Origin: Leucoraja ocellata
Taxonomy: Eukaryota
NCBI GenBank assembly: GCA_036785375.1
Contig: JAWMAR010001303.1
Location: 62,001 to 126,000 of the forward strand
Length of the DNA: 64,000 bases
Direction of reading: 5' to 3'
The position numbers and the translations under genes are program-made. Shown here piece by piece: positions 1 to 64,000 of the stretch (positions are counted from its first letter, which is position 1; each line of letters begins with the position of its first letter). The notes beneath the pieces are model-generated. The model worked only from the letters and a program-made list of their open reading frames with translations. It had not been told where the DNA came from and made no database searches.

Positions 1-795
1 AGGAGGCTGCAAGGTGACTTGGATAGGCTGGGTGAGTGGGCAAATGCATGGCAGATGCAGTATAATGTGGATAAATGTGAGGTTATCTACTGGTGGCAAA
101 AACAGGAAAGTAGACTATTATCTGAATTGTGGCCGATTAGGAAAAGGGAAGGTGCAACGGAACCTGGGTGTCATGGTACACCAGTCATTGAAAGTAGGCA
201 TGCAGGTGCAGCAAGCAGTGAAGAAACCGAATGGTATGGTAGCATTCATAGCAAAATGATTTGAGTATAGGAGCAGGGAGGTTCTACTGCAGTTGTACAG
301 GGTCTTGGTGAGACCACACCTGGAGTATTGCGTACAGTTTTGGTCTCCTAATCTGAGGAAAGACATTCTTGCCTTAGAGGGAGTACAGATAAGGTTCACC
401 AGACTGATTCCTGGGATGTCAGGACTTTCATACGAAGAAAGACTGGATAGACTCGGCTTGGACTCGCTAGAATTTAGAAGATTGAGGGGGGATCTTATAG
501 AAATTTACAAAATTCTTAGGGGATTGGACAGGCTAGATGCAGGAAGATTGTTCCCGATGTTGGGGAAGTCCAGAACAAGGGGTCACAGTTTAAGGATAAG
601 GGAAAAATCTTTTACGACCGAGATGAGGAAAACATTTTTCACACAGAGAATGGTGAATCTCTGGAATTCTCTGCCACAGAAGGTAGTTGAGGCCCGTTCA
701 TTGGCTATATTTAAAAGGGAGTTAGATGTGGCCCTTGTGGCTAAAGGGATCAGGGGTTATGGAGAGAGGCAGGTACAGGATACTGGGTTGGATTG
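1..795 (+). mobile_element. CR1/HER1-type LINE, 3' part of ORF2 (RT C-terminus), degraded
   Basis: ORFs 19-264, 14-259 and 293-796 give WANAWQMQYNVDKCEV, YRVLVRPHLEYCVQFWSP, RRLRGDLIE, FFTQRMVNLWNSLP, with frameshifts between them. Confidence 0.95.
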
Positions 796-819
796 ACAAT
801 ATAAAATTATTATCTTGAC

Positions 820-1700
820 ATAACTGAGCCATATGTTTGGCAAATTATGTGTTCCTGTCTGAGATATCTGCATTCATACCCCCAATGACATATCCACTAG
901 AATAATTATTGTTTTGAATATAGGAATAGATGAAAGCAAGCCTATTTAAATATTCACCCTCATTCTGATGTCATTTATAGGGTGTATATACATTTAGGGT
1001 AACAAATTCCTTGTCGTTGTGAGCAATGTGTATTGTAATACACCAGTCAGCATCATGCCGAACCACATTTATTGATGAGCCAAGCTTCTTGTTCCATAGA
1101 ATAGTCACACCACCTGGTATCCTCCCTCTGACTATTCCCATGCCATGGACAGTTGTAGACTCCCCAGCCCCATGAAAGTTATCATTGAGAGAATTGAGTT
1201 TGTCCAAGTTTGCTTCGTTAAAAATGTCTCTTGCATTAATAGTATGTGACAGTTCTCCAGAAGCTTGTTAACAACTGTGTGGCGATCTTTAACCCCTGCG
1301 CTCTGAGCCAAACGCAGGCCACGACAGTTGTGCTACAGAACCAGAATAGTCATTTAGCGAGACAAGTGAGTGCTCATAGCACCAGCAGGCACACTCATTC
1401 CCCCCACAGCAAGCGCAGTGCTTGATCCGATGACTCCAACCCTGCATGGCTCATAATAGGGCCAGACAAATGCCCCTTCTGGCCAGTGCTCCAGATTGTA
1501 CATTTTGCCAACCTCATTGCATTCAGCAGACACTTTAAATGAACAGTATCTACTGCGTACAGTGTCAATCGTTTGACAGGTAACCTCACCGTCAAGTTTT
1601 TCTTTAAGATACACAGATAAAGTTTTGCCGTCTAGGTCTGGTGAAAACCTGAAGGCAAAATACTCTAAATGACAATCCTTATTCACCTAGAGAACAACCA
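820..1700 (-). mobile_element. Old non-CR1 LINE 5' fragment: ORF1 C-terminus plus APE endonuclease
   Basis: ORF 1354-1686 has the FSPDL..YL / SFKV / WPEG ORF1 pattern. Its stop abuts an ATG (TAAATG) opening HNCRG..ILLMQETFL, then GRIPGGVTILW and LNVYTPY (971-1207). Stops and frameshifts are present. Confidence 0.75.
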
Positions 1701-1744
1701 GGTTTGACTAACACAATTTTCCCTAAAATCATGCTATTTAAATG

Positions 1745-3080
1745 GACAAGAAGGAATTGCAGATGCTGAAAAAATTGAAAGCAGCCAAAAAATGCTGGAG
1801 AAACTCAGCGGGTGAGGCAGCATCTATGCAGAAAAGGAGTAGACAACGTTTCTGGTCGAGAATATGAGGTGTTGTTCGTCCAATTGTTCCTCCCATTCTG
1901 AATCTGACCTCTCTGTCCTGGGCCTCCTCCATTGCCAGAGTGATGCCCAGTGCAAATTGGAGGAACAACACCTCATATTTTACTTGAGTAGTTAACACCC
2001 CAGCGGTATAAACATTGACATCTAATTTCAGAGTCAGAGTCAGAGTCAGAGTCAATTTAATTGTCATTTGGACCCCTGGAGGTCCAAACGAAATGCCGTT
2101 TCTGCAGCCATACATTACACACAAATAGACCCAAGACACAACATAATTACATTTTACATAAACATCCATCACAATAGCTGTGATGGAGGCCAAATAAACT
2201 TATCTCTCCACTGCACTCTCCCCCCCCCCGATGTCAGAGTCAAAGTCATAGCCCCCGGCTGGCGATGGCGATTGTCCCGCGGCCATTAAAGCCACGCCGG
2301 GTGGTGCGAGGTCGCACACCGGGTCTTGGTGTTAGAGCCCCCGGTGTGCGCTCGCAGAGTCCGCGGCCATTCCAGCCGCGCGGGGCGGTGATGTCAGGCC
2401 CCGCTCCAGGAGCTCTTCGACCCTGCAACTCGGGCGGGAGAATTCGCCGTTGCAGGAGCCCTGAGAAGCGGTCTCCCTCCAGGGAGCCGCGGGCTCCCGA
2501 TGCCGTCGTCCGCAGACCCGCAGCAGCAGCCTCCGACTCTCCGGTAGCATCAGCAGCAGCAGCAGCGGCAACGCTCCTCCACCGCTCCGGACTCGGCCAG
2601 CCCCGCGACGGCAACGGTGAGTCGGCACCAGAGTCCCCGGCTTCTTCCTGTTGGAGGCCGCTCCTCGTTGCGGCCTCAACGACACCTGAGACCCGACGAG
2701 AAAAGGTCGGGTCTCCAGTGCAGGGAGAGATTCAAAAAGTTTACCCCCCCCCCTCCCACCCCACCCCCGCCCCCCCCCCACACACACCCCAACATAAAAT
2801 AACAAAAACTACATAAAAACACAGACAAAAAATAATAAAAACGCGGACAGGCTGCAGAGGCCGCTGCTGGCCAGAGCCGCGCTGCCTACCGGATATTCTG
2901 GTAGTCCTTGCTTTCTCCCTCCTTCCCCTTCCCCTTCCCAGCTCTCTCACATAGCCTACTTTCTCTGCCTCTTCCTTTCTTTTTCCAGCCCCCCTCCGAC
3001 ATCAGTCGGAAGAAGGGTCTCGACCTGAGACGTCACCTACTCCTTTTCTCCATTGATGAGTTTCTCCAGCATTTTTTTGG
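1745..3080 (+). mobile_element. Penelope-like (GIY-YIG) non-autonomous element, split by the insertion at 2029-2885
   Basis: 1880-2030 encodes a KLEEQHLIFYL..P.G.NID GIY-YIG C-terminus. Inverted pLTR-like start at 1745-1860; terminal part 2895-3080 has a degenerate CTGAAGA..GAAAC motif. Confidence 0.7.
2029..2885 (-). mobile_element. Non-autonomous SINE-like element with Rex1/Babar-like 3' tail
   Basis: (GACTCT)n tail, ATTTCGTT-hairpin-AATGACAAT end, GC-rich core, T-rich/G-run 5' part shared with other copies in the window. Confidence 0.7.
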
Positions 3081-4279
3081 CTGTTTAATTGGAAAAAATA
3101 AAAGCTACATTATTTTACCTTAATGACTTCTGTGACTTCAAGCATGACCTGCCATGTCTGTCTGGAACATGTTACCCATGAAAGTAAAGGATATGATCAT
3201 TTTCATTTTCTAAGTCTCAAGATCACCCAGGTTTTTGGTGCTATTTCATGCCTACCTGAGAGCTTTCAGTGTGCTTACACAATATGGAACGCCTTTCAAA
3301 TTTCTCACTCAAGGCAAGCAATCTTTCCTTGAGTAAAGCCTACAGGAAAAGACAAGGTAGACCGGTGGAATTGTTTGAATTGCAGACTTCCCCAAAGTGC
3401 AACCATGGAAATACTTCATTTACGTTGTTACAGAAAGCTCTCGAACAACCTACCAGGAATATAAGGCTGTAGTCCTGGAGGGTATTCCTTCATCTTATAT
3501 TTATTTTACACTAAACACATTATCAATATGTCTTATCAACTTTAAGGATCTATGTACATATACAGCCATCTGTTCCTGCATGTATTTTAAAAGTAAATTG
3601 TCTTTTTAATCTTCTAGAATAAATCACATATCAATTCTCTGCATCACATTTCATAGTTAACATCTGCCCATTCTGCCAGGTTATCTATATCCTTTGTGCA
3701 GACCTGCACTATCCTCCTCTTTGTTTAATGTAGCTGCAAGTGTATACCATCTGGAGAGTTTGAAATATTACTCATTACTAATGCCAAAGTCCTTTCTTAT
3801 ATGTAGTAAAATAAGTATATCTCTACTAAATCAGTCTGAAGAAGGGTTGCCTATGTCATTCGTTCCATAGGTGCTGCTGCATCCACTGAGTTTCTCCAGC
3901 ATTTCTGTGTACCTATACCTCTACTAATTCCTGAGAAGTATCTTACTCCACCTTCCTCCAATATGAAAGAGTTATAACATGCTTTCTAACCTTAGAAATT
4001 CCTTTTATGCACACCATGTCTTCCACAACTATGCATTCATTAACTTATTTGTAAAATGATCCCTGTGCTTCTGCCTATCGATTATTACTGCCTATCAATT
4101 ATACAACCATAAAAGCTATAGGTTCCCTTTTCACATTTCAGATTACTCCAGTTTATTTTAGAAAATGAAGTTAACCATTAACCATTAACCATTAATTGAA
4201 CATGACCATTACCCCATAATTTAAATTCCTTAGCTACTATGACAGAGATCTGGGAGTACAGGTATGAATTGCTCATTCT

Positions 4280-5199
4280 AAGTAGGTATGTTACAATACT
4301 TACCTTCAGCGGCGCTGAAATTCTGCCTCTAGCCGTGTGCGCGAATTTGGCGCCTTTGAGGGGGGGGGGGGACGGGGTTAAAACACGTTTTTTTTCCTAC
4401 CTTGACCTGGATTATATTTGGTTGGAGTGCAAGCTTTTGCTGAAGAATCGTTCCGACGGGCATTCTGTGTATTTTTTTCATTGCCCGACTCATTCAGCGC
4501 TGGAGTCATTTTAAAATGAACTTCTAAAGCCATTAACGCCCACAACGGGGACGGGTTTCAGGTAGGGGACAGGTAAAAGAAAGCTGTTTATTTTTATGTA
4601 TAAAAGTAGTCCTTAAGATACCTTTAGTTCACATTTTAAGTTGTGAAACGGTGATTTAGTCCCCATACCAACCGGCAGTGTTTTTCATGCTGATATGGGT
4701 GTCTAAATCACTGCAAATCGCAACGTTCCAAATGGTCGCGTTCCAGAAAAACCCACTGGCAAGTTGATTTATATGGCCATTAATTTACAGGTATTAAACA
4801 ATTACAATTCCTTCCATTTGGCCTATAAATCCATGACAATGAGATTTGAAAATTATGTTATATTGTGAATTATTGTGTGAATGTTATTTGGACACTTAGT
4901 CTATTTAAAAATGTTAATCTATTCTTAAGAAATTGATAGATGTTTAGATCTAGTAATTGAATTTTGTAATTAGCTACAATTAGGTAACTAACTAATTATA
5001 TGCTTTAATTTCAAGTCAACTAAGTAAGATTGTTTCATATTTGTTTCAGAATGCTTTAATCTATAATAACTGCAAATTTATTTTAGTTCTCTTAATTTTT
5101 AAGAAAGTTATGGCCATTTGACTGTCCTCGATCACAGCTTTTGTGTTAAGTCAATGGAAAAGCAATAGAGATCAAGATGCTAATTTCCGAGTATGAAAA
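4280..5199. repeat. Unclassified probable interspersed repeat, truncated by the adjacent LTR
   Basis: CpG-rich start (cagcggcgctg) grading into an AT-rich body, ending abruptly at the LTR; no coding signal. Confidence 0.35.
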
Positions 5200-5940
5200 T
5201 GTCCAGTCTCCTAGTTTCAGTCAAAAATCACTGAGTCAAGCACTTGCGCATATAAACTTTATTTTGACAAAACACAATTCCAATTCCACTACTATACCTA
5301 ACCACCGTGGGTTTGATCCTCATATCTGCCTGATCAAGCCCTCTTGGCCTCGCTCAAACAGAGACACTCTAGAAGGTCATGCAGTCCTAAGCACTCTCCC
5401 AGAAGATCGACACATGACCTTGTGGGAGCAGACTTTAATAGGTCCCCGGACCTCGAGGGGCCAAATCACATGGGGGTGGTCTCTTTACAATCCAATAACA
5501 AATATCGATTAACCCCATACATGACTGACATTTCCCAAATCCAATAATACAGTGGCTAATACCTTGTATTCAAACAGTGTTTCTCAGAGGAAACAAACAT
5601 TGCAACATGTGCCCTGATATGCAAGAAAACCAGACAAGGCTCAATACTTAATCCAATCAACATCCAGCAAAGTAAAGCTGTGCAACATTATTTACAATGT
5701 GTATGTCTGGTTTGCATTCATCCAATCCATTCTATGCATTTTGCACCTAATTGTCAGGGTCTGCAGATGTTCCCATTCCCTTCCTGCAGCTCTGATCTAG
5801 GCTCTAGACAAACTGGCACCACTCTGCAGCTTGTCCTATTTCTGCAGAAGGCACACTTAAATTGACCAAATGCCCTCGTTGCCTAGAAGTCTTTAGTCAA
5901 TTTTAATGTCCTAGCCTCTCCAATTTGACCAGGATTAACA
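5200..5940 (-). mobile_element. Solo LTR (same family as 32255-32448 + 34788-35270)
   Basis: TG...CA ends on the - strand, TATA-like box (~5437), AATAAA (~5258); colinear with the copy interrupted by the Gypsy element. Confidence 0.65.
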
Positions 5941-6019
5941 CAAATGCATGGCTCCTTGAAAGTGGAAAGAAAGGTGTACAGTGTTCTGAAGAAGTCTCTT
6001 GGCCTTCATTGGGGATTAC

Positions 6020-6500
6020 ATTAAAAAAAGTTGGGGCATCACGATGCAGCTGTACATGTTGTTGATGAGACCACACTTGAATTCTGGTCATCCATTTGTA
6101 GGAAGGGACTTGTTTTCCTTTTGAAAGTAGGAGACTGGGGGATGACTTTACTAAGGTGTACAAGATCATGATGGCCAACAATAAAGTGAACATTCACAGT
6201 ATTTTGAACAATGTAGAGGATTTTAAACCTGGAGGGCATAGGCTTAATATGAGAAGAGAGGGACCTCAGGGACAACCTTTTCACTCAGAGGGTAATTGCA
6301 TTTGGAATGAGCTGCCAGGGGAAGCTATGGAACCAGATACAATTATAACTTTTAAGACAATTGGACAGATATATGGATAGGAAAGGTTTGGATGGCTATT
6401 GGCCAAATGCAGGCAAATGGGTCTACCCCAGTATGCCAACTTCAGTCAGCATGGACAAGGAGGTAACTGTTTCTGTTCAGTATAGCTCCAAGGCTCTATG
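6020..6500 (+). mobile_element. Degraded CR1 3' fragment
   Basis: gagaccacacttg, RRLGDDFTKVYKIM, WNELPGEAME remnants. Confidence 0.75.
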
Positions 6501-7900
6501 AAGTCTATAACACTATGAGCTCTGCAACCGTATGACCTGACATAAACCAGTCCCATTAAATCTTCAGACAAGACCTCTGGATTGTTGGCTCAGAAATGTA
6601 ACTACTATGTTACCTACGCATTTGTAAAGTTGTGTAAGCAATTTTCATCTGCTATCTATTGTTGCATATTACAACTGTCTGCAGAAAATATTAGTCAGTT
6701 ATCATTTCTTGTTTGTCGTGATGAATGGGAATAGATTGCAGAGAAGAAATGTTAAATAAATAGCCATCCCATGTTGATGAGTTATTCGGTTAACATGGAA
6801 TCTTAGTTGTTCAAAGAGAGCAGATGAGGAATTGGGCAAATGTTGAAAATGCCCCTGCAGTTTCACCTATTGCATATATTGTTGCCTCGGTCATTTGCAG
6901 TGGTTCCTTTCTGGCTTAGGTCCAGTTCAGTGAATAATCTATTCACCTTTTTCATCCTTCAGTTGCTTTTTTCATGCACCACTTCTACTGATAATTTAAG
7001 TGAAAATTTTTTGTGGCATTATTTCCTTCAACCGTATGCTGTACCATTAAAATGTTTAATATTTGGTAATTGGTTTAGACATCTGTTATGTTACAGATGG
7101 GTTCCTCTTGCTCTAAAACAGCAGTCAAAGATTTTTACAATAAGCATGAAATAATTTACAAGCCAATTTCTATTGTTAGTTATCCCTTGGGCATAATAAT
7201 AGTCACAGAAAATCTCCAGGCAGAACTAAAAGATAACCTGTGCTTAAGAACGGCATTTGTCTCCTCAGCAATTAATGTTACAACTGGTAAGTATTCACTT
7301 TGCAGAAACAGTAAATTAAGTGTCGTTTTGATCTAATTAGGATTAGTTTTAAAAGAACATTATGTTGATATATTATTAACTGTTGTGCTTGGATCATCAA
7401 ATGGGAACAAATCTTAGCAATTGTCAGATGCAATGGCCTAGAAATTTTTCATTGTTGGGAAGAGAACAACATATGTTTTGTGCAAGGGGTCATTGCCTCA
7501 ATTTTCTTTTGTATGCAAGACCCAAGGCATTATGCACAACCCTTACATATTCAACAAGCACAACATTCTTTCCTCTGCTTATTCTGGCATTGAAAACTGG
7601 GTTACTGTTTGCATGACGAGTTGGGGGAAGATGAGGTCAAAGTGATTCTGTGTTCAGAAATTAAAGGGTCACATCAGCGGGATGTACAGGTTGTTGTGAG
7701 CAATTGCTGAGAGATGTGTTTGAAGTGGGAAGTGGTATGCGTCAAAGGCATGACTGGACTGTAGTAAAATGAAAAGATCCAAGAGCCACAGCAAAAATAC
7801 AATGACTGAAAGGAGATGTCCAAGTGGGTGGTTACAAATGCTGGAATCTGTGACAGCTGAGTGGACTTTTGATTTTGGCTGATGTCGGGCTGACATCGCT

Positions 7901-7902
<2 letters not shown>

Positions 7903-7943
<41 letters not shown>
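7903..7943. repeat. (CA)n microsatellite
   Basis: About 20 direct CA units. Confidence 0.97.
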
Positions 7944-7946
<3 letters not shown>

Positions 7947-8499
7947 ATTTTTATAACTTGTTTACAGAGTATTATGTTTACATATTCTGTTAAGCTGTTG
8001 CAAGTAAGAATTGCATTATTCTAGCTGGGACATATGACAATAGAATAAATAAAACACTCTTGACGATATGTTTTTCCCAGCGTTTTGCTTTAAGTTTTCT
8101 GATTCATTTCTCACACATAGTTTACTCAAGTATTATGCTTCACCACAGCATCTTTTTATTTACTATAACTTTAATATTTATTTAACATTTAATATTAAAC
8201 TTTAAATTCAACAGAAGTGTGTAAATCAGTTGATGCTGAGTTTGTTACCCAAGCTTATCCAAGCTTACCCAAGCCTGGATAATAGAGCTGCTCATCTTTT
8301 CTTTATTGTCTCTGCTCATTTAAGACCTACCTTTAGAACAGCATATGTTGTGGTTTTATTCTGACATTTCTCCTTGATTTCGCTATTCCTGCAATATTCA
8401 TGCGTTCAAACCTTTCCTGACCCTTCATTATGAGAAGTAGAAACTTTTCATAGAGGGCTCCAGGTGCTTTTCAAATCATATAATCTTTTTTTGACAATT

Positions 8500-9035
8500 G
8501 TTCAATGGTTCTTTATTGTCACATATGAACAGCATAGTGAAATTCTTTTTTGCATAGCTCACACATGCACAGTCACAATATTTTGCCACCATTTGCAAAA
8601 AGAAAAAGAAAAAGTCCAACGTCCACAGTCCAATCCACAGACTGGATGTACTGAAGCGTCCGCAATTCAAGTAAACCCATTTAATTCCTAGGTTGCTGTA
8701 GGGCCTTCTCCATCACCATTGACTGGATCAGTCCGTTATGTCCCTCTCCTCTCCCGACTGCATTTCTGTCCCCGGGGGTGCCTCCTGGAGCCAACCTTGA
8801 AGGCGTTGGAGGCAATACCTCTTCTATCATCCAATTCCTCATGTCCACCATTGCCAGCAGCTCTTCGACAGGCCAGTCTTCGGGGCCCAGCTCAGCGGAT
8901 TCCACCTTTCCCCTGCTGGAGAGCTGCTGACTTATTCTTTGCAGTGGCGAAGTTTGCCATCGCACATGGCCATGGGCGACTCACCAGGTTCATCAATGTT
9001 CCTGGCAGACGCCGGACCCGAGTGTGGTGGCGGCA
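8500..9035 (-). mobile_element. Older non-autonomous element with Rex1-like tail
   Basis: tttattgtcac...gaaattc tail (reverse complement of gaatttc...gtgacaataaa) and a GC-rich body. Confidence 0.45.
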
Positions 9036-9099
9036 GCACCGAGGTCCATCTTTATTTGGCTCCATGGCACATCACAGGAACTTACTGCCCTATTGATTT

Positions 9100-9500
9100 T
9101 TTTTAGAGATACTGCATGGAAACAGGCCCTTTGGCCCACCAAGACTGTGCCGACCAGCGATCTCAATACACTAACATTGTCCTACATGCACAAGGGATAA
9201 GTTACCACCTTACCAACCCAATTAACCTACAGACCTGGACATCTTTGGAGTGTGGGAGGAACCGGTGATCCCAAAGTTAACCCATGCAGGTCACGGGGAA
9301 AACATACAAAACTCTGTACAGACAAGCACCTGTAGTCAGGATCAAACTCGTTCTCTGGTGCTGCAAGGCAGCAACTATACTGCTGCGCTATCATGCTGCC
9401 CATACATGAACTTATAAACTCTATACAGACAGCACCCAATGTCATGATTGAACCAGGGTCTCCAACCAGGCAGCAGTTCTACCACTGCACCACCGTCCTG
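9100..9500 (-). mobile_element. HE1-type tRNA-derived V-SINE with duplicated head
   Basis: Reverse complement of the head (A/B boxes), V-domain ttcctcccacactccaaag and CR1-like tail; head repeated at ~9405-9500. Confidence 0.85.
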
Positions 9501-9654
9501 TCCCTATTATATCCTTTCTATAATTGATTAAAAACAATGTGTCTTGAGACCAATTTAGATATTGTGGTGTGCTTTAGAGTAGTTTATTTCTTTTCAATTC
9601 AGCTCAATATCCAAATGATGTTAAAGCTACAATCATTGTGTTTAGTTCAAAACA

Positions 9655-9900
9655 CCACACAGAGAGTGGTGAATCTTTGGAATTCTCTGCCACAGAAGGT
9701 AGTTGAGGCCAGTTCATTGGCTATATTTAAGAGGGAGTTAGATGTGGCCCTTGTGGCTAAAGGGATCAGGGGGTATGGAGAGAAGGCAGGTACAGGATAC
9801 TGAGTTGGATGATCAGCCATGATCATATTGAATGGCGGTGCAGGCTCGAAGGGCCGAATGGTCTACTCCTGCACCTAATTTCCATGTTTCTATGTTTCTA
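9655..9900 (+). mobile_element. CR1 3' end with 3'UTR hairpin and (TTTCTATG)n tail
   Basis: TQRVVNLWNSLPQKVVEA, ggccgaatggtc, tail ttccatgtttctatgtttcta. Confidence 0.92.
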
Positions 9901-9916
9901 AAAGAGAAACACATTA

Positions 9917-10731
9917 ATGGGTCTGTTCCGCTTAGGTGATTTTTCAGCGGACTGCAGGCGAAAAACCGGGAACTGGAACAGCAACTGTCACAGTGGAACA
10001 CACACACACACAAACACAAACACATCACTTCCTTCACCAGCCCATGTTAGTTATTTAGACAGCGTTCCCCCGTTTGCCCTGTCTAAAAAATTCACATGGT
10101 GCAAAGCCAAGTTGATACAGACACATACAGGAATGTTGGCCCTGTAAAAAGACAGCTAAAGCACAGTGTACGGTAAGTTCATTAAAAGAGAGGGGGGGGA
10201 GAGGGGGGGGAGAGGGGGCAGAAGGCGGGAGAAGGGTGGAGAAGGGTGGAGAAGGGTGGAGAAGGGGGGAGAATGGGGGAGAATGGGGGAGAGTAGTGGA
10301 GCCAACTTTTAAGAGGCCAGAGATGCACGGCTGTGAAGTTCAGTTATCCTTGGTTCTAAAAACTACTGCTTACCTTTTTTTCCCCCAATGAGCCAATGAA
10401 ATTCACTGGTCAGCACTGACTACAACCTACAAGAACCTCCAAGAACCTTTTTCTCCTGGCAACCCACTAGGACCTCCTGGCGACCCACCTACGGCTCGAG
10501 AATTCTCGCTACTCTCCATGGCGGCTTCATTCTAATCGCAGCTAATTTTTCAACATGTTGAAAAATTCATGGTGACCATAATGAGGCCGCGTCTAGTTCT
10601 CAGAATGTGGATTCTCCTCACGACCATGAAGGCGACTCCCGGCAACCACCCACGAACATGTGGAAACCATGTGGCGATTGCATAGTCTCCTGCAGACGCC
10701 TAAAACGTCGCCTAAGTGGGACAGGTCCATA
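9917..10731. mobile_element. PIF/Harbinger-type MITE
   Basis: Imperfect TIRs gggtctgttccgcttaggtga / tcgcctaagtgggacaggtcc, TAA at both flanks, internal 10-bp purine repeat at 10220-10290. Confidence 0.7.
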
Positions 10732-11038
10732 AGGAGCGAATTTTGAAAGAAAAAAAATCTATTATTGTTATAGAGAATAAAAACTAAGTATTTGTTTTGC
10801 TGAACTCACTTGACATTATTCAGGTTCAATTGTAAGTTATCTCTACAGATGGTTTAGTAACAAAGAATTGTGAAACATAATTGATTTAAAATAACTGCCT
10901 AACATATTTTCGTTCTAACAACAGATTTGGTTGTCACAGTTGGATTGGAATCATCTTTAATCTTCCCTAAAGGATATTTGCAACAGGTTGGGTTTTTACA
11001 GTAAACGAGCAGATTTCCTTTCTTCCTGCTTGTAGATT

Positions 11039-11996
11039 TAGAATTACAATTAGAATTACCTTTATTGTCATTCAGACCTTACAGTCTGAATGAAATTTCG
11101 TGCCTGCAGTCATACATACAATAATACAATAACAAACAACAATAAACACAAATTAACATCCACCACAGTGAGTCCTCCAAGCACCTCCTCACTGTGGTGT
11201 AGGCAAAAATCTTAGGGCTGCAGTCTCTTCCCTCCTCTGCTCCCTCTGCACTGAGGCGATACCCCACCGGGCGATGGTACAAACAGTCCCGCGGCTCACC
11301 GAGCTCCACGAACGGGCCGGCTCAAACACCGCGGCCCGGGGTGGTCGAAGCTGCCACCCTCCAGTCCAGTGGATGCAGCCGCTGGCCCGCGGCTGAACCC
11401 CGGACTCAGGTCACCGCCGCCAGAACGCCGTCCCAGCCCCCGGAACACCGTTCCAGCCCCGAGCTGGATCACCCTCATGTGAGTGCAGTTCCTCCCTCGA
11501 GCTGGGCCGCTCCGACGGGAGTGCCATTCCATCCTCGGGCTGGGCCGCTCCGACGGGAGCGCCGTACCTCCCTCGGGCTGGGCCGCCCCAACGGGAGCGC
11601 CACAGCCCCTCACGGGAGAGTCTCAGCCCCGCGCCAGGCCGCCCTCACGGGAGCATCACAGCCCTTCACGGGAGTGCCGTTCCAGCCCCGAGCCGGACCG
11701 CCCTCACGGGAGCGATCCCAGGGCAAGTCCTGACTGGCTCTGCCTCCAGAGTCTCGAGGTCGCCAGCTCCGCCATTAGGCCTCAGCGCAGACGGAGGCAG
11801 AGAAGGGGGATACAACAAAAAAGTTGCAAGCCCTGTTTCAACCCCCCCCCCCCCCCCCACCCCCACCCCCACCCCCACATAAACACAACCTAAAAAACAA
11901 AACCTTAACTAGACAAAACAAAAAAAACAACACAAGAAAGTAAAAACAAATGGACTGCAGGCGAGCCGCTGCTGCCAGGGTAGCGCCACCACTTCC
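11039..11996 (-). mobile_element. Non-autonomous element with Rex1-like tail
   Basis: gaaatttcattcagac-hairpin-aatgacaataaag tail, conserved CCACAGTGAG stem, internal ~36-bp GC-rich tandem repeats (11450-11715), TAGAT at both flanks. Confidence 0.7.
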
Positions 11997-12799
11997 TAGA
12001 TGATAGATCACCAAATTTATTGAATTCATTTTTACAACTAACCAAGAGAGGATCATGAACTTATTGGGAAGGAATGCTGCCAACTCAGGTTGGACATGTT
12101 CTCAGAATTTTCATCCTCAAGTTCCACCTACAGATGTCTTGCACCCTAAATCCTCACATCATCAAACAAATTTTTATCCTAATCTTTCATATCTTTAGAA
12201 TGGTTAAAATATCTGAAGACCCAGTAAAATGATTTGAATACTCCAGTGATTAATTTATTTTTGCCTAGGCAGTGTGTAGGAGATCAATCTCCAGGAAATC
12301 CTCGGAAAGTTGTCCTTTCTAAACAAGGAATACAGAAGGCGATGTGAAACACATGATTGTGTATGACTGGCCAGTTAAATGGATAAGCAAGTTTTACATT
12401 GCATGAAATGCCTGATCAAAAACACACACTTCTGCAAACAAGCTAAAGCCAAATACTATATCATTGCTCAGTGATTTTTTAGCATTACAATTATCCCACT
12501 TGCGTCCCCTTGCATCATTCTTATTAATTCCTATGTTGGGTAACACACTTCCTCATAACATCATGAAGTTTGCTGATGACACATAATTAGATGAACAAAT
12601 CAGGTGCATTTTAAAAACCAATTATAGGAATATTTAAGAAGATCCCTCAGATAAAATGATACAGTTGGGTTACAGTGACCAAACTAATATAACTGTGAAT
12701 CTATGCTCTCTAGTTTGTCCATTATTAACATACTTCCATCATTTCTTTAGCGTTTGACCCGATCTTCTGCTTAGCTCAATGCATTGTAAAGATGACCCA

Positions 12800-13390
12800 A
12801 GGGAATGTTGATGAACAGAAGGGCATTGGTTCATGTATGTAAGTCAATGTAACTGGCAGAAGAGATAGATAAGATGGTGAGAGGGAATATTGATGTGCAC
12901 TTCATTGGCCGTGGAATAAAATATAATGGATGGGGAATCATGTTGCTAATTTATAACACATTGATTAGGCCACACCTAAATTATTGTGTAGAGTTCTGCT
13001 CATCAAAACATTGGAAACATGGGCTTTCACCAGAATTTTGGCTGGATTGGGCCTAAGGAGATAAGGAAAGACTGAAAGACATAAGGATCTGCAAATGCTA
13101 GAATCTTGAGCAAAATACAAAGTGGTAGAGTAACCCAATAGGTTAGGCAGCAAATGTGGAGGGAATAATTCGGACACAACGATCTGTTTCTGAAAAAAGG
13201 GTCACAACCCCAAACATTGCCAATCCATTCTCTCTACAGACGCTGCTTGACCCTCTGAGTTACTCCATCACATTGTGTTTTGATAAAAAAAGACTGGATA
13301 TGCTGGATTTATTTCCACTGGAATAGAGATTAATATGTAATCTATCTAGAGGTTATCTAGAGGTTATTCTATCTGTGTTATCTAGAGGTA
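12800..13390 (+). mobile_element. Degraded CR1 fragment interrupted by a Penelope-derived repeat (13075-13285)
   Basis: GRGIKY..LIYNTLIRPHLNYCVEF; inserted repeat has inverted ends and a tctgaaaaaagggtc..ccaaac motif. Confidence 0.6.
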
Positions 13391-13817
13391 TCTATCTATA
13401 AATAACAAAAACTCTGATCTATAAAAGCGCTATGATTTTTCACCAGCTTACTCACCGTTTTCCTCTGCTGCGAATGCACCAAGTTTTGTTCCATTCGATG
13501 GTCTAATGTAATTGTTAGCAAGGTTTAAAAATCGCGCATGAGCAGATCGATCTACTCTCCTGCCAGACGGCACCGCATGAATTGCTATTTTCTCCTGTCA
13601 CTCCACTGTATGGTCTGCCATTTCCTGTGACATTGCGTCTTTACTGGAGCTGAGGGTGGCTCTCCATGGCTGCCGGAGGTCTCCAACCGCACACAATTTT
13701 TTGGAGAGACTGGAAGTGGCGCAACCCGGCCCGGCATGGAGTCGGAGATGGTGATGTCGTCTAACAGAAAACGGAGACTCTAATCCCAGCGGAGGATAAC
13801 GTCCAGCGACCAGCGCC

Positions 13818-13890
13818 CTCTGTGAGACCACATCGCCCGCTGTGAGTCCACATCACCCGCTGTGAGTCCACATTGCCCGCTGTGAGTCAA
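13818..13890. repeat. 20-bp minisatellite (ctgtgagtccacatcgcccg) x ~4
   Basis: Direct tandem units. Confidence 0.9.
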
Positions 13891-14049
13891 CCAGCCCCTT
13901 CCCCTCTGGTCCCCCTCCACCGTGATATTACCCCCACAACCCTTATCAGCCTTCAGTCCCATCAGTCTACCCAACACCATTTCCGGCCTAATGTGGATTT
14001 CCTTCAGTTCCCCTGCCACCCCAGATCCTCAGGTCAATCCATTTCAAGT

Positions 14050-14091
14050 CACACACACACCCTCCACCTCACACACTCACACACACAGCCT

Positions 14092-14158
<67 letters not shown>

Positions 14159-14250
14159 TGTCACTCTCACTCTCTCTCACCCACCCACACACACACAGAC
14201 TCACACACACAGACAGACTCACACACATACAGAGACAGACTCACACACAT
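14050..14250. repeat. (CA)n-rich microsatellite
   Basis: Pure CA run at ~14098-14155 with degenerate flanks. Confidence 0.95.
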
Positions 14251-14464
14251 ATGACAGTAAACTTTCTTGAATCTACTCACAAGGCTGAGCACGGCCTCTC
14301 ATCTGCGGGGCTGCCGCAGTGAGTAGCACTTCCGCAATCAGCATGACCTCTGCACTTAGTGGAAGATACGCAATCAGCATGACCTCCGCACTTAGCGGAA
14401 GTTACGCATCAGCGTGACCTGTCCACTCAGCCTAAGTTATGGAATGAGCGGGTCCATTGGATTA

Positions 14465-15030
14465 ATCACAGTGGGGGCTAAGAAATCATTTATTCCTTGC
14501 AAACACAGTGGGGGCTGAGAAACAATGTATTCCTTGCAAACACAGTGGGGGCTGAGAAACCATTTATTCCTCGGAAACACAAAGGGGGCAGAGAAACCAT
14601 TTATTCCTTGCAAACACAGTGGGGGCTGAGAACATATTTGTTCCTTGCAAACAGTGGGGGCTAACAAACCATTTATTGCAAGGACATTAAGGGTTAACCA
14701 ATCATCATTTATTGCAACCACATCGCGCGGTAACAAAGCATTTATTGCATGCACATAAATGGTTATCCAATCATCATTTATTGTAACCACATTGCGGGGC
14801 AACAAAGCATGTATTGCAAACGCATTAAGGGTTAACCAATCTTCATTTATTGCAAACAAATTGCGGGGTAACAAAGCATTTATTGCAAGTACATAAAGGG
14901 TTAACCAATCATCATTTATTGCAACCACATTGAGGGGTAATAAAGCATTTATTGCAAGCACATAATGGGTAAATAAATCATCATTTATTGCAACCACGTG
15001 GGGTGACAAAGCATAATTTGTTGCAACCAC
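14465..15030. repeat. Minisatellite: ~41-bp units followed by ~75-bp higher-order units
   Basis: Units atttattccttgcaaacacagtgggggctgagaaa, then alternating ~37/38-bp subunits with the core catttattgcaa. Confidence 0.9.
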
Positions 15031-15779
15031 ATAGCAGTCTCACAGTTCAGTAGACACACAGTTCAGTTGAATCACAGCAGAATCTCCCTTGTGATCTTCC
15101 AGAGTGACTGCCTCATGTCCAGGCATCTGGGGTTTTATAGTCCTGCCCCCCCCCCCCCTCCCCCGGTAGGGGCGTTACCTTCATCATGGTAATTAACAGG
15201 CGAGGGGACCAATCAGCTGATCTCAAGATTTTTTCAACATTCATAACTTTTTTATTTTTCAGCGATCGGAAAAATCCTTGGGGCTGCCGCAGTGTAGGAG
15301 GATTGAGAGTAAGATGGCCCAAAATAGTAGCAGTATAGGGTAGTGTTTTTTCTAAAATCAATTAATAGTGTAGATACGAAGTGGTCAAGATGAGACTTTT
15401 AGTTATATAGATTTCACATAATGATCCCTTAGGCTCGCTGAATTCAGCCTGCGAAGAATATTTTCCATTCCAAGAAAAGATGTGCTCTCATCGTAATGAA
15501 TATCAATCTAAGATCTCATTTTATACACATTATTCCTGTATCTTTTCTGGCTCCAATTAAGTTATTGATTAAAATACAAAATGTGTTTATTTGCTGTAGT
15601 TTCCCTTGGAATAAAATCATAGAATCATGTGGTATGGGCACTCAATATCAAAGATACATAGATACATAGACAATAGGTGCAGGAGTAGGCCATTTGGCCC
15701 TTTGAGCCAACACCACCATTCAATATAATCATGGCCCACTGACTCCATGTTAATTATCAAGCATCCATTTTTACACTAG

Positions 15780-16045
15780 TTACACAAATCCTATTTTATT
15801 TTACCTACATTTCCATCAAGTGCCCCAGTCTTTGCCAGTGCTTACATATCAGGGCAATTTATAGTGGTAAATCTGTCTATCACCCCTCACTTCCTTGGGA
15901 TATGTGGAGGAACCCAATGGAGGAAACCTGTGCAATCATAGGAAGAATATAAACCTTTCCACACAGACAGCACTGGAGGTCATATTAAACCTGGGTCATG
16001 GGAGCAGTGAGACAGCTGCTCTAATAGCTGTACCAATGTGATCAC
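15780..16045 (-). mobile_element. Degraded HE1-type SINE
   Basis: Colinear with 9100-9395 (ggcaatttatagtgg, acacagacagcactggaggtc). Confidence 0.65.
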
Positions 16046-16687
16046 TCAATAGTAGATTAAATAAAATATTAAAATAACATCTATGTTTGTTGTTAACTAC
16101 ATATAGCCATCATATATTGAATGTTTTGGATCGTAGTGTGTAGCAAAGCCTATCAAGCTTATTTCTTTGAGAAATTAAGCATTTAAGTATATTATGTTAA
16201 TTGGTCAGCAATACTCCACAACTATCTCTGAACAGCAGGGCCACACAAATTTAGAAATGACCACTCTGCCAACATATGGCACTACTTAGCTGGGTGAATG
16301 AAGTGGTTTTCAATTTCCTGCAGCTAAGTTACGAGGAGCTGCTCTCAGATATGGCTTAAGGAATATATATAATCTGAGGAAGGGAATGCGGTGAAGAGAG
16401 GGAAGCTGTAAAGAAAGAGAGGCATCACTTTAGTTGATGGAGAGAGTAGGGTGACAAAAATGATCTGTGTCACTGAATGAACATAGAAAACACATTCTTG
16501 TGAAGTCCAGGCCATTGTGAGACATGCAGCAGTTTGCCTACAACATGGCACAGAGTGATGGCATTGACATATCTCAGACTACAAGCAGGTCCTTCAGTAA
16601 CCAGATTGGAATGATGGTTGACAAACCACATTTCCGTGAAATACATCAGCCATAGTGTGCTTGGATTTACACTTTTGTTCTAGCAAT

Positions 16688-17450
16688 ATCATAATCATAA
16701 TCATACTTTATTAGCCAAGTATGTTTTGCAACTTATTAGGAATTTGATTTGCCATACAGTTATACCAATAAAAGGCACAAGACACACAAAACACATTTTA
16801 ACATAAACATCCACCACAGTGACTTCTCCACATTCCTCACTGTGATGAAAGGCGAAATAAAAGTTAAATTTCTTCTCTTTTTTGTTCTCCCACGGTCAGG
16901 GGCATCTAGCCTTCTGTTGACGGGAATACTTTGGCTCCTGTAGCTGGCAGTCGGGCCTTCCATGTCGGGGCGATCAAGCTCCCGCATTGGGGGGGGGGGG
17001 ATCTCAGCTCCCAGATCATCGGACCATCGGACCCCGGGTCAGGGCTGGTTGAACCTCCAGCAACTTTAGAGCTTCCCGACATCAGTCTCTACCCGAGACT
17101 GCGAGCTTCTCGATGTTGAAATCCGCAGGCCGTGGTTGGAGCGTCGATCCCAGGCAAGGGACTGCAGGTTCTGATGGTAAGTCTACGGCCCTGCAGTGGG
17201 GCTCAAAGTCAGTCTCGAGCAAGGCCGCCGGCTCCATGATGTTAGGCCGCAGAGCGACTGGATATACAATCCGGAAAACAATTGCATCTCCGGCAAGGTA
17301 AGAGATTGATTCCCCGACTCCCTCCCACACCCCCCACATAAAACAAACCAGAGAACATTAACACAAACTTTTTAAAACACATTAAAAATAACAAAAAAGG
17401 CACAAAGACAGGCAGACCTTTGGCGAGCCTGCCACCGCTGACGGCATGAC
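16688..17450 (-). mobile_element. Non-autonomous element with Rex1-like tail (subfamily shared with 40361-41143 and 27637-28040)
   Basis: (ATGATT)n tail, CACAGTGA stem-loop; colinear with 40361-41143. Confidence 0.8.
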
Positions 17451-18099
17451 CCAGTATCACTACCATTTATCAAAAACAAACCGGAACAATTGCCATAAAT
17501 TTCTGAAAGGCTCTTATCTGGAATAAAATGAAATCTCCATTTTATAAATGTTCAGATGTCGCTGGATGCTGGAATTGAAGCAGTGAAGCAGAAAATGTTT
17601 CAACAGTACATTATTTAAATGTAGGTATATTTTGTCAGAGAGTTTTGCAATGTACAGCCAATTTATCTTTTATGACGTTAGCAATAGAATGATGATTGTG
17701 CAAATTGCATCAAAATATGATTAAAATATTAATTTGGCAATACAGCTGGGCTGACAAAATAACTATACTTTGTAAAACTGAAATAAAGATTTTGTTTACA
17801 GCTTTTCAAAACTTGGGGAAATAAATCACAATGCTTGCATAATGAGATATTATGGATTTCTCCAGATCACAAGATTTATCCCGAGTGTGCTGGATTTGAT
17901 GTCTCCACCAATTTAAAGATTTCATTACATAAAACAAGAAGCCTAGGTACCATCTCAGAAATGTATAAAATTGATACTTTTGCTGATAACCATGAAATAT
18001 TGGAAAATCGAAGCAAAGTGTAATAATCACAATTCACTCATGTGCAGGTTTGCTCTTCATCTGCAGATCTTATCTGGTCAACATAATGTGAAATAGCAT

Positions 18100-19000
18100 A
18101 AAAATGCCTCCCAGGTTTTTTTTTTAATTTTTCTGAAACATGCAAGCAAGGAAGGAACTAGTTTGGAGGATGTTAGTAAAAATACAACTGCTGCTGTTTG
18201 CAGTAGCCCTTTTGGTTCAGCAGCCTTTTAAGAAAGGCAGAAAGGGAAGAGCAAGGGTGAAGAGGAAGCACAAGAAGACGTCTCAATGGGTGAATGGAGA
18301 TGATGTGCTGGACTATCCCAGTACACCAGATGACTGGAAGAGAGTGGCGCTGGGCTTTGACAAAAGATGGAACTTTAAGCACACACGTGGGGCAGTGGAT
18401 GGCAAGCATGCCATTCTTGTCTCTGTCCCTGTCCTTGTACCCCTCATTTTCCTTTTTGTACAGGATGGTATTCTGCTGGAAGCATTCCTCAAGGTCCCCC
18501 TCCTGCTGCCTGGTGAAGGTGTAGGGCATAACCTTCCTCCAGCCCTCCCTTACCACCAATGGGACATCTGCCTCTGATGCTGTGTCAGCACAGGAGAAAA
18601 GGCTGCTTTGCTGCCTTGAAATAAGGCAGTGAAGGATGGGGTGGTGGTGGGGACATATACTACCACCCTGGTCTCCTCCTCCAAAGGGACCCTCATGCAG
18701 GGCTACCTCCTCCTGCACTATAACCTCCTGTGGCATCACCTCCTGCCACTCCTCCTCCTGAGTGGGCAACACCTTCATGGCAGGTTTTTTTTTAGGGTTG
18801 CGCCCTCCCACTGCACTGCTGCCTTTTTGGTGCCATCTCTAAAACACTTCTTCTCTCCAAAAAACTCTCCAACTATTGGAGTGAAAGGTGACGTTCTGCT
18901 GTTTAAATGACCCTTTTTTAAAATTACCTTTTTCACCCCGCAACTATTACCTTCGACTACCTTCGACTACCTATGACTAGCATCACAACCTACTATCTTA
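18100..19000. pseudogene. PIF/Harbinger transposon relic: HARBI1-like DDE fragment (+) abutting a MADF/Myb-like fragment (-)
   Basis: + strand YPSTPDDWKRVALGFDKRWNFKHTRGAVDGKH (~18310-18410); - strand DLEECFQQNTILYKKENEGYKDRDRDK (~18415-18500); cttcgactac repeats at ~18950. Confidence 0.75.
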
Positions 19001-20535
19001 ATTTCCCTGCAACACTTCTGGCATTGATTTTACTGCATTATTAATCTTTGTCAATTTTATTTCCTTCATTATTATCATTTACTGTTGATTGTTGAAGACC
19101 ATACTAACATAAAGCATAATATTCCCCTTCCGCACTATCCCCACCAAATCTCACCTTCCGTCACCTCCTCCCCCCATTCCACCACCACCCAAACGTCTTA
19201 CCCTTTCCATAAGTTGATCAACATTGTTTCCAGGATTAAAACGCATCAACAATTAATTCTACTTTGTCAGTTTGACACAGGATACTTTTCCAAATTTCAT
19301 CAAAATCGTGCCTCAATAGTGGTAAGTCATTTCACTTCTGTCTATTTCTCTACTTTCAACCTTTTAGTTCAGGAATTTGCGAATGACACACTTGTGTGAG
19401 GACTCTAGCCACTTACCATCACCTGGCACTCCTTAATTAAGCAATGCTGGTTGAAATAAATGCAAATAAAGGCAAAAGGCATTCTGAATGTTTGTAACAA
19501 AAAATGTCTATGTAAAATTCTGACAGGTTTGAACCTGTATAACAGCATGTATCTTCAGACCTTTCATTAGGAACATGTTTTAATCAAAATTAAGGCAAAA
19601 TTGTGGAAGGATGTAGAAAATTAATTAGTTTCAAAGTCCATTGTTAATAACTCAAATAAAATTACATCTCAAAATCAAGGCATAAAATCTATTTTTAAAT
19701 TCGCACAATTTTTAGAATAATGTTTTCATTTTCCCTTTAAAAAATTAATATGTCTAGCAGTATTACTGAATCCAGCGGCACTTTAGGAGTTCAAATATTC
19801 TACTTTATGGCACTGAATGAACCTAATGATCATAGTTGGTTAGTCACTGCTGACATCTTGAAATTACACTGAAAACCCATTTAATGCAGTCTAGCATCAT
19901 TCCACAAATACCACTTACTGACATTTTGCATTGAGCAAAGATTCTTATCTGCTGGCAGTACAGATTTGAAGCACAAATACATGCCACTTACAATTTCACA
20001 AATGTATGGATGAAGCTGCTAACAAGAAAGGAAGCAGATAATTACCGTTCAAGCTTTGGATTGCAAATTGAACAAATATTCAAAGTCCATGACAGTTAGC
20101 ACCCATCTTTTAAAAAGGAGTATGTTAAAAATATCACTCAAATGCAAGTATCCTTGATCCGTTTGGATTGATAGCTGAGAGTATTTCATCTAAAGTTTTA
20201 CTTTTTACAAAATTAAATTAAGCCATCTTTCTGTGTGAGAATGGAGTTCTATATTAAACTCCAGAGGGTTATAACCAATGTTTTCACAGATCAGTTCCAA
20301 CAGATAGGAGCAGAGCATTATGGTGAATGAACAATGTTTAAAGAAGATGTGTGGGGTAGGTTTTTATATAGAGACGGTGGTAGAGGCCAGGAAATTGATG
20401 CCAGGGCTGGCGTGGAGGCAGGAATGATAGTGGTCTTTCCGAGATTTTTAGTTAGAATGAAGAGATATGGAACATGTGCAACCAGAGGAGATTAGTTCAT
20501 CTCGACATTATGTTCAGTATAGGGAATGTGACCAA

Positions 20536-21195
20536 AAGTGGAGCGCGTCTCCAGCTATAAATTCCTCGGAGTACATATCTCGGAGGATTTGTCCTGGTCC
20601 CTCAACACCTCCAAGCTGATCAAAAAGGCACAGCAGTGCCTTTACTTCCTGAGGAGGCTCAAGAAAGCCCACCTGTCCCCCCGGATCCTGACCAACTTTT
20701 ACCGCTGTACCATAGAGAGTATCCTGACCACCTACTTCACGGTATGGTACAGCAGCTGCACTGCTGCGGACAGGAAGGCACTGCAACGGGTGGTGAAAAC
20801 CGCGCAGCACATCATCGGTGCCCCGCTCCCTGCCATGGATGCCCTCCACCGAAAACGGGCTGGGAAGATCATCAAAGACCCCTCACACCCCAACCATGGA
20901 CTGTTTGCCCTCCTCCCATCAGGGAGGCGGTACAGGAGCCTCAGGTCACATACTAGTAGGATGAGGAACAGCTTCTACAATAATACAATCACATTGCTGA
21001 ACTCAGAGTCCCGCCGATAGATTTCTCCGGTCCCTCCGTCCCCATTGTTCTGTATTTATTCTGTATTTTTTGATTATTCTGTATCTTCTCTCTTTCTATT
21101 TTTTTTATTTCTTTATGCACAACTACTACGGACTGACACAAAACTGCATTTCGTTGTACTCATACTTGTATTTGTGCGATGACAATTGAATTATT
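20536..21195 (+). mobile_element. Rex1/Babar LINE 3' end (RT C-terminus and tail)
   Basis: ERVSSYKFLGVHISEDLSW..KKAQQCLYFLRRL..FYRCTIESILT..DPSHP..LLPSGRRYRS; tail atttcgttgt...gatgacaat. Confidence 0.92.
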
Positions 21196-22012
21196 CCAGA
21201 CTGTACTATGTTCCATGTTCTAAAATAATGGTACTTGTATATCTTCCTATTCTTCAGTAAAAGTTAATTTCTGGAAGGCACCACATAATGTATAGGAAAA
21301 AATCTACTTGGCCAGGGCGAGTAACCTACGGCAGACAGGAAAAAGGTTTGAGGTCATCGTTCAACTTCTTGAAAGCATCGTCCATTTACTGGTAAACCTG
21401 CTAATTTAACAAAAGACTCTGCCACTTGTATGTTATTATGTACCTGTAGATTATTTCTCAATACCATTGCATGCTAACTCATTCTATAACCTTGTTCCAT
21501 GTTTTTGTTGAATGAAATCTATTCCTAATTGATTGCTGTAATTTTTTTGTTTGCCTTAAATTACTTAATATAAGAAATGTTTTACATTCTTAATGATTTT
21601 TGTTTGCATTGTTTAATCAATACATGCAGATTGATTTTGCCTCCTAGTTTGTCATTAATTGTACAGAATGTAATTTTGATCTCTTTATTGCATTACACAC
21701 ATTACTCTTTGCATGATTTAATATTTAATATTTAACTTTAAATTTATTTATTTGGTAATTTTGAAAAAAAATAGTTACCTGAAGCATTAGCTGTTTCTCT
21801 CTGCATTAATTAAATCTGACCTGGTGATTTTTAAAAATAATTTTCTGTTATATCATGTAGCGACAGTCATTTAAAAAAAAGATGATTATTCAAAATATTT
21901 TCAACATGCAGCAGTTGTCCGATTAAATGTCTCACAACATCAACTTAAAACAAAACCTATCCATTCTGATATTTTTAAGAGAGTTACCTCTTTAGATTTT
22001 AAGCTTGTTACA

Positions 22013-22064
<52 letters not shown>
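22013..22064. repeat. (TGTC)n microsatellite
   Basis: About 13 direct units. Confidence 0.97.
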
Positions 22065-22139
22065 GTTGAGTGAGTGCAGCAGATGAGCGAGTGCAGCCGG
22101 CAGCCATTGAGTGCGGCCGGGAGCTGATGAGTGAGTGAG

Positions 22140-22660
22140 GCCGGGACCCCTCCTCCCTCCCACACACAACCCTCCCCCATACACACACACCCATCCCCCC
22201 TCCCACACACACCCATTCCCCCTCCCACACACAAACCCGCAGACACCACCCCCAAGCACCACCCCGCCACACACACACCACCTCCCACACACACCCGTCC
22301 CCTCTCATACACAGCCCTCCCCCCTCCCACATAAACACCTCCCCCCCTCACTACCACACCCTCCTCCCACACAAACCCATACCCCCTCCCACACACACCC
22401 TTCCCCCTCCCACAAACATCCCCCTTCCGCACACACCCCCCACCCACATTCAACCACCCCCTCCCACATGCCTCCCACCCACACACCCCTCCCCTCCCAC
22501 CACCACAACCCCACCCCCTCCCCCCTAGCCACCATCCCCCAGCCACCATCCCCAGCCCCCAGCCCCCCCAGTCCCTCCCATTCCCCCCTCCTCCCCCACT
22601 CCCCCACCTCCAACCCCCTCCCCCAACCGCCACCCCCCCCCCCCCCTCTCCCCACCGGTC
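22140..22660. repeat. C/A-rich low-complexity tract (G-run-rich on the - strand)
   Basis: Repeated cccctcccacacac motifs. Confidence 0.9.
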
Positions 22661-22959
22661 CCCGACTGAAATCGTGCCCGTCCCCATCCCCAGCTGCAGG
22701 ATGCTCCCCACTGGTGCTTGCCTGAAGCCGGTGGGGAGCAGCAGCAGCAGGCCGAGGCAGCGGCAGGGTTAGGCAGTGGCAGGGTTAGGCAGTGGCAGCA
22801 GTAGGCCATGGCAGGGCCAGGGGCAGGTAGTGGCAGCGGTAGGCCAAGGCAGCAGTAGGCCACGGCAGCGCTCCAACCCCCTACCCCACCAGGCCCCACC
22901 AGAAGCCGTCCCCCCACCAACCCCCGACAGCCCCCACCTGAAGCCGCCCCCCTTTCCCG

Positions 22960-23515
22960 GCTGCAGAATGCAACAAGGGACACAACAAGAAAGAACTTAA
23001 CTGAATAAATCTCATCTTGGGCCGCTGCTCCAACATCATGGAGCTGCGGTTTGGGAGAGCTTCCAACGCGGCTGGCGCTGACCATCATCATGGAGTCCTG
23101 GGGCCCTTTGCTGAGGGCCGCCAGAGCTGCATCTCCGTCCAGCGCGGCCAGCTGACTTTGGGAGCCACGGAGGTGGCCGACTGGGATGTCCAGGCCACTG
23201 AGGAGGTCCCCCAGCCCCGACATTGGGCTTGCATCACCTCGGCAAGTGGGCCTGAACATCGGGCCACCCGTAGCGGCGACTGCGGGGGGCTCGGGGGGGG
23301 GGGGCTCGACCACGGATGAACATTGGGAAACATTAGAGGAAGAGGACTGACTTTGGGAAACTTTGCTTCTGCTGTGTGGGGATGTGTTATGTTGAATTCT
23401 ATCAACGCTATGTTGTGTTCTTTATTTTTACCGCATGGCTGTATGGTGATTACATTTCCCTGTGCCAATTGGCACATGTAACAAATAAATGTATCTTGTA
23501 TATCTTGTATCTTTA
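22960..23515 (+). mobile_element. Non-autonomous element with Rex1-like tail
   Basis: GC-rich body, tail acatttccc...gtaacaaataaa followed by gtatctt repeats. Confidence 0.55.
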
Positions 23516-24038
23516 ACATTTAAATTATTGTTATATTCTAAGAGTTATTCACATTTTTAGCTTTAATAAATTCCTTTTCCACTTGCTGTGCCCATCAGCT
23601 ATGTCTGCGCAGTATGGCAAGGGATGGAGTGGGGGGGGGGGGAGGATTAGAAGCGTCGCAACGGGAACCTGTCTGCTGCGCCTGCGCAGTTGGAGGCTAT
23701 GGGTGAGTGGTGGAATATTAAGGGTCCCACTTAATCTAGTTGTTGTTTAAATCATCAGATTAGAAGGGGTAAATATCCCAAAATTGTAGGCTTTTGATTT
23801 TAAACCTACATGAATTGAGTTTGCCCATTAGTTTTAGTGACAGCCATGAGAGGCTAAAAGATCTGTTCTCAACACAGAGAACTCTTACACCCTCTGTGCA
23901 TCAGAAGAGAGGCATACTTCATCTTTAGATAGCAAGGCATTTTGTAAGATTCAAAAAATACAATCCATGTGGTGGAATAACTAAATCAAGACTCAAAATA
24001 AAATGATCACTTTACTGAAAGTCACAAACATTAGTTCT

Positions 24039-24228
24039 AGACTCAACTCTTAAGAGCTTTCTACTTTCACTGAACTTTACTCAAGAGTACTTTTTTAAAA
24101 GATCATATGTTCTGGCCATTTGGAGCTTTTTTTACATGGTTGTTCCAATGGCCAGAACATATGATCTTTTAAAAAAGTACTCTTGAGTAAAGTTCAGTGA
24201 AAGTAGAGAGCTCTTAAGAGTTGAGTCT
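24039..24228. repeat. Near-perfect inverted repeat (82-bp arms, 26-nt spacer)
   Basis: 24039-24120 is the reverse complement of 24147-24228 with one mismatch. Confidence 0.97.
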
Positions 24229-24599
24229 CCACTTTGCAGATTTGTAACGATTTATTTAATAAATAACAAAAACAAAGTATATTTTTCCAATGTATGCTTC
24301 CTTCAAGTTATTTTCAGTTATTTTGCGGAAAATTATTTAAGAAAGTTCAAATAATTCACTCAATAAACACATAATCTGGCTGAACATCAGAGGGGAGACT
24401 AGGGGGAAAATATTAATTGAGTCACTACTCACAGTCAAATAGTGGTAGACATCTGAATATTCTCCCAGGAAGATATTTTTTTCCAACTGGAATGAAAGAT
24501 AATGCTGGAAATACTCAGCATGACAGATATAAACTGTGCAGTGAGAAACAGAGTGAAATTCTCAGGCCCATGACATTTTGTAAAAGTTAGACAAAGTTA

Positions 24600-25110
24600 G
24601 TCATACTCATAGTCATACAGCACTAAACCAGGCCCTTTGGCCCACTCGTCCATGCGGACCAAGATGCCCCATCTAAGCTGGTCCCATTTAGCACACCAGC
24701 ACCTCTACTTCCTTAGAAGGTTTAGGAAATTGAGAACATTTGAGAAAATGAGGTGAAAATTGAGGAGAGATCTGATCACAGCATTTAAACAATGAGGTAT
24801 CTGAACCGAGTGGATAGTGGGATAGTTTGTCCTATTAATGGAGATGATGAGAACCAACGGTTGCAGGTATCAAATAAAGGGGAAGAGAATTAACCATTAC
24901 ATGAAGAAAATCTTTATTTTGGGAATCTGGTGTGGGAAACTGGTATGTATTGCCTGTATATATGGTGGAGGTTTGTAGCTTTAAGAGGAAATTAGATACA
25001 TGTTGAGGAAATGTTCGTAAGACTGTGGAGCAGGATTCAGAAATAGGTAATTGCTTGCATGCTGAATGCTGGCATGAACCAAATGTGCCTAATCTATGAT
25101 TCTATGATCT
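24600..25110. mobile_element. Degraded CR1 3' fragments in both orientations
   Basis: ggccctttggccc tail on -, gaggagagatctgat / tatgattctatga on +. Confidence 0.55.
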
Positions 25111-25329
25111 ATGAGGCTTCATACCCTCCTCCACATCAAAGAAAAGCACACAGATAAAATGTCAGATAGGCAATCACCTATGAAATGTAGGAAATGATCT
25201 GATTGCAAACGTAGACCAGCCATCTGTCGTTCAATGTGTACTGATGATATCTATGTGGCACAGGATTGAATAGAGAAAGATCCCTAGCAGCTAGATTTCA
25301 TCAAGCAAGTCAGCAGCATGTTAGTCATT

Positions 25330-26010
25330 TCTACTTTTTTTGTTTTTCATATTATGTCCAAATGTGTGTTTTAATGTCTCTCGGTGCGTCTTGTGTGGGG
25401 GGTAGTGTAGGGGGGTAAGGGGGAAACCGCTTTCGGTCACCTCCACTATGGAGAGGCACCTTTTTCCATGTCGCCTCCCTCGTGGCCTAACACCAAGGAT
25501 TGGTGCGGCCTTTCCCAGAGTCGGGCCCGGAACTTTAGCAGCGGGCGCAGCATGAACTTTTTCCGACCGCTAGGCCGCGGACTGTTCAGTATGAAGCTGT
25601 GGTTTGTGGAGCTTCTAGCCGCTGGCGTGGCTTCCGGAGCTTGGGATCCCTCGTTGGGGACCCACATGGGAGAAGAGCTCCAACCCGCAGGCCCGCGACC
25701 TTCAACATCTTGAAGTCTGCGGAGCTTCTAGCTGCGGGCAAGGCGGGGACGTACTTACTTACCCTCCGGAGCAGGATCCCTCACCGGGAATCCCTGAAGA
25801 AGAGCTCCGACCACCGGCCTGCGGCCTACTTCCTCCTGAAGCCGCGGTCTCCGGCAGGAAGCACCGACTGACTATACTTTGTGCCTTCCACCACAGTGAA
25901 GAATGCTGTGGTGGATGTTGTGTTAAATTTTTATTGTGTGTTCTTTTTTATTGTACCGCTGCTGACAAGTTAATTTCACTGCATTTTATTGAGTTTGTGA
26001 TGAATAAATC

Positions 26011-26073
<63 letters not shown>
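25330..26073 (+). mobile_element. Non-autonomous element with Rex1-like tail ending in (GATT)n
   Basis: T-rich/G-run 5' part, GC-rich core, ccaccacag..ctgtggtgg stem, aataaa then (GATT)n at 26010-26073. Confidence 0.75.
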
Positions 26074-26074
<1 letters not shown>

Positions 26075-27059
26075 ATGCAGAACAAGCATAAGATATTAAG
26101 ACATCCTGTCTGATATATTTCAATGCCTATTTAATCCACCTATTTATGTTTTTCAAGTTCACTACGTGTACAACATTATTTTTAATTTTGTTTAGTGCAC
26201 TTACACATGTTTTACTTTCAAGCTTCTTATTAGCATTTTATTTTTTTCTTCTACTTTACATTGCTTTTGGCAATATTCATTTTATTTCCTGTAGTTCTCA
26301 GAACAATGATGAGAACAGAATAATCTGGATGTTATTTCTAGCAGGTTTCATGAATGTCCTTTTTATTTTCTTTCTCTCCATTTCCGTTACATTCATACAC
26401 ATGCATTACTCCCAGCTCTCTCCATGACCAATCCATGTATTTCAGTCTCAAACTGGCCCAATCGGGGCTGACAAACTCACACAACTGCCCTCAAGAACTA
26501 AATCGCATTGAAATATTTCTTGTCACAAGATAATAGTTATACTTCTTATTTTTTTCTCTAAATAATTGAAGTTGCTAGGCTACAAATGATTAGCAAATTT
26601 GTTTTTGTACTCAAGGATGGAGTCTGCTTTGCCTAAAGGTATAATTTCTCTGTTAATTTTAGAATCAACCAACCTGATTAAAGTCTGGCTCTCTTATAAC
26701 AAAATAATAGGAGCAATGCAGTGGCAATGCCTGCATTATAAAATTTCAATCATTTTTTTTTTTTAATGTTACATCAAATTATCTGTAAATTATTTAGATT
26801 AAATGCAGCAGAATTCAAAACACAAACTAACTTATTAAAGCTGAACATTTTGTATTTTTATTTAATTACCATAGAGATGCAAAGCAACATGAAAAATCAA
26901 TATTGCTCCTCAAGTCTATTACTCCATGCAATAGGATCATTGCTAATCGACGTTCAACTTTACATACCCACAATATCACCATTTTGCTTTATCCCCTTGA
27001 TTAACAACACTCAATTAATATAATTTACCCTTCCCTGAATGAAAGAGATTTAAACACTT

Positions 27060-27636
27060 CTAAAAGACATAAAGTGCTAGAGTCAAGCAGCATATCTGGA
27101 GCACATGGATAGGCAACCATTTAATTTAGGACCCTTCTTCAGGCTTGTTGTAGTAGGAGGGAGAAAGCCGGAAGAGAGATGTGGGCAGGACAGAGCTAGG
27201 CAAGTTAAAAGACAAAAGGCTGCTGAGGTCAAGTAATAAGGAGAGAAAAGATGTGAAATGTAAACAACTTTTCCTCTACTGCTGTTTGCCTCAAAGGCTT
27301 AGTTTTTGGCTCTCCCTGGTATCCTGCTTAAATCTGAATCTGAATCTGAATCTGAAATAATGCCGCAACATTAGCTATCTTCCAACCTTCTGGTACTTCA
27401 CCTGTGGATACAGAAGATGTGAAGAAACAAAAATCTCCAGCAATTATAACTCCTACCTCAACTGCATCCAAGGATCTTAGCCATCCTTCCAATTGAGACA
27501 GAGGTTCACGTGCACCTCCTCTAACTTAATTTACTGCATTCCATGTTCCATATGGCTTGCTATAGACTCGGTGACTTTTTTGCCCAACCACTTTTGTTTG
27601 GTCGGCCAAGACCTGTGAGATCTCGTGGTTGTTAAC
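27060..27636 (+). mobile_element. Penelope-derived element, 5' part (resumes at 31969-32240)
   Basis: Inverted pLTR piece at 27060-27200; FQLRQRFTCTSSNLIYCI GIY-YIG N-terminal motif at ~27487-27545. Confidence 0.7.
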
Positions 27637-28040
27637 CATTGTAACTCCTCTTCCCATTCTTCTCCATTCTTCACCACCAGGTGGCGCTTCGATGGCAACG
27701 TCGCCTACAGTCTGTCTGTCCTTTTCGTCATTTTTGTTATTTTTAGTGTGTTTAAAAAGTATGTGGTAATGTTCTCTGGTTTGTTTTATGTGGGGTTGGG
27801 TGGGGGGATCGGGGGGATTTTTAAAAAAATCGTTTACCTTGCCGGTGATGCGATTGTTTTCCATATCGTATCTCCGGTCGCTCTGCAGCCTAACATTGTG
27901 GGGCTGGAGACTTTGCTTGGGACTGTCTTTGAGCCCCACCGTGGGGTGTGGACTTAACATTAGAGCCAATTCCTTGCCTGGGATCAATGCTCCAACCGCG
28001 GCCAGCGGACTTAAACATCAAGTGCTTGCAGTCTCGGGTT
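27637..28040 (+). mobile_element. 5' half of a Rex1-tailed non-autonomous element
   Basis: Reverse-complement match to 40750-41143. Confidence 0.8.
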
Positions 28041-28412
28041 GATTATTAACCAGCTTTCGATGTAGTTGACAATATAGCAGCTATGCATCAGCGGTACAAA
28101 TTGGGCTTTGCATTTCCTGAAGTTGAAACGAGCAAATAATTAACCTCTCTAGTATCATATAGGTCATCAAATAAACCTATGCTATTCTCAGTTGAAGGTA
28201 CCAAAATCACGATGGTGGCAGTATTCAGAATTGCTCCAGTATTTTTGGTCGGGTATACTTAGTATTACAATTGATACTAGTGCTAAACATGAGAAGTATG
28301 GTATGCCATCTCCAGTTCCGGAGGCGGATGCGGGTTGCATAAGCATCAATTTTCAGTAATTGGTACCAACTGCATTTAACTCAGTGCATTCTACACATTC
28401 AAGGTTATTGTA

Positions 28413-30133
28413 AGAATAGAAACACAGAAATTAGGTGCAGGAGTAGGCCATTCGGCCCTTCAAGCCTGCACCGCCATTCAATATGATCATGGCTGATCAT
28501 CCAACTCAGTATCCTGTTCCTGCCTTCTTTCCATACCCCCTGATCCCTTTAGCCACAAGGGCCATGTCTAACTCCCTCTTAAATATAGCCAAGGAATTGG
28601 CCTCAACTGCCTTTTGTGGCAGAGAATTCCAGAGATTTATCACTCTCCGTGTTAAATTTTTTTTCTCATCTCCGTCCTAAAAGATTTCCCCCTTATCCTT
28701 AAACTGTGACCCCTTGTTCTGGACTTCCACAACATCGGGAACAATCTTCCTGCATCTAGCCTGTCCAATCCGTTAAGAAATGTGTATGTTTCTATAAGAT
28801 CCTCCTCAGTTCTCTAAATTCCAGTGAGTACAAGCCGAGTCTATCCAGTCTTTTTTCATATGAAAGTCCTGACATCCCAGGAATCAGTCTGGTGAACCTT
28901 CTCTGTACTCCCTCTATGGCAAGAATGTCTTTCCTCAGATTCGGAGACCAAAACTGTACGCAATACTCCAGGTGTGGTCTTACCAAAACCCTGTATAACT
29001 GCAGTAGAACCTCCCTGCTCTTATACTCAAATCCTTTTGCTATGAATGGTAACATACCATTCGCCTTCTTCACTGCCTGCTGCACCTGCATGCCTACTTT
29101 TAATGACTGGTGTACCATGACACCCAGATCTCGTTGCATCTCCCCCTTTCCTAATCGGCCACCATTCAGATAATATTCTACTTTCCTCGGAAAATTATAT
29201 AAGATTCGTCAGACATGATTTACCTTTCATAATACATGCTGACTTTGTCCTATGAATTCACCACTTTCGAAATGTGCTGCTATCCCATCTTTAATAACTG
29301 ACTCAAGTAGTTTCCCCACTACCGATGTTAGACTAACTGGTCTGTAATTCCCCGTTTTCTCTCTCCCTCCCTTTTTAAAAAGTTTGGTTACATTAGCTAC
29401 CCTCCAATCCTCAGGAACTACTCCATAATCAAAAGAGTTTTTAAAAATTATCACTAATGCATCCACTATTTCTGCGGTTACTTCCTTAGGTACTCTGCGA
29501 TGCAGCCTATCCGGCCATGGGGATTTATCGGCCTTTAATCCATTCAATATACCTAACACCACTTCCTGGCTAACCTGGAATTCACTCAGTTCCTCCATCT
29601 CATTTGACCCCCGGTCCCTTGCAATTTCCAGCAGATTATTTATTTCTTCCTTAGTGAAGACAGAACCAAAGTAGTTTTTCAATTGGTCTGCCATGTCTTT
29701 GTTCCCCATGATCAATTCACCTGTTTCTCACTGCAAGGGACCTACATTTGTTTAAACTAATAATTTTCTCTTCACATATCTATAAAAATTTTTGCAGTCA
29801 GTTTTTATGTTCCCTGCCAATTTTCATTCATAATCTATTTTCCCTTTCCTAATTAAGCCCTTTGTCCTCCTCCGCTGGACTGAATTTCTCCCAGTCCTCT
29901 GGTAGGCTGCTTTTTCTGGCTAATTTGTATGCTTCATCTTTTGTTTTGATACTATCCCTGATTTCCCTTGTTATCCACGGATCCACTACCTTCCCTGATT
30001 TATTCTTTTGCCAAACTGGGATGAACAATTGTTATAGTTCATCCATGCAGTCTTTAAATGCCTTCCATTGCATATCCACCGTCAACCCTTTAAGAATCAA
30101 TTGCCAGCCTATCTTGGCCAATTCACGTCTCAT
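28413..30133 (-). mobile_element. 5'-truncated, internally deleted CR1 inserted in the DIRS element
   Basis: ORFs 28792-29139 and 29227-29715 (VPEDWRVANV..FKKG..GNYRPVSLTS); tail at 28413. Confidence 0.95.
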
Positions 30134-31651
30134 ATGTCTCAATGTGCACAATCTGTATGCTCAACTCCAAGTTGATACACTATGGGGGTGGCATATGGTA
30201 GTCACATGGGTGCCATGAAGTTTAAATATCCTGTGATATTTACCTAATCTTATTTTGAAACTACTATCCCATGTGAAATATATGAAACACAGGATGGATG
30301 TTGGACTACAAAGTATTTAATGTCATTTTGGCTCGATGGAACATCGAATATCGATATATTTGTGGGGTTTGCAATTTATCCAGCAAGACACCACTTCAGG
30401 CCTCAATCTGCCTGACTGACATATGCAGCCATGGTTCCCGCTAATATAGGGGATTATACAGAACCTATAGGTTATTCAAAGCATAAAACTTGCTGGTACA
30501 GCCTGAGACCCGGGAGACCAGCGGCTGCATGATACATCAAGTCATTGACTTGAAAACTCCAACATGATTTCCTGCGCTGTGGGTTGTCAGACAATCCGTG
30601 GTGTGCTCACTGCAGAATGCAGGATAGCACCAAAAAAGAGGTAGGACATCTCCACTTCAGTAGATGGGGAACGGTTTTAGCTGAATACACGTTACATGCT
30701 ATACAGCATGAATAACTGATGTCCTAGAGTTCATTTCATATGTGTTTTTGACAATACTCAGTTACAGTGCCATTAAACGGTGCTAACATGCTTATCATCA
30801 TATTTGCTGCAGCAAGTGGAACCCACCCTGTCGGCCTCACCCTCTGATATCCAGAATTATATAGGATATCTTAAACACAAGTTTGCTCAGGTCCAGGAAC
30901 ATGGGAGTATGGGACATGACGTAATGTTAACATTACTTCAGCAGGGGGCTCCAGCTACATCCTTATCTGAAGCCGGCTCTCAAAATGTAATAATCCTCAT
31001 GGCACTGGCCTCAGTGCAACGGGTCCAGTCATGACATATATTATGACTGGACAGGGTGGTTACATATGTTAATAACATAATATATTATGTTTGATTTAAT
31101 AAACCAGAGCTAACCAGGCGTGAGGTACATACAGTTTCATGGCTTACCCGATGGACCTTCCGGGAATGTGTGGTCTATAATATATATATAAATTTCATAA
31201 CAAGTTTAATTCTACCATCTTCAGGTGGTAAAACGGGAGTTTGGTGAATGCAGGAGTCAATACTAATATTTTAACACGCACTCCTCCGGGGCTGCTACCA
31301 CATCAGCTCATAGGATTATATACGCTACTTTGGACCACATCCTAGCAGCAGCAGGATGGTCAAACAAACATACTTTATTAATTTTTAATACAACCCGTTG
31401 CCAAATCGGGGGTATTTGCCAACTTCATTTTTTGACTTTGTTAATAGTTTCCTCTGGATGAAAGGGGTCGCTATTATTTTCATTGGATGATTAAGCATCA
31501 GCATAACAAACCAAGTCATGTCTGAATGCATTAATCTTTTTTCACTCATCCATGGTCACTTGAAGCAGTGTGTTACGCATGGATTCAGTTCTGGCGTGAA
31601 ATCACAGAGCTTTGAAATCTTCACGTAGTCACTCACGTGACTCCGAAATAA

Positions 31652-31955
31652 AATAGTAAGATTAAATGAGAACTTACCAGTTTGAAGTTTGATCTTGATT
31701 TTATGAGGAGTTACGATGAGCGATTACATGCCCACCGCTTCCACCCTCATATTATCAAGGTCATATGGTAATTCCAGTTCTCAAAATCTTACTATGTTCA
31801 TGGTCAACTACTTGTTTCTGTGATTCCACACCGCTGCATTGAAGTATGACGCGCCAAGTGGGTTGACGGCCTTCTTCACGTAATCGCTCATCGTAACTCC
31901 TCATAAAATCAAGATCAAACTTCAAACTGGTAAGTTTTCATTTAATCTTACTATT
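31652..31955. repeat. 79-bp inverted repeat (DIRS ICR/right terminal repeat)
   Basis: 31652-31730 vs 31877-31955, two mismatches. Confidence 0.92.
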
Positions 31956-31968
31956 ATCATTATGATTA

Positions 31969-32240
31969 CCATAGTGAGGCCACAATCATACTGGAGGGAC
32001 AACACCTCATATTCTGCATTCTCTCATTTTAGGTAATTACAAACCCCTCCTCCTCTTACTTCTTCCCTCATAACCCCCACCCCACCATCACCTCCTCTTC
32101 CCTGTACCACACCTAGACTCACACCTATTTCTCCCCTCTCCTTCCACCTACATTCCTTGCTCTGGTTTCACAATTCACAGCTGTTCAATCCATTTATCTC
32201 ACACCTTCTGTATTTTCATCCCCAGTCTCTGTCCATCTAC
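31969..32240 (+). mobile_element. Penelope-derived element, 3' part
   Basis: agtgaggccaca..ctggagggacaacacctcatattc (LEGQHLIF), then a pyrimidine-rich tail. Confidence 0.65.
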
Positions 32241-32661
32241 CAATCAAAAATTACACAAAACAGAAAACATAACTACTGTACCTAATCACTGTGGGTTCGA
32301 TCCTCGTATATGCCTGATCAAACACTGGGCCTCGCTCAAACAGAGACACTCCAGAAGGTTACGCAGTCCTAAGCGCTCTCCCAGAAGATCGACACAGGAC
32401 CTCATGGTAGTAGACTTTTATAGGTCCCCGGACCTCGAGGGGTCAAACTGTAAATCAGTGCATGCTCCTTTAACATAGTGACCTCACCACTACTAACCAC
32501 TCCCCATTATCTTCAGTATAATTGTAGCCTCCCCACCGCTATCTCTCTCTCTCTCTAGCTCCAGTGACAGACCACGGACAGCTAGGGCACAGTGTGTGTA
32601 TTATAACAATGTTTAAAATAAACTAGTAGTGAAGACATCATGTGTTTGACAAGTCTTTACA

Positions 32662-32703
32662 TGGTGTCAGAAGTGAGATACGAACCCACGCCTCCAATCG
32701 GAG
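32662..32703 (+). promoter_or_regulatory. Extended primer-binding site: complement of the 3' 42 nt of tRNA-Leu including CCA
   Basis: tggtgtcagaagtgagatacgaacccacgcctccaatcggag vs the reverse complement of vertebrate tRNA-Leu (TGGTGTCAGAAGTGGGATTCGAACCCACGCCTCC..GGAG, recalled). Confidence 0.88.
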
Positions 32704-32720
32704 CATGCACTGATCTACAT

Positions 32721-32910
32721 CCTGACCGCCGCTCTTCCTTGCCGGTTGGTGCTGCGCCCTACTTCCTAAACTGGGATGAACTTGTGCTGCACGACGGCGT
32801 GGTGGTGAAGGGACACAAGGTTGTGGTGCCTGCTGCGTTGTGGGACCACTATTTCCAAACTTCCCACAGCGGCCATCCCGGGGCCGAGGCTACTCTGTCC
32901 CAGGCCCAGC
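32721..32910 (+). pseudogene. Gypsy integrase N-terminal region (partial Zn-binding domain), displaced upstream of RT
   Basis: PDRRSSLP..PYF..DEL..DGVV.KG..VVVP.AL..H.GHPG in ORF 32640-32984. Confidence 0.85.
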
Positions 32911-33790
32911 CACTGTCTTCTCTGTCCTCGATGCCAAGAGCTCTTTCTGGCAGATTCCGCTGGATGAACGTTCCTCCTTCCTGACCACCTTCAGCACACC
33001 TTTCGGCAGATTCCATTTCCTCCGCATGCCTTTCGGGAGCAATTCTGCCACCAAGGTTTTCCAGCGCACCATGGAGCAGCTGTTTGCAGGTCTGCCGTGT
33101 GCCATCATAGTCGATGACATCCTGGTGTACGTGAGGGACGTCGCCGAGCACGACGTCCACCTTCGCCAAGTCCTGGATAGGGCTCAGGCGGTTAACCTCA
33201 AACTCAACCCCAAGAAGTGCCGTTTCCACGTCCCGGAAGCCACATACGTGGGCCATGTCTTCACGGCTGAGGGTCTGAAGCCAGACCCACAGAAGACAGC
33301 TGCGGTCTCGGGGATGCCCGCTCCGACCGACGTGCCCAGCCTGCAGCACTTTCTGGGCATGGTGAACTACCTGGGGAAATTCATTCCCGACCTCAGTGAG
33401 CTGAGTGCACCCCTGAGGGAACTGTCCAAGAAGGACACTGCCTGGGTTTGGTTTCCGCACCATCAGACGGCTTTCGAAGCCCTGAATTCCCAGCTGGTTC
33501 GCGCCTCTACTCTCAAGTTCTTCGACTTGAAGCGCCCTATCGTCCTCACCTGCGATGCCTCGAAGTTCGGTCTCGGTGCCGCCTGCCTGCAGCTCTACGA
33601 CGGCCTGCAACTGCCTGTCTCCTACGCTTCCCGCACCATGACCCCTGCTGAGCAGCGTTACGCTCAGATTGAGAAGGAGCTCCTTGCCGTGGTGTTTGCC
33701 TGCTCGAAGTTCAAGGATTACATTCTGGGCAACACCTTCACTATTGAGACCGACCACCAGCCACTGGTCACGATCCTAAATAAACCTCCA
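32909..33790 (+). pseudogene. Gypsy reverse transcriptase-RNase H fragment (open frame)
   Basis: FSVLDAKSSFWQIPL, RMPFG, IIVDDIL, CDASKFGLGA, YAQIEKELLAVVFAC, ETDHQPL. Confidence 0.96.
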
Positions 33791-34475
33791 CAATATTTCC
33801 CGTGACCCTGCCCTGGGCTCGCCTGCACAGTGGCTCATGTCCCGCACCACACGCCCTCTGATCCCTGTCTCCCAGTGATCCCTAAAGCCCATGGTCCTCA
33901 GCCCTGCTGCTGTCCAAGAGCGCATTGCCCAGAAACAGGCTATCCAGAAGCGCTCCCATGACAGGTCCTGCCGTCCCCTTCCATGTATTTTCCCGAACCA
34001 GGTGGTCCGGATGCAGTCCCCCTCTGGACACTACAGGCTGGCTGTTGTCGTCGGCTCTGCGGGCTCTCCGCGGTCGTACCTAGTTGACTACGAGGGTACC
34101 ATATACCGCCGGTCCCGCCAGCATTTGCTGCTGGTCGACGAGCCCGCTCCGCGTCCTGCTGTCCCTTTTGCCCCTCCGGTTGCTTCCTCTCTGCCCACCA
34201 CTCCTCGCCTGCCCCGGACTCTGCCTTCTCAGCTCTTTGTGCCCGTTCTCCCACTGCCACTCCTGGTCCCCCCACGCCTCCCTCGCCCATTCGCATGCCT
34301 GCGGCGGTGCCCGTTTCTCCTCCCCGGTCTCCTTGTCCTTCCTTCTCCTGCACGTTCCCCTGTCACCGCTCCTGCTCTTGTCCCTGCCATTCCTTTGGAG
34401 GAGGGGGAGGGCGGCCTGCGTACCCACTCTGGGCGGTTGGTCAAGCCGCCTGTACGTTACGGGGAGTTTGCTTGA
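33785..34475 (+). pseudogene. Gypsy integrase C-terminal region
   Basis: LHNISRDPALGSPAQWLMSRTTR, then QKRSHDRS..PRSYLV..YRRSRQHL and terminal THSGRLVKPPVRY. Confidence 0.85.
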
Positions 34476-35270
34476 ATGTTTAACTGTTTCCTGCCGATGT
34501 ACGCGCGGGTTTGTTTCTAGCGTATGAATCGTGGTCGCGCTGTCACTATTGTCATGCTTTGTTTTCCAAGGGGAAGGATGTAGATCAGTGCATGCTCCTT
34601 TAACATAGTGACCTCACCACTGCTAACCACTCCCCATTATCTTCAGTATAATTGTAGCCTCCCCACCTCTATCTCTCTCTCTAGCTCCAGTGACAGACCA
34701 CGGACAGCTAGGGCACAGTGTGTGTATTATAGCAATGTTTGAAATAAACTAGTAGTGAAGACATCATGTGTTTGACAAGTCTTTACACAAACCACATGGG
34801 GCGGTCTCTTTACAGTCCAATAACAAATATTGATTAACCCCATTAATGACAGACATTTCCCTGACCCAATAATAAAGTGGCTAATACATTGTATTCAAAC
34901 AGTTTTTCTGAGAGAAACGAACATCGCAAAATGTGCCCTGATATTCATGAAAACCAGACAAGGCTCAATACTTAATCAAATCAACATCCAGGAAAGGAAA
35001 GCTTTGCAACATTATTTACAATATGTATGTTTGGTTTGCATTCATCCAATCCATTCTATGCATTTTGCACCTAATTGTCAGGGTCTGCAGATAATCCTAT
35101 TCTTTTCCAGCAGCTCAGATCTAGGCTCTAGACAAACTGGCACCATTCAGCAGCTTGTCCCATTTCTACAGTAAGCACTTTTAAATTAACCAAATGGCCT
35201 AGCAGCCCAGAAGCCTTTACTCAATTTTAGGGTCCTAGCCTCTTTAATTTGGGTCAGGATTATCATTACA

Positions 35271-35785
35271 TCCCAACCTCTATGCACAATACCCTGACTG
35301 ATGAAATTCAATCTACCAATGACTTTTTCACCATCCCATCTACCTGTGACGCCACTTGCTGCATCTCTCTGCTTTACAATACATCCAGGGCCCCACCATT
35401 CACTGTGATTGTACTGTCCAGGTTTGACGTCCCAAAGTGCAACACCTCACACGGATCACATGTTAAACTCCATTAACCATTCCTCAATCAACTTGCCCAA
35501 GATGCAGCTGGAATTTGTTGATAACCATCTTTGCTCTCTATCATACCACTCATTGTAGCGTCATCTGCAAACTTACGAATAATACCATACATCTTCGTCC
35601 AAATTGTTTATATAAACCACAAACAGCTTTGGGGCTAGCACCAATCGCTGGGGCACACCACCAGTTACAGGCCTCCATTCCAAAAATACAACATTTCACC
35701 ATCACTCTTAGATACTTTCCAAGAAGCCAATTCTCTATCCAGTCAGCTAGTTCTCACTGGACCACATGCAATCCTACCTTCAACA
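35271..35785 (-). mobile_element. Degraded CR1 RT fragment
   Basis: Reverse complement encodes KFADDA, CEVLHFG, GVPQ remnants. Confidence 0.7.
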
Positions 35786-36095
35786 GTACAGAGTCCAGAA
35801 TTCATGAAAAAATTATGCACTTGGTATGTGTCATTGAATGAAGCTCCTTTCTTTTAGATCCATAACTCACAATTAATGACAGATCCATGCTACATAGAGG
35901 CCGTGTATTATTTTCAGAAACGGGATGCTATAGACGGCATTCCAAGCCAATGCTTCTTTCATTGTACATAAGATCTAAAAATACACAGCAAAGAAGAAAC
36001 ATTCCAGAATGTTTGGCTTGATCCTTTTCTGAATCGGGAAAACATTTCACAGAATTTTAGCCAAACCTTTTTATCATGCACTGTAATGCTACCTT

Positions 36096-36606
36096 TATAT
36101 GCCTGTCCCACGAGCATGCGACTGCATACGGCAAGCGCGACCAAACTGGAAGCGGGGGTCGCGCAGAGGTCGCGCAGAGGTCGAGTGATCCCCATACAAG
36201 GCCGGTCCCACAAGCATGCGAATGCATGTGGCGTGTGCGACCAAACCAGAAGCGGGGGCTGCGCGGAGGTCGAGTGAGTGACGTGAAGTTCAAGCGAAGT
36301 CCGCGGGAAGTTCGCGTGTGACGTATGGCGTCAAGACGCTGCGGACGCGTCAAGACGCTGTGTATGCCCGTCGAGGCGGTGCGTACGGCCTCAAAGTGGC
36401 TGCGGGCTGGCAGGCAGTTGCCGCGCGGAATATTTCAACACTGCCAGTTTTCCGGAGCCCCGCGCGATATCCGGACCAGCTCCGCACAACTCCATACGGC
36501 TCCGGAGATCGAAGTGGAACCAGCCCCGCGAGGCCGTATGGCTCAAGTGACCACGTTACGTCACGCTTGCCGCAAGCAGTTGCATGCTCATGGGACAGGC
36601 CCTTTA
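36096..36606. mobile_element. PIF/Harbinger-type MITE (same family as 59681-60162, opposite orientation)
   Basis: ~45-bp TIRs gcctgtcccacgagcatgcgactgc / gcagttgcatgctcatgggacaggc; CpG-rich interior. Confidence 0.85.
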
Positions 36607-36770
36607 GACTTTAGTGATACAGTACGGAAACAGGACCTTCAGCCCACCGAATCCATGCCGATCAGTGATCACACTGTACACTAACGCTATCCTACACACA
36701 AGGAACAATTTTACAATTTTTGCCAAAGCCAATTAACTTACTAACTTGCACGCCTTTGAATGTGGAAGAA
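36607..36770 (-). mobile_element. HE1-type SINE 3' fragment
   Basis: gatacagtacggaaacagg..aagccaattaactta matches the HE1-type copies in the window. Confidence 0.7.
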
Positions 36771-38249
36771 CATACTCTCGCCTCACACTAAACTAGTCCA
36801 TATGTTCAATGTTATGTCTCTTAAAAATAAAAATGCATCCAAATGTTTCTCATCCTTCATCTTTAAGTAGACCCTCACTATTTGTTTTAGTTGAACTTTG
36901 GAATTTGGTGAATTGATAGATAACAATATTGTAAAAATTAGACATGATCAGATGACGTGCTGGGAAAACTCAGCAAGTTTGTTTTTGTTCTTTTCAGATC
37001 ATGTGTAATTTTTTTGTACGTTGTTTTATTTCTTCAGGAATTCAGCTGAACCAATTCAAGTGCACTCATGTGGATATCACAAGCTCATTTTTTGCTTATT
37101 CATTTTTTTAAGCACTTTTTTTTGCCTCTTTTGAACACAGTGGCATAGACTGATGTCATTGGTAATTGAAGAAAAGAGTAAATAAGGGGGGGCAGCTACA
37201 AACAAAATGCCTCAAAGTTAGGAAAATGTAGAGAGAAGTAAAATAAAATGAGAGGTAGCAATATTGAAGATATTGCATTAAATTAAACAACTAATTTCTA
37301 CAGTTTCCACTTGAAGAGTGCTGGCAACAATCACTTGTTAATTATGTTCAAGCTATAATTGAACCATGGTTCCATCTTGTGCAGTAAATACCAGCATTAC
37401 TGTAACTTCCACTGACTGTGTGAAATGAGATGTCGTGGTGCTGACCCAAAATTATTTGCCATTGACTTGACTGATAATTCTACACAGTAGGTTGTGCACA
37501 TACAGCATACAATGATATTTTACATTAGGGACTATCTGATGTGCTAAACAATTGCTGTCATCTAAAACTCTCATAAATCCGTTCCTGGGACTATTTTGGC
37601 AAGGCTATTATATGAACTGACATTCACACCACAGTGGTTGAGAAGATGGTTGCTTCTTTTATGTGGAAAAATGCTACAAGATACTTGCATTAAAGATGCT
37701 GCACAGATTAAACACTACTTTTACACAAATTGAAGCATAAGATTTTAGCTGCTTGTTAACCACCTCATTTACTTATTTATATTTCAGTGGCTGAACTTCA
37801 TGAAGGACAAAATTGATGGGTTTTAGCTTCATCTTAATTTATGCTATAAATGACTACATTACAAATGTGACCAATTTTAAAATTTCTTTTATAGCCCTGC
37901 CTACAATAATATTTAAATTTCCGGAAATATTTAAGATAGAATTCACCCAGTATTCCAAATGAAAAACAAAACTTTTCACTGTATATGTGACAATCATAAA
38001 CCAAAACCAATTTCAAAATCAATGATACTCATGATGATAGGTTGGTAACTAATTTAGATTAGTGTATATCAGCGGTAAACTAACTATATTCTATTGAGAT
38101 CATTCTGTTTAAATAGTTGCCAAATATGACACTCCTGATTTGTCATGATTGTGGCACATATTTATAATTTACATGAATGAAACAAGTATTGAATGTGACA
38201 TCCGTCAATGCACATAACCTCAGGTGCTTCACAGTGGACATAATTCTCA

Positions 38250-39240
38250 GAAGATTGACACAAAAAGCTGGAGTGGGTCATTTAGCATCACTGGACAAAA
38301 GGAATACATGACATTTTGGGCCATGACCCTTCTTCAGACTGAGAATCAGGGAAAAGGGAAACAAAGGATACAGATAGCACACATAACAAATGAATGAAAG
38401 ATATGCAAAAAAACAACAATGATCAAGGAAAGGTTGTGCCCACAATGGTCCATTGTTGGCTGGGGGTGGGTGATAGCAAGTTATACAGACAGAAACTCAA
38501 CAGGATGACAGTACAACTAGTATGATGACTAAGGTGGGGAAGGGACAGAGAGAGAGAGGGGTTCACTTGCACCTCGCCCAATCTCAATTTCTGTATCCAC
38601 TGTTCCAGGTGGGGACTCCTATATATCTGTGAAACCAAGGCAGACAGGGTGATCGTTTCACTGAACACCTTCACTCAGTCCACCTTGGCCTACTTGGTCT
38701 CCCATATGCACTTTAACACCACTTCCCATTCCCATACTGACCTTTCTGCCCTGGGCCTCCTCCATTGTCAGAGTAAGGCCAAACTCAAATTGGAGGAACA
38801 ACACCTCATATATTGCTTGGGCAGCTTACGGTATGAATATTGATTTCTCTAACTTCATGTAACCCTTGTATCCCCTCTCTCACCATCTCTCCCCACCAGA
38901 GTCGTCGTACTAGTTTCACTGTCATCCAGTTGAGTTTCACTGCCTGTATAACTCGTTATCCACATACCCCACAGCCAACGTTGGACCATTGTGGACTCAA
39001 CCTTTCCTTGATCATCGTTGCTTTTGCAGATCTTTCATTCATTCTATGCGTCTATGTTGTTCTATGTGTCATCTATATCTCTCGTTTCCTTTTCCCCTAA
39101 CTCTCAGTCTGAAGAAGGATCTCAACCCAAAACATCACCTATTCCTTTTCTCCAGAGATGCTGCCTGACCCCTTGAGTTACTCCAGCTTTTGCATCTATC
39201 TTCAGTTTAAACCAGCATCTGTAGTTCCTTCCTGCAGATA
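38250..39240 (+). mobile_element. Penelope-derived element with inverted ~300-bp pLTRs around a GIY-YIG remnant
   Basis: 38250-38550 is an inverted copy of 38870-39240. Middle encodes FTCTSPNL..YICETK and HFNTTSHSHTDLSALGLLHCQSKAKLKLEEQHLIYCLGSL. Confidence 0.85.
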
Positions 39241-39319
39241 ATTCTCATTAATTTTGTCAAATAAATTATTCAGAATTAACTGATGATGACATTTCTCATG
39301 AACTTTTTAAGAATCGTCA

Positions 39320-39785
39320 ATCGGCGACTGTTATATGAGGAAAGATTGAAAAGACTAGGCTTGTATTCCCTGGAGTTTAGAAGGATGCGGGGGGATCTTA
39401 TAGAAACATATAAAATTATAAAAGGACCGGACAAGGTAAATGTAGGAGAAATGTTCCCAATGTTGGGCGAGTCCAGAACCAGGGGCCACAGTCTTAAAAT
39501 AAAGGGGAGGCTATTTATGACTGAGGTGAGGAAAAACTTCTTCACCCAGAGAGTTGTGAATTGGTGGAATTCCCAGCCACAGAGGGCAGTGGAGGCCAAA
39601 TCACTGGGTGGATTTCAGAGAGATTTAGATAGAGTTCTAGGAGCTAGTGGAATTGAGGGATATAGGGAGAAGGCAGGCATGGGTTATTGATTGGAAACAA
39701 TCAGCCATGATCACAATGAATGGTGGTGCTGGCTCAAAGGGCTGAATGGCCTCCTCCTGCACCTATTTTTCTATGTTTCTATGAT
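39320..39785 (+). mobile_element. CR1 3' end
   Basis: ORF 39283-39690 (YEERLKRLGLYSLEFRRMRGDLIETYKI), UTR hairpin and tttctatg tail. Confidence 0.95.
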
Positions 39786-40360
39786 TCAGAACTGGCTTAT
39801 TCAGAGAAGGTAAGGGTTGTGGTGGAAGGTAGATATTCTGGCTGGAGGCCTGTGACTAGTGGAGGTCAGGAGGGAACTGTGCTGTTTGTGATATATATCA
39901 ATGGGCTGGATGTAAATGAGGAAGGGTTGGTGAGTAAGTTTGCTGATGATATAAAAATTGGAGGAATTGTAGGAAGGCTGTCAGAAGATATAGCTGGATA
40001 TAGACCAGATGCAGACATGGGTGGAGAAATGGCAGATGGAGTTTAGCCTAAGGAAGTGTGAGATGTTGCACTTTGGAAGATCGATAAGGAGAGAGTAACC
40101 CATGCCTGCCTTCTCCCTATATCCCTCAATTCCACTAGCTCCTAGAACTCTATCTAAATCTGACAGCATTGATAAAATGGAATGGTCACAATCTTTTTCC
40201 CAAAATATGTCCAGATTTAGAGAGCAGAGTTTTAATGTGCAAGTGGGAAGATTTAAAGTGAAATGGGGGACAATGTCTTCACATAGAGCGTGATGTGTGT
40301 CTGGAGTGAACTGCCAAAGGAAATGTAAAATGCAATGTTTAATGGACATTTAGACAGATA
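39786..40360 (+). mobile_element. Older CR1 RT fragment containing a 66-nt inverted insertion
   Basis: RVVVEG..WRPVTSG..LFVIYIN..SKFADD. Confidence 0.8.
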
Positions 40361-41143
40361 CATAATCATAATCATACTTTATTAGCCAAGTATGTTTTGC
40401 AACATGCAAGGAATTTGATTTGTCATAGTCACACTAATAAAATGCAACAGAATACACAAAATACATTTTAACATAAACATCCACTACAGTGACTCCTCCA
40501 CATTCCTCACTGTGATGGAAGGCAAAAGAAAATTCAATCTCTTACCTTCTTTGTCCTCCAGTGGTCGGAGGCCTCTAACCTTCCGTTGGCGGAACAATCT
40601 TACTCCCGTAGCCGGCGGCAGGCCTCCTCGTCGGTGCGATCAAGCTCCTGCATCAGGGGGGGGGGGGGGAATCTCAGCTCCCCCGCGCCTGGCGATCAAC
40701 TTTATGTCGGGGCTAGTCAAACGTCGTGAGGTTTTGGAGCTTCCCGAATCGGTCTCTCCCGAGACTGCAAGCTCCTTGATGTTAAGGTGTGCAGGCCGCG
40801 GTTGGAGCGTTAATCCCAGGCAAGAAATCGGCTCTGATGGTAAGTCCACGTTCCCGCAGTGGGGCTCAAAGTCAGTCCCGAGCAAGGCCTCCAGCTCCAT
40901 GATATTAGGGCGCAGAGCAACCGGAGATACGACCCAAAAAACAATTGCATCTCCGGCATGGTAAGAGACTGAAAAAAAAGTTTCCCCCACCCCACTGCAC
41001 ACCCCCCACATAAAACAAACTGGCGAACATTAACACAAACACTTTAAACGCACTAAAAATAACAAAAATAAAAGATGAAAAATGACGAAAAGGATGAACA
41101 GACAGACTGTAGGCTAGGCTGCCATCGAAGTGCCACCCGGTGG
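40361..41143 (-). mobile_element. Non-autonomous element with Rex1-like tail
   Basis: Colinear with 16688-17450; (ATGATT)n tail; 5' end ccaccgggtggc. Confidence 0.8.
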
Positions 41144-42959
41144 AAATAAGGTGAAATTTACATTAAAAGGAAAACATTTGAGGGATTATCAGCCAAATAC
41201 AGGCAAATGGGACTGATATGTTTCACAGTATTCCATGAGAGAAACAGATACCGATCATTTTTGACTAATTGCCGCTTGAAACAATTGGTAAATGGACATT
41301 GTTCAACTAGAAGACTTGATTTTAACACATCAACAAAGCAGTTGCATTCCTCGACATGAGTGGAGAAACCATTGAGGCTTTCTTCATTTTCTTCATTTAC
41401 TTCAGTGCCAACAACAATATACCTTGACAACTGATGCTGAAATAAAATATCATAAAATGACCCGATTTATTTTGTCTCTTTCAGACCACCTTTTATCGCA
41501 AGTATCAGCCTCACACCCTGATCTGATGTAGCAAAGGCAAATACGTTTTCCAAGGTAACATAAGATTAATTCCTAATGTTGCCATGTATTTGCATTATCA
41601 AATTCCGATACAGAGAAAATTGCGAAATAGAGAAAACTGTAATTTAACATATGATCCCAACTGTGCACATAAATTCTTTCAGTACTGCTTAATTGTTTCC
41701 ATCCCAATGATAATTAATATCAGGTAATAGTTCTCCTTTTCCCTCAGCTATCAATCTAAATTCCACATCTTACTCCATTTCAATGTTAGCTAACTCTCTC
41801 TAACTGAAGTTATGGGGCAATCAGGTTAGATTGTTTCTTGATTTTAGATTGGACAGTATCTTGATGATTTAACATGATGTTGTTCTACGGGGCTACTTTA
41901 ACCATTATATGTTGCACTATTTTCATAAAACTGTGTTGTTTCTGAGACAGTCATTTTCAATGAACCCACACTCGCATGCACCCAGGCAGAAATAACAATC
42001 ATGCCACACATGCTGTTTAACTAAGATAATGATTTTATTTAAATATCAAAGAATTTGCAGATCATTGTTTATTTTGCTTTTCTAGCTCCTAAAATGTCAA
42101 GATAACACATGCAGTTCTCATAATGTGTTCATACACAAGCATATGAATGCCTCCAAATGAAATCATTCTTAACCATTCTTGCACTGTCAAAATGGACAAG
42201 TGCAAATCCATTCATGTTTGATGTGGAAAAATTCAAAAAGATAAATTCACGAAATAAATAAATAAATGATTATTCTGCAATCAAGAGCAAATAATTGAAT
42301 TTTTTTGCAAAATTTATGTGAACATCTGCTTCTGTTGTGTGTCTGAAATGTATAGAAAAGTTACAATGATAAATAGAAACAATCACCATGGAAATATATG
42401 TACAGTGCTTTTGTTCTATTTATGAACAGAATTATCTCCTGTCTTCTGAGATTGCTGTAAAGCTTTGAGAGGATAACAATATAGGTATCTATTTGGAAAC
42501 TTAATGGTGATGCAATAGAAAGAAGACTGGGAATTTTCCAAACAATAAAATTGGAATCTTTAATAGTAGATAAATATTTTTTATGATCGATTATTTTCAG
42601 AGAATTAAAAAATCAGAATTTATACTATCGGGAGATATTTCAAATTATATAAAATCACCAGTGTGAATTGATAACATCACTCAAAGTCAACCATACCTCC
42701 ATAGAGATATCAAAATATAGAAAGGAACTTTAAAGTTGATACCTAAAGGTACTACAAATTACTGAAGAAGAATTAGAAATATTGGCAGAGGAGGTTCAAA
42801 TACCTTGATAGATGAAATTGGTTGAAAACCCTTTCTGCTATTATCTTGTGATCTTAGACTTTAAACCGTATCAATAAAACATATACTACTTTGAATGTTT
42901 TGTTCTAAAATATCAGACCATTCTAGACTATTCAATCAGATTATCAATATCCCTCCTGT

Positions 42960-43240
42960 GCTCTGATTCATTGTTACCTTTTCCTCATCCAACAACGGCG
43001 GTATCGTTGGTAAATTTAAAGATGAACTTTGGGATGTGTCAGGCTACATGATCATAGATATAGGGAGGGGATAGCAGGAGAGGGAGCACAGCACCTTGAG
43101 ATACATTTGTGCTGACGGATACCAAGGAAGAAGTGTTGTTGCTAATTCATATTGATAGTGGTCTGTTGACGAGGAAGTTGAGTATCCAACTGCAAAGTGA
43201 CCAGCAGTGACTCAATTCTTTGAGTTGGATGATAGGTTTT
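42960..43240 (-). mobile_element. Degraded Rex1/L2-type RT fragment
   Basis: Reverse complement encodes WILNFL..RP, PQG..LSP, IFKFTNDTAVVG (KFADDT-like). Confidence 0.6.
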
Positions 43241-43989
43241 AGGGATAGGTATCCCTGTTGTGCATTCCTTGTTACAGATTTGCAGCCTGAAAAACACCCA
43301 TCCATGATTATCTACAACCTAACTGTGACCCAGACAATTTTGCAAACAGTTTGCTCACATGCCCGGCATCCCTTGTACATTAATCTTTGCCTCATCACAT
43401 TGCACCGTCAAAAACCTTACTAAGGACAATGTATACCACAGCTATTGGAGGAACTCAGCAGGTCAGGCAGCATTGGTGGAGAGAAATGGATAGACACTCT
43501 TTATAGATGGAACCTTTCGTCAATCTCAAGCCAAAATGTTATCTGTCCATTTCCCTCCACAGATGCTGCCCGATGCACTGACTTCCTCTATCAGTTTGAT
43601 ATTTGCTTGATTCTAGAAGTCACATACTTCTGTGTGTTTGAGTAACCCACGCTTACTGTTCTACCTTCATTAATTTACTTTGTTACATCCTGAAGAAACT
43701 CAAATCAGATTTGTGAGACATGATCACCCCTGCATAATATCTTTCCTTTACAAATGAATAAAATTCCTGTTTCTCAGAATCTTCTTCAACAACTTTCCTA
43801 CTACTGATATAAGGACCACCAGCCTGTAATTTTCAATGAGTGGATACCATTGAACTTGTTTCTTTGGGAGTGGTAAATGATAAGCAATTTTGTCATTTAT
43901 CTGTGAAACCTATAATCACATTACAGCTCTTATACCTATCATAAAACAAAAGCAAAGACGAGAAACTGGGAATATTTTACAGAGTCAAT

Positions 43990-46218
43990 CATAGTGTTGT
44001 CCAATGAACCAGATATGATAAGAGAACTCAAGGTAAAGGAAACGCTTGGAGGTAGTGATCATAATATGATTAGTTTTAATCTGCAGTTTGAGAAGGAGAA
44101 CGTTAAATCGGATGTGTCAGTGATGCAGTTGAACAAAGGGGACTATGAAGGCATGAGAGGGGAGCTGGCCAATGTAGACTGGAAAGGGATCCTAGCAGGA
44201 AAGACGATGGAACAGCAATGGCAGGAATTTCTGGGCATAATCTGGAAGACGCAGGATCATTTCATTCCAAAAAAGGGGAAAGATTCTAAAGGGAGTAGGA
44301 GGCAACCGTGGCTGACAAGAGAAGTTAGGGATAGAATAAAACTAAAAGAAAAGATGTATAACATAGCAAAGAGTAGCCAGAAGCCAGAGGATTGGGAAAC
44401 TTTCACAGGACAACAGAAGGAAACAAAACGGGGAATACGGGCTGAAAAGATGAAGTATGAAGGGAAGCTGGCCAGGAATATAAAGAAGGACAGTAAAAAC
44501 TTCTTTAGATAGTTGAGGGAAAAAGAGTAGCAAAGTCAAATGTGGGTCCCTTGAAGGCAGTCACGGGTGAAATTATTATGGGCAACAAGGTAATGGCAGA
44601 AGAGTTGAATAGGTATTTTGGATCTGTCATCTCTAAGGAAGACACAAACAATCTCCCAGATGTACTGGAGGACAGAGGATCTAAGGGGGTAGAGGAACTG
44701 AAATAAATGTTCATTAGGCGAGAAATAGTATTGGGTAGGCTAATAGGACTGAAGGATGATAAATCCCCTGGGCCTGATGGTCTGCATCCCAGGGTCCTCA
44801 GGGAGGTAGCTCTAGAAATAGTGGACGCATTGGTGATAATTTTCCAATGTTCAATAGATTCAGGATCAGTTCCTGTGGATTGGAGGAAAAGCTAATGTTA
44901 TCCCACTTTTCAAGAATGGAGCGAGAGAGAAAACAGGGAATTCCAAACCAGTTAGCCTGACTTCAGTGGTGGGAAAGATGCTGGAGTCAATTATTAAAGA
45001 GGTAATAATGGGGCATTTGGATAGCAATAAAATAATTAGTCCAAGTCAACATGGATTTATGAAAGGGAAATCATGCTTGACTAATCTTCTGGAATTTTTC
45101 GAGGATGTGACAAGTAAAATGGATGAAGGGGTGCCAGTGGATGTAGTGTATCTAGAATTTCAGAATTAGAGCACATGGTATTGGGGGTAGGGTGTTGACA
45201 TGGATAGAAAATTGGTTGGCAGACCGGAAGCAAAGAGTAGGAGTGAATGGGTCCTTGTCAGAATGGCAGGCAGTGGCGAGTGGAGTGCCGCAATGCTCGG
45301 CGTTGGGGGCCGCAACAGTTTACCATATATATTAATGATTTGGAAGAGGGAATTAGGAGCAACACTAGCAAGTCTGTGGATGACACAAAGCTGGGTGGCA
45401 GTGTGAACTGTGAAGAGGATGTTAGGAGGGTGCAGGGTGACCTGGACAGGTTGAGTGAGTGGGGTAATATAGTGGGGTAGTATAATATAGATAAATGTGA
45501 GGTTATCCACTTTGGCGGCAAAAACAAGGGGGCAGATTATTATCTCAATGGTTAGGTTAGGTAAGGGGGAGGTGCAGCAAGAGCTGTGCGTCCTTGTACA
45601 AGAGGATTTCAGTATAGGAATAAATAAGTTCTTCTGCAGTTGTATAGGACTCTGGTGAGACCACATCTGGAGTATTGCGTACAGTTTTAGTCTCCTAATT
45701 TGAGGAAGGGCATCCTTGTGATTGACGCATTGCAGCATAGGTTCACGAGATTCATCCCTGGGATAGCGGGACTGTCATATGAGGAAAGATTGAAAAGACT
45801 AGGCTTGTATTCACTGGAGTTTAGAAGCATGAGGGGATATCTTATAGAAACATATTCAATTATATAAGGCAGGAAAAGCTAGATGCAGGAAAAATGTTCC
45901 CAATGTTGGGTGAGTCCAGAACCAGTCTTAGTATAAAGGGGAGGTCATTAAGTCTGAGGTGAGTAAATACTTTTTCACCTAGAGAGTTGTGAATTTATGG
46001 AATTCCCTGCCACAGAGGGCAATGGAGGCCAAGTCACTGGATGGATTTAAGAGAGAGTTAGATAGTGCTCTAGGGGATAGTGGAGTCGAGGGATATGGGG
46101 AGAAGGCAAACACTGTTTATTGATAGGGGTCGATCAGCCATGATCACAATGAATGGCGGTGCTGGCTCGAAGGGCCGAATGGCCTCCTCCTGCACCAATT
46201 TTCTATGTTTCTATGTTT
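43990..46218 (+). mobile_element. CR1 ORF2 (end of EN, RT) and 3' end, disabled
   Basis: LGGSDHNMISF, KSPGPDGLHP, QHGFMKGKSCLTNLLEFFE, VDDTKLGG; tttctatg tail. Confidence 0.95.
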
Positions 46219-46899
46219 TTATAACATTTATGGCAAGCTATTACAAAAAAAATTTCAGGAAGAGAATTCATGGCTATTTTTTCTAAGTATATTAGATGAT
46301 CCACTTGTTTAAGAGTTGCTTTTTGATTTTGACATCCAAATGGAAAATGATGGCAAAAAAAAGACAAATGATTTGATATACAAAAATAAAATAAAGCATA
46401 TGTTTAAAATTTGAAATAAAAATAGGAAATTTTGGAAATATTCAGCAAATCAGGAAGTATTTCTGAAGGCAGAAATAGAGTTTAAAATTAAGGTCACTCC
46501 ATCCTAACAATAATATGTATTTGTCCTCATCATTAAACTGGCAGTTTGTTGCTTTAGAAAAGTTCACAGCTTGTTTCAAACTTATTTGGATAAGTTTGTG
46601 CATATTTTTGTTTTAACATGCCTTTTTTCCCCAAAATATTTCTAAATTTCCATTATATGGGTATGTTGGTGGGGGAAAATTGACATTTACGATTTTGGTG
46701 GAGGTTGTGATCTAGTATATCTGCACAGCCAAACTAAACTAAACAGAGAAAGAGAGGTGAATAATATTCCAGAACAAATTAAAAAAAGGAGAAAAAAAGA
46801 ATAGAAATAACCATATAACCATATAACAATTACAGCATGGAAACAGGCCATCTCGACCCTTCTAGTCCGTGCCGAACACGTATTCTCCCCTAGTCCCAT

Positions 46900-49700
46900 A
46901 TACCTGGGCTCAGACCATAACCCTCCATTCCTTTCCCGTCCATATAACTATCCAATTTATTTTTAAATGATAAAAACGAACCTGCCTCCACCACCTTCAC
47001 TGGAAGCTCATTCCACACAGCCACCACTCTCTAAGTAAAGAAGATCCCCCTCATGTTACCCCTAAACTTCAGTCCCTTAATTCTCAAGTCATGTCCCCTT
47101 GTTTGAATCTTCCCTATTCTCAGTGGGAAAAGCTTATCCACGTCAACTCTGTCTATTCCTCTCATCATTTTAAAGACCTCTATCAAGTCCCCCCTTAACC
47201 TTCTGTGCTCCAAAGAATAAAGCTTTAACGTGTTCAACCTTTCTCTGTAACTTAGTTATTAAAACCCTAGCAACATTCTAATAAATCTCCTCTGTACTCT
47301 CTCTATTTTGTTGACATCCTTCCTATCATTAGGCGACCAAAATTGTACACCACACTCCAGAATTGGCCTCACCAATGCCTTGTACAATTTTAACATTACA
47401 TCCCAACTTCTATACTCAATGCTCTGATTTATAAAGGCCAGCACACCAAAAGCTTTCTTTACCACCCTATCTAGAAGAGATTCCACTTTCAGGGAACTGT
47501 GCACAGTTATTCCCAGATCCCTCTGTTCACCTGCATTCTTCAATTCCCTACCATTTACCATGTACGTCCTATTTTGATTTGTCCTGCCAAGATGTAGCAC
47601 GTCACACTTATCAGCATTAAACTCCATCTGCCATCTTTCAGCCCACTCTTCCAACTGGTATAAATCTCTCTGTAGACTTTGAAAATCTACTTAATTATCC
47701 ACAACCCCACCTGTTTTAGTATAATCTGCATACTTACTAATCCAATTTACCACACCATCATCCAGATCATTGATGTACATGACAAACAACAGTGGACCCA
47801 ACACAGATCCCTGTGGCACCTCACTAGTCACAGGCCTCCAACCTGACAAACAACCATCCACCATTACTCTCTGGCATCACCCATTCAGCCACTGTTGAAT
47901 CCATCTTGCTACTCCACCATTAATACCCAACTATTGAACCTTCTTAACCAACCTTCCATGAGGAACCTTGTCAAAGGCCTTACTGAAGTCCATATATACA
48001 ACATGCAGCTTTAACCTCATCAATTTCCCGAGTAACCTCTTCAAAAAATTCAAGAAGATTAGTCAAACATGACCTTCCAGCCACAAATCCATGTAGACTG
48101 TTCCTAATCAGACCCTGTTTATCCAGATACTTATATATATTATCTCTAAGTATCCTTTCCATTAATTTGTCCACCACTGACGTCACACTAACAGGTCTAT
48201 AATTGTTAGGTTTACTCTTAGACCCCTTTTTAAACAATGGAACGACATGCGCAGTACGCCAATCCTCCGGCACTATTCCCGTTTCTAATGACATTTGAAA
48301 TATTTCTGTCATAGCCCCTGCTATTTCTACACTAACTTCCCTCAATGTCCTAGGGAATATCCTGTCCGGACCTGGAGACATATCCACTTTTATATTTCTC
48401 AAAAGTGTCAGTACTTCCTCTTCTTTGAATCTCATAGTTTCCATAGCTACTCTACTTGTTTCCCTTACCTCACATAATTCAATATCCTTCACCTGGGTGA
48501 ATACCGAAGAAAGTAAATTGTTCAATATCTCCCCCATCTCTTTTGGCTCTGCAGATAGCTGTCCACCCTGACTCTCTAATGGACCAATTTTGTCCCTCGT
48601 TATCCTTTTGCTATTAATATAGCTGTAGAAACCCTTTGGATTTACTTTCACCCTACTTGACAAAGCAACCTCATATCTTCTTTTAGCTTTTCTAATTTCT
48701 TTCTTAAGATTCTTTTTACATTCTTTATACTCCTCAAGCACCTTATTTACTCCATGCTGCCTATAATTATTGTAGATCTCCCTCTTTTTCTGAACCAAGT
48801 GTCCAATTTCCCTTGAAAACCATGGCTCTTTCCAATTTTTACTATTTCCTTTCAACCGAACAGGGACATAAAGATTCTGTACTCTTAAAATTTCACATTT
48901 AAATGTACTCCATTTCTCTTCCACATCTTTCCCATAAAACAAACTGTCCCAATTTGAGATCCTTTCGCATCTCCTCAAAGTTAGCCTTTCTCCAATCAAA
49001 AATCTCAACCCTAGGTCCAATTCTGACCCTCTCCATAATTATATTGAAACTAATGGTATTGTGATCACTGGTCCCGAACTGTTCCCCAACGCATACTTCT
49101 GCCACCTGACCCGTCTCATCTCATAACAGGAGGTCCAGCACCGCCCCTTCTCTAGTAGGTACTTCTATGTATTGCTGCAAAAAACTGTCCTGCACACATT
49201 TTACAAACTCCAACCCATCCAGCCCATTTACAGAATGTGTTTCCCAGTCTATGTGTGGAAAATTGAAATCTCCCACAATCACTACCTTGTGCTTACTACT
49301 AATATCTGCAATCTCCTTACATATTTGCTCTTCCAATTCTCGCTCCCCATTTGGCGGTCTATAATACACCCCTATAAGTGTTGCTACCCCTTTCCCATTT
49401 CTCAGTTCCACCCAAATAGCCTCCCTAGACGAGCCCTCTAATCTATCCTGCCAAAGCACTGCTGTAATATCATCCCTGATAAACAATGCAACACCTCCAC
49501 CTCTTGCCCCTCCAATTCTATCACACCTGAAGCAACGAAATCCTGGAATATTTAGTTTCCAATCACAGCCCTCCTGCAACCATGTTTCACTGATCGCCAC
49601 AACATCATACTTCTAGGTGTCAATCCAGGCTCTAAATTCATCCACCTTTCTTACAATGCTCCTAGCATTAAAATATACACATTTAAGAAACCCACCCTCT
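46900..49700 (-). pseudogene. CR1 ORF2p: APE endonuclease plus reverse transcriptase
   Basis: AISETW, YYRPP, GDFNFP, SDHN, NYRPVS, HGF..RSCLTNL, WQMEFN..KC; several frameshifts. Confidence 0.93.
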
Positions 49701-49717
49701 CTTATTCTCTGTTTATT

Positions 49718-50766
49718 TTATTTTTCTTCTCTCTCCCCTACATTTTGGGTCAGAGTGCTACCATTCTCTGCCTCCTGCCTCACACACTGACTGCTAGCTT
49801 TCCCAATTTGAGTCCCTCCCCCCAACCATACTAGTTTAAAGTCTCCCCAGTAGCCTTTGCAAATCTCCCTGCCAGGATATTGGTCCCCCTCGAGTTCAAG
49901 TGCAACCCGTCCTTTCTGTACAGGTCGCACCTTCCCCAAAAGAGGTCCCAATGATCCAGAAACTTGAATCCTTACCCACTGCACCAGTCCCTCATCCACT
50001 CATTTATCCTCCACCTCGCTCCATTCCTATTCCCATTGTCGCGTGGCACAGGCTGTAATCCTGAGATTGTTACCTTTGTAGTCCTTCTCATTAACTCTCT
50101 ACCTAACTCCCTAAATTCTTCTTTCAGGACCTCTTCTCTTTTTTTACCTATGTCGTTGGTACCTATGTGTACCACAACCTCAGGCTCCTCTCCCTCCCAT
50201 TTCAGGATTTCTTGGACCCGTTCAGACACATCCCTGACCATGGCACCAGGGAGGCAAACTATCAACCTGGTCTCCTGTCTGCGTCCACAGAATCGCCTAT
50301 GCGACCCCCTGACTATAGAGTCCCCTATTACAATTGCCCTCCTCTTCTTTCCCTTACCCTTCTGAGCAACAGGACTGGTCTTTGTGCCAGAGGCCCAGCC
50401 GCTGTCGCTGCCCCCAGGTAGGCCGTCTCCCTCACCCTTACTCAAACATGAATACTTATTTTCAAGGTGTACAGCCACCGGGGTACTCACCAGTCCCTGC
50501 CTCTGCCCGTTGCCCTTCCTAACTGTGACCCAGTTTTCTGTCTACCGTGGTCTTGGAGTGACCACCTCCCTGTAACTCCTTTCTATGACCTCCTCGCTCT
50601 CCCTGAGCAGACAGAGGTCATCGAGTTGCTGTTCCAGGTTCCTAACACGGTCCCTTAGGAGCCCCATCTCGACGCACCTTGCACAGATGTGGACGTCTGG
50701 AGGGCACTCAGACTCCATGACCTCCCACATCTGACATCCAGAACAGTAAACTGCCCTGTCCTTCAT
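49718..50766 (-). pseudogene. CR1 ORF1p: CxxC..CxxC, coiled coil, SGNH/GDSL esterase
   Basis: MKDRAVYCSGC..HICARC, IVIGDSIVRG, VCLPGA, VVVHIGTND; one stop and a frameshift. Confidence 0.9.
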
Positions 50767-52084
50767 TCTCCCCCTTACCCGAATACAATAAAACCTTACC
50801 CGGGATACAAGCCAATCAGCTGCTTCCTCTAGTCCTGTAATGGCTGCTTCCTCTAGTCTGTTCGACCAATCAGAGGCTTCCACCAGCCCCCTTAATTTGA
50901 AGTGTGATCTGCGAATGGAATGTTGCAGATTTTGGTCGCTCCTCCCTCACCAATGGCTCCTGAGCCTCTGTTGAAACAAGCCCCGCGATGGCTTTTTTAA
51001 CTCACCACACGGAGGTCGCTCGTCCCTCACCAACGGCTCCTGGGCCTCTCATAATGTTTTCATAACAACTCCAGCAACGTTTCTGAACATTATGATAATC
51101 CATAATTGTTATTGTTTATTTAATGGGCAGGAGGAATTAAGTAGCAATCAAAAACAATTACCCTCTGCTTAAGAGTACACTTAACACTGTTGATTACAGG
51201 GCAACTTGCTGCAGTAAGTTTAATGAGTGAATAACAAACAAATGTCATGATTTGATGGAAATTATGGGTGAGGTTAAGAGCAAATGCTATTTTCATGAAG
51301 ATAATAGCACAATAGGGAAAATCTGCTCATAACTTCAAATAACAGCTCCTGGAGAATCTCCCACTTGTCAAAAGTTGGTGGAAAAACTTGTACTTTTGTA
51401 ATATCACCAGGCATGCCTTCCATTTTTCAGCAAAATCTGATCTTAAATGTCTTTTCTGCACACCTTCAAAAGTAAAATGGAATGCATTAAAAAGATTCAG
51501 GTCAGATCAGAAGGCAATATTATAGTTAGATACAAGGTTGCGTCATGGTATACTATAGGTGACTTTAAGCAGTATGCAGCAGTTATTGTAATATGGGGCA
51601 GACAATTTGCCTAGGGGAATAACAAGTACAGTTGACTGACAGCTGAAAAGCACAATGTTATTACATTGTTCTTTAAAAAATGTGTCACATATGGAAATAT
51701 TTGGCATTTATTTTTTGCTATGCATTGATGAGTTTGTTTGCTAGCAATATTTTGCAGTGTATGAATGTCAATAAAAAGTTGCAGCAGTATGAATCAATCC
51801 ATAATTTAATCTTTGCACTGACAATATGAGCCCATAGAAATGTTTATTATTATTCTTGAACATTACTGCAAATGTAGAATTTTGTTTTTTGTGTTTTTGA
51901 TGATTCATAATACGTTTCATGTAGGAAAAAATATGACCACATAGATCTTAATAGAATTTATAATAAGGATTAGAAATAGCTGAAATAAGCCTCAATGGGG
52001 AAATCAGTTTGTACGTGCCGAGACAAGGTACATTTTATGAATTTGTACATTACGTGTGGAGTCTTGTACAAAAAAAAGAAGTGT

Positions 52085-53235
52085 AAGACATAGACATGGA
52101 ATACTACAGTAGCGTCCCTTTGGTCCACAAAATCCATGCCATACTTGATGTTGTTAAACTAATCTCCTCTGCCTGCACATGATCCATATCCCTCCAACTC
52201 TGGATACCCATGTGCTATTGAAAAGCCTCCTAAATGCCACTATCATATCCATCTCCAACACCAGCCCTGGCAGCACATTCCAGGTACAAGCCACACTTTG
52301 TGCAGAAGACATATCTCGCACTTTCTCTTTTAAATGTGCACCTTACACCTTAAAGTTTTGCCCTCTTAAATCAGAGAAATAGGATCATAAAACCATACAG
52401 TAAGGCAACAACCCTTTTGCCCAGCCAAGATGCCACATTCAAACTAATTCCATTAACCTGCATTTGGTCCAATTCCACTAAATCTTTCCTATCCATTTAC
52501 TTTTGAAATCCTGTTATATTACCTGCCCCAACTACCTCCTCTGACAGCTCGTTCCTTATACCCATCACCATCTGTGTGAAAAAGTTGCCCCTCAGATTTC
52601 AATTAAATCTTGTTCCTATTAATCTCAATACATTCTCTGGTTTTGATTCCCCTCCCCTTAGCAAATGAGTCTGTGCATTCACCCTGTCTACTCAACTCAT
52701 TATTTTATGCATCTCGATAAGATCATCCCTCATCCTTGTGCGCTCCAAGGAATAAAGTCCTAGCCTGCCCAATCTCGCCATATAGTTCTGCCTCTGAAGT
52801 CCTGTAAACATCCTTGTAAATCTTTTCTGCACTCCTTTCAGCTTAAAACATTTCCATTTCTACCCTGGATAAAAGTTTCAGACTATCTATCCTGTCTATG
52901 ATTCTTATGATTTTGTATAGAAACATAGAAACATAGAAATTAGGTGCAGGAGTAGGCCATTCGGCCCTTCGAGCCTGCACCGCCATTCAATATGATCATG
53001 GCTGATCATCCAACTCAGTATCCCGTACCTGCCTTCTCTCCATACCCCCTGATCCCCTTAGCCACAAGGGCCACATCTAACTCCCTCTTAAACGTATACT
53101 TCTATCAGGTCTCCCCTCAACCTCTGCCTTTCCAAAGAAAACAATCTCAGTTTGTCCAACCTCTGCTTACAGCTCATAACTTCTAATTCAAGCAGCATTC
53201 TGGTAAGCCTCTTCTGCACCCTCTCCAAAGCCTAA
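52085..53235 (-). mobile_element. Cluster of CR1 3' fragments including a young 3' tail at 52918-53091
   Basis: Repeated CR1 3'UTR motifs; the young tail is flanked by gtata on both sides. Confidence 0.8.
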
Positions 53236-54539
53236 AGAAAGGTTATGATTGTGACACCTTATGATTCTCTGACATTTGACGATAAAGGATGGAATCCCCC
53301 TTAAGGCACATTTGCTTTGTATGACTTCCTAATGTACATTAGTGGTGTTGCCTCTCTGCACTGACACTAATGAGCTATTAGATATAATTGTAAATGGCTG
53401 ATTTAACATTGATTCTAGCACATGAATTATGTGCTACTGCTCCAGATAATCACAACCAAGGAAGAGCGCTTCTTAAAAATATATTTAATAGTATGTGAAG
53501 CCAGGAGACTCGGAGATGCTCTTCATTGTTTCACTGCATTATCCCTCTGACAGTCTTTCCCCATCCTTTTATCTTTTCCACTTTCTGTCCTCTCGGCCAA
53601 GATCAATCAGAAAGAGATTTTGAATTCAAAATTATCTTCATTGGTGAGCCATCTGCTGACTGTAAGAAGGAATCTGCAGTCTACCTGCTGATTTTCCAAT
53701 TGCTTTTGCAAAATGTATTCTTCTTCAACTCAATTTGGTAACAGGTGGCCAAGGCATAGGCATGGCTAAGGGCCCGTTTTTTTTCAGCTATGTAGAGTGA
53801 ACAGTGCCTTGACCTGCAGAATGGTACATTCAAATGTTTATTTTTCAAATCAGGATTACATCACATCCTTTTTAACCTTTTCATTGTCTCAAAATTTTCT
53901 TGGAGGAATTGTTCATTGTGCACACTTAATTGTCCTACAATTTGCAATAAAGCTGGAACATGTCATTTTTATTAATTTATTACATTTTTTGCTTGTTAAA
54001 ATTATTATTTGTTGAATGAAACTGATTTTGATATTGGCCTTAGTCATGATATTTTGTTTTATCTGGAAAAAAAAAGAAAAATATCTGGGGAGTTCTAATT
54101 AATGCAAGCACATGACCATTTCAATGTCTTGTTGTTGTTTAATTCATGTGAACTTTTAATGTTTAAGAATATTCCTGCTTTCCTTTTGAATTAGTGTCGT
54201 TTTTAAAGCATTCAATCATTTCACAGTGTTACTGTCATTCCTACCCAGTAGGACAAACCAGTCAATTTTGCTTGAGTTATCTGACATCTTTGTAACTTTA
54301 ATCCTCATGCAATATGCTGCCAGCTAAGGATTTTCTAATCAAATTATGTCTAAAACAATAATGCTGCTCATATGATCCATAGGTTTAAAGAAGTTGATGT
54401 AGACATAAGGAAGCAATATTATCTAATTTTCTACGTGCACCCATAATCACAATATCTGCTCCAATCCCAGTAAATACATTTTTGTGCTTTTTCTCATACA
54501 ATGTTGAAACTCCAGATCAATTTTATCAATCTTATTACC

Positions 54540-54770
54540 ATTGCCCTTACAGTACACATTATTACTGTCTCCTTGCATTGGCTCCCGTCCCCCTGCCCTG
54601 TTAGTTTAAACGTGACCTTTCCTACACTCTCTTTCCCATTAGCTGCACGGATATGCGTCCTCGTTGTTGACTCCACCCGCCACTTTTTAGTTTAAACTCA
54701 CCCGTGTGTTTAAATTCTAGCTAACCTGCCTGCCAAATTTCAGTCCCCTTCCAATTAAGGTGCAACCCAT
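54540..54770 (-). mobile_element. CR1 ORF1-end fragment
   Basis: tagtttaaac / gtccccttccaattaaggtgcaaccc similar to 49830-49910. Confidence 0.55.
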
Positions 54771-54971
54771 AAGGCTTAATCCCTATCCAACTCAATCAAG
54801 CTTCCTAACTATAATATAAAATAACCTATCTAAGAGATTATCAGATTATTATCTCATTGATTTTTCACATCTTGCTACATATAAACTGCTCACCTTTACA
54901 ACAGAAAGTAAACTTAAATTTGATAGTGTAAAATTATGACTTTGCCATTGTCATATCAGTTAAACCTTTAC

Positions 54972-55210
54972 ATAGAAACATAGAAATTAGGTGCAGGAGT
55001 AGGCCATTCGGCCCTTCGAGCCTGCACCGCCATTCAATATGATCATGGCTGATCATCCAACTCAGTATCCCGTACCTGCCTTCTCTCCATACCCCCTGAT
55101 CCCCTTAGCCACAAGGGCCACATCTAACTCCCTCTTAAATATAGCCAATGAACTGGCCTCAACTACCCTCTGTGGCAGAGAGTTCCAGAGATTCACCACT
55201 CTCTGTGTGA
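54972..55210 (-). mobile_element. Young 5'-truncated CR1 3' end
   Basis: Appears identical over ~165 nt to 52925-53091. Confidence 0.93.
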
Positions 55211-55959
55211 AGAGACAAATGATGATTCAAAAAGAAGCCAACTTAGAGACACAAGATACTACTGATGCTAGAATCTTGAGGAAAAATCAAATTGCTGGAG
55301 GAACTCCGTGGGTCAGGCGGCATTTGTGGAGGGAAATGAACTGACAACGGTTTGGGTCAGGACTGTTCTTTAGACTGAAGCCAGCCTTACATTAATAATA
55401 TTATTTGAGGAGAGAAATTCAAGAGATATAAGATCAAGTGTGTATTTGTCATATGCACCATATATAAACCAGAAACATTAATTTCTTACTTGCCGCAGCT
55501 TTACAGGCCCATTGTACGCAACAACAACAGCATAAAATAAATATACAATACATTAACAGCTATCCTTAGTAAGTTGAGCATGACAGCAGAAAGGTCAAAG
55601 TAGTAGTGAAGTAGTAGAGCAGTGAAATAGAACAGTACAAAAGCGACTCAGCAAAGAATTAAAAACAACTTTCCCAGAACAAAAGATTAGAATGTTTTTA
55701 ATTTGAACAAGCCATACAAAAGGATAGTTAAAGGTCTGTGAAAAATTATGCATAAGGAATTGTTTTGAAAAATTGTTAGTGGTAATTCATCTGTGAAGTA
55801 CAGACTGAAACTAAACCTTGATGATATAAAGAAATAAAGCTGTGAAGTAACTTACTCTAAGACTCATTCTTTTTGAGAGGAAGATGTCTGCCTTTGATGG
55901 GACCAATGTCTAAAAAAACAAATTGTAATCATGGAAACAACAGCTGTCTGGAAAGTGTT

Positions 55960-56088
55960 TAAGAAGGAACTGCAGATGCTGGAAAATCGAAGGTACACAA
56001 AAATGTTGGAGAATCTCAGCGGGTGCAGCAGCATCTATAGAGCGAAGGAAGTAGGCAACGTTTCGGGCCAGAACCCTTTTTCAGACTG
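55960..56088 (-). mobile_element. Penelope-derived pLTR fragment with hammerhead-like motif
   Basis: Reverse complement reads agtctgaaaaagggttctggcccgaaacgttgcc. Confidence 0.7.
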
Positions 56089-58461
56089 GAAAGGGTGAGA
56101 TCAAGATTCAAGATTCAAGATTCAATTTAATTGTCAGAAGCAGTGGATCCCCCCTGAAACATCTTCCCTGGCATTGAAGATCTTAACATTGGGCAGAGTA
56201 ACCAGTTGTCAACATGGTAATAAGAAATAACTAAAAATTTATATTAAAACACGCACGTGAGAAATCATAGTCATGGAACCCACATATGGAAACAGTCAGG
56301 AGTAATTGATTTTATACTCCTCCGTGTCTGACTGGCTCGGTATGGGCATGAGGAGTCATAACATACTGAAAAATTGATTTTAAATCGCATAGTAAACAAA
56401 ACCGTGTGACTTGTCAGCAACTACTCCAAAGACCAGAAGTCGAGAAGGAAGAAGAAGTTCCTTGGATTGAAATTAAGCCTTGCCAGGTTGGAAACAAGCA
56501 GATAATATGAACCTTTTAACATATAGGTCATAGATTAGTTCAAGTAATTTATTTAAAGAGAATAAATAAATATGGTTTGTAGTAAACCAAGCATAGTTTC
56601 ATTGTATCTAGCTAATCAAAATACTTGATTTTATAGTTAAAAGTAGATTGTAAAGAACTTTGGAATGTCCTGAGGATGTGAAAGATATTGAATGAGAACA
56701 ATTTTATTTTCTTCCTTTTTAATCTGGGGCCAATCTTTCCATATATGTGTAAAACAAATATTTTTGTCAGCAGGCAACTAGATGAACACAAGTCATTTAA
56801 AGTACAACTGAATCAGGATAACATTGCATACATTAAGATTCATTGGAATATCCTTTCCAATCAAGGGCACAACCTTGCGGTTCAATTCCATTATTTGTAA
56901 ATACAGGATTCAAACTCAGCAAGAGAACATTTTGAATTTTCTTTTGTTCCATTCCACAGCCAGTAGTTTTAATTTAGATGGGGCATTACATCACAAATTA
57001 GCAAGTATATAAAGTAATTTTGCAAACACATATAGTAACTGGTAGAAATAACAGAAACCGTCCAAAAATGATGTTACATGGCAGGTGAAAAACCACAATT
57101 AATTTCTGATAATGATTTTAACCATGTATTTCACCTTGCATTATTGTCGAGTTGGATCTCCTAGCAACATTAAATATATATACTGGTACAGCTCAATTGT
57201 AGTATAAGAGCTCCACATAGTGGTAGGCTGTTTAATTTTTTTTTTAAAATAACTGTTTCATATTTAAATTGAAATAGTGCAAAGGACATAGCAGTCCCAC
57301 TGTTATAAAAAAATGAGAAAGATATTTCAGTTGCATAAAAACAATTCTTCATAATGCAAATAAGATTAAATCGTATTTGCATTAACATTAACTGAGATAC
57401 CAGATTCAGAATTAAATGAGATTTACCATAAAATTCTCACAAACATTTGGTGAGTAATGATTAAATTGGGAGAGCTGTTGACTGACTAGTCATGCAAAAA
57501 CCAGACACAGTCGTACTCCAAGAATCATAATTTACAACCAACATCCCATACTCTTTCATTGCACTCCTTGTGGGTGTCTTATCCCACCAGGACAGAACCA
57601 CCAAAGGTAGTGAAACATTGGTGTTCAGGCAGAAAGGAATGATCGTGTGAGCCCTGAATACTGATTACAGGTCTCAACGTAATTTCCTGGCACCTGGTCA
57701 AACATGAGTAAGAAAAACTCCTGCTAATCATTATCTGTCATCTTCCCTCAGGGAATTAATTATATCTTCTTTATATGGAATGGCGCTTGGGTGAATGAAA
57801 CATTGAGTTGTAAGGGATCCTAACCAGGAATGGAAAATTAGTACAGGATTTGGCCAACTGGCCTCTCCTTTAGGACATCAGTGCAAAACTGCAGCATCAA
57901 TGAACAATGAAGGAGCAGTTAAGCTGCTTTCATCTTATAAGACAAATTTCCTTTGTCCACCCAAACCCTTCCCCTATCATCTCTGCTACCCAGACTAAAA
58001 TGATTTCTGTCTTTCTCATTTCTGATGGCCACAGACCTGAAATGCTAACTGTTTCTCTTTCCATCAATGCTACCGCAACTGTTGAATTTTTATTCATCAA
58101 TTTCTATTTATATTTCAGATTTCCTGTGTCTGCAGGCTTTTATGGTTTAAAATAAAATTCTCAAGGGCACGAAGCACCATATTAATGGCTTGGCCAATTT
58201 CTCACTCGTGGCATTCACAAATGTTTGACCAGATAAATATAAATGCTTGGATTAATGGCTACAATAGAAACTTCAGATTCCTTGCAGGGACCTATCAGGA
58301 CGGGAAGTCAGAGTAACTCAGCAGGTTAGGCAGCATGTCTGGAGAAAAAAGAATGGGTGAATTTTCGCATTAAGACCCTTCTTCAGACACCTGCATTGAA
58401 GTGTCACCCATCCGTTTTCTCCATAGATGCTGTCTGACCCCACTGAGTTAGTCCAGCACTT

Positions 58462-58980
58462 TATAATAATAATAACTTTATTTGTTAAGCACCTTAAAAA
58501 CAACCAAAGCTGACCAAAGTGCTGTACAGAAAAAAGAAAACAAGCAAGACATCATAAAACAGGCAGAACAACAGAACATACAACTAACACGAGGCGCATA
58601 AATTACATACAAAAATCCAAACAATAAATTAAAAAACATAAAACACGAGTCCGAACCACGCAGCAAAACCAAGCAAATAAAGTTAATAAACAATTCAACA
58701 CCTCACTGGTCTACAAAGGCCATGGAGAATAGATATGTCTTCAGGAGTGACTTAAAAACAGCTAGAGAAGGGGCCTGTTTAACGTGCAGAGGCAATTCAT
58801 TCCACAATCTCGGAGCCGACACAGCAAAGGCACGGTCCCCTCTGAGCTTCCGCATAGTCTTTGGCTCAATCAGGAGCAGCTGATCATCTGACCTGAGAGA
58901 GCGGGAGGGCGAATAAGGGTGAAGAAGCTCAGATAGCTAGGACGGGGCAAGACCACTTAGGGATTTAAAATTAAATAAAA
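58462..58980 (-). mobile_element. L2 LINE 3' end inserted into a Penelope-derived repeat (58305-58461, 58985-59012)
   Basis: Reverse complement encodes GDRAFAVSAPRLWNELP..FKSLLKTYLF; tail aaataaag(tta)n. Confidence 0.85.
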
Positions 58981-59269
58981 GATATAAACTAGCATCTGCA
59001 GTTCCTTTCTACATCTCAAGACTAGATCATGATTATTCTCAAGTACAAATGTAACCCATCCCGGGACTGTTCTCTGACAATGATTTGCTCTGTAAGGGGC
59101 ACAAAAGATGCACTATTCCATACCAGCCTGGAGCACAACTTCAGAGATGGCAATTATGGGTCACCAACATCTTTGTCAGGGTTACTCATCTTTGTTTGAT
59201 TTACCTTTCTATTGATTTTAACAACAGAAAAATCAGGTGGTCTTGAAAGTAGATAATTCAACTGTGATT

Positions 59270-60445
59270 GTATATGAAAGTAAGCATGCAGGTACAGCAG
59301 GCAGTGAAGAAAACGAATGGCATGTTGGCCTTTATAACAAGAGGAATCGAGTATAGGAGCAAAGAGGTCCTTCCGCAGTTGTACAGAGCCCTAGTGAGAC
59401 CACACCTGGAGTATTGTGTGCAGTTTTGGTCCCCTAATTTGAGGAAGGACATTCTTGCTATTGCGGGAGTGCAGCGTAGGTTTACAAGGTTAATTCCCGG
59501 CATGGCGGAACTGTCATATGCTGAGAGAATGGAGCAGCTGGGCTTGTACACTCTGGAGTTTAGAAGGATGAGAGGATATCTCATTGAAACATATAAGATT
59601 GTTAAGGGTTTGGACACGCTAGAGGCAGGAAACATGTTCCCGATGTTGGGGAGTCCAGAACCACGGGCCACAGTTTAAGAATAAAGGGCTGTCCCACGAG
59701 CATGCGACTCCATGCGGCAAGCGTGACCTAATGTGGTCCTTGAGCCGTACAGCCTCACGGGACCGGTCCCACTTCGATCGCCGGAGCCATATGGAGTTGT
59801 GCGGAGCTGGTCCCGACATCGCGCGGGACTCCGGAAAACAGACCGTGTTCAAAAATTCCATGCGGCAACGGCCTGTCGTCCCGCAGCCACCTCGACAGGT
59901 GTGCGCAGTGTCTCAATGCCATACACAGCCTCTTGACACCGTACGTCAGGCGAGAACTTCCCGCGGACTTCGCTCGAACTTCACGTCATTCACTCGACAT
60001 CCGCGCGGCCCCCGCTTCCGATTTGGTCGCGCTCGCCGCATGCAGGCGCATGCTGGTGGGACTGGCCCTGTACGGGGATCACTCGACCTCCGCGCGGCCC
60101 CCGCTTCCGGTTTGGTCTCGTTTGCCGCATGCAGGTCGCATGCTCATAGGCCAGGCCCTTTAGGAGTAAGCCATTTAGAACGGAGACAAGGAAACACTTT
60201 TTCTCACAGAGTGGTGAATGTGGAAATCTCTGCATTAGAGGATGGTGGAGGCAGGCTCTCTGGATGCTTAGAGAGCTTGATAGGGCTCTTAAAAATAGCG
60301 GAGTCAGGGGATATGGGGAGAAGGCAGGAACGGGGTACTGATTGGGGATGATCAGCCATGATCACATTGAATGGCGGTGCTGGCTAGAAGGGCCGAATGG
60401 CCTATTCCTGCACCTATTGTCGATTGTCTATTGTCTATTGTCATT
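59270..60445 (+). mobile_element. CR1 3' part interrupted by a MITE; (CTATTGT)n tail
   Basis: ORF 59268-59678; CR1 resumes at 60163 (ggagtaagccatttag). Confidence 0.93.
59681..60162. mobile_element. PIF/Harbinger-type MITE inserted in CR1
   Basis: TIRs agggctgtcccacgagcatgcgact / ggtcgcatgctcataggccaggccct, flanked by TAA and TTA. Confidence 0.85.
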
Positions 60446-63400
60446 GTTCGGCTTAAACTCAAAGTTGTCATTTGCTCTAATATGTTCACTTAATTTCCAC
60501 AGGATTATTGAAATAAATAGAAACAATTTTCAATATAACCAATCAATTAGATGAGATTAGCAACAGATACCTGAATAATAACTGTCAATTTTCCACCTGT
60601 CTGAAATGAGACCCGATACTTTGTATCTCAAGTCATAGCTTTTGGTGAAATGCATTGGCCTTAATACTAACCATTACATTAGTGAAAACATGTTTTAGGA
60701 TTGTTTTGTATCCCTGTGCCCTCTAACATGACTCCAATCCAATCCTTAAGCTTTACAGTCTTGTGTTATGGGTGAGGCACAGCTTCTATTACTACCGTTT
60801 CATGGTTTAATTTGTTAATTTAGTATTTAAAAGCTGAGGATCAATGTTTGAGTATAGCTGGGTGGTTGTGCAGGAACTGATTTGTAGGGGGAGTAGAATT
60901 CCAAAAGGTATGTGTGCCTTTGTTATCAAGCTGGACTAGGAATATTCCTCAAACTCTTATTAATATATAGCTGTTTCTGATCTATTGACACTACCAGTGA
61001 CAAAAAAATATGTACTGTTTCGTGAACATAGGATATAGTATTAGATTATGTGATCAGGTATCTGAAGTTGATATAAACCCAACACTTTCTGAGTCAACAA
61101 AACTAAAACTAGGACATATTGCATTTTTATGTCCCATGATTACTCAGAGAATAATAGAATACAATGAAACAATTTGACAACAGAACAAGAGAGCAGAGGA
61201 TAGACAAGGGTTAAGTTTGACTGGCCAGAAATCTGTGATGCTGGATCAATTATCTGATTCCTGCTATTGTGCTCTTTTTAATCAATATCATTCATGTTGT
61301 GCTATCACGGGAGATTAAGATATTCCACAAAGAGTTAATTGCACATCTAATAATGCAATCATATAATTGCACATCACAGACTAAACATTGTATGACTCTT
61401 TTTAATAACATTGGGGCTTGCTAAATTTACAGTATGTTGCAATGACTTCCACAGTAAAAGCTGCACAAGACATAATGCTACATCTGGATAGAATTCAGGA
61501 TGCCTTTATCTACAGTCATTAAGTGCTGTCTTTAATGAAGCATTGTTCTGCAAATACAACCTAGAAACACATTTGTTCTATCTAAAGTTTTATGACCATA
61601 GTCATAAAATTACTGAAAATTATGCTCAAAACCATGCAGATCTTTTGCTTTTAGATTAAAGAAAATCTGCACTGTGCAGTATATGGGGAGATTTAACAGT
61701 TATCTATGTGTAGCAGGAACATATGGCAATGTTTATGGAATAAAGTGATGTTTATTAAGCATTTTACATTCAGCAGTATGAAGTCTGGCATTATTCCTTG
61801 AATTTCTGACACTTCTACTGATCTGCTGCCTTCTGTTGTTACGTTATGTTTGGATGCATTTTCTAAGTTTAGAAACATTTTAACAAGCAAAATGCATTAC
61901 CATTACTTTAACAATTAGAGCCATTGGGGAGAAAAACACATTCTTACACAGCTCATGTATAAAGGGTGCATTTAACAGCTGGTTAGGAAAGTTATATGCT
62001 TATGCCACAAGTTGCAGAAGTTTCAGTGTAGGTGAACCCCTTTCTAATTGTCTACCTAGGCAATATGTTCAGAATCAAGCAATGGCAGTAAAAACAAAAT
62101 TTCCCTCCAGTAAATGCTACAAAACCCACCTTTTTCTCAGAACCTAATCACAAATGTATTCCCTATTTTTACAGCTGCGCATTGAAACAAAAATAGATTT
62201 AAAAGCTGGAGAGGAATGGATGTCATCCGCAAAGTCTACGCAAACTTAAACAATTATTTATGGCTATATCCATGCAAGATTGTTAAAGTGGTATGAATTA
62301 TTTCTCACCAGCTAGTTACAGCAATATGAGGATGAAAATGTTTCGGAACATATTTGGTGATCTGAGTTGCTTTAATTTTACTTCTAATTAACTTTGGAAC
62401 AAATATTATTAATGGAATAATTTAATTTCGGGTCTGTAACATTGTACAATGAAGGCTTTACCAAATCTGAAAGTAAATAACATGCAGATAGCTGTTAAAT
62501 CCACCTGCAAATAAATAAATTAAAAGCAGGGGAAATGAAATAATGTTGTTTTAGAGTTTCATGATGCTAAGATTCATGATCATTGCTCTGAAACTGAAGG
62601 AGACATAACCATGACTTGAGGTTGTGTTGCTTCACAAAATAAAACATTCAATTGTACAAAGTCTAAAGTGTGTTAAAACAGCATGCCTTAAGGACTCTTT
62701 ACATAGGGGATAATGAAGTTCTCGAAAGGCCACTGAAAGCCAAGGGAATACGTTTTCAATAACTCTGAATGCCCAAATGGTTCAAAGGGTTGGATAGTTA
62801 TGTAATGTAGTCTAAGTTATAATCTTCTGAAGCATTCATTAACCTAGGCTGTTCACAAGGATTTTTTTTCTAATTTTCCATGTAATTACATGGCTCTAGG
62901 TGAGTAAAGTGTAACTTTACGGCGATGCACCAGATAAAGCTTGATGTGTCTGAGTTCAGATTGTAAATACATGCAACAGTCACAACGTTATACTTTAATA
63001 ACTTCCATCCAAGGAAATATCTATTAACCAGTATTATCTGTTTTATATTGTTCAGTCAATTTCCTATCCTTGCTGTTTATTACTCATAATATAATACACT
63101 ATACTTCACCAAGCATTTTAGATAGTATTTAATCAAATGTTGATATTTCTAAATGTCACATTCATTGCATTTTCTTTACCCGCACATTGAGTTGTTCCTT
63201 ATATTGATCATACCTATATTGCCTTTCCCTAGTGCTTGATAAAGTCATTGTAATATGTGGCTTACATTATCATTTGGGAGATATCTTATACACTCATTTT
63301 TTTGGAGGTTAAAAGTGAAAAATTTAAAATACTTTTTTTTAAATAAACATTCTGAATGACATTTCAAAAACAAGAACTCCAAATGACACAGAAACATTAA

Positions 63401-63714
63401 AATAAATCTTCAGCTCTAAACACCTCAAAATTATTAAACATAACCCTGATTGGCAAAAAAACGAAGTATCTCCTTAACTAATACAGTTCAATCAATAAAG
63501 GCTCTGATTAATTGCCAACAATTAGTTAATCAGAATGAAGAATCTATCTTGCTAAACTATTTACGTCATACATGTTGGTCACCACATGACGTGTTCCAGA
63601 CAGTGTCATAAATAATATAAATGCACAATGCAAGTTCGACATAAAATAACCTGAATTCATATTATTTAAGTAGGCATGAAAAAATTGCTATCTTGTGAGG
63701 TAATGATCAAACGA

Positions 63715-63925
63715 GTCATGATGGCACAGTGGTAGAGAGTTGCAGCCTTACAGCAAAATGCAGCGCCAGAAACCCAGGTTCGATCTCGACTACCGGTGCC
63801 GTCTGTATGGATTTTGTACATTCTCCCCGTGACCTGCATAGGTTTTCTCCAAGATCTTTGGTTTCCTCCCACACTCCAAAGACGTACAAGTTTGTAGGTT
63901 AATTGGCTTGATAAAATTGTCCAAG
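63715..63925 (+). mobile_element. HE1-type tRNA-derived V-SINE (head and core)
   Basis: A box tggcacagtgg, B box ggttcgatctc, V-domain ggtttcctcccacactccaaagac. Confidence 0.88.
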
Positions 63926-64000
63926 TTGGCGATATGCAGAGCACTGCCCTGCTGACTACAAAATTCAGAAGGTTCAGAAGGATCACATTGTCAGCCATGA

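Follow-up and report, generated by a model that had tools for sequence, protein, structure and literature searches.

The analysed window, a 64,000-nt stretch of the Leucoraja ocellata genome (assembly GCA_036785375.1, contig JAWMAR010001303.1, positions 62,001 to 126,000, forward strand), contains a deleted Gypsy-type LTR retrotransposon at 32449-34787. The element lies on the plus strand between identical 5-bp target-site duplications (TSDs; 32444..32448 and 34788..34792) and is bounded by a 213-bp 5′ LTR (32449..32661) and a 209-bp 3′ LTR (34579..34787) that differ by five substitutions and a 4-nt indel. A canonical 18-nt primer binding site (PBS) for tRNA-Leu (32662..32679) is followed by a further stretch copied from the T-arm and variable arm of tRNA-Leu(CAA), referred to here as the tail, which spans nt 19-42 counted from the first base of the PBS (32680..32703). 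The final 4 nt of the tail are common to the next part, a minus-strand fold-back segment (32700..32723) composed of the inverted first 20 nt of U3 and the last 4 nt of the polypurine tract (PPT) and identical at 24/24 positions to the reverse strand at the start of the 3′ LTR. Overlaps of 3, 7 and 4 nt then lead into three scrambled plus-strand segments running from pol to the 3′ end: an out-of-order piece of pol whose normal place is between RNase H and the integrase core (32721..32909), an RT and RNase H fragment with Pfam matches to RVT_1, RT_RNaseH and RT_RNaseH_2 (32903..33786) and the 3′ part of the internal region with the PPT at its end (33783..34578, PPT at 34568-34578). In the 4.8-kb family member L208, which serves only as a coordinate map, these segments correspond to 3379-3567, 2221-3104 and the region from 4059 onward, respectively. 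Gag, protease and the integrase core are absent from the window element.

The class assignment rests on several Ty3/Gypsy traits, namely direct LTRs with TG...CA ends, a 5-bp TSD, a tRNA PBS directly 3′ of the 5′ LTR and a PPT 5′ of the 3′ LTR. The pol order of L208 is protease-RT-RNase H-integrase according to Pfam matches to Asp_protease_2 (weak, below cut-off), RVT_1, RT_RNaseH and rve, an order that is rearranged in the window copy, and the three L208 ORFs gave no match to BEL-type or envelope Pfam families. Elsewhere, the window holds tandemly arrayed repeats of 37- and 69-nt period (14464-15032) and dispersed copies of a LINE-like 3′ end repeat (189-767, 39326-39791, 45536-46224 and 59275-60442), which we take to be typical of cartilaginous fishes.

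The tail is a partial copy of a host tRNA-Leu(CAA) with two changes that recur in other copies. The 5′ LTR ends in CA and, as the first-pass annotation had described, is followed immediately by TGG and complementarity to tRNA-Leu. Its account of a 42-nt tRNA-Leu copy is accurate for 39/42 nt when host genes read from the same genome are used for comparison, the best template being the Leu(CAA) isodecoder of L105/L106, but the last 4 nt (32700-32703) are shared with the inverted LTR start and 38 nt are unambiguously tRNA-derived. The A at nt 19 (32680), where T is expected opposite A58 of the tRNA, was upheld against the host genes. Only one further mismatch had been recognized, at 32676; three mismatches exist in total, at nt 15 (32676), nt 19 and nt 36 (A for G at 32697). 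The last of these lies in the variable-arm loop, which had been taken to match and whose third base in fact differs from that of 23/23 Leu(CAA) genes, all of which have G in the orientation of the tail. The G-to-A change at nt 15 is private to the window copy. Its flank-sharing sister L002 has the gene's base at this position and carries the same nt 19 and nt 36 changes, which are therefore not assembly errors of one contig. A 31-nt pattern searched genome-wide returned 476 matches with at most one mismatch compared with 0 for the reversed control. ARAGORN found no tRNA gene in the window and Rfam gave nothing credible at 32300-35000, so the stretch represents a partial copy and not a gene.

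Mismatches are strongly concentrated at nt 19. Across the genome, 192 loci match the 31-nt pattern exactly and 139 have a base other than T at nt 19 (139/331 tailed copies, 42%), while the other 30 positions together account for 145 changes with a mean of 4.8. These counts refer to loci, not events, and include flank-sharing duplicates; the non-T19 pattern also permitted G at nt 10, where 100/100 of the matches listed have A. A pattern that required T at nt 19 but left seven neighbours free gave 243 matches, 51 of them non-perfect. The enrichment over neighbouring positions expected from the first-pass annotation is thus present, with 139/331 versus 51/243 for the pool of seven neighbours, the latter being mostly CpG decay (p = 1e-7, or 2e-4 if the counts are halved to allow for duplicates). 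In a hand count of 100 among the matches listed, nt 16, 17, 18, 20, 21, 22 and 23 show 1, 2, 0, 5, 15, 0 and 2 changes, and because 5 + 15 of these fall at nt 20-21 the neighbour excess is attributed to the CpG located there. The non-CpG neighbours are changed in 5/500 observations among the matches listed (hand count), or about 1%. A hand count of 100 non-T letters among the matches listed gave A 62, C 20 and G 18 at nt 19, a transversion-led spectrum with transitions in 20/100 that is unlike ordinary decay. Given 42% against a background of about 1%, the nt 19 change of the window copy is very likely a misincorporation, the alternative being a chance mutation as at nt 15. The accessible text of one study describes m1A as causing RT arrest plus context-dependent misincorporation (PMC4787781). 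The mixed-letter mismatch opposite A58 observed here corresponds to one element of the m1A58 signature; as for another, arrest one base before A58, the match to the tRNA ends at nt 18 or no more than 4 nt from it in 44/75 unselected loci, a number to which ordinary PBS length contributes. Judging from its conservation in vertebrates, A58 is probably methylated in the host animal.

A second mismatch site is found at nt 36, opposite a variable-loop C. To the family loci we added 70 T19 and 70 non-T19 loci drawn from the matches listed and removed 180-nt-identical repeats, leaving 146 copies in 128 junction clusters, a sample that is stratified at nt 19 and unselected for nt 32 onward. In a strict test limited to tails of Leu(CAA) type with nt 32-35 and 37-41 exact and one copy per cluster, 48/65 events depart from the gene at nt 36 (A 37, T 8, C 3), compared with 0-3 events for each other position from 33 to 44. 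A looser count of 62/85, which includes at least one fold-back artefact (L004), was set aside in favor of the strict one. Genome-wide, in the context of nt 20-42, 131 loci are non-G and 63 are G, nine of the latter being the genes themselves, which gives 131/185 non-G. Tails passing nt 36 are of Leu(CAA) type in 81/85 cases and changes at nt 36 are found on both loop types. In addition, tails end at nt 35 in 14/115 cases versus 13/492 at nt 31-34, corresponding to a stop hazard of 0.12 versus 0.02-0.04 (p = 8e-5). No linkage between nt 19 and nt 36, as a single pool of unmodified tRNA would produce, was found, G36 being present in 7/39 T19 and 16/46 non-T19 events (p = 0.09).

Mismatch in 48/65 events combined with a stop peak one base earlier is the behavior associated with m3C47d/e2. 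Human and zebrafish Leu(CAG) and Ser carry m3C47d/e2 at a loop C, and Leu(CAA) is not among the tRNAs listed in the accessible portions of those reports (PMC5066629, PMC9072684, PMC11233606, 10.1101/2024.01.30.575011). The catalogued site is the second loop base of tRNA-Ser or Leu(CAG), whereas the C opposite nt 36 is the third of four loop bases of Leu(CAA), making it an analogous and not the catalogued site. We predict by analogy that this C carries m3C in the skate. The enzyme that writes variable-loop m3C had yet to be identified according to the accessible text of one report (PMC11233606). It is also possible, though rather unlikely, that the m1A58 footprint is real while nt 36 reflects C-to-U editing of the tRNA, another modification or site-specific deamination of the cDNA. 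The prevalence of G-to-A changes (37/48) is what C-to-U conversion predicts, and m3C47d is unreported on Leu(CAA) of human or zebrafish in the accessible text of these reports. However, T and C also occur (11/48), adjacent G positions are changed in only 4/107 cases, and the same C corresponds to the e2 position, the second loop base, in the local Leu(CAG) genes. The stops immediately before the site likewise speak against editing, since editing to U would not cause them.

The host tRNA-Leu genes found uniformly carry A58 together with the loop C. Probing for the 5′ half retrieved 23 intron-bearing Leu(CAA) copies, probably including some haplotype duplicates, and screening for copies without CCA retrieved six Leu(CAG) genes, five of the CAA genes and three decayed PBS copies. 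A host tRNA-Leu gene with T58, which would have offered a template for A at nt 19, was not found; A58 is present in 23/23 Leu(CAA) copies and in 6/6 Leu(CAG) genes found. The loop C opposite nt 36 is also kept in 23/23 Leu(CAA) copies, and intron-bearing gene-like sequences with another base at nt 36 gave 0 matches in the assembly, which may be incomplete. This possible incompleteness, together with a comparison based on one genome and a partial Leu(CAG) gene set, is what could be said for faithful copying from tRNA-Leu genes lost or absent from the assembly, such as T58 alleles or genes with other loops. We consider this explanation very improbable in view of the uniform gene set and of the three alternative letters seen at both sites and the nt 36 changes on both loop types, which would call for many lost genes; to our knowledge, A58 is moreover nearly invariant in tRNAs. 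Position 57 is changed in 11/23 Leu(CAA) gene copies (L108-L111, L117-L122 and L124), clustered on two contigs, and the apparent CpG decay at nt 20 of the tails could be partly derived from such variant genes.

Tail ends peak at further positions along the tRNA. At nt 48-50, the last of which faces G37, the stop hazard reaches 0.32-0.54, and the longest tails end by nt 54, with 0 of 128 events passing beyond. On human tRNA-Leu, m1A58, m3C47d and m1G37 yield both mutation and stop signals, and m1G37 on tRNA-Leu is reported to cause strong stops in vitro (accessible text of PMC5066629). An additional peak at nt 41-42 (27/128) could result from a hairpin of the new cDNA or from easily available microhomology. 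Three tails follow the spliced form of the tRNA for 2-4 nt and one follows the unspliced form for 3 nt, which tips the balance slightly towards mature (spliced) tRNA as the template.

Read-through tails are frequent and arose many times. Of 1715 loci with an exact 18-nt Leu PBS, at least 331 carry one. In an unselected sample consisting of the first 75 of these 1715 loci, 30 extend to nt 31 with at most two mismatches, 13 of those 30 being non-T19; the remainder comprises one long tail with a 1-nt gap and 44 untailed loci. The resulting share of 40% describes those PBS-bearing loci that survive and should not be read as a rate per replication cycle. A degenerate read-through search for other primer tRNAs gave 56 matches versus 20 for the control; the 30 inspected were mostly SINE-like or chance matches, with three decayed Leu tails and one tail with T19 that is presumably derived from tRNA-Pro.

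The first-pass annotation had raised the possibility that the long PBS is an inherited family feature. Retrieval of the LTR family (40 scored of 1376 candidates) yielded 30 loci, 13 of which are tailed with differing tails and junctions. T19 is present in 11/13 and A at nt 19 in 2/13, namely the window copy and its sister L002, while the untailed family loci are 3′ LTRs or have a plain 18-nt PBS. In several family members (L021, L024-L029), the PBS agrees with tRNA-Leu over the first 9 nt or so, beyond which these members share their differences. Across the 128 events, 121 adjoin an LTR-type CA end, and grouping by the last 80 nt of the LTR at 85% identity gives 65 groups, of which 41 contain non-T19 and 29 contain non-G36 copies. 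Descent of the long PBS from one or a few founder elements, with the mismatches added as later point mutations, would fit the private nt 15 change of the window copy and three junction clusters that combine the same junction with different nt 19 letters, and some tailed elements may indeed have moved again. It is nonetheless largely refuted and highly improbable, as many tail lengths and junctions are spread over the 65 LTR-end groups, family members with a plain 18-nt PBS exist, and neither the contrast between nt 19 and its non-CpG neighbours nor the low share of transitions among the matches listed resembles point mutation. The three clusters concerned are L046/L075, L151/L177 and L186/L192, the first also differing in isodecoder, and they represent either recurrent hot spots or re-copying of the tRNA by tailed elements in a later round. 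With T58 genes, neighbour enrichment and family inheritance all checked and none of them contradicting it, the earlier reading of the locus as a germline-fixed record of RT read-through is supported. That annotation had not covered nt 36, which is the stronger of the two footprints, nor the fold-back behind the tail or the extent of such tails across the genome.

The junctions beyond the tails lead mainly into element sequence. When searched with L208 ORFs only, the 128 junctions comprise 49 that continue in sense orientation to element ORFs within 120 nt, 10 antisense, six that repeat the U5 end (three with a TSD), five with an inverted piece only and 58 unclassified. Fold-back mini-elements of about 270 bp (L003/L006, L004/L005, L050 and L162) combine a single LTR and a tRNA tail with an inverted U3 tip, from which they gain a new CA end, and are flanked by perfect 5-bp TSDs. 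In L077, L087 and L167 the last 19-27 nt of U5 are repeated after the LTR and tail, directly before the flank, with the TSD located 204-207 nt upstream, and this U5-end repeat is a second way to regain an integrable end.

We consider it highly probable that the element RT ran about 20 nt past the 18-nt stop during plus-strand synthesis, misincorporating opposite two likely methylated bases (m1A58 and the predicted m3C), and that template switching rescued the product. Over-long plus-strand strong-stop DNA would be unable to pair with the minus-strand end and its 3′ end would therefore likely re-prime at a 3-7 nt match elsewhere. For the window element, whose segments and overlaps are directly observed, the likely order is that the U3 tip and PPT end were copied backwards and that three jumps within pol followed; by the logic of the established LTR replication cycle, these segments would stem from template switches inside the particle. 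The product kept or regained proper ends and was integrated, as documented by the TSDs, and the tail would have become double-stranded through copying before integration or repair after it, to be inherited from then on. Another polymerase, such as a LINE RT or host repair enzyme, might have written the tail on primer tRNA still attached to element DNA, and LINE-like ORFs and repeats, presumably of LINE origin, are plentiful in the window. This is very improbable, since the tails jump into their own element's sequence and the products have integrase-type CA ends and 5-bp TSDs, placing the event before integration with the element RT at hand.

Read-through by the element RT followed by rescue has partial counterparts in known systems. 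Pulsinelli and Temin reportedly described in 1991 deletions arising from strand-transfer errors in retroviral vectors. Those were single-cycle clones in culture, whereas the skate copies form a natural population large enough for per-position rates. HIV-1 RT halts chiefly in front of m1A58, positions 55, 54 and 37 giving minor products, and only the short products are held to be productive in the accessible text of the reports (PMC13191261, PMC8599865). The skate tails resemble this HIV-1 over-extension (P2-P5) in the 18-nt stop before m1A58 and in a minority that continues to later modified bases, position 37 among them, before stopping. They differ in that HIV-1 products past positions 54-55 are described there as non-productive and non-integrating, while skate tails of 31-54 nt were integrated with TSDs and are present as hundreds of germ-line copies with misincorporations. 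In particles of yeast Ty3 the first plus strand also copies the primer tRNA, but the strand that did so is discarded and tRNA sequence is not inherited in Ty1/Ty3 according to the accessible text (PMC5371799), unlike the skate strands, which were rescued and inherited (PMC5371799, PMC7472051). A review on mouse ERVs looked inside the 18-nt PBS for marks of tRNA modification and found none (PMC7472051); the footprints described here lie past nt 18. Prediction of modifications from RT misincorporation signatures is the principle of mim-tRNAseq (accessible text of PMC8062790). The tails share with DM-tRNA-seq, mim-tRNAseq and tRAM-seq data the site-specific mismatches and stops at m1A58, m3C47d/e2 and m1G37 of tRNA-Leu (PMC5066629, PMC8062790, 10.1101/2024.01.30.575011). 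Unlike those in vitro libraries, for which the accessible texts report such a modified C solely in Leu(CAG) and Ser, the present record was made in vivo, is inherited and points to Leu(CAA). Over-extension itself is known from HIV. Our literature search, which covered mainly the main text of open-access papers, found no account of LTR copies in a genome that bear modification footprints; isodecoder-level modification tables, for example for Leu(CAA), may bear on the m3C prediction.

We regard it as fairly probable that dead LTR retrotransposons constitute a heritable and datable archive of primer-tRNA chemistry, including m1A58, the m1G37 stop and an uncatalogued m3C on Leu(CAA), and that m1A58 is leaky for these Gypsy RTs with over-run strands routinely rescued. 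If so, modification maps of germ-line tRNA would be legible from genome sequence alone, allowing tRNA modifications to be mapped in animals without RNA sampling, and LTR dating could time the origin of a modification. The textbook m1A58 stop would become countable through loci with integrated tails, both in the full set of Leu PBS loci and in the unselected sample. The tails would reveal, position by position, how often an endogenous RT inserts a mismatch or stops in vivo, akin to a natural misincorporation sequencing of the germ-line primer tRNA. The predicted modified C on tRNA-Leu(CAA), if a new natural substrate, would limit the recognition rule of the variable-loop m3C writer. The tails also point to failed second strand transfer as a main source of deleted LTR elements in this genome.

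Two further observations concern individual junctions. For the L015 leader, some ordinary copies hold a 7-nt match to nt 28-34 of the tRNA copy right after the PBS, and some tails join the leader at this match, as seen in L151/L153 (L301) and L177/L178 (L302); L301 is still about 4.7 kb long and its LTR ends are 99% alike. A leader match of at least 6 nt, a feature seen post hoc, is present in 4/38 untailed loci. The match could be a landing pad akin to the lentiviral primer over-extension sequence or an older read-through fossil. In L207 (G000:C395, two places), two inverted tRNA tails of different isodecoder types meet at their tips, and each has C at nt 19.
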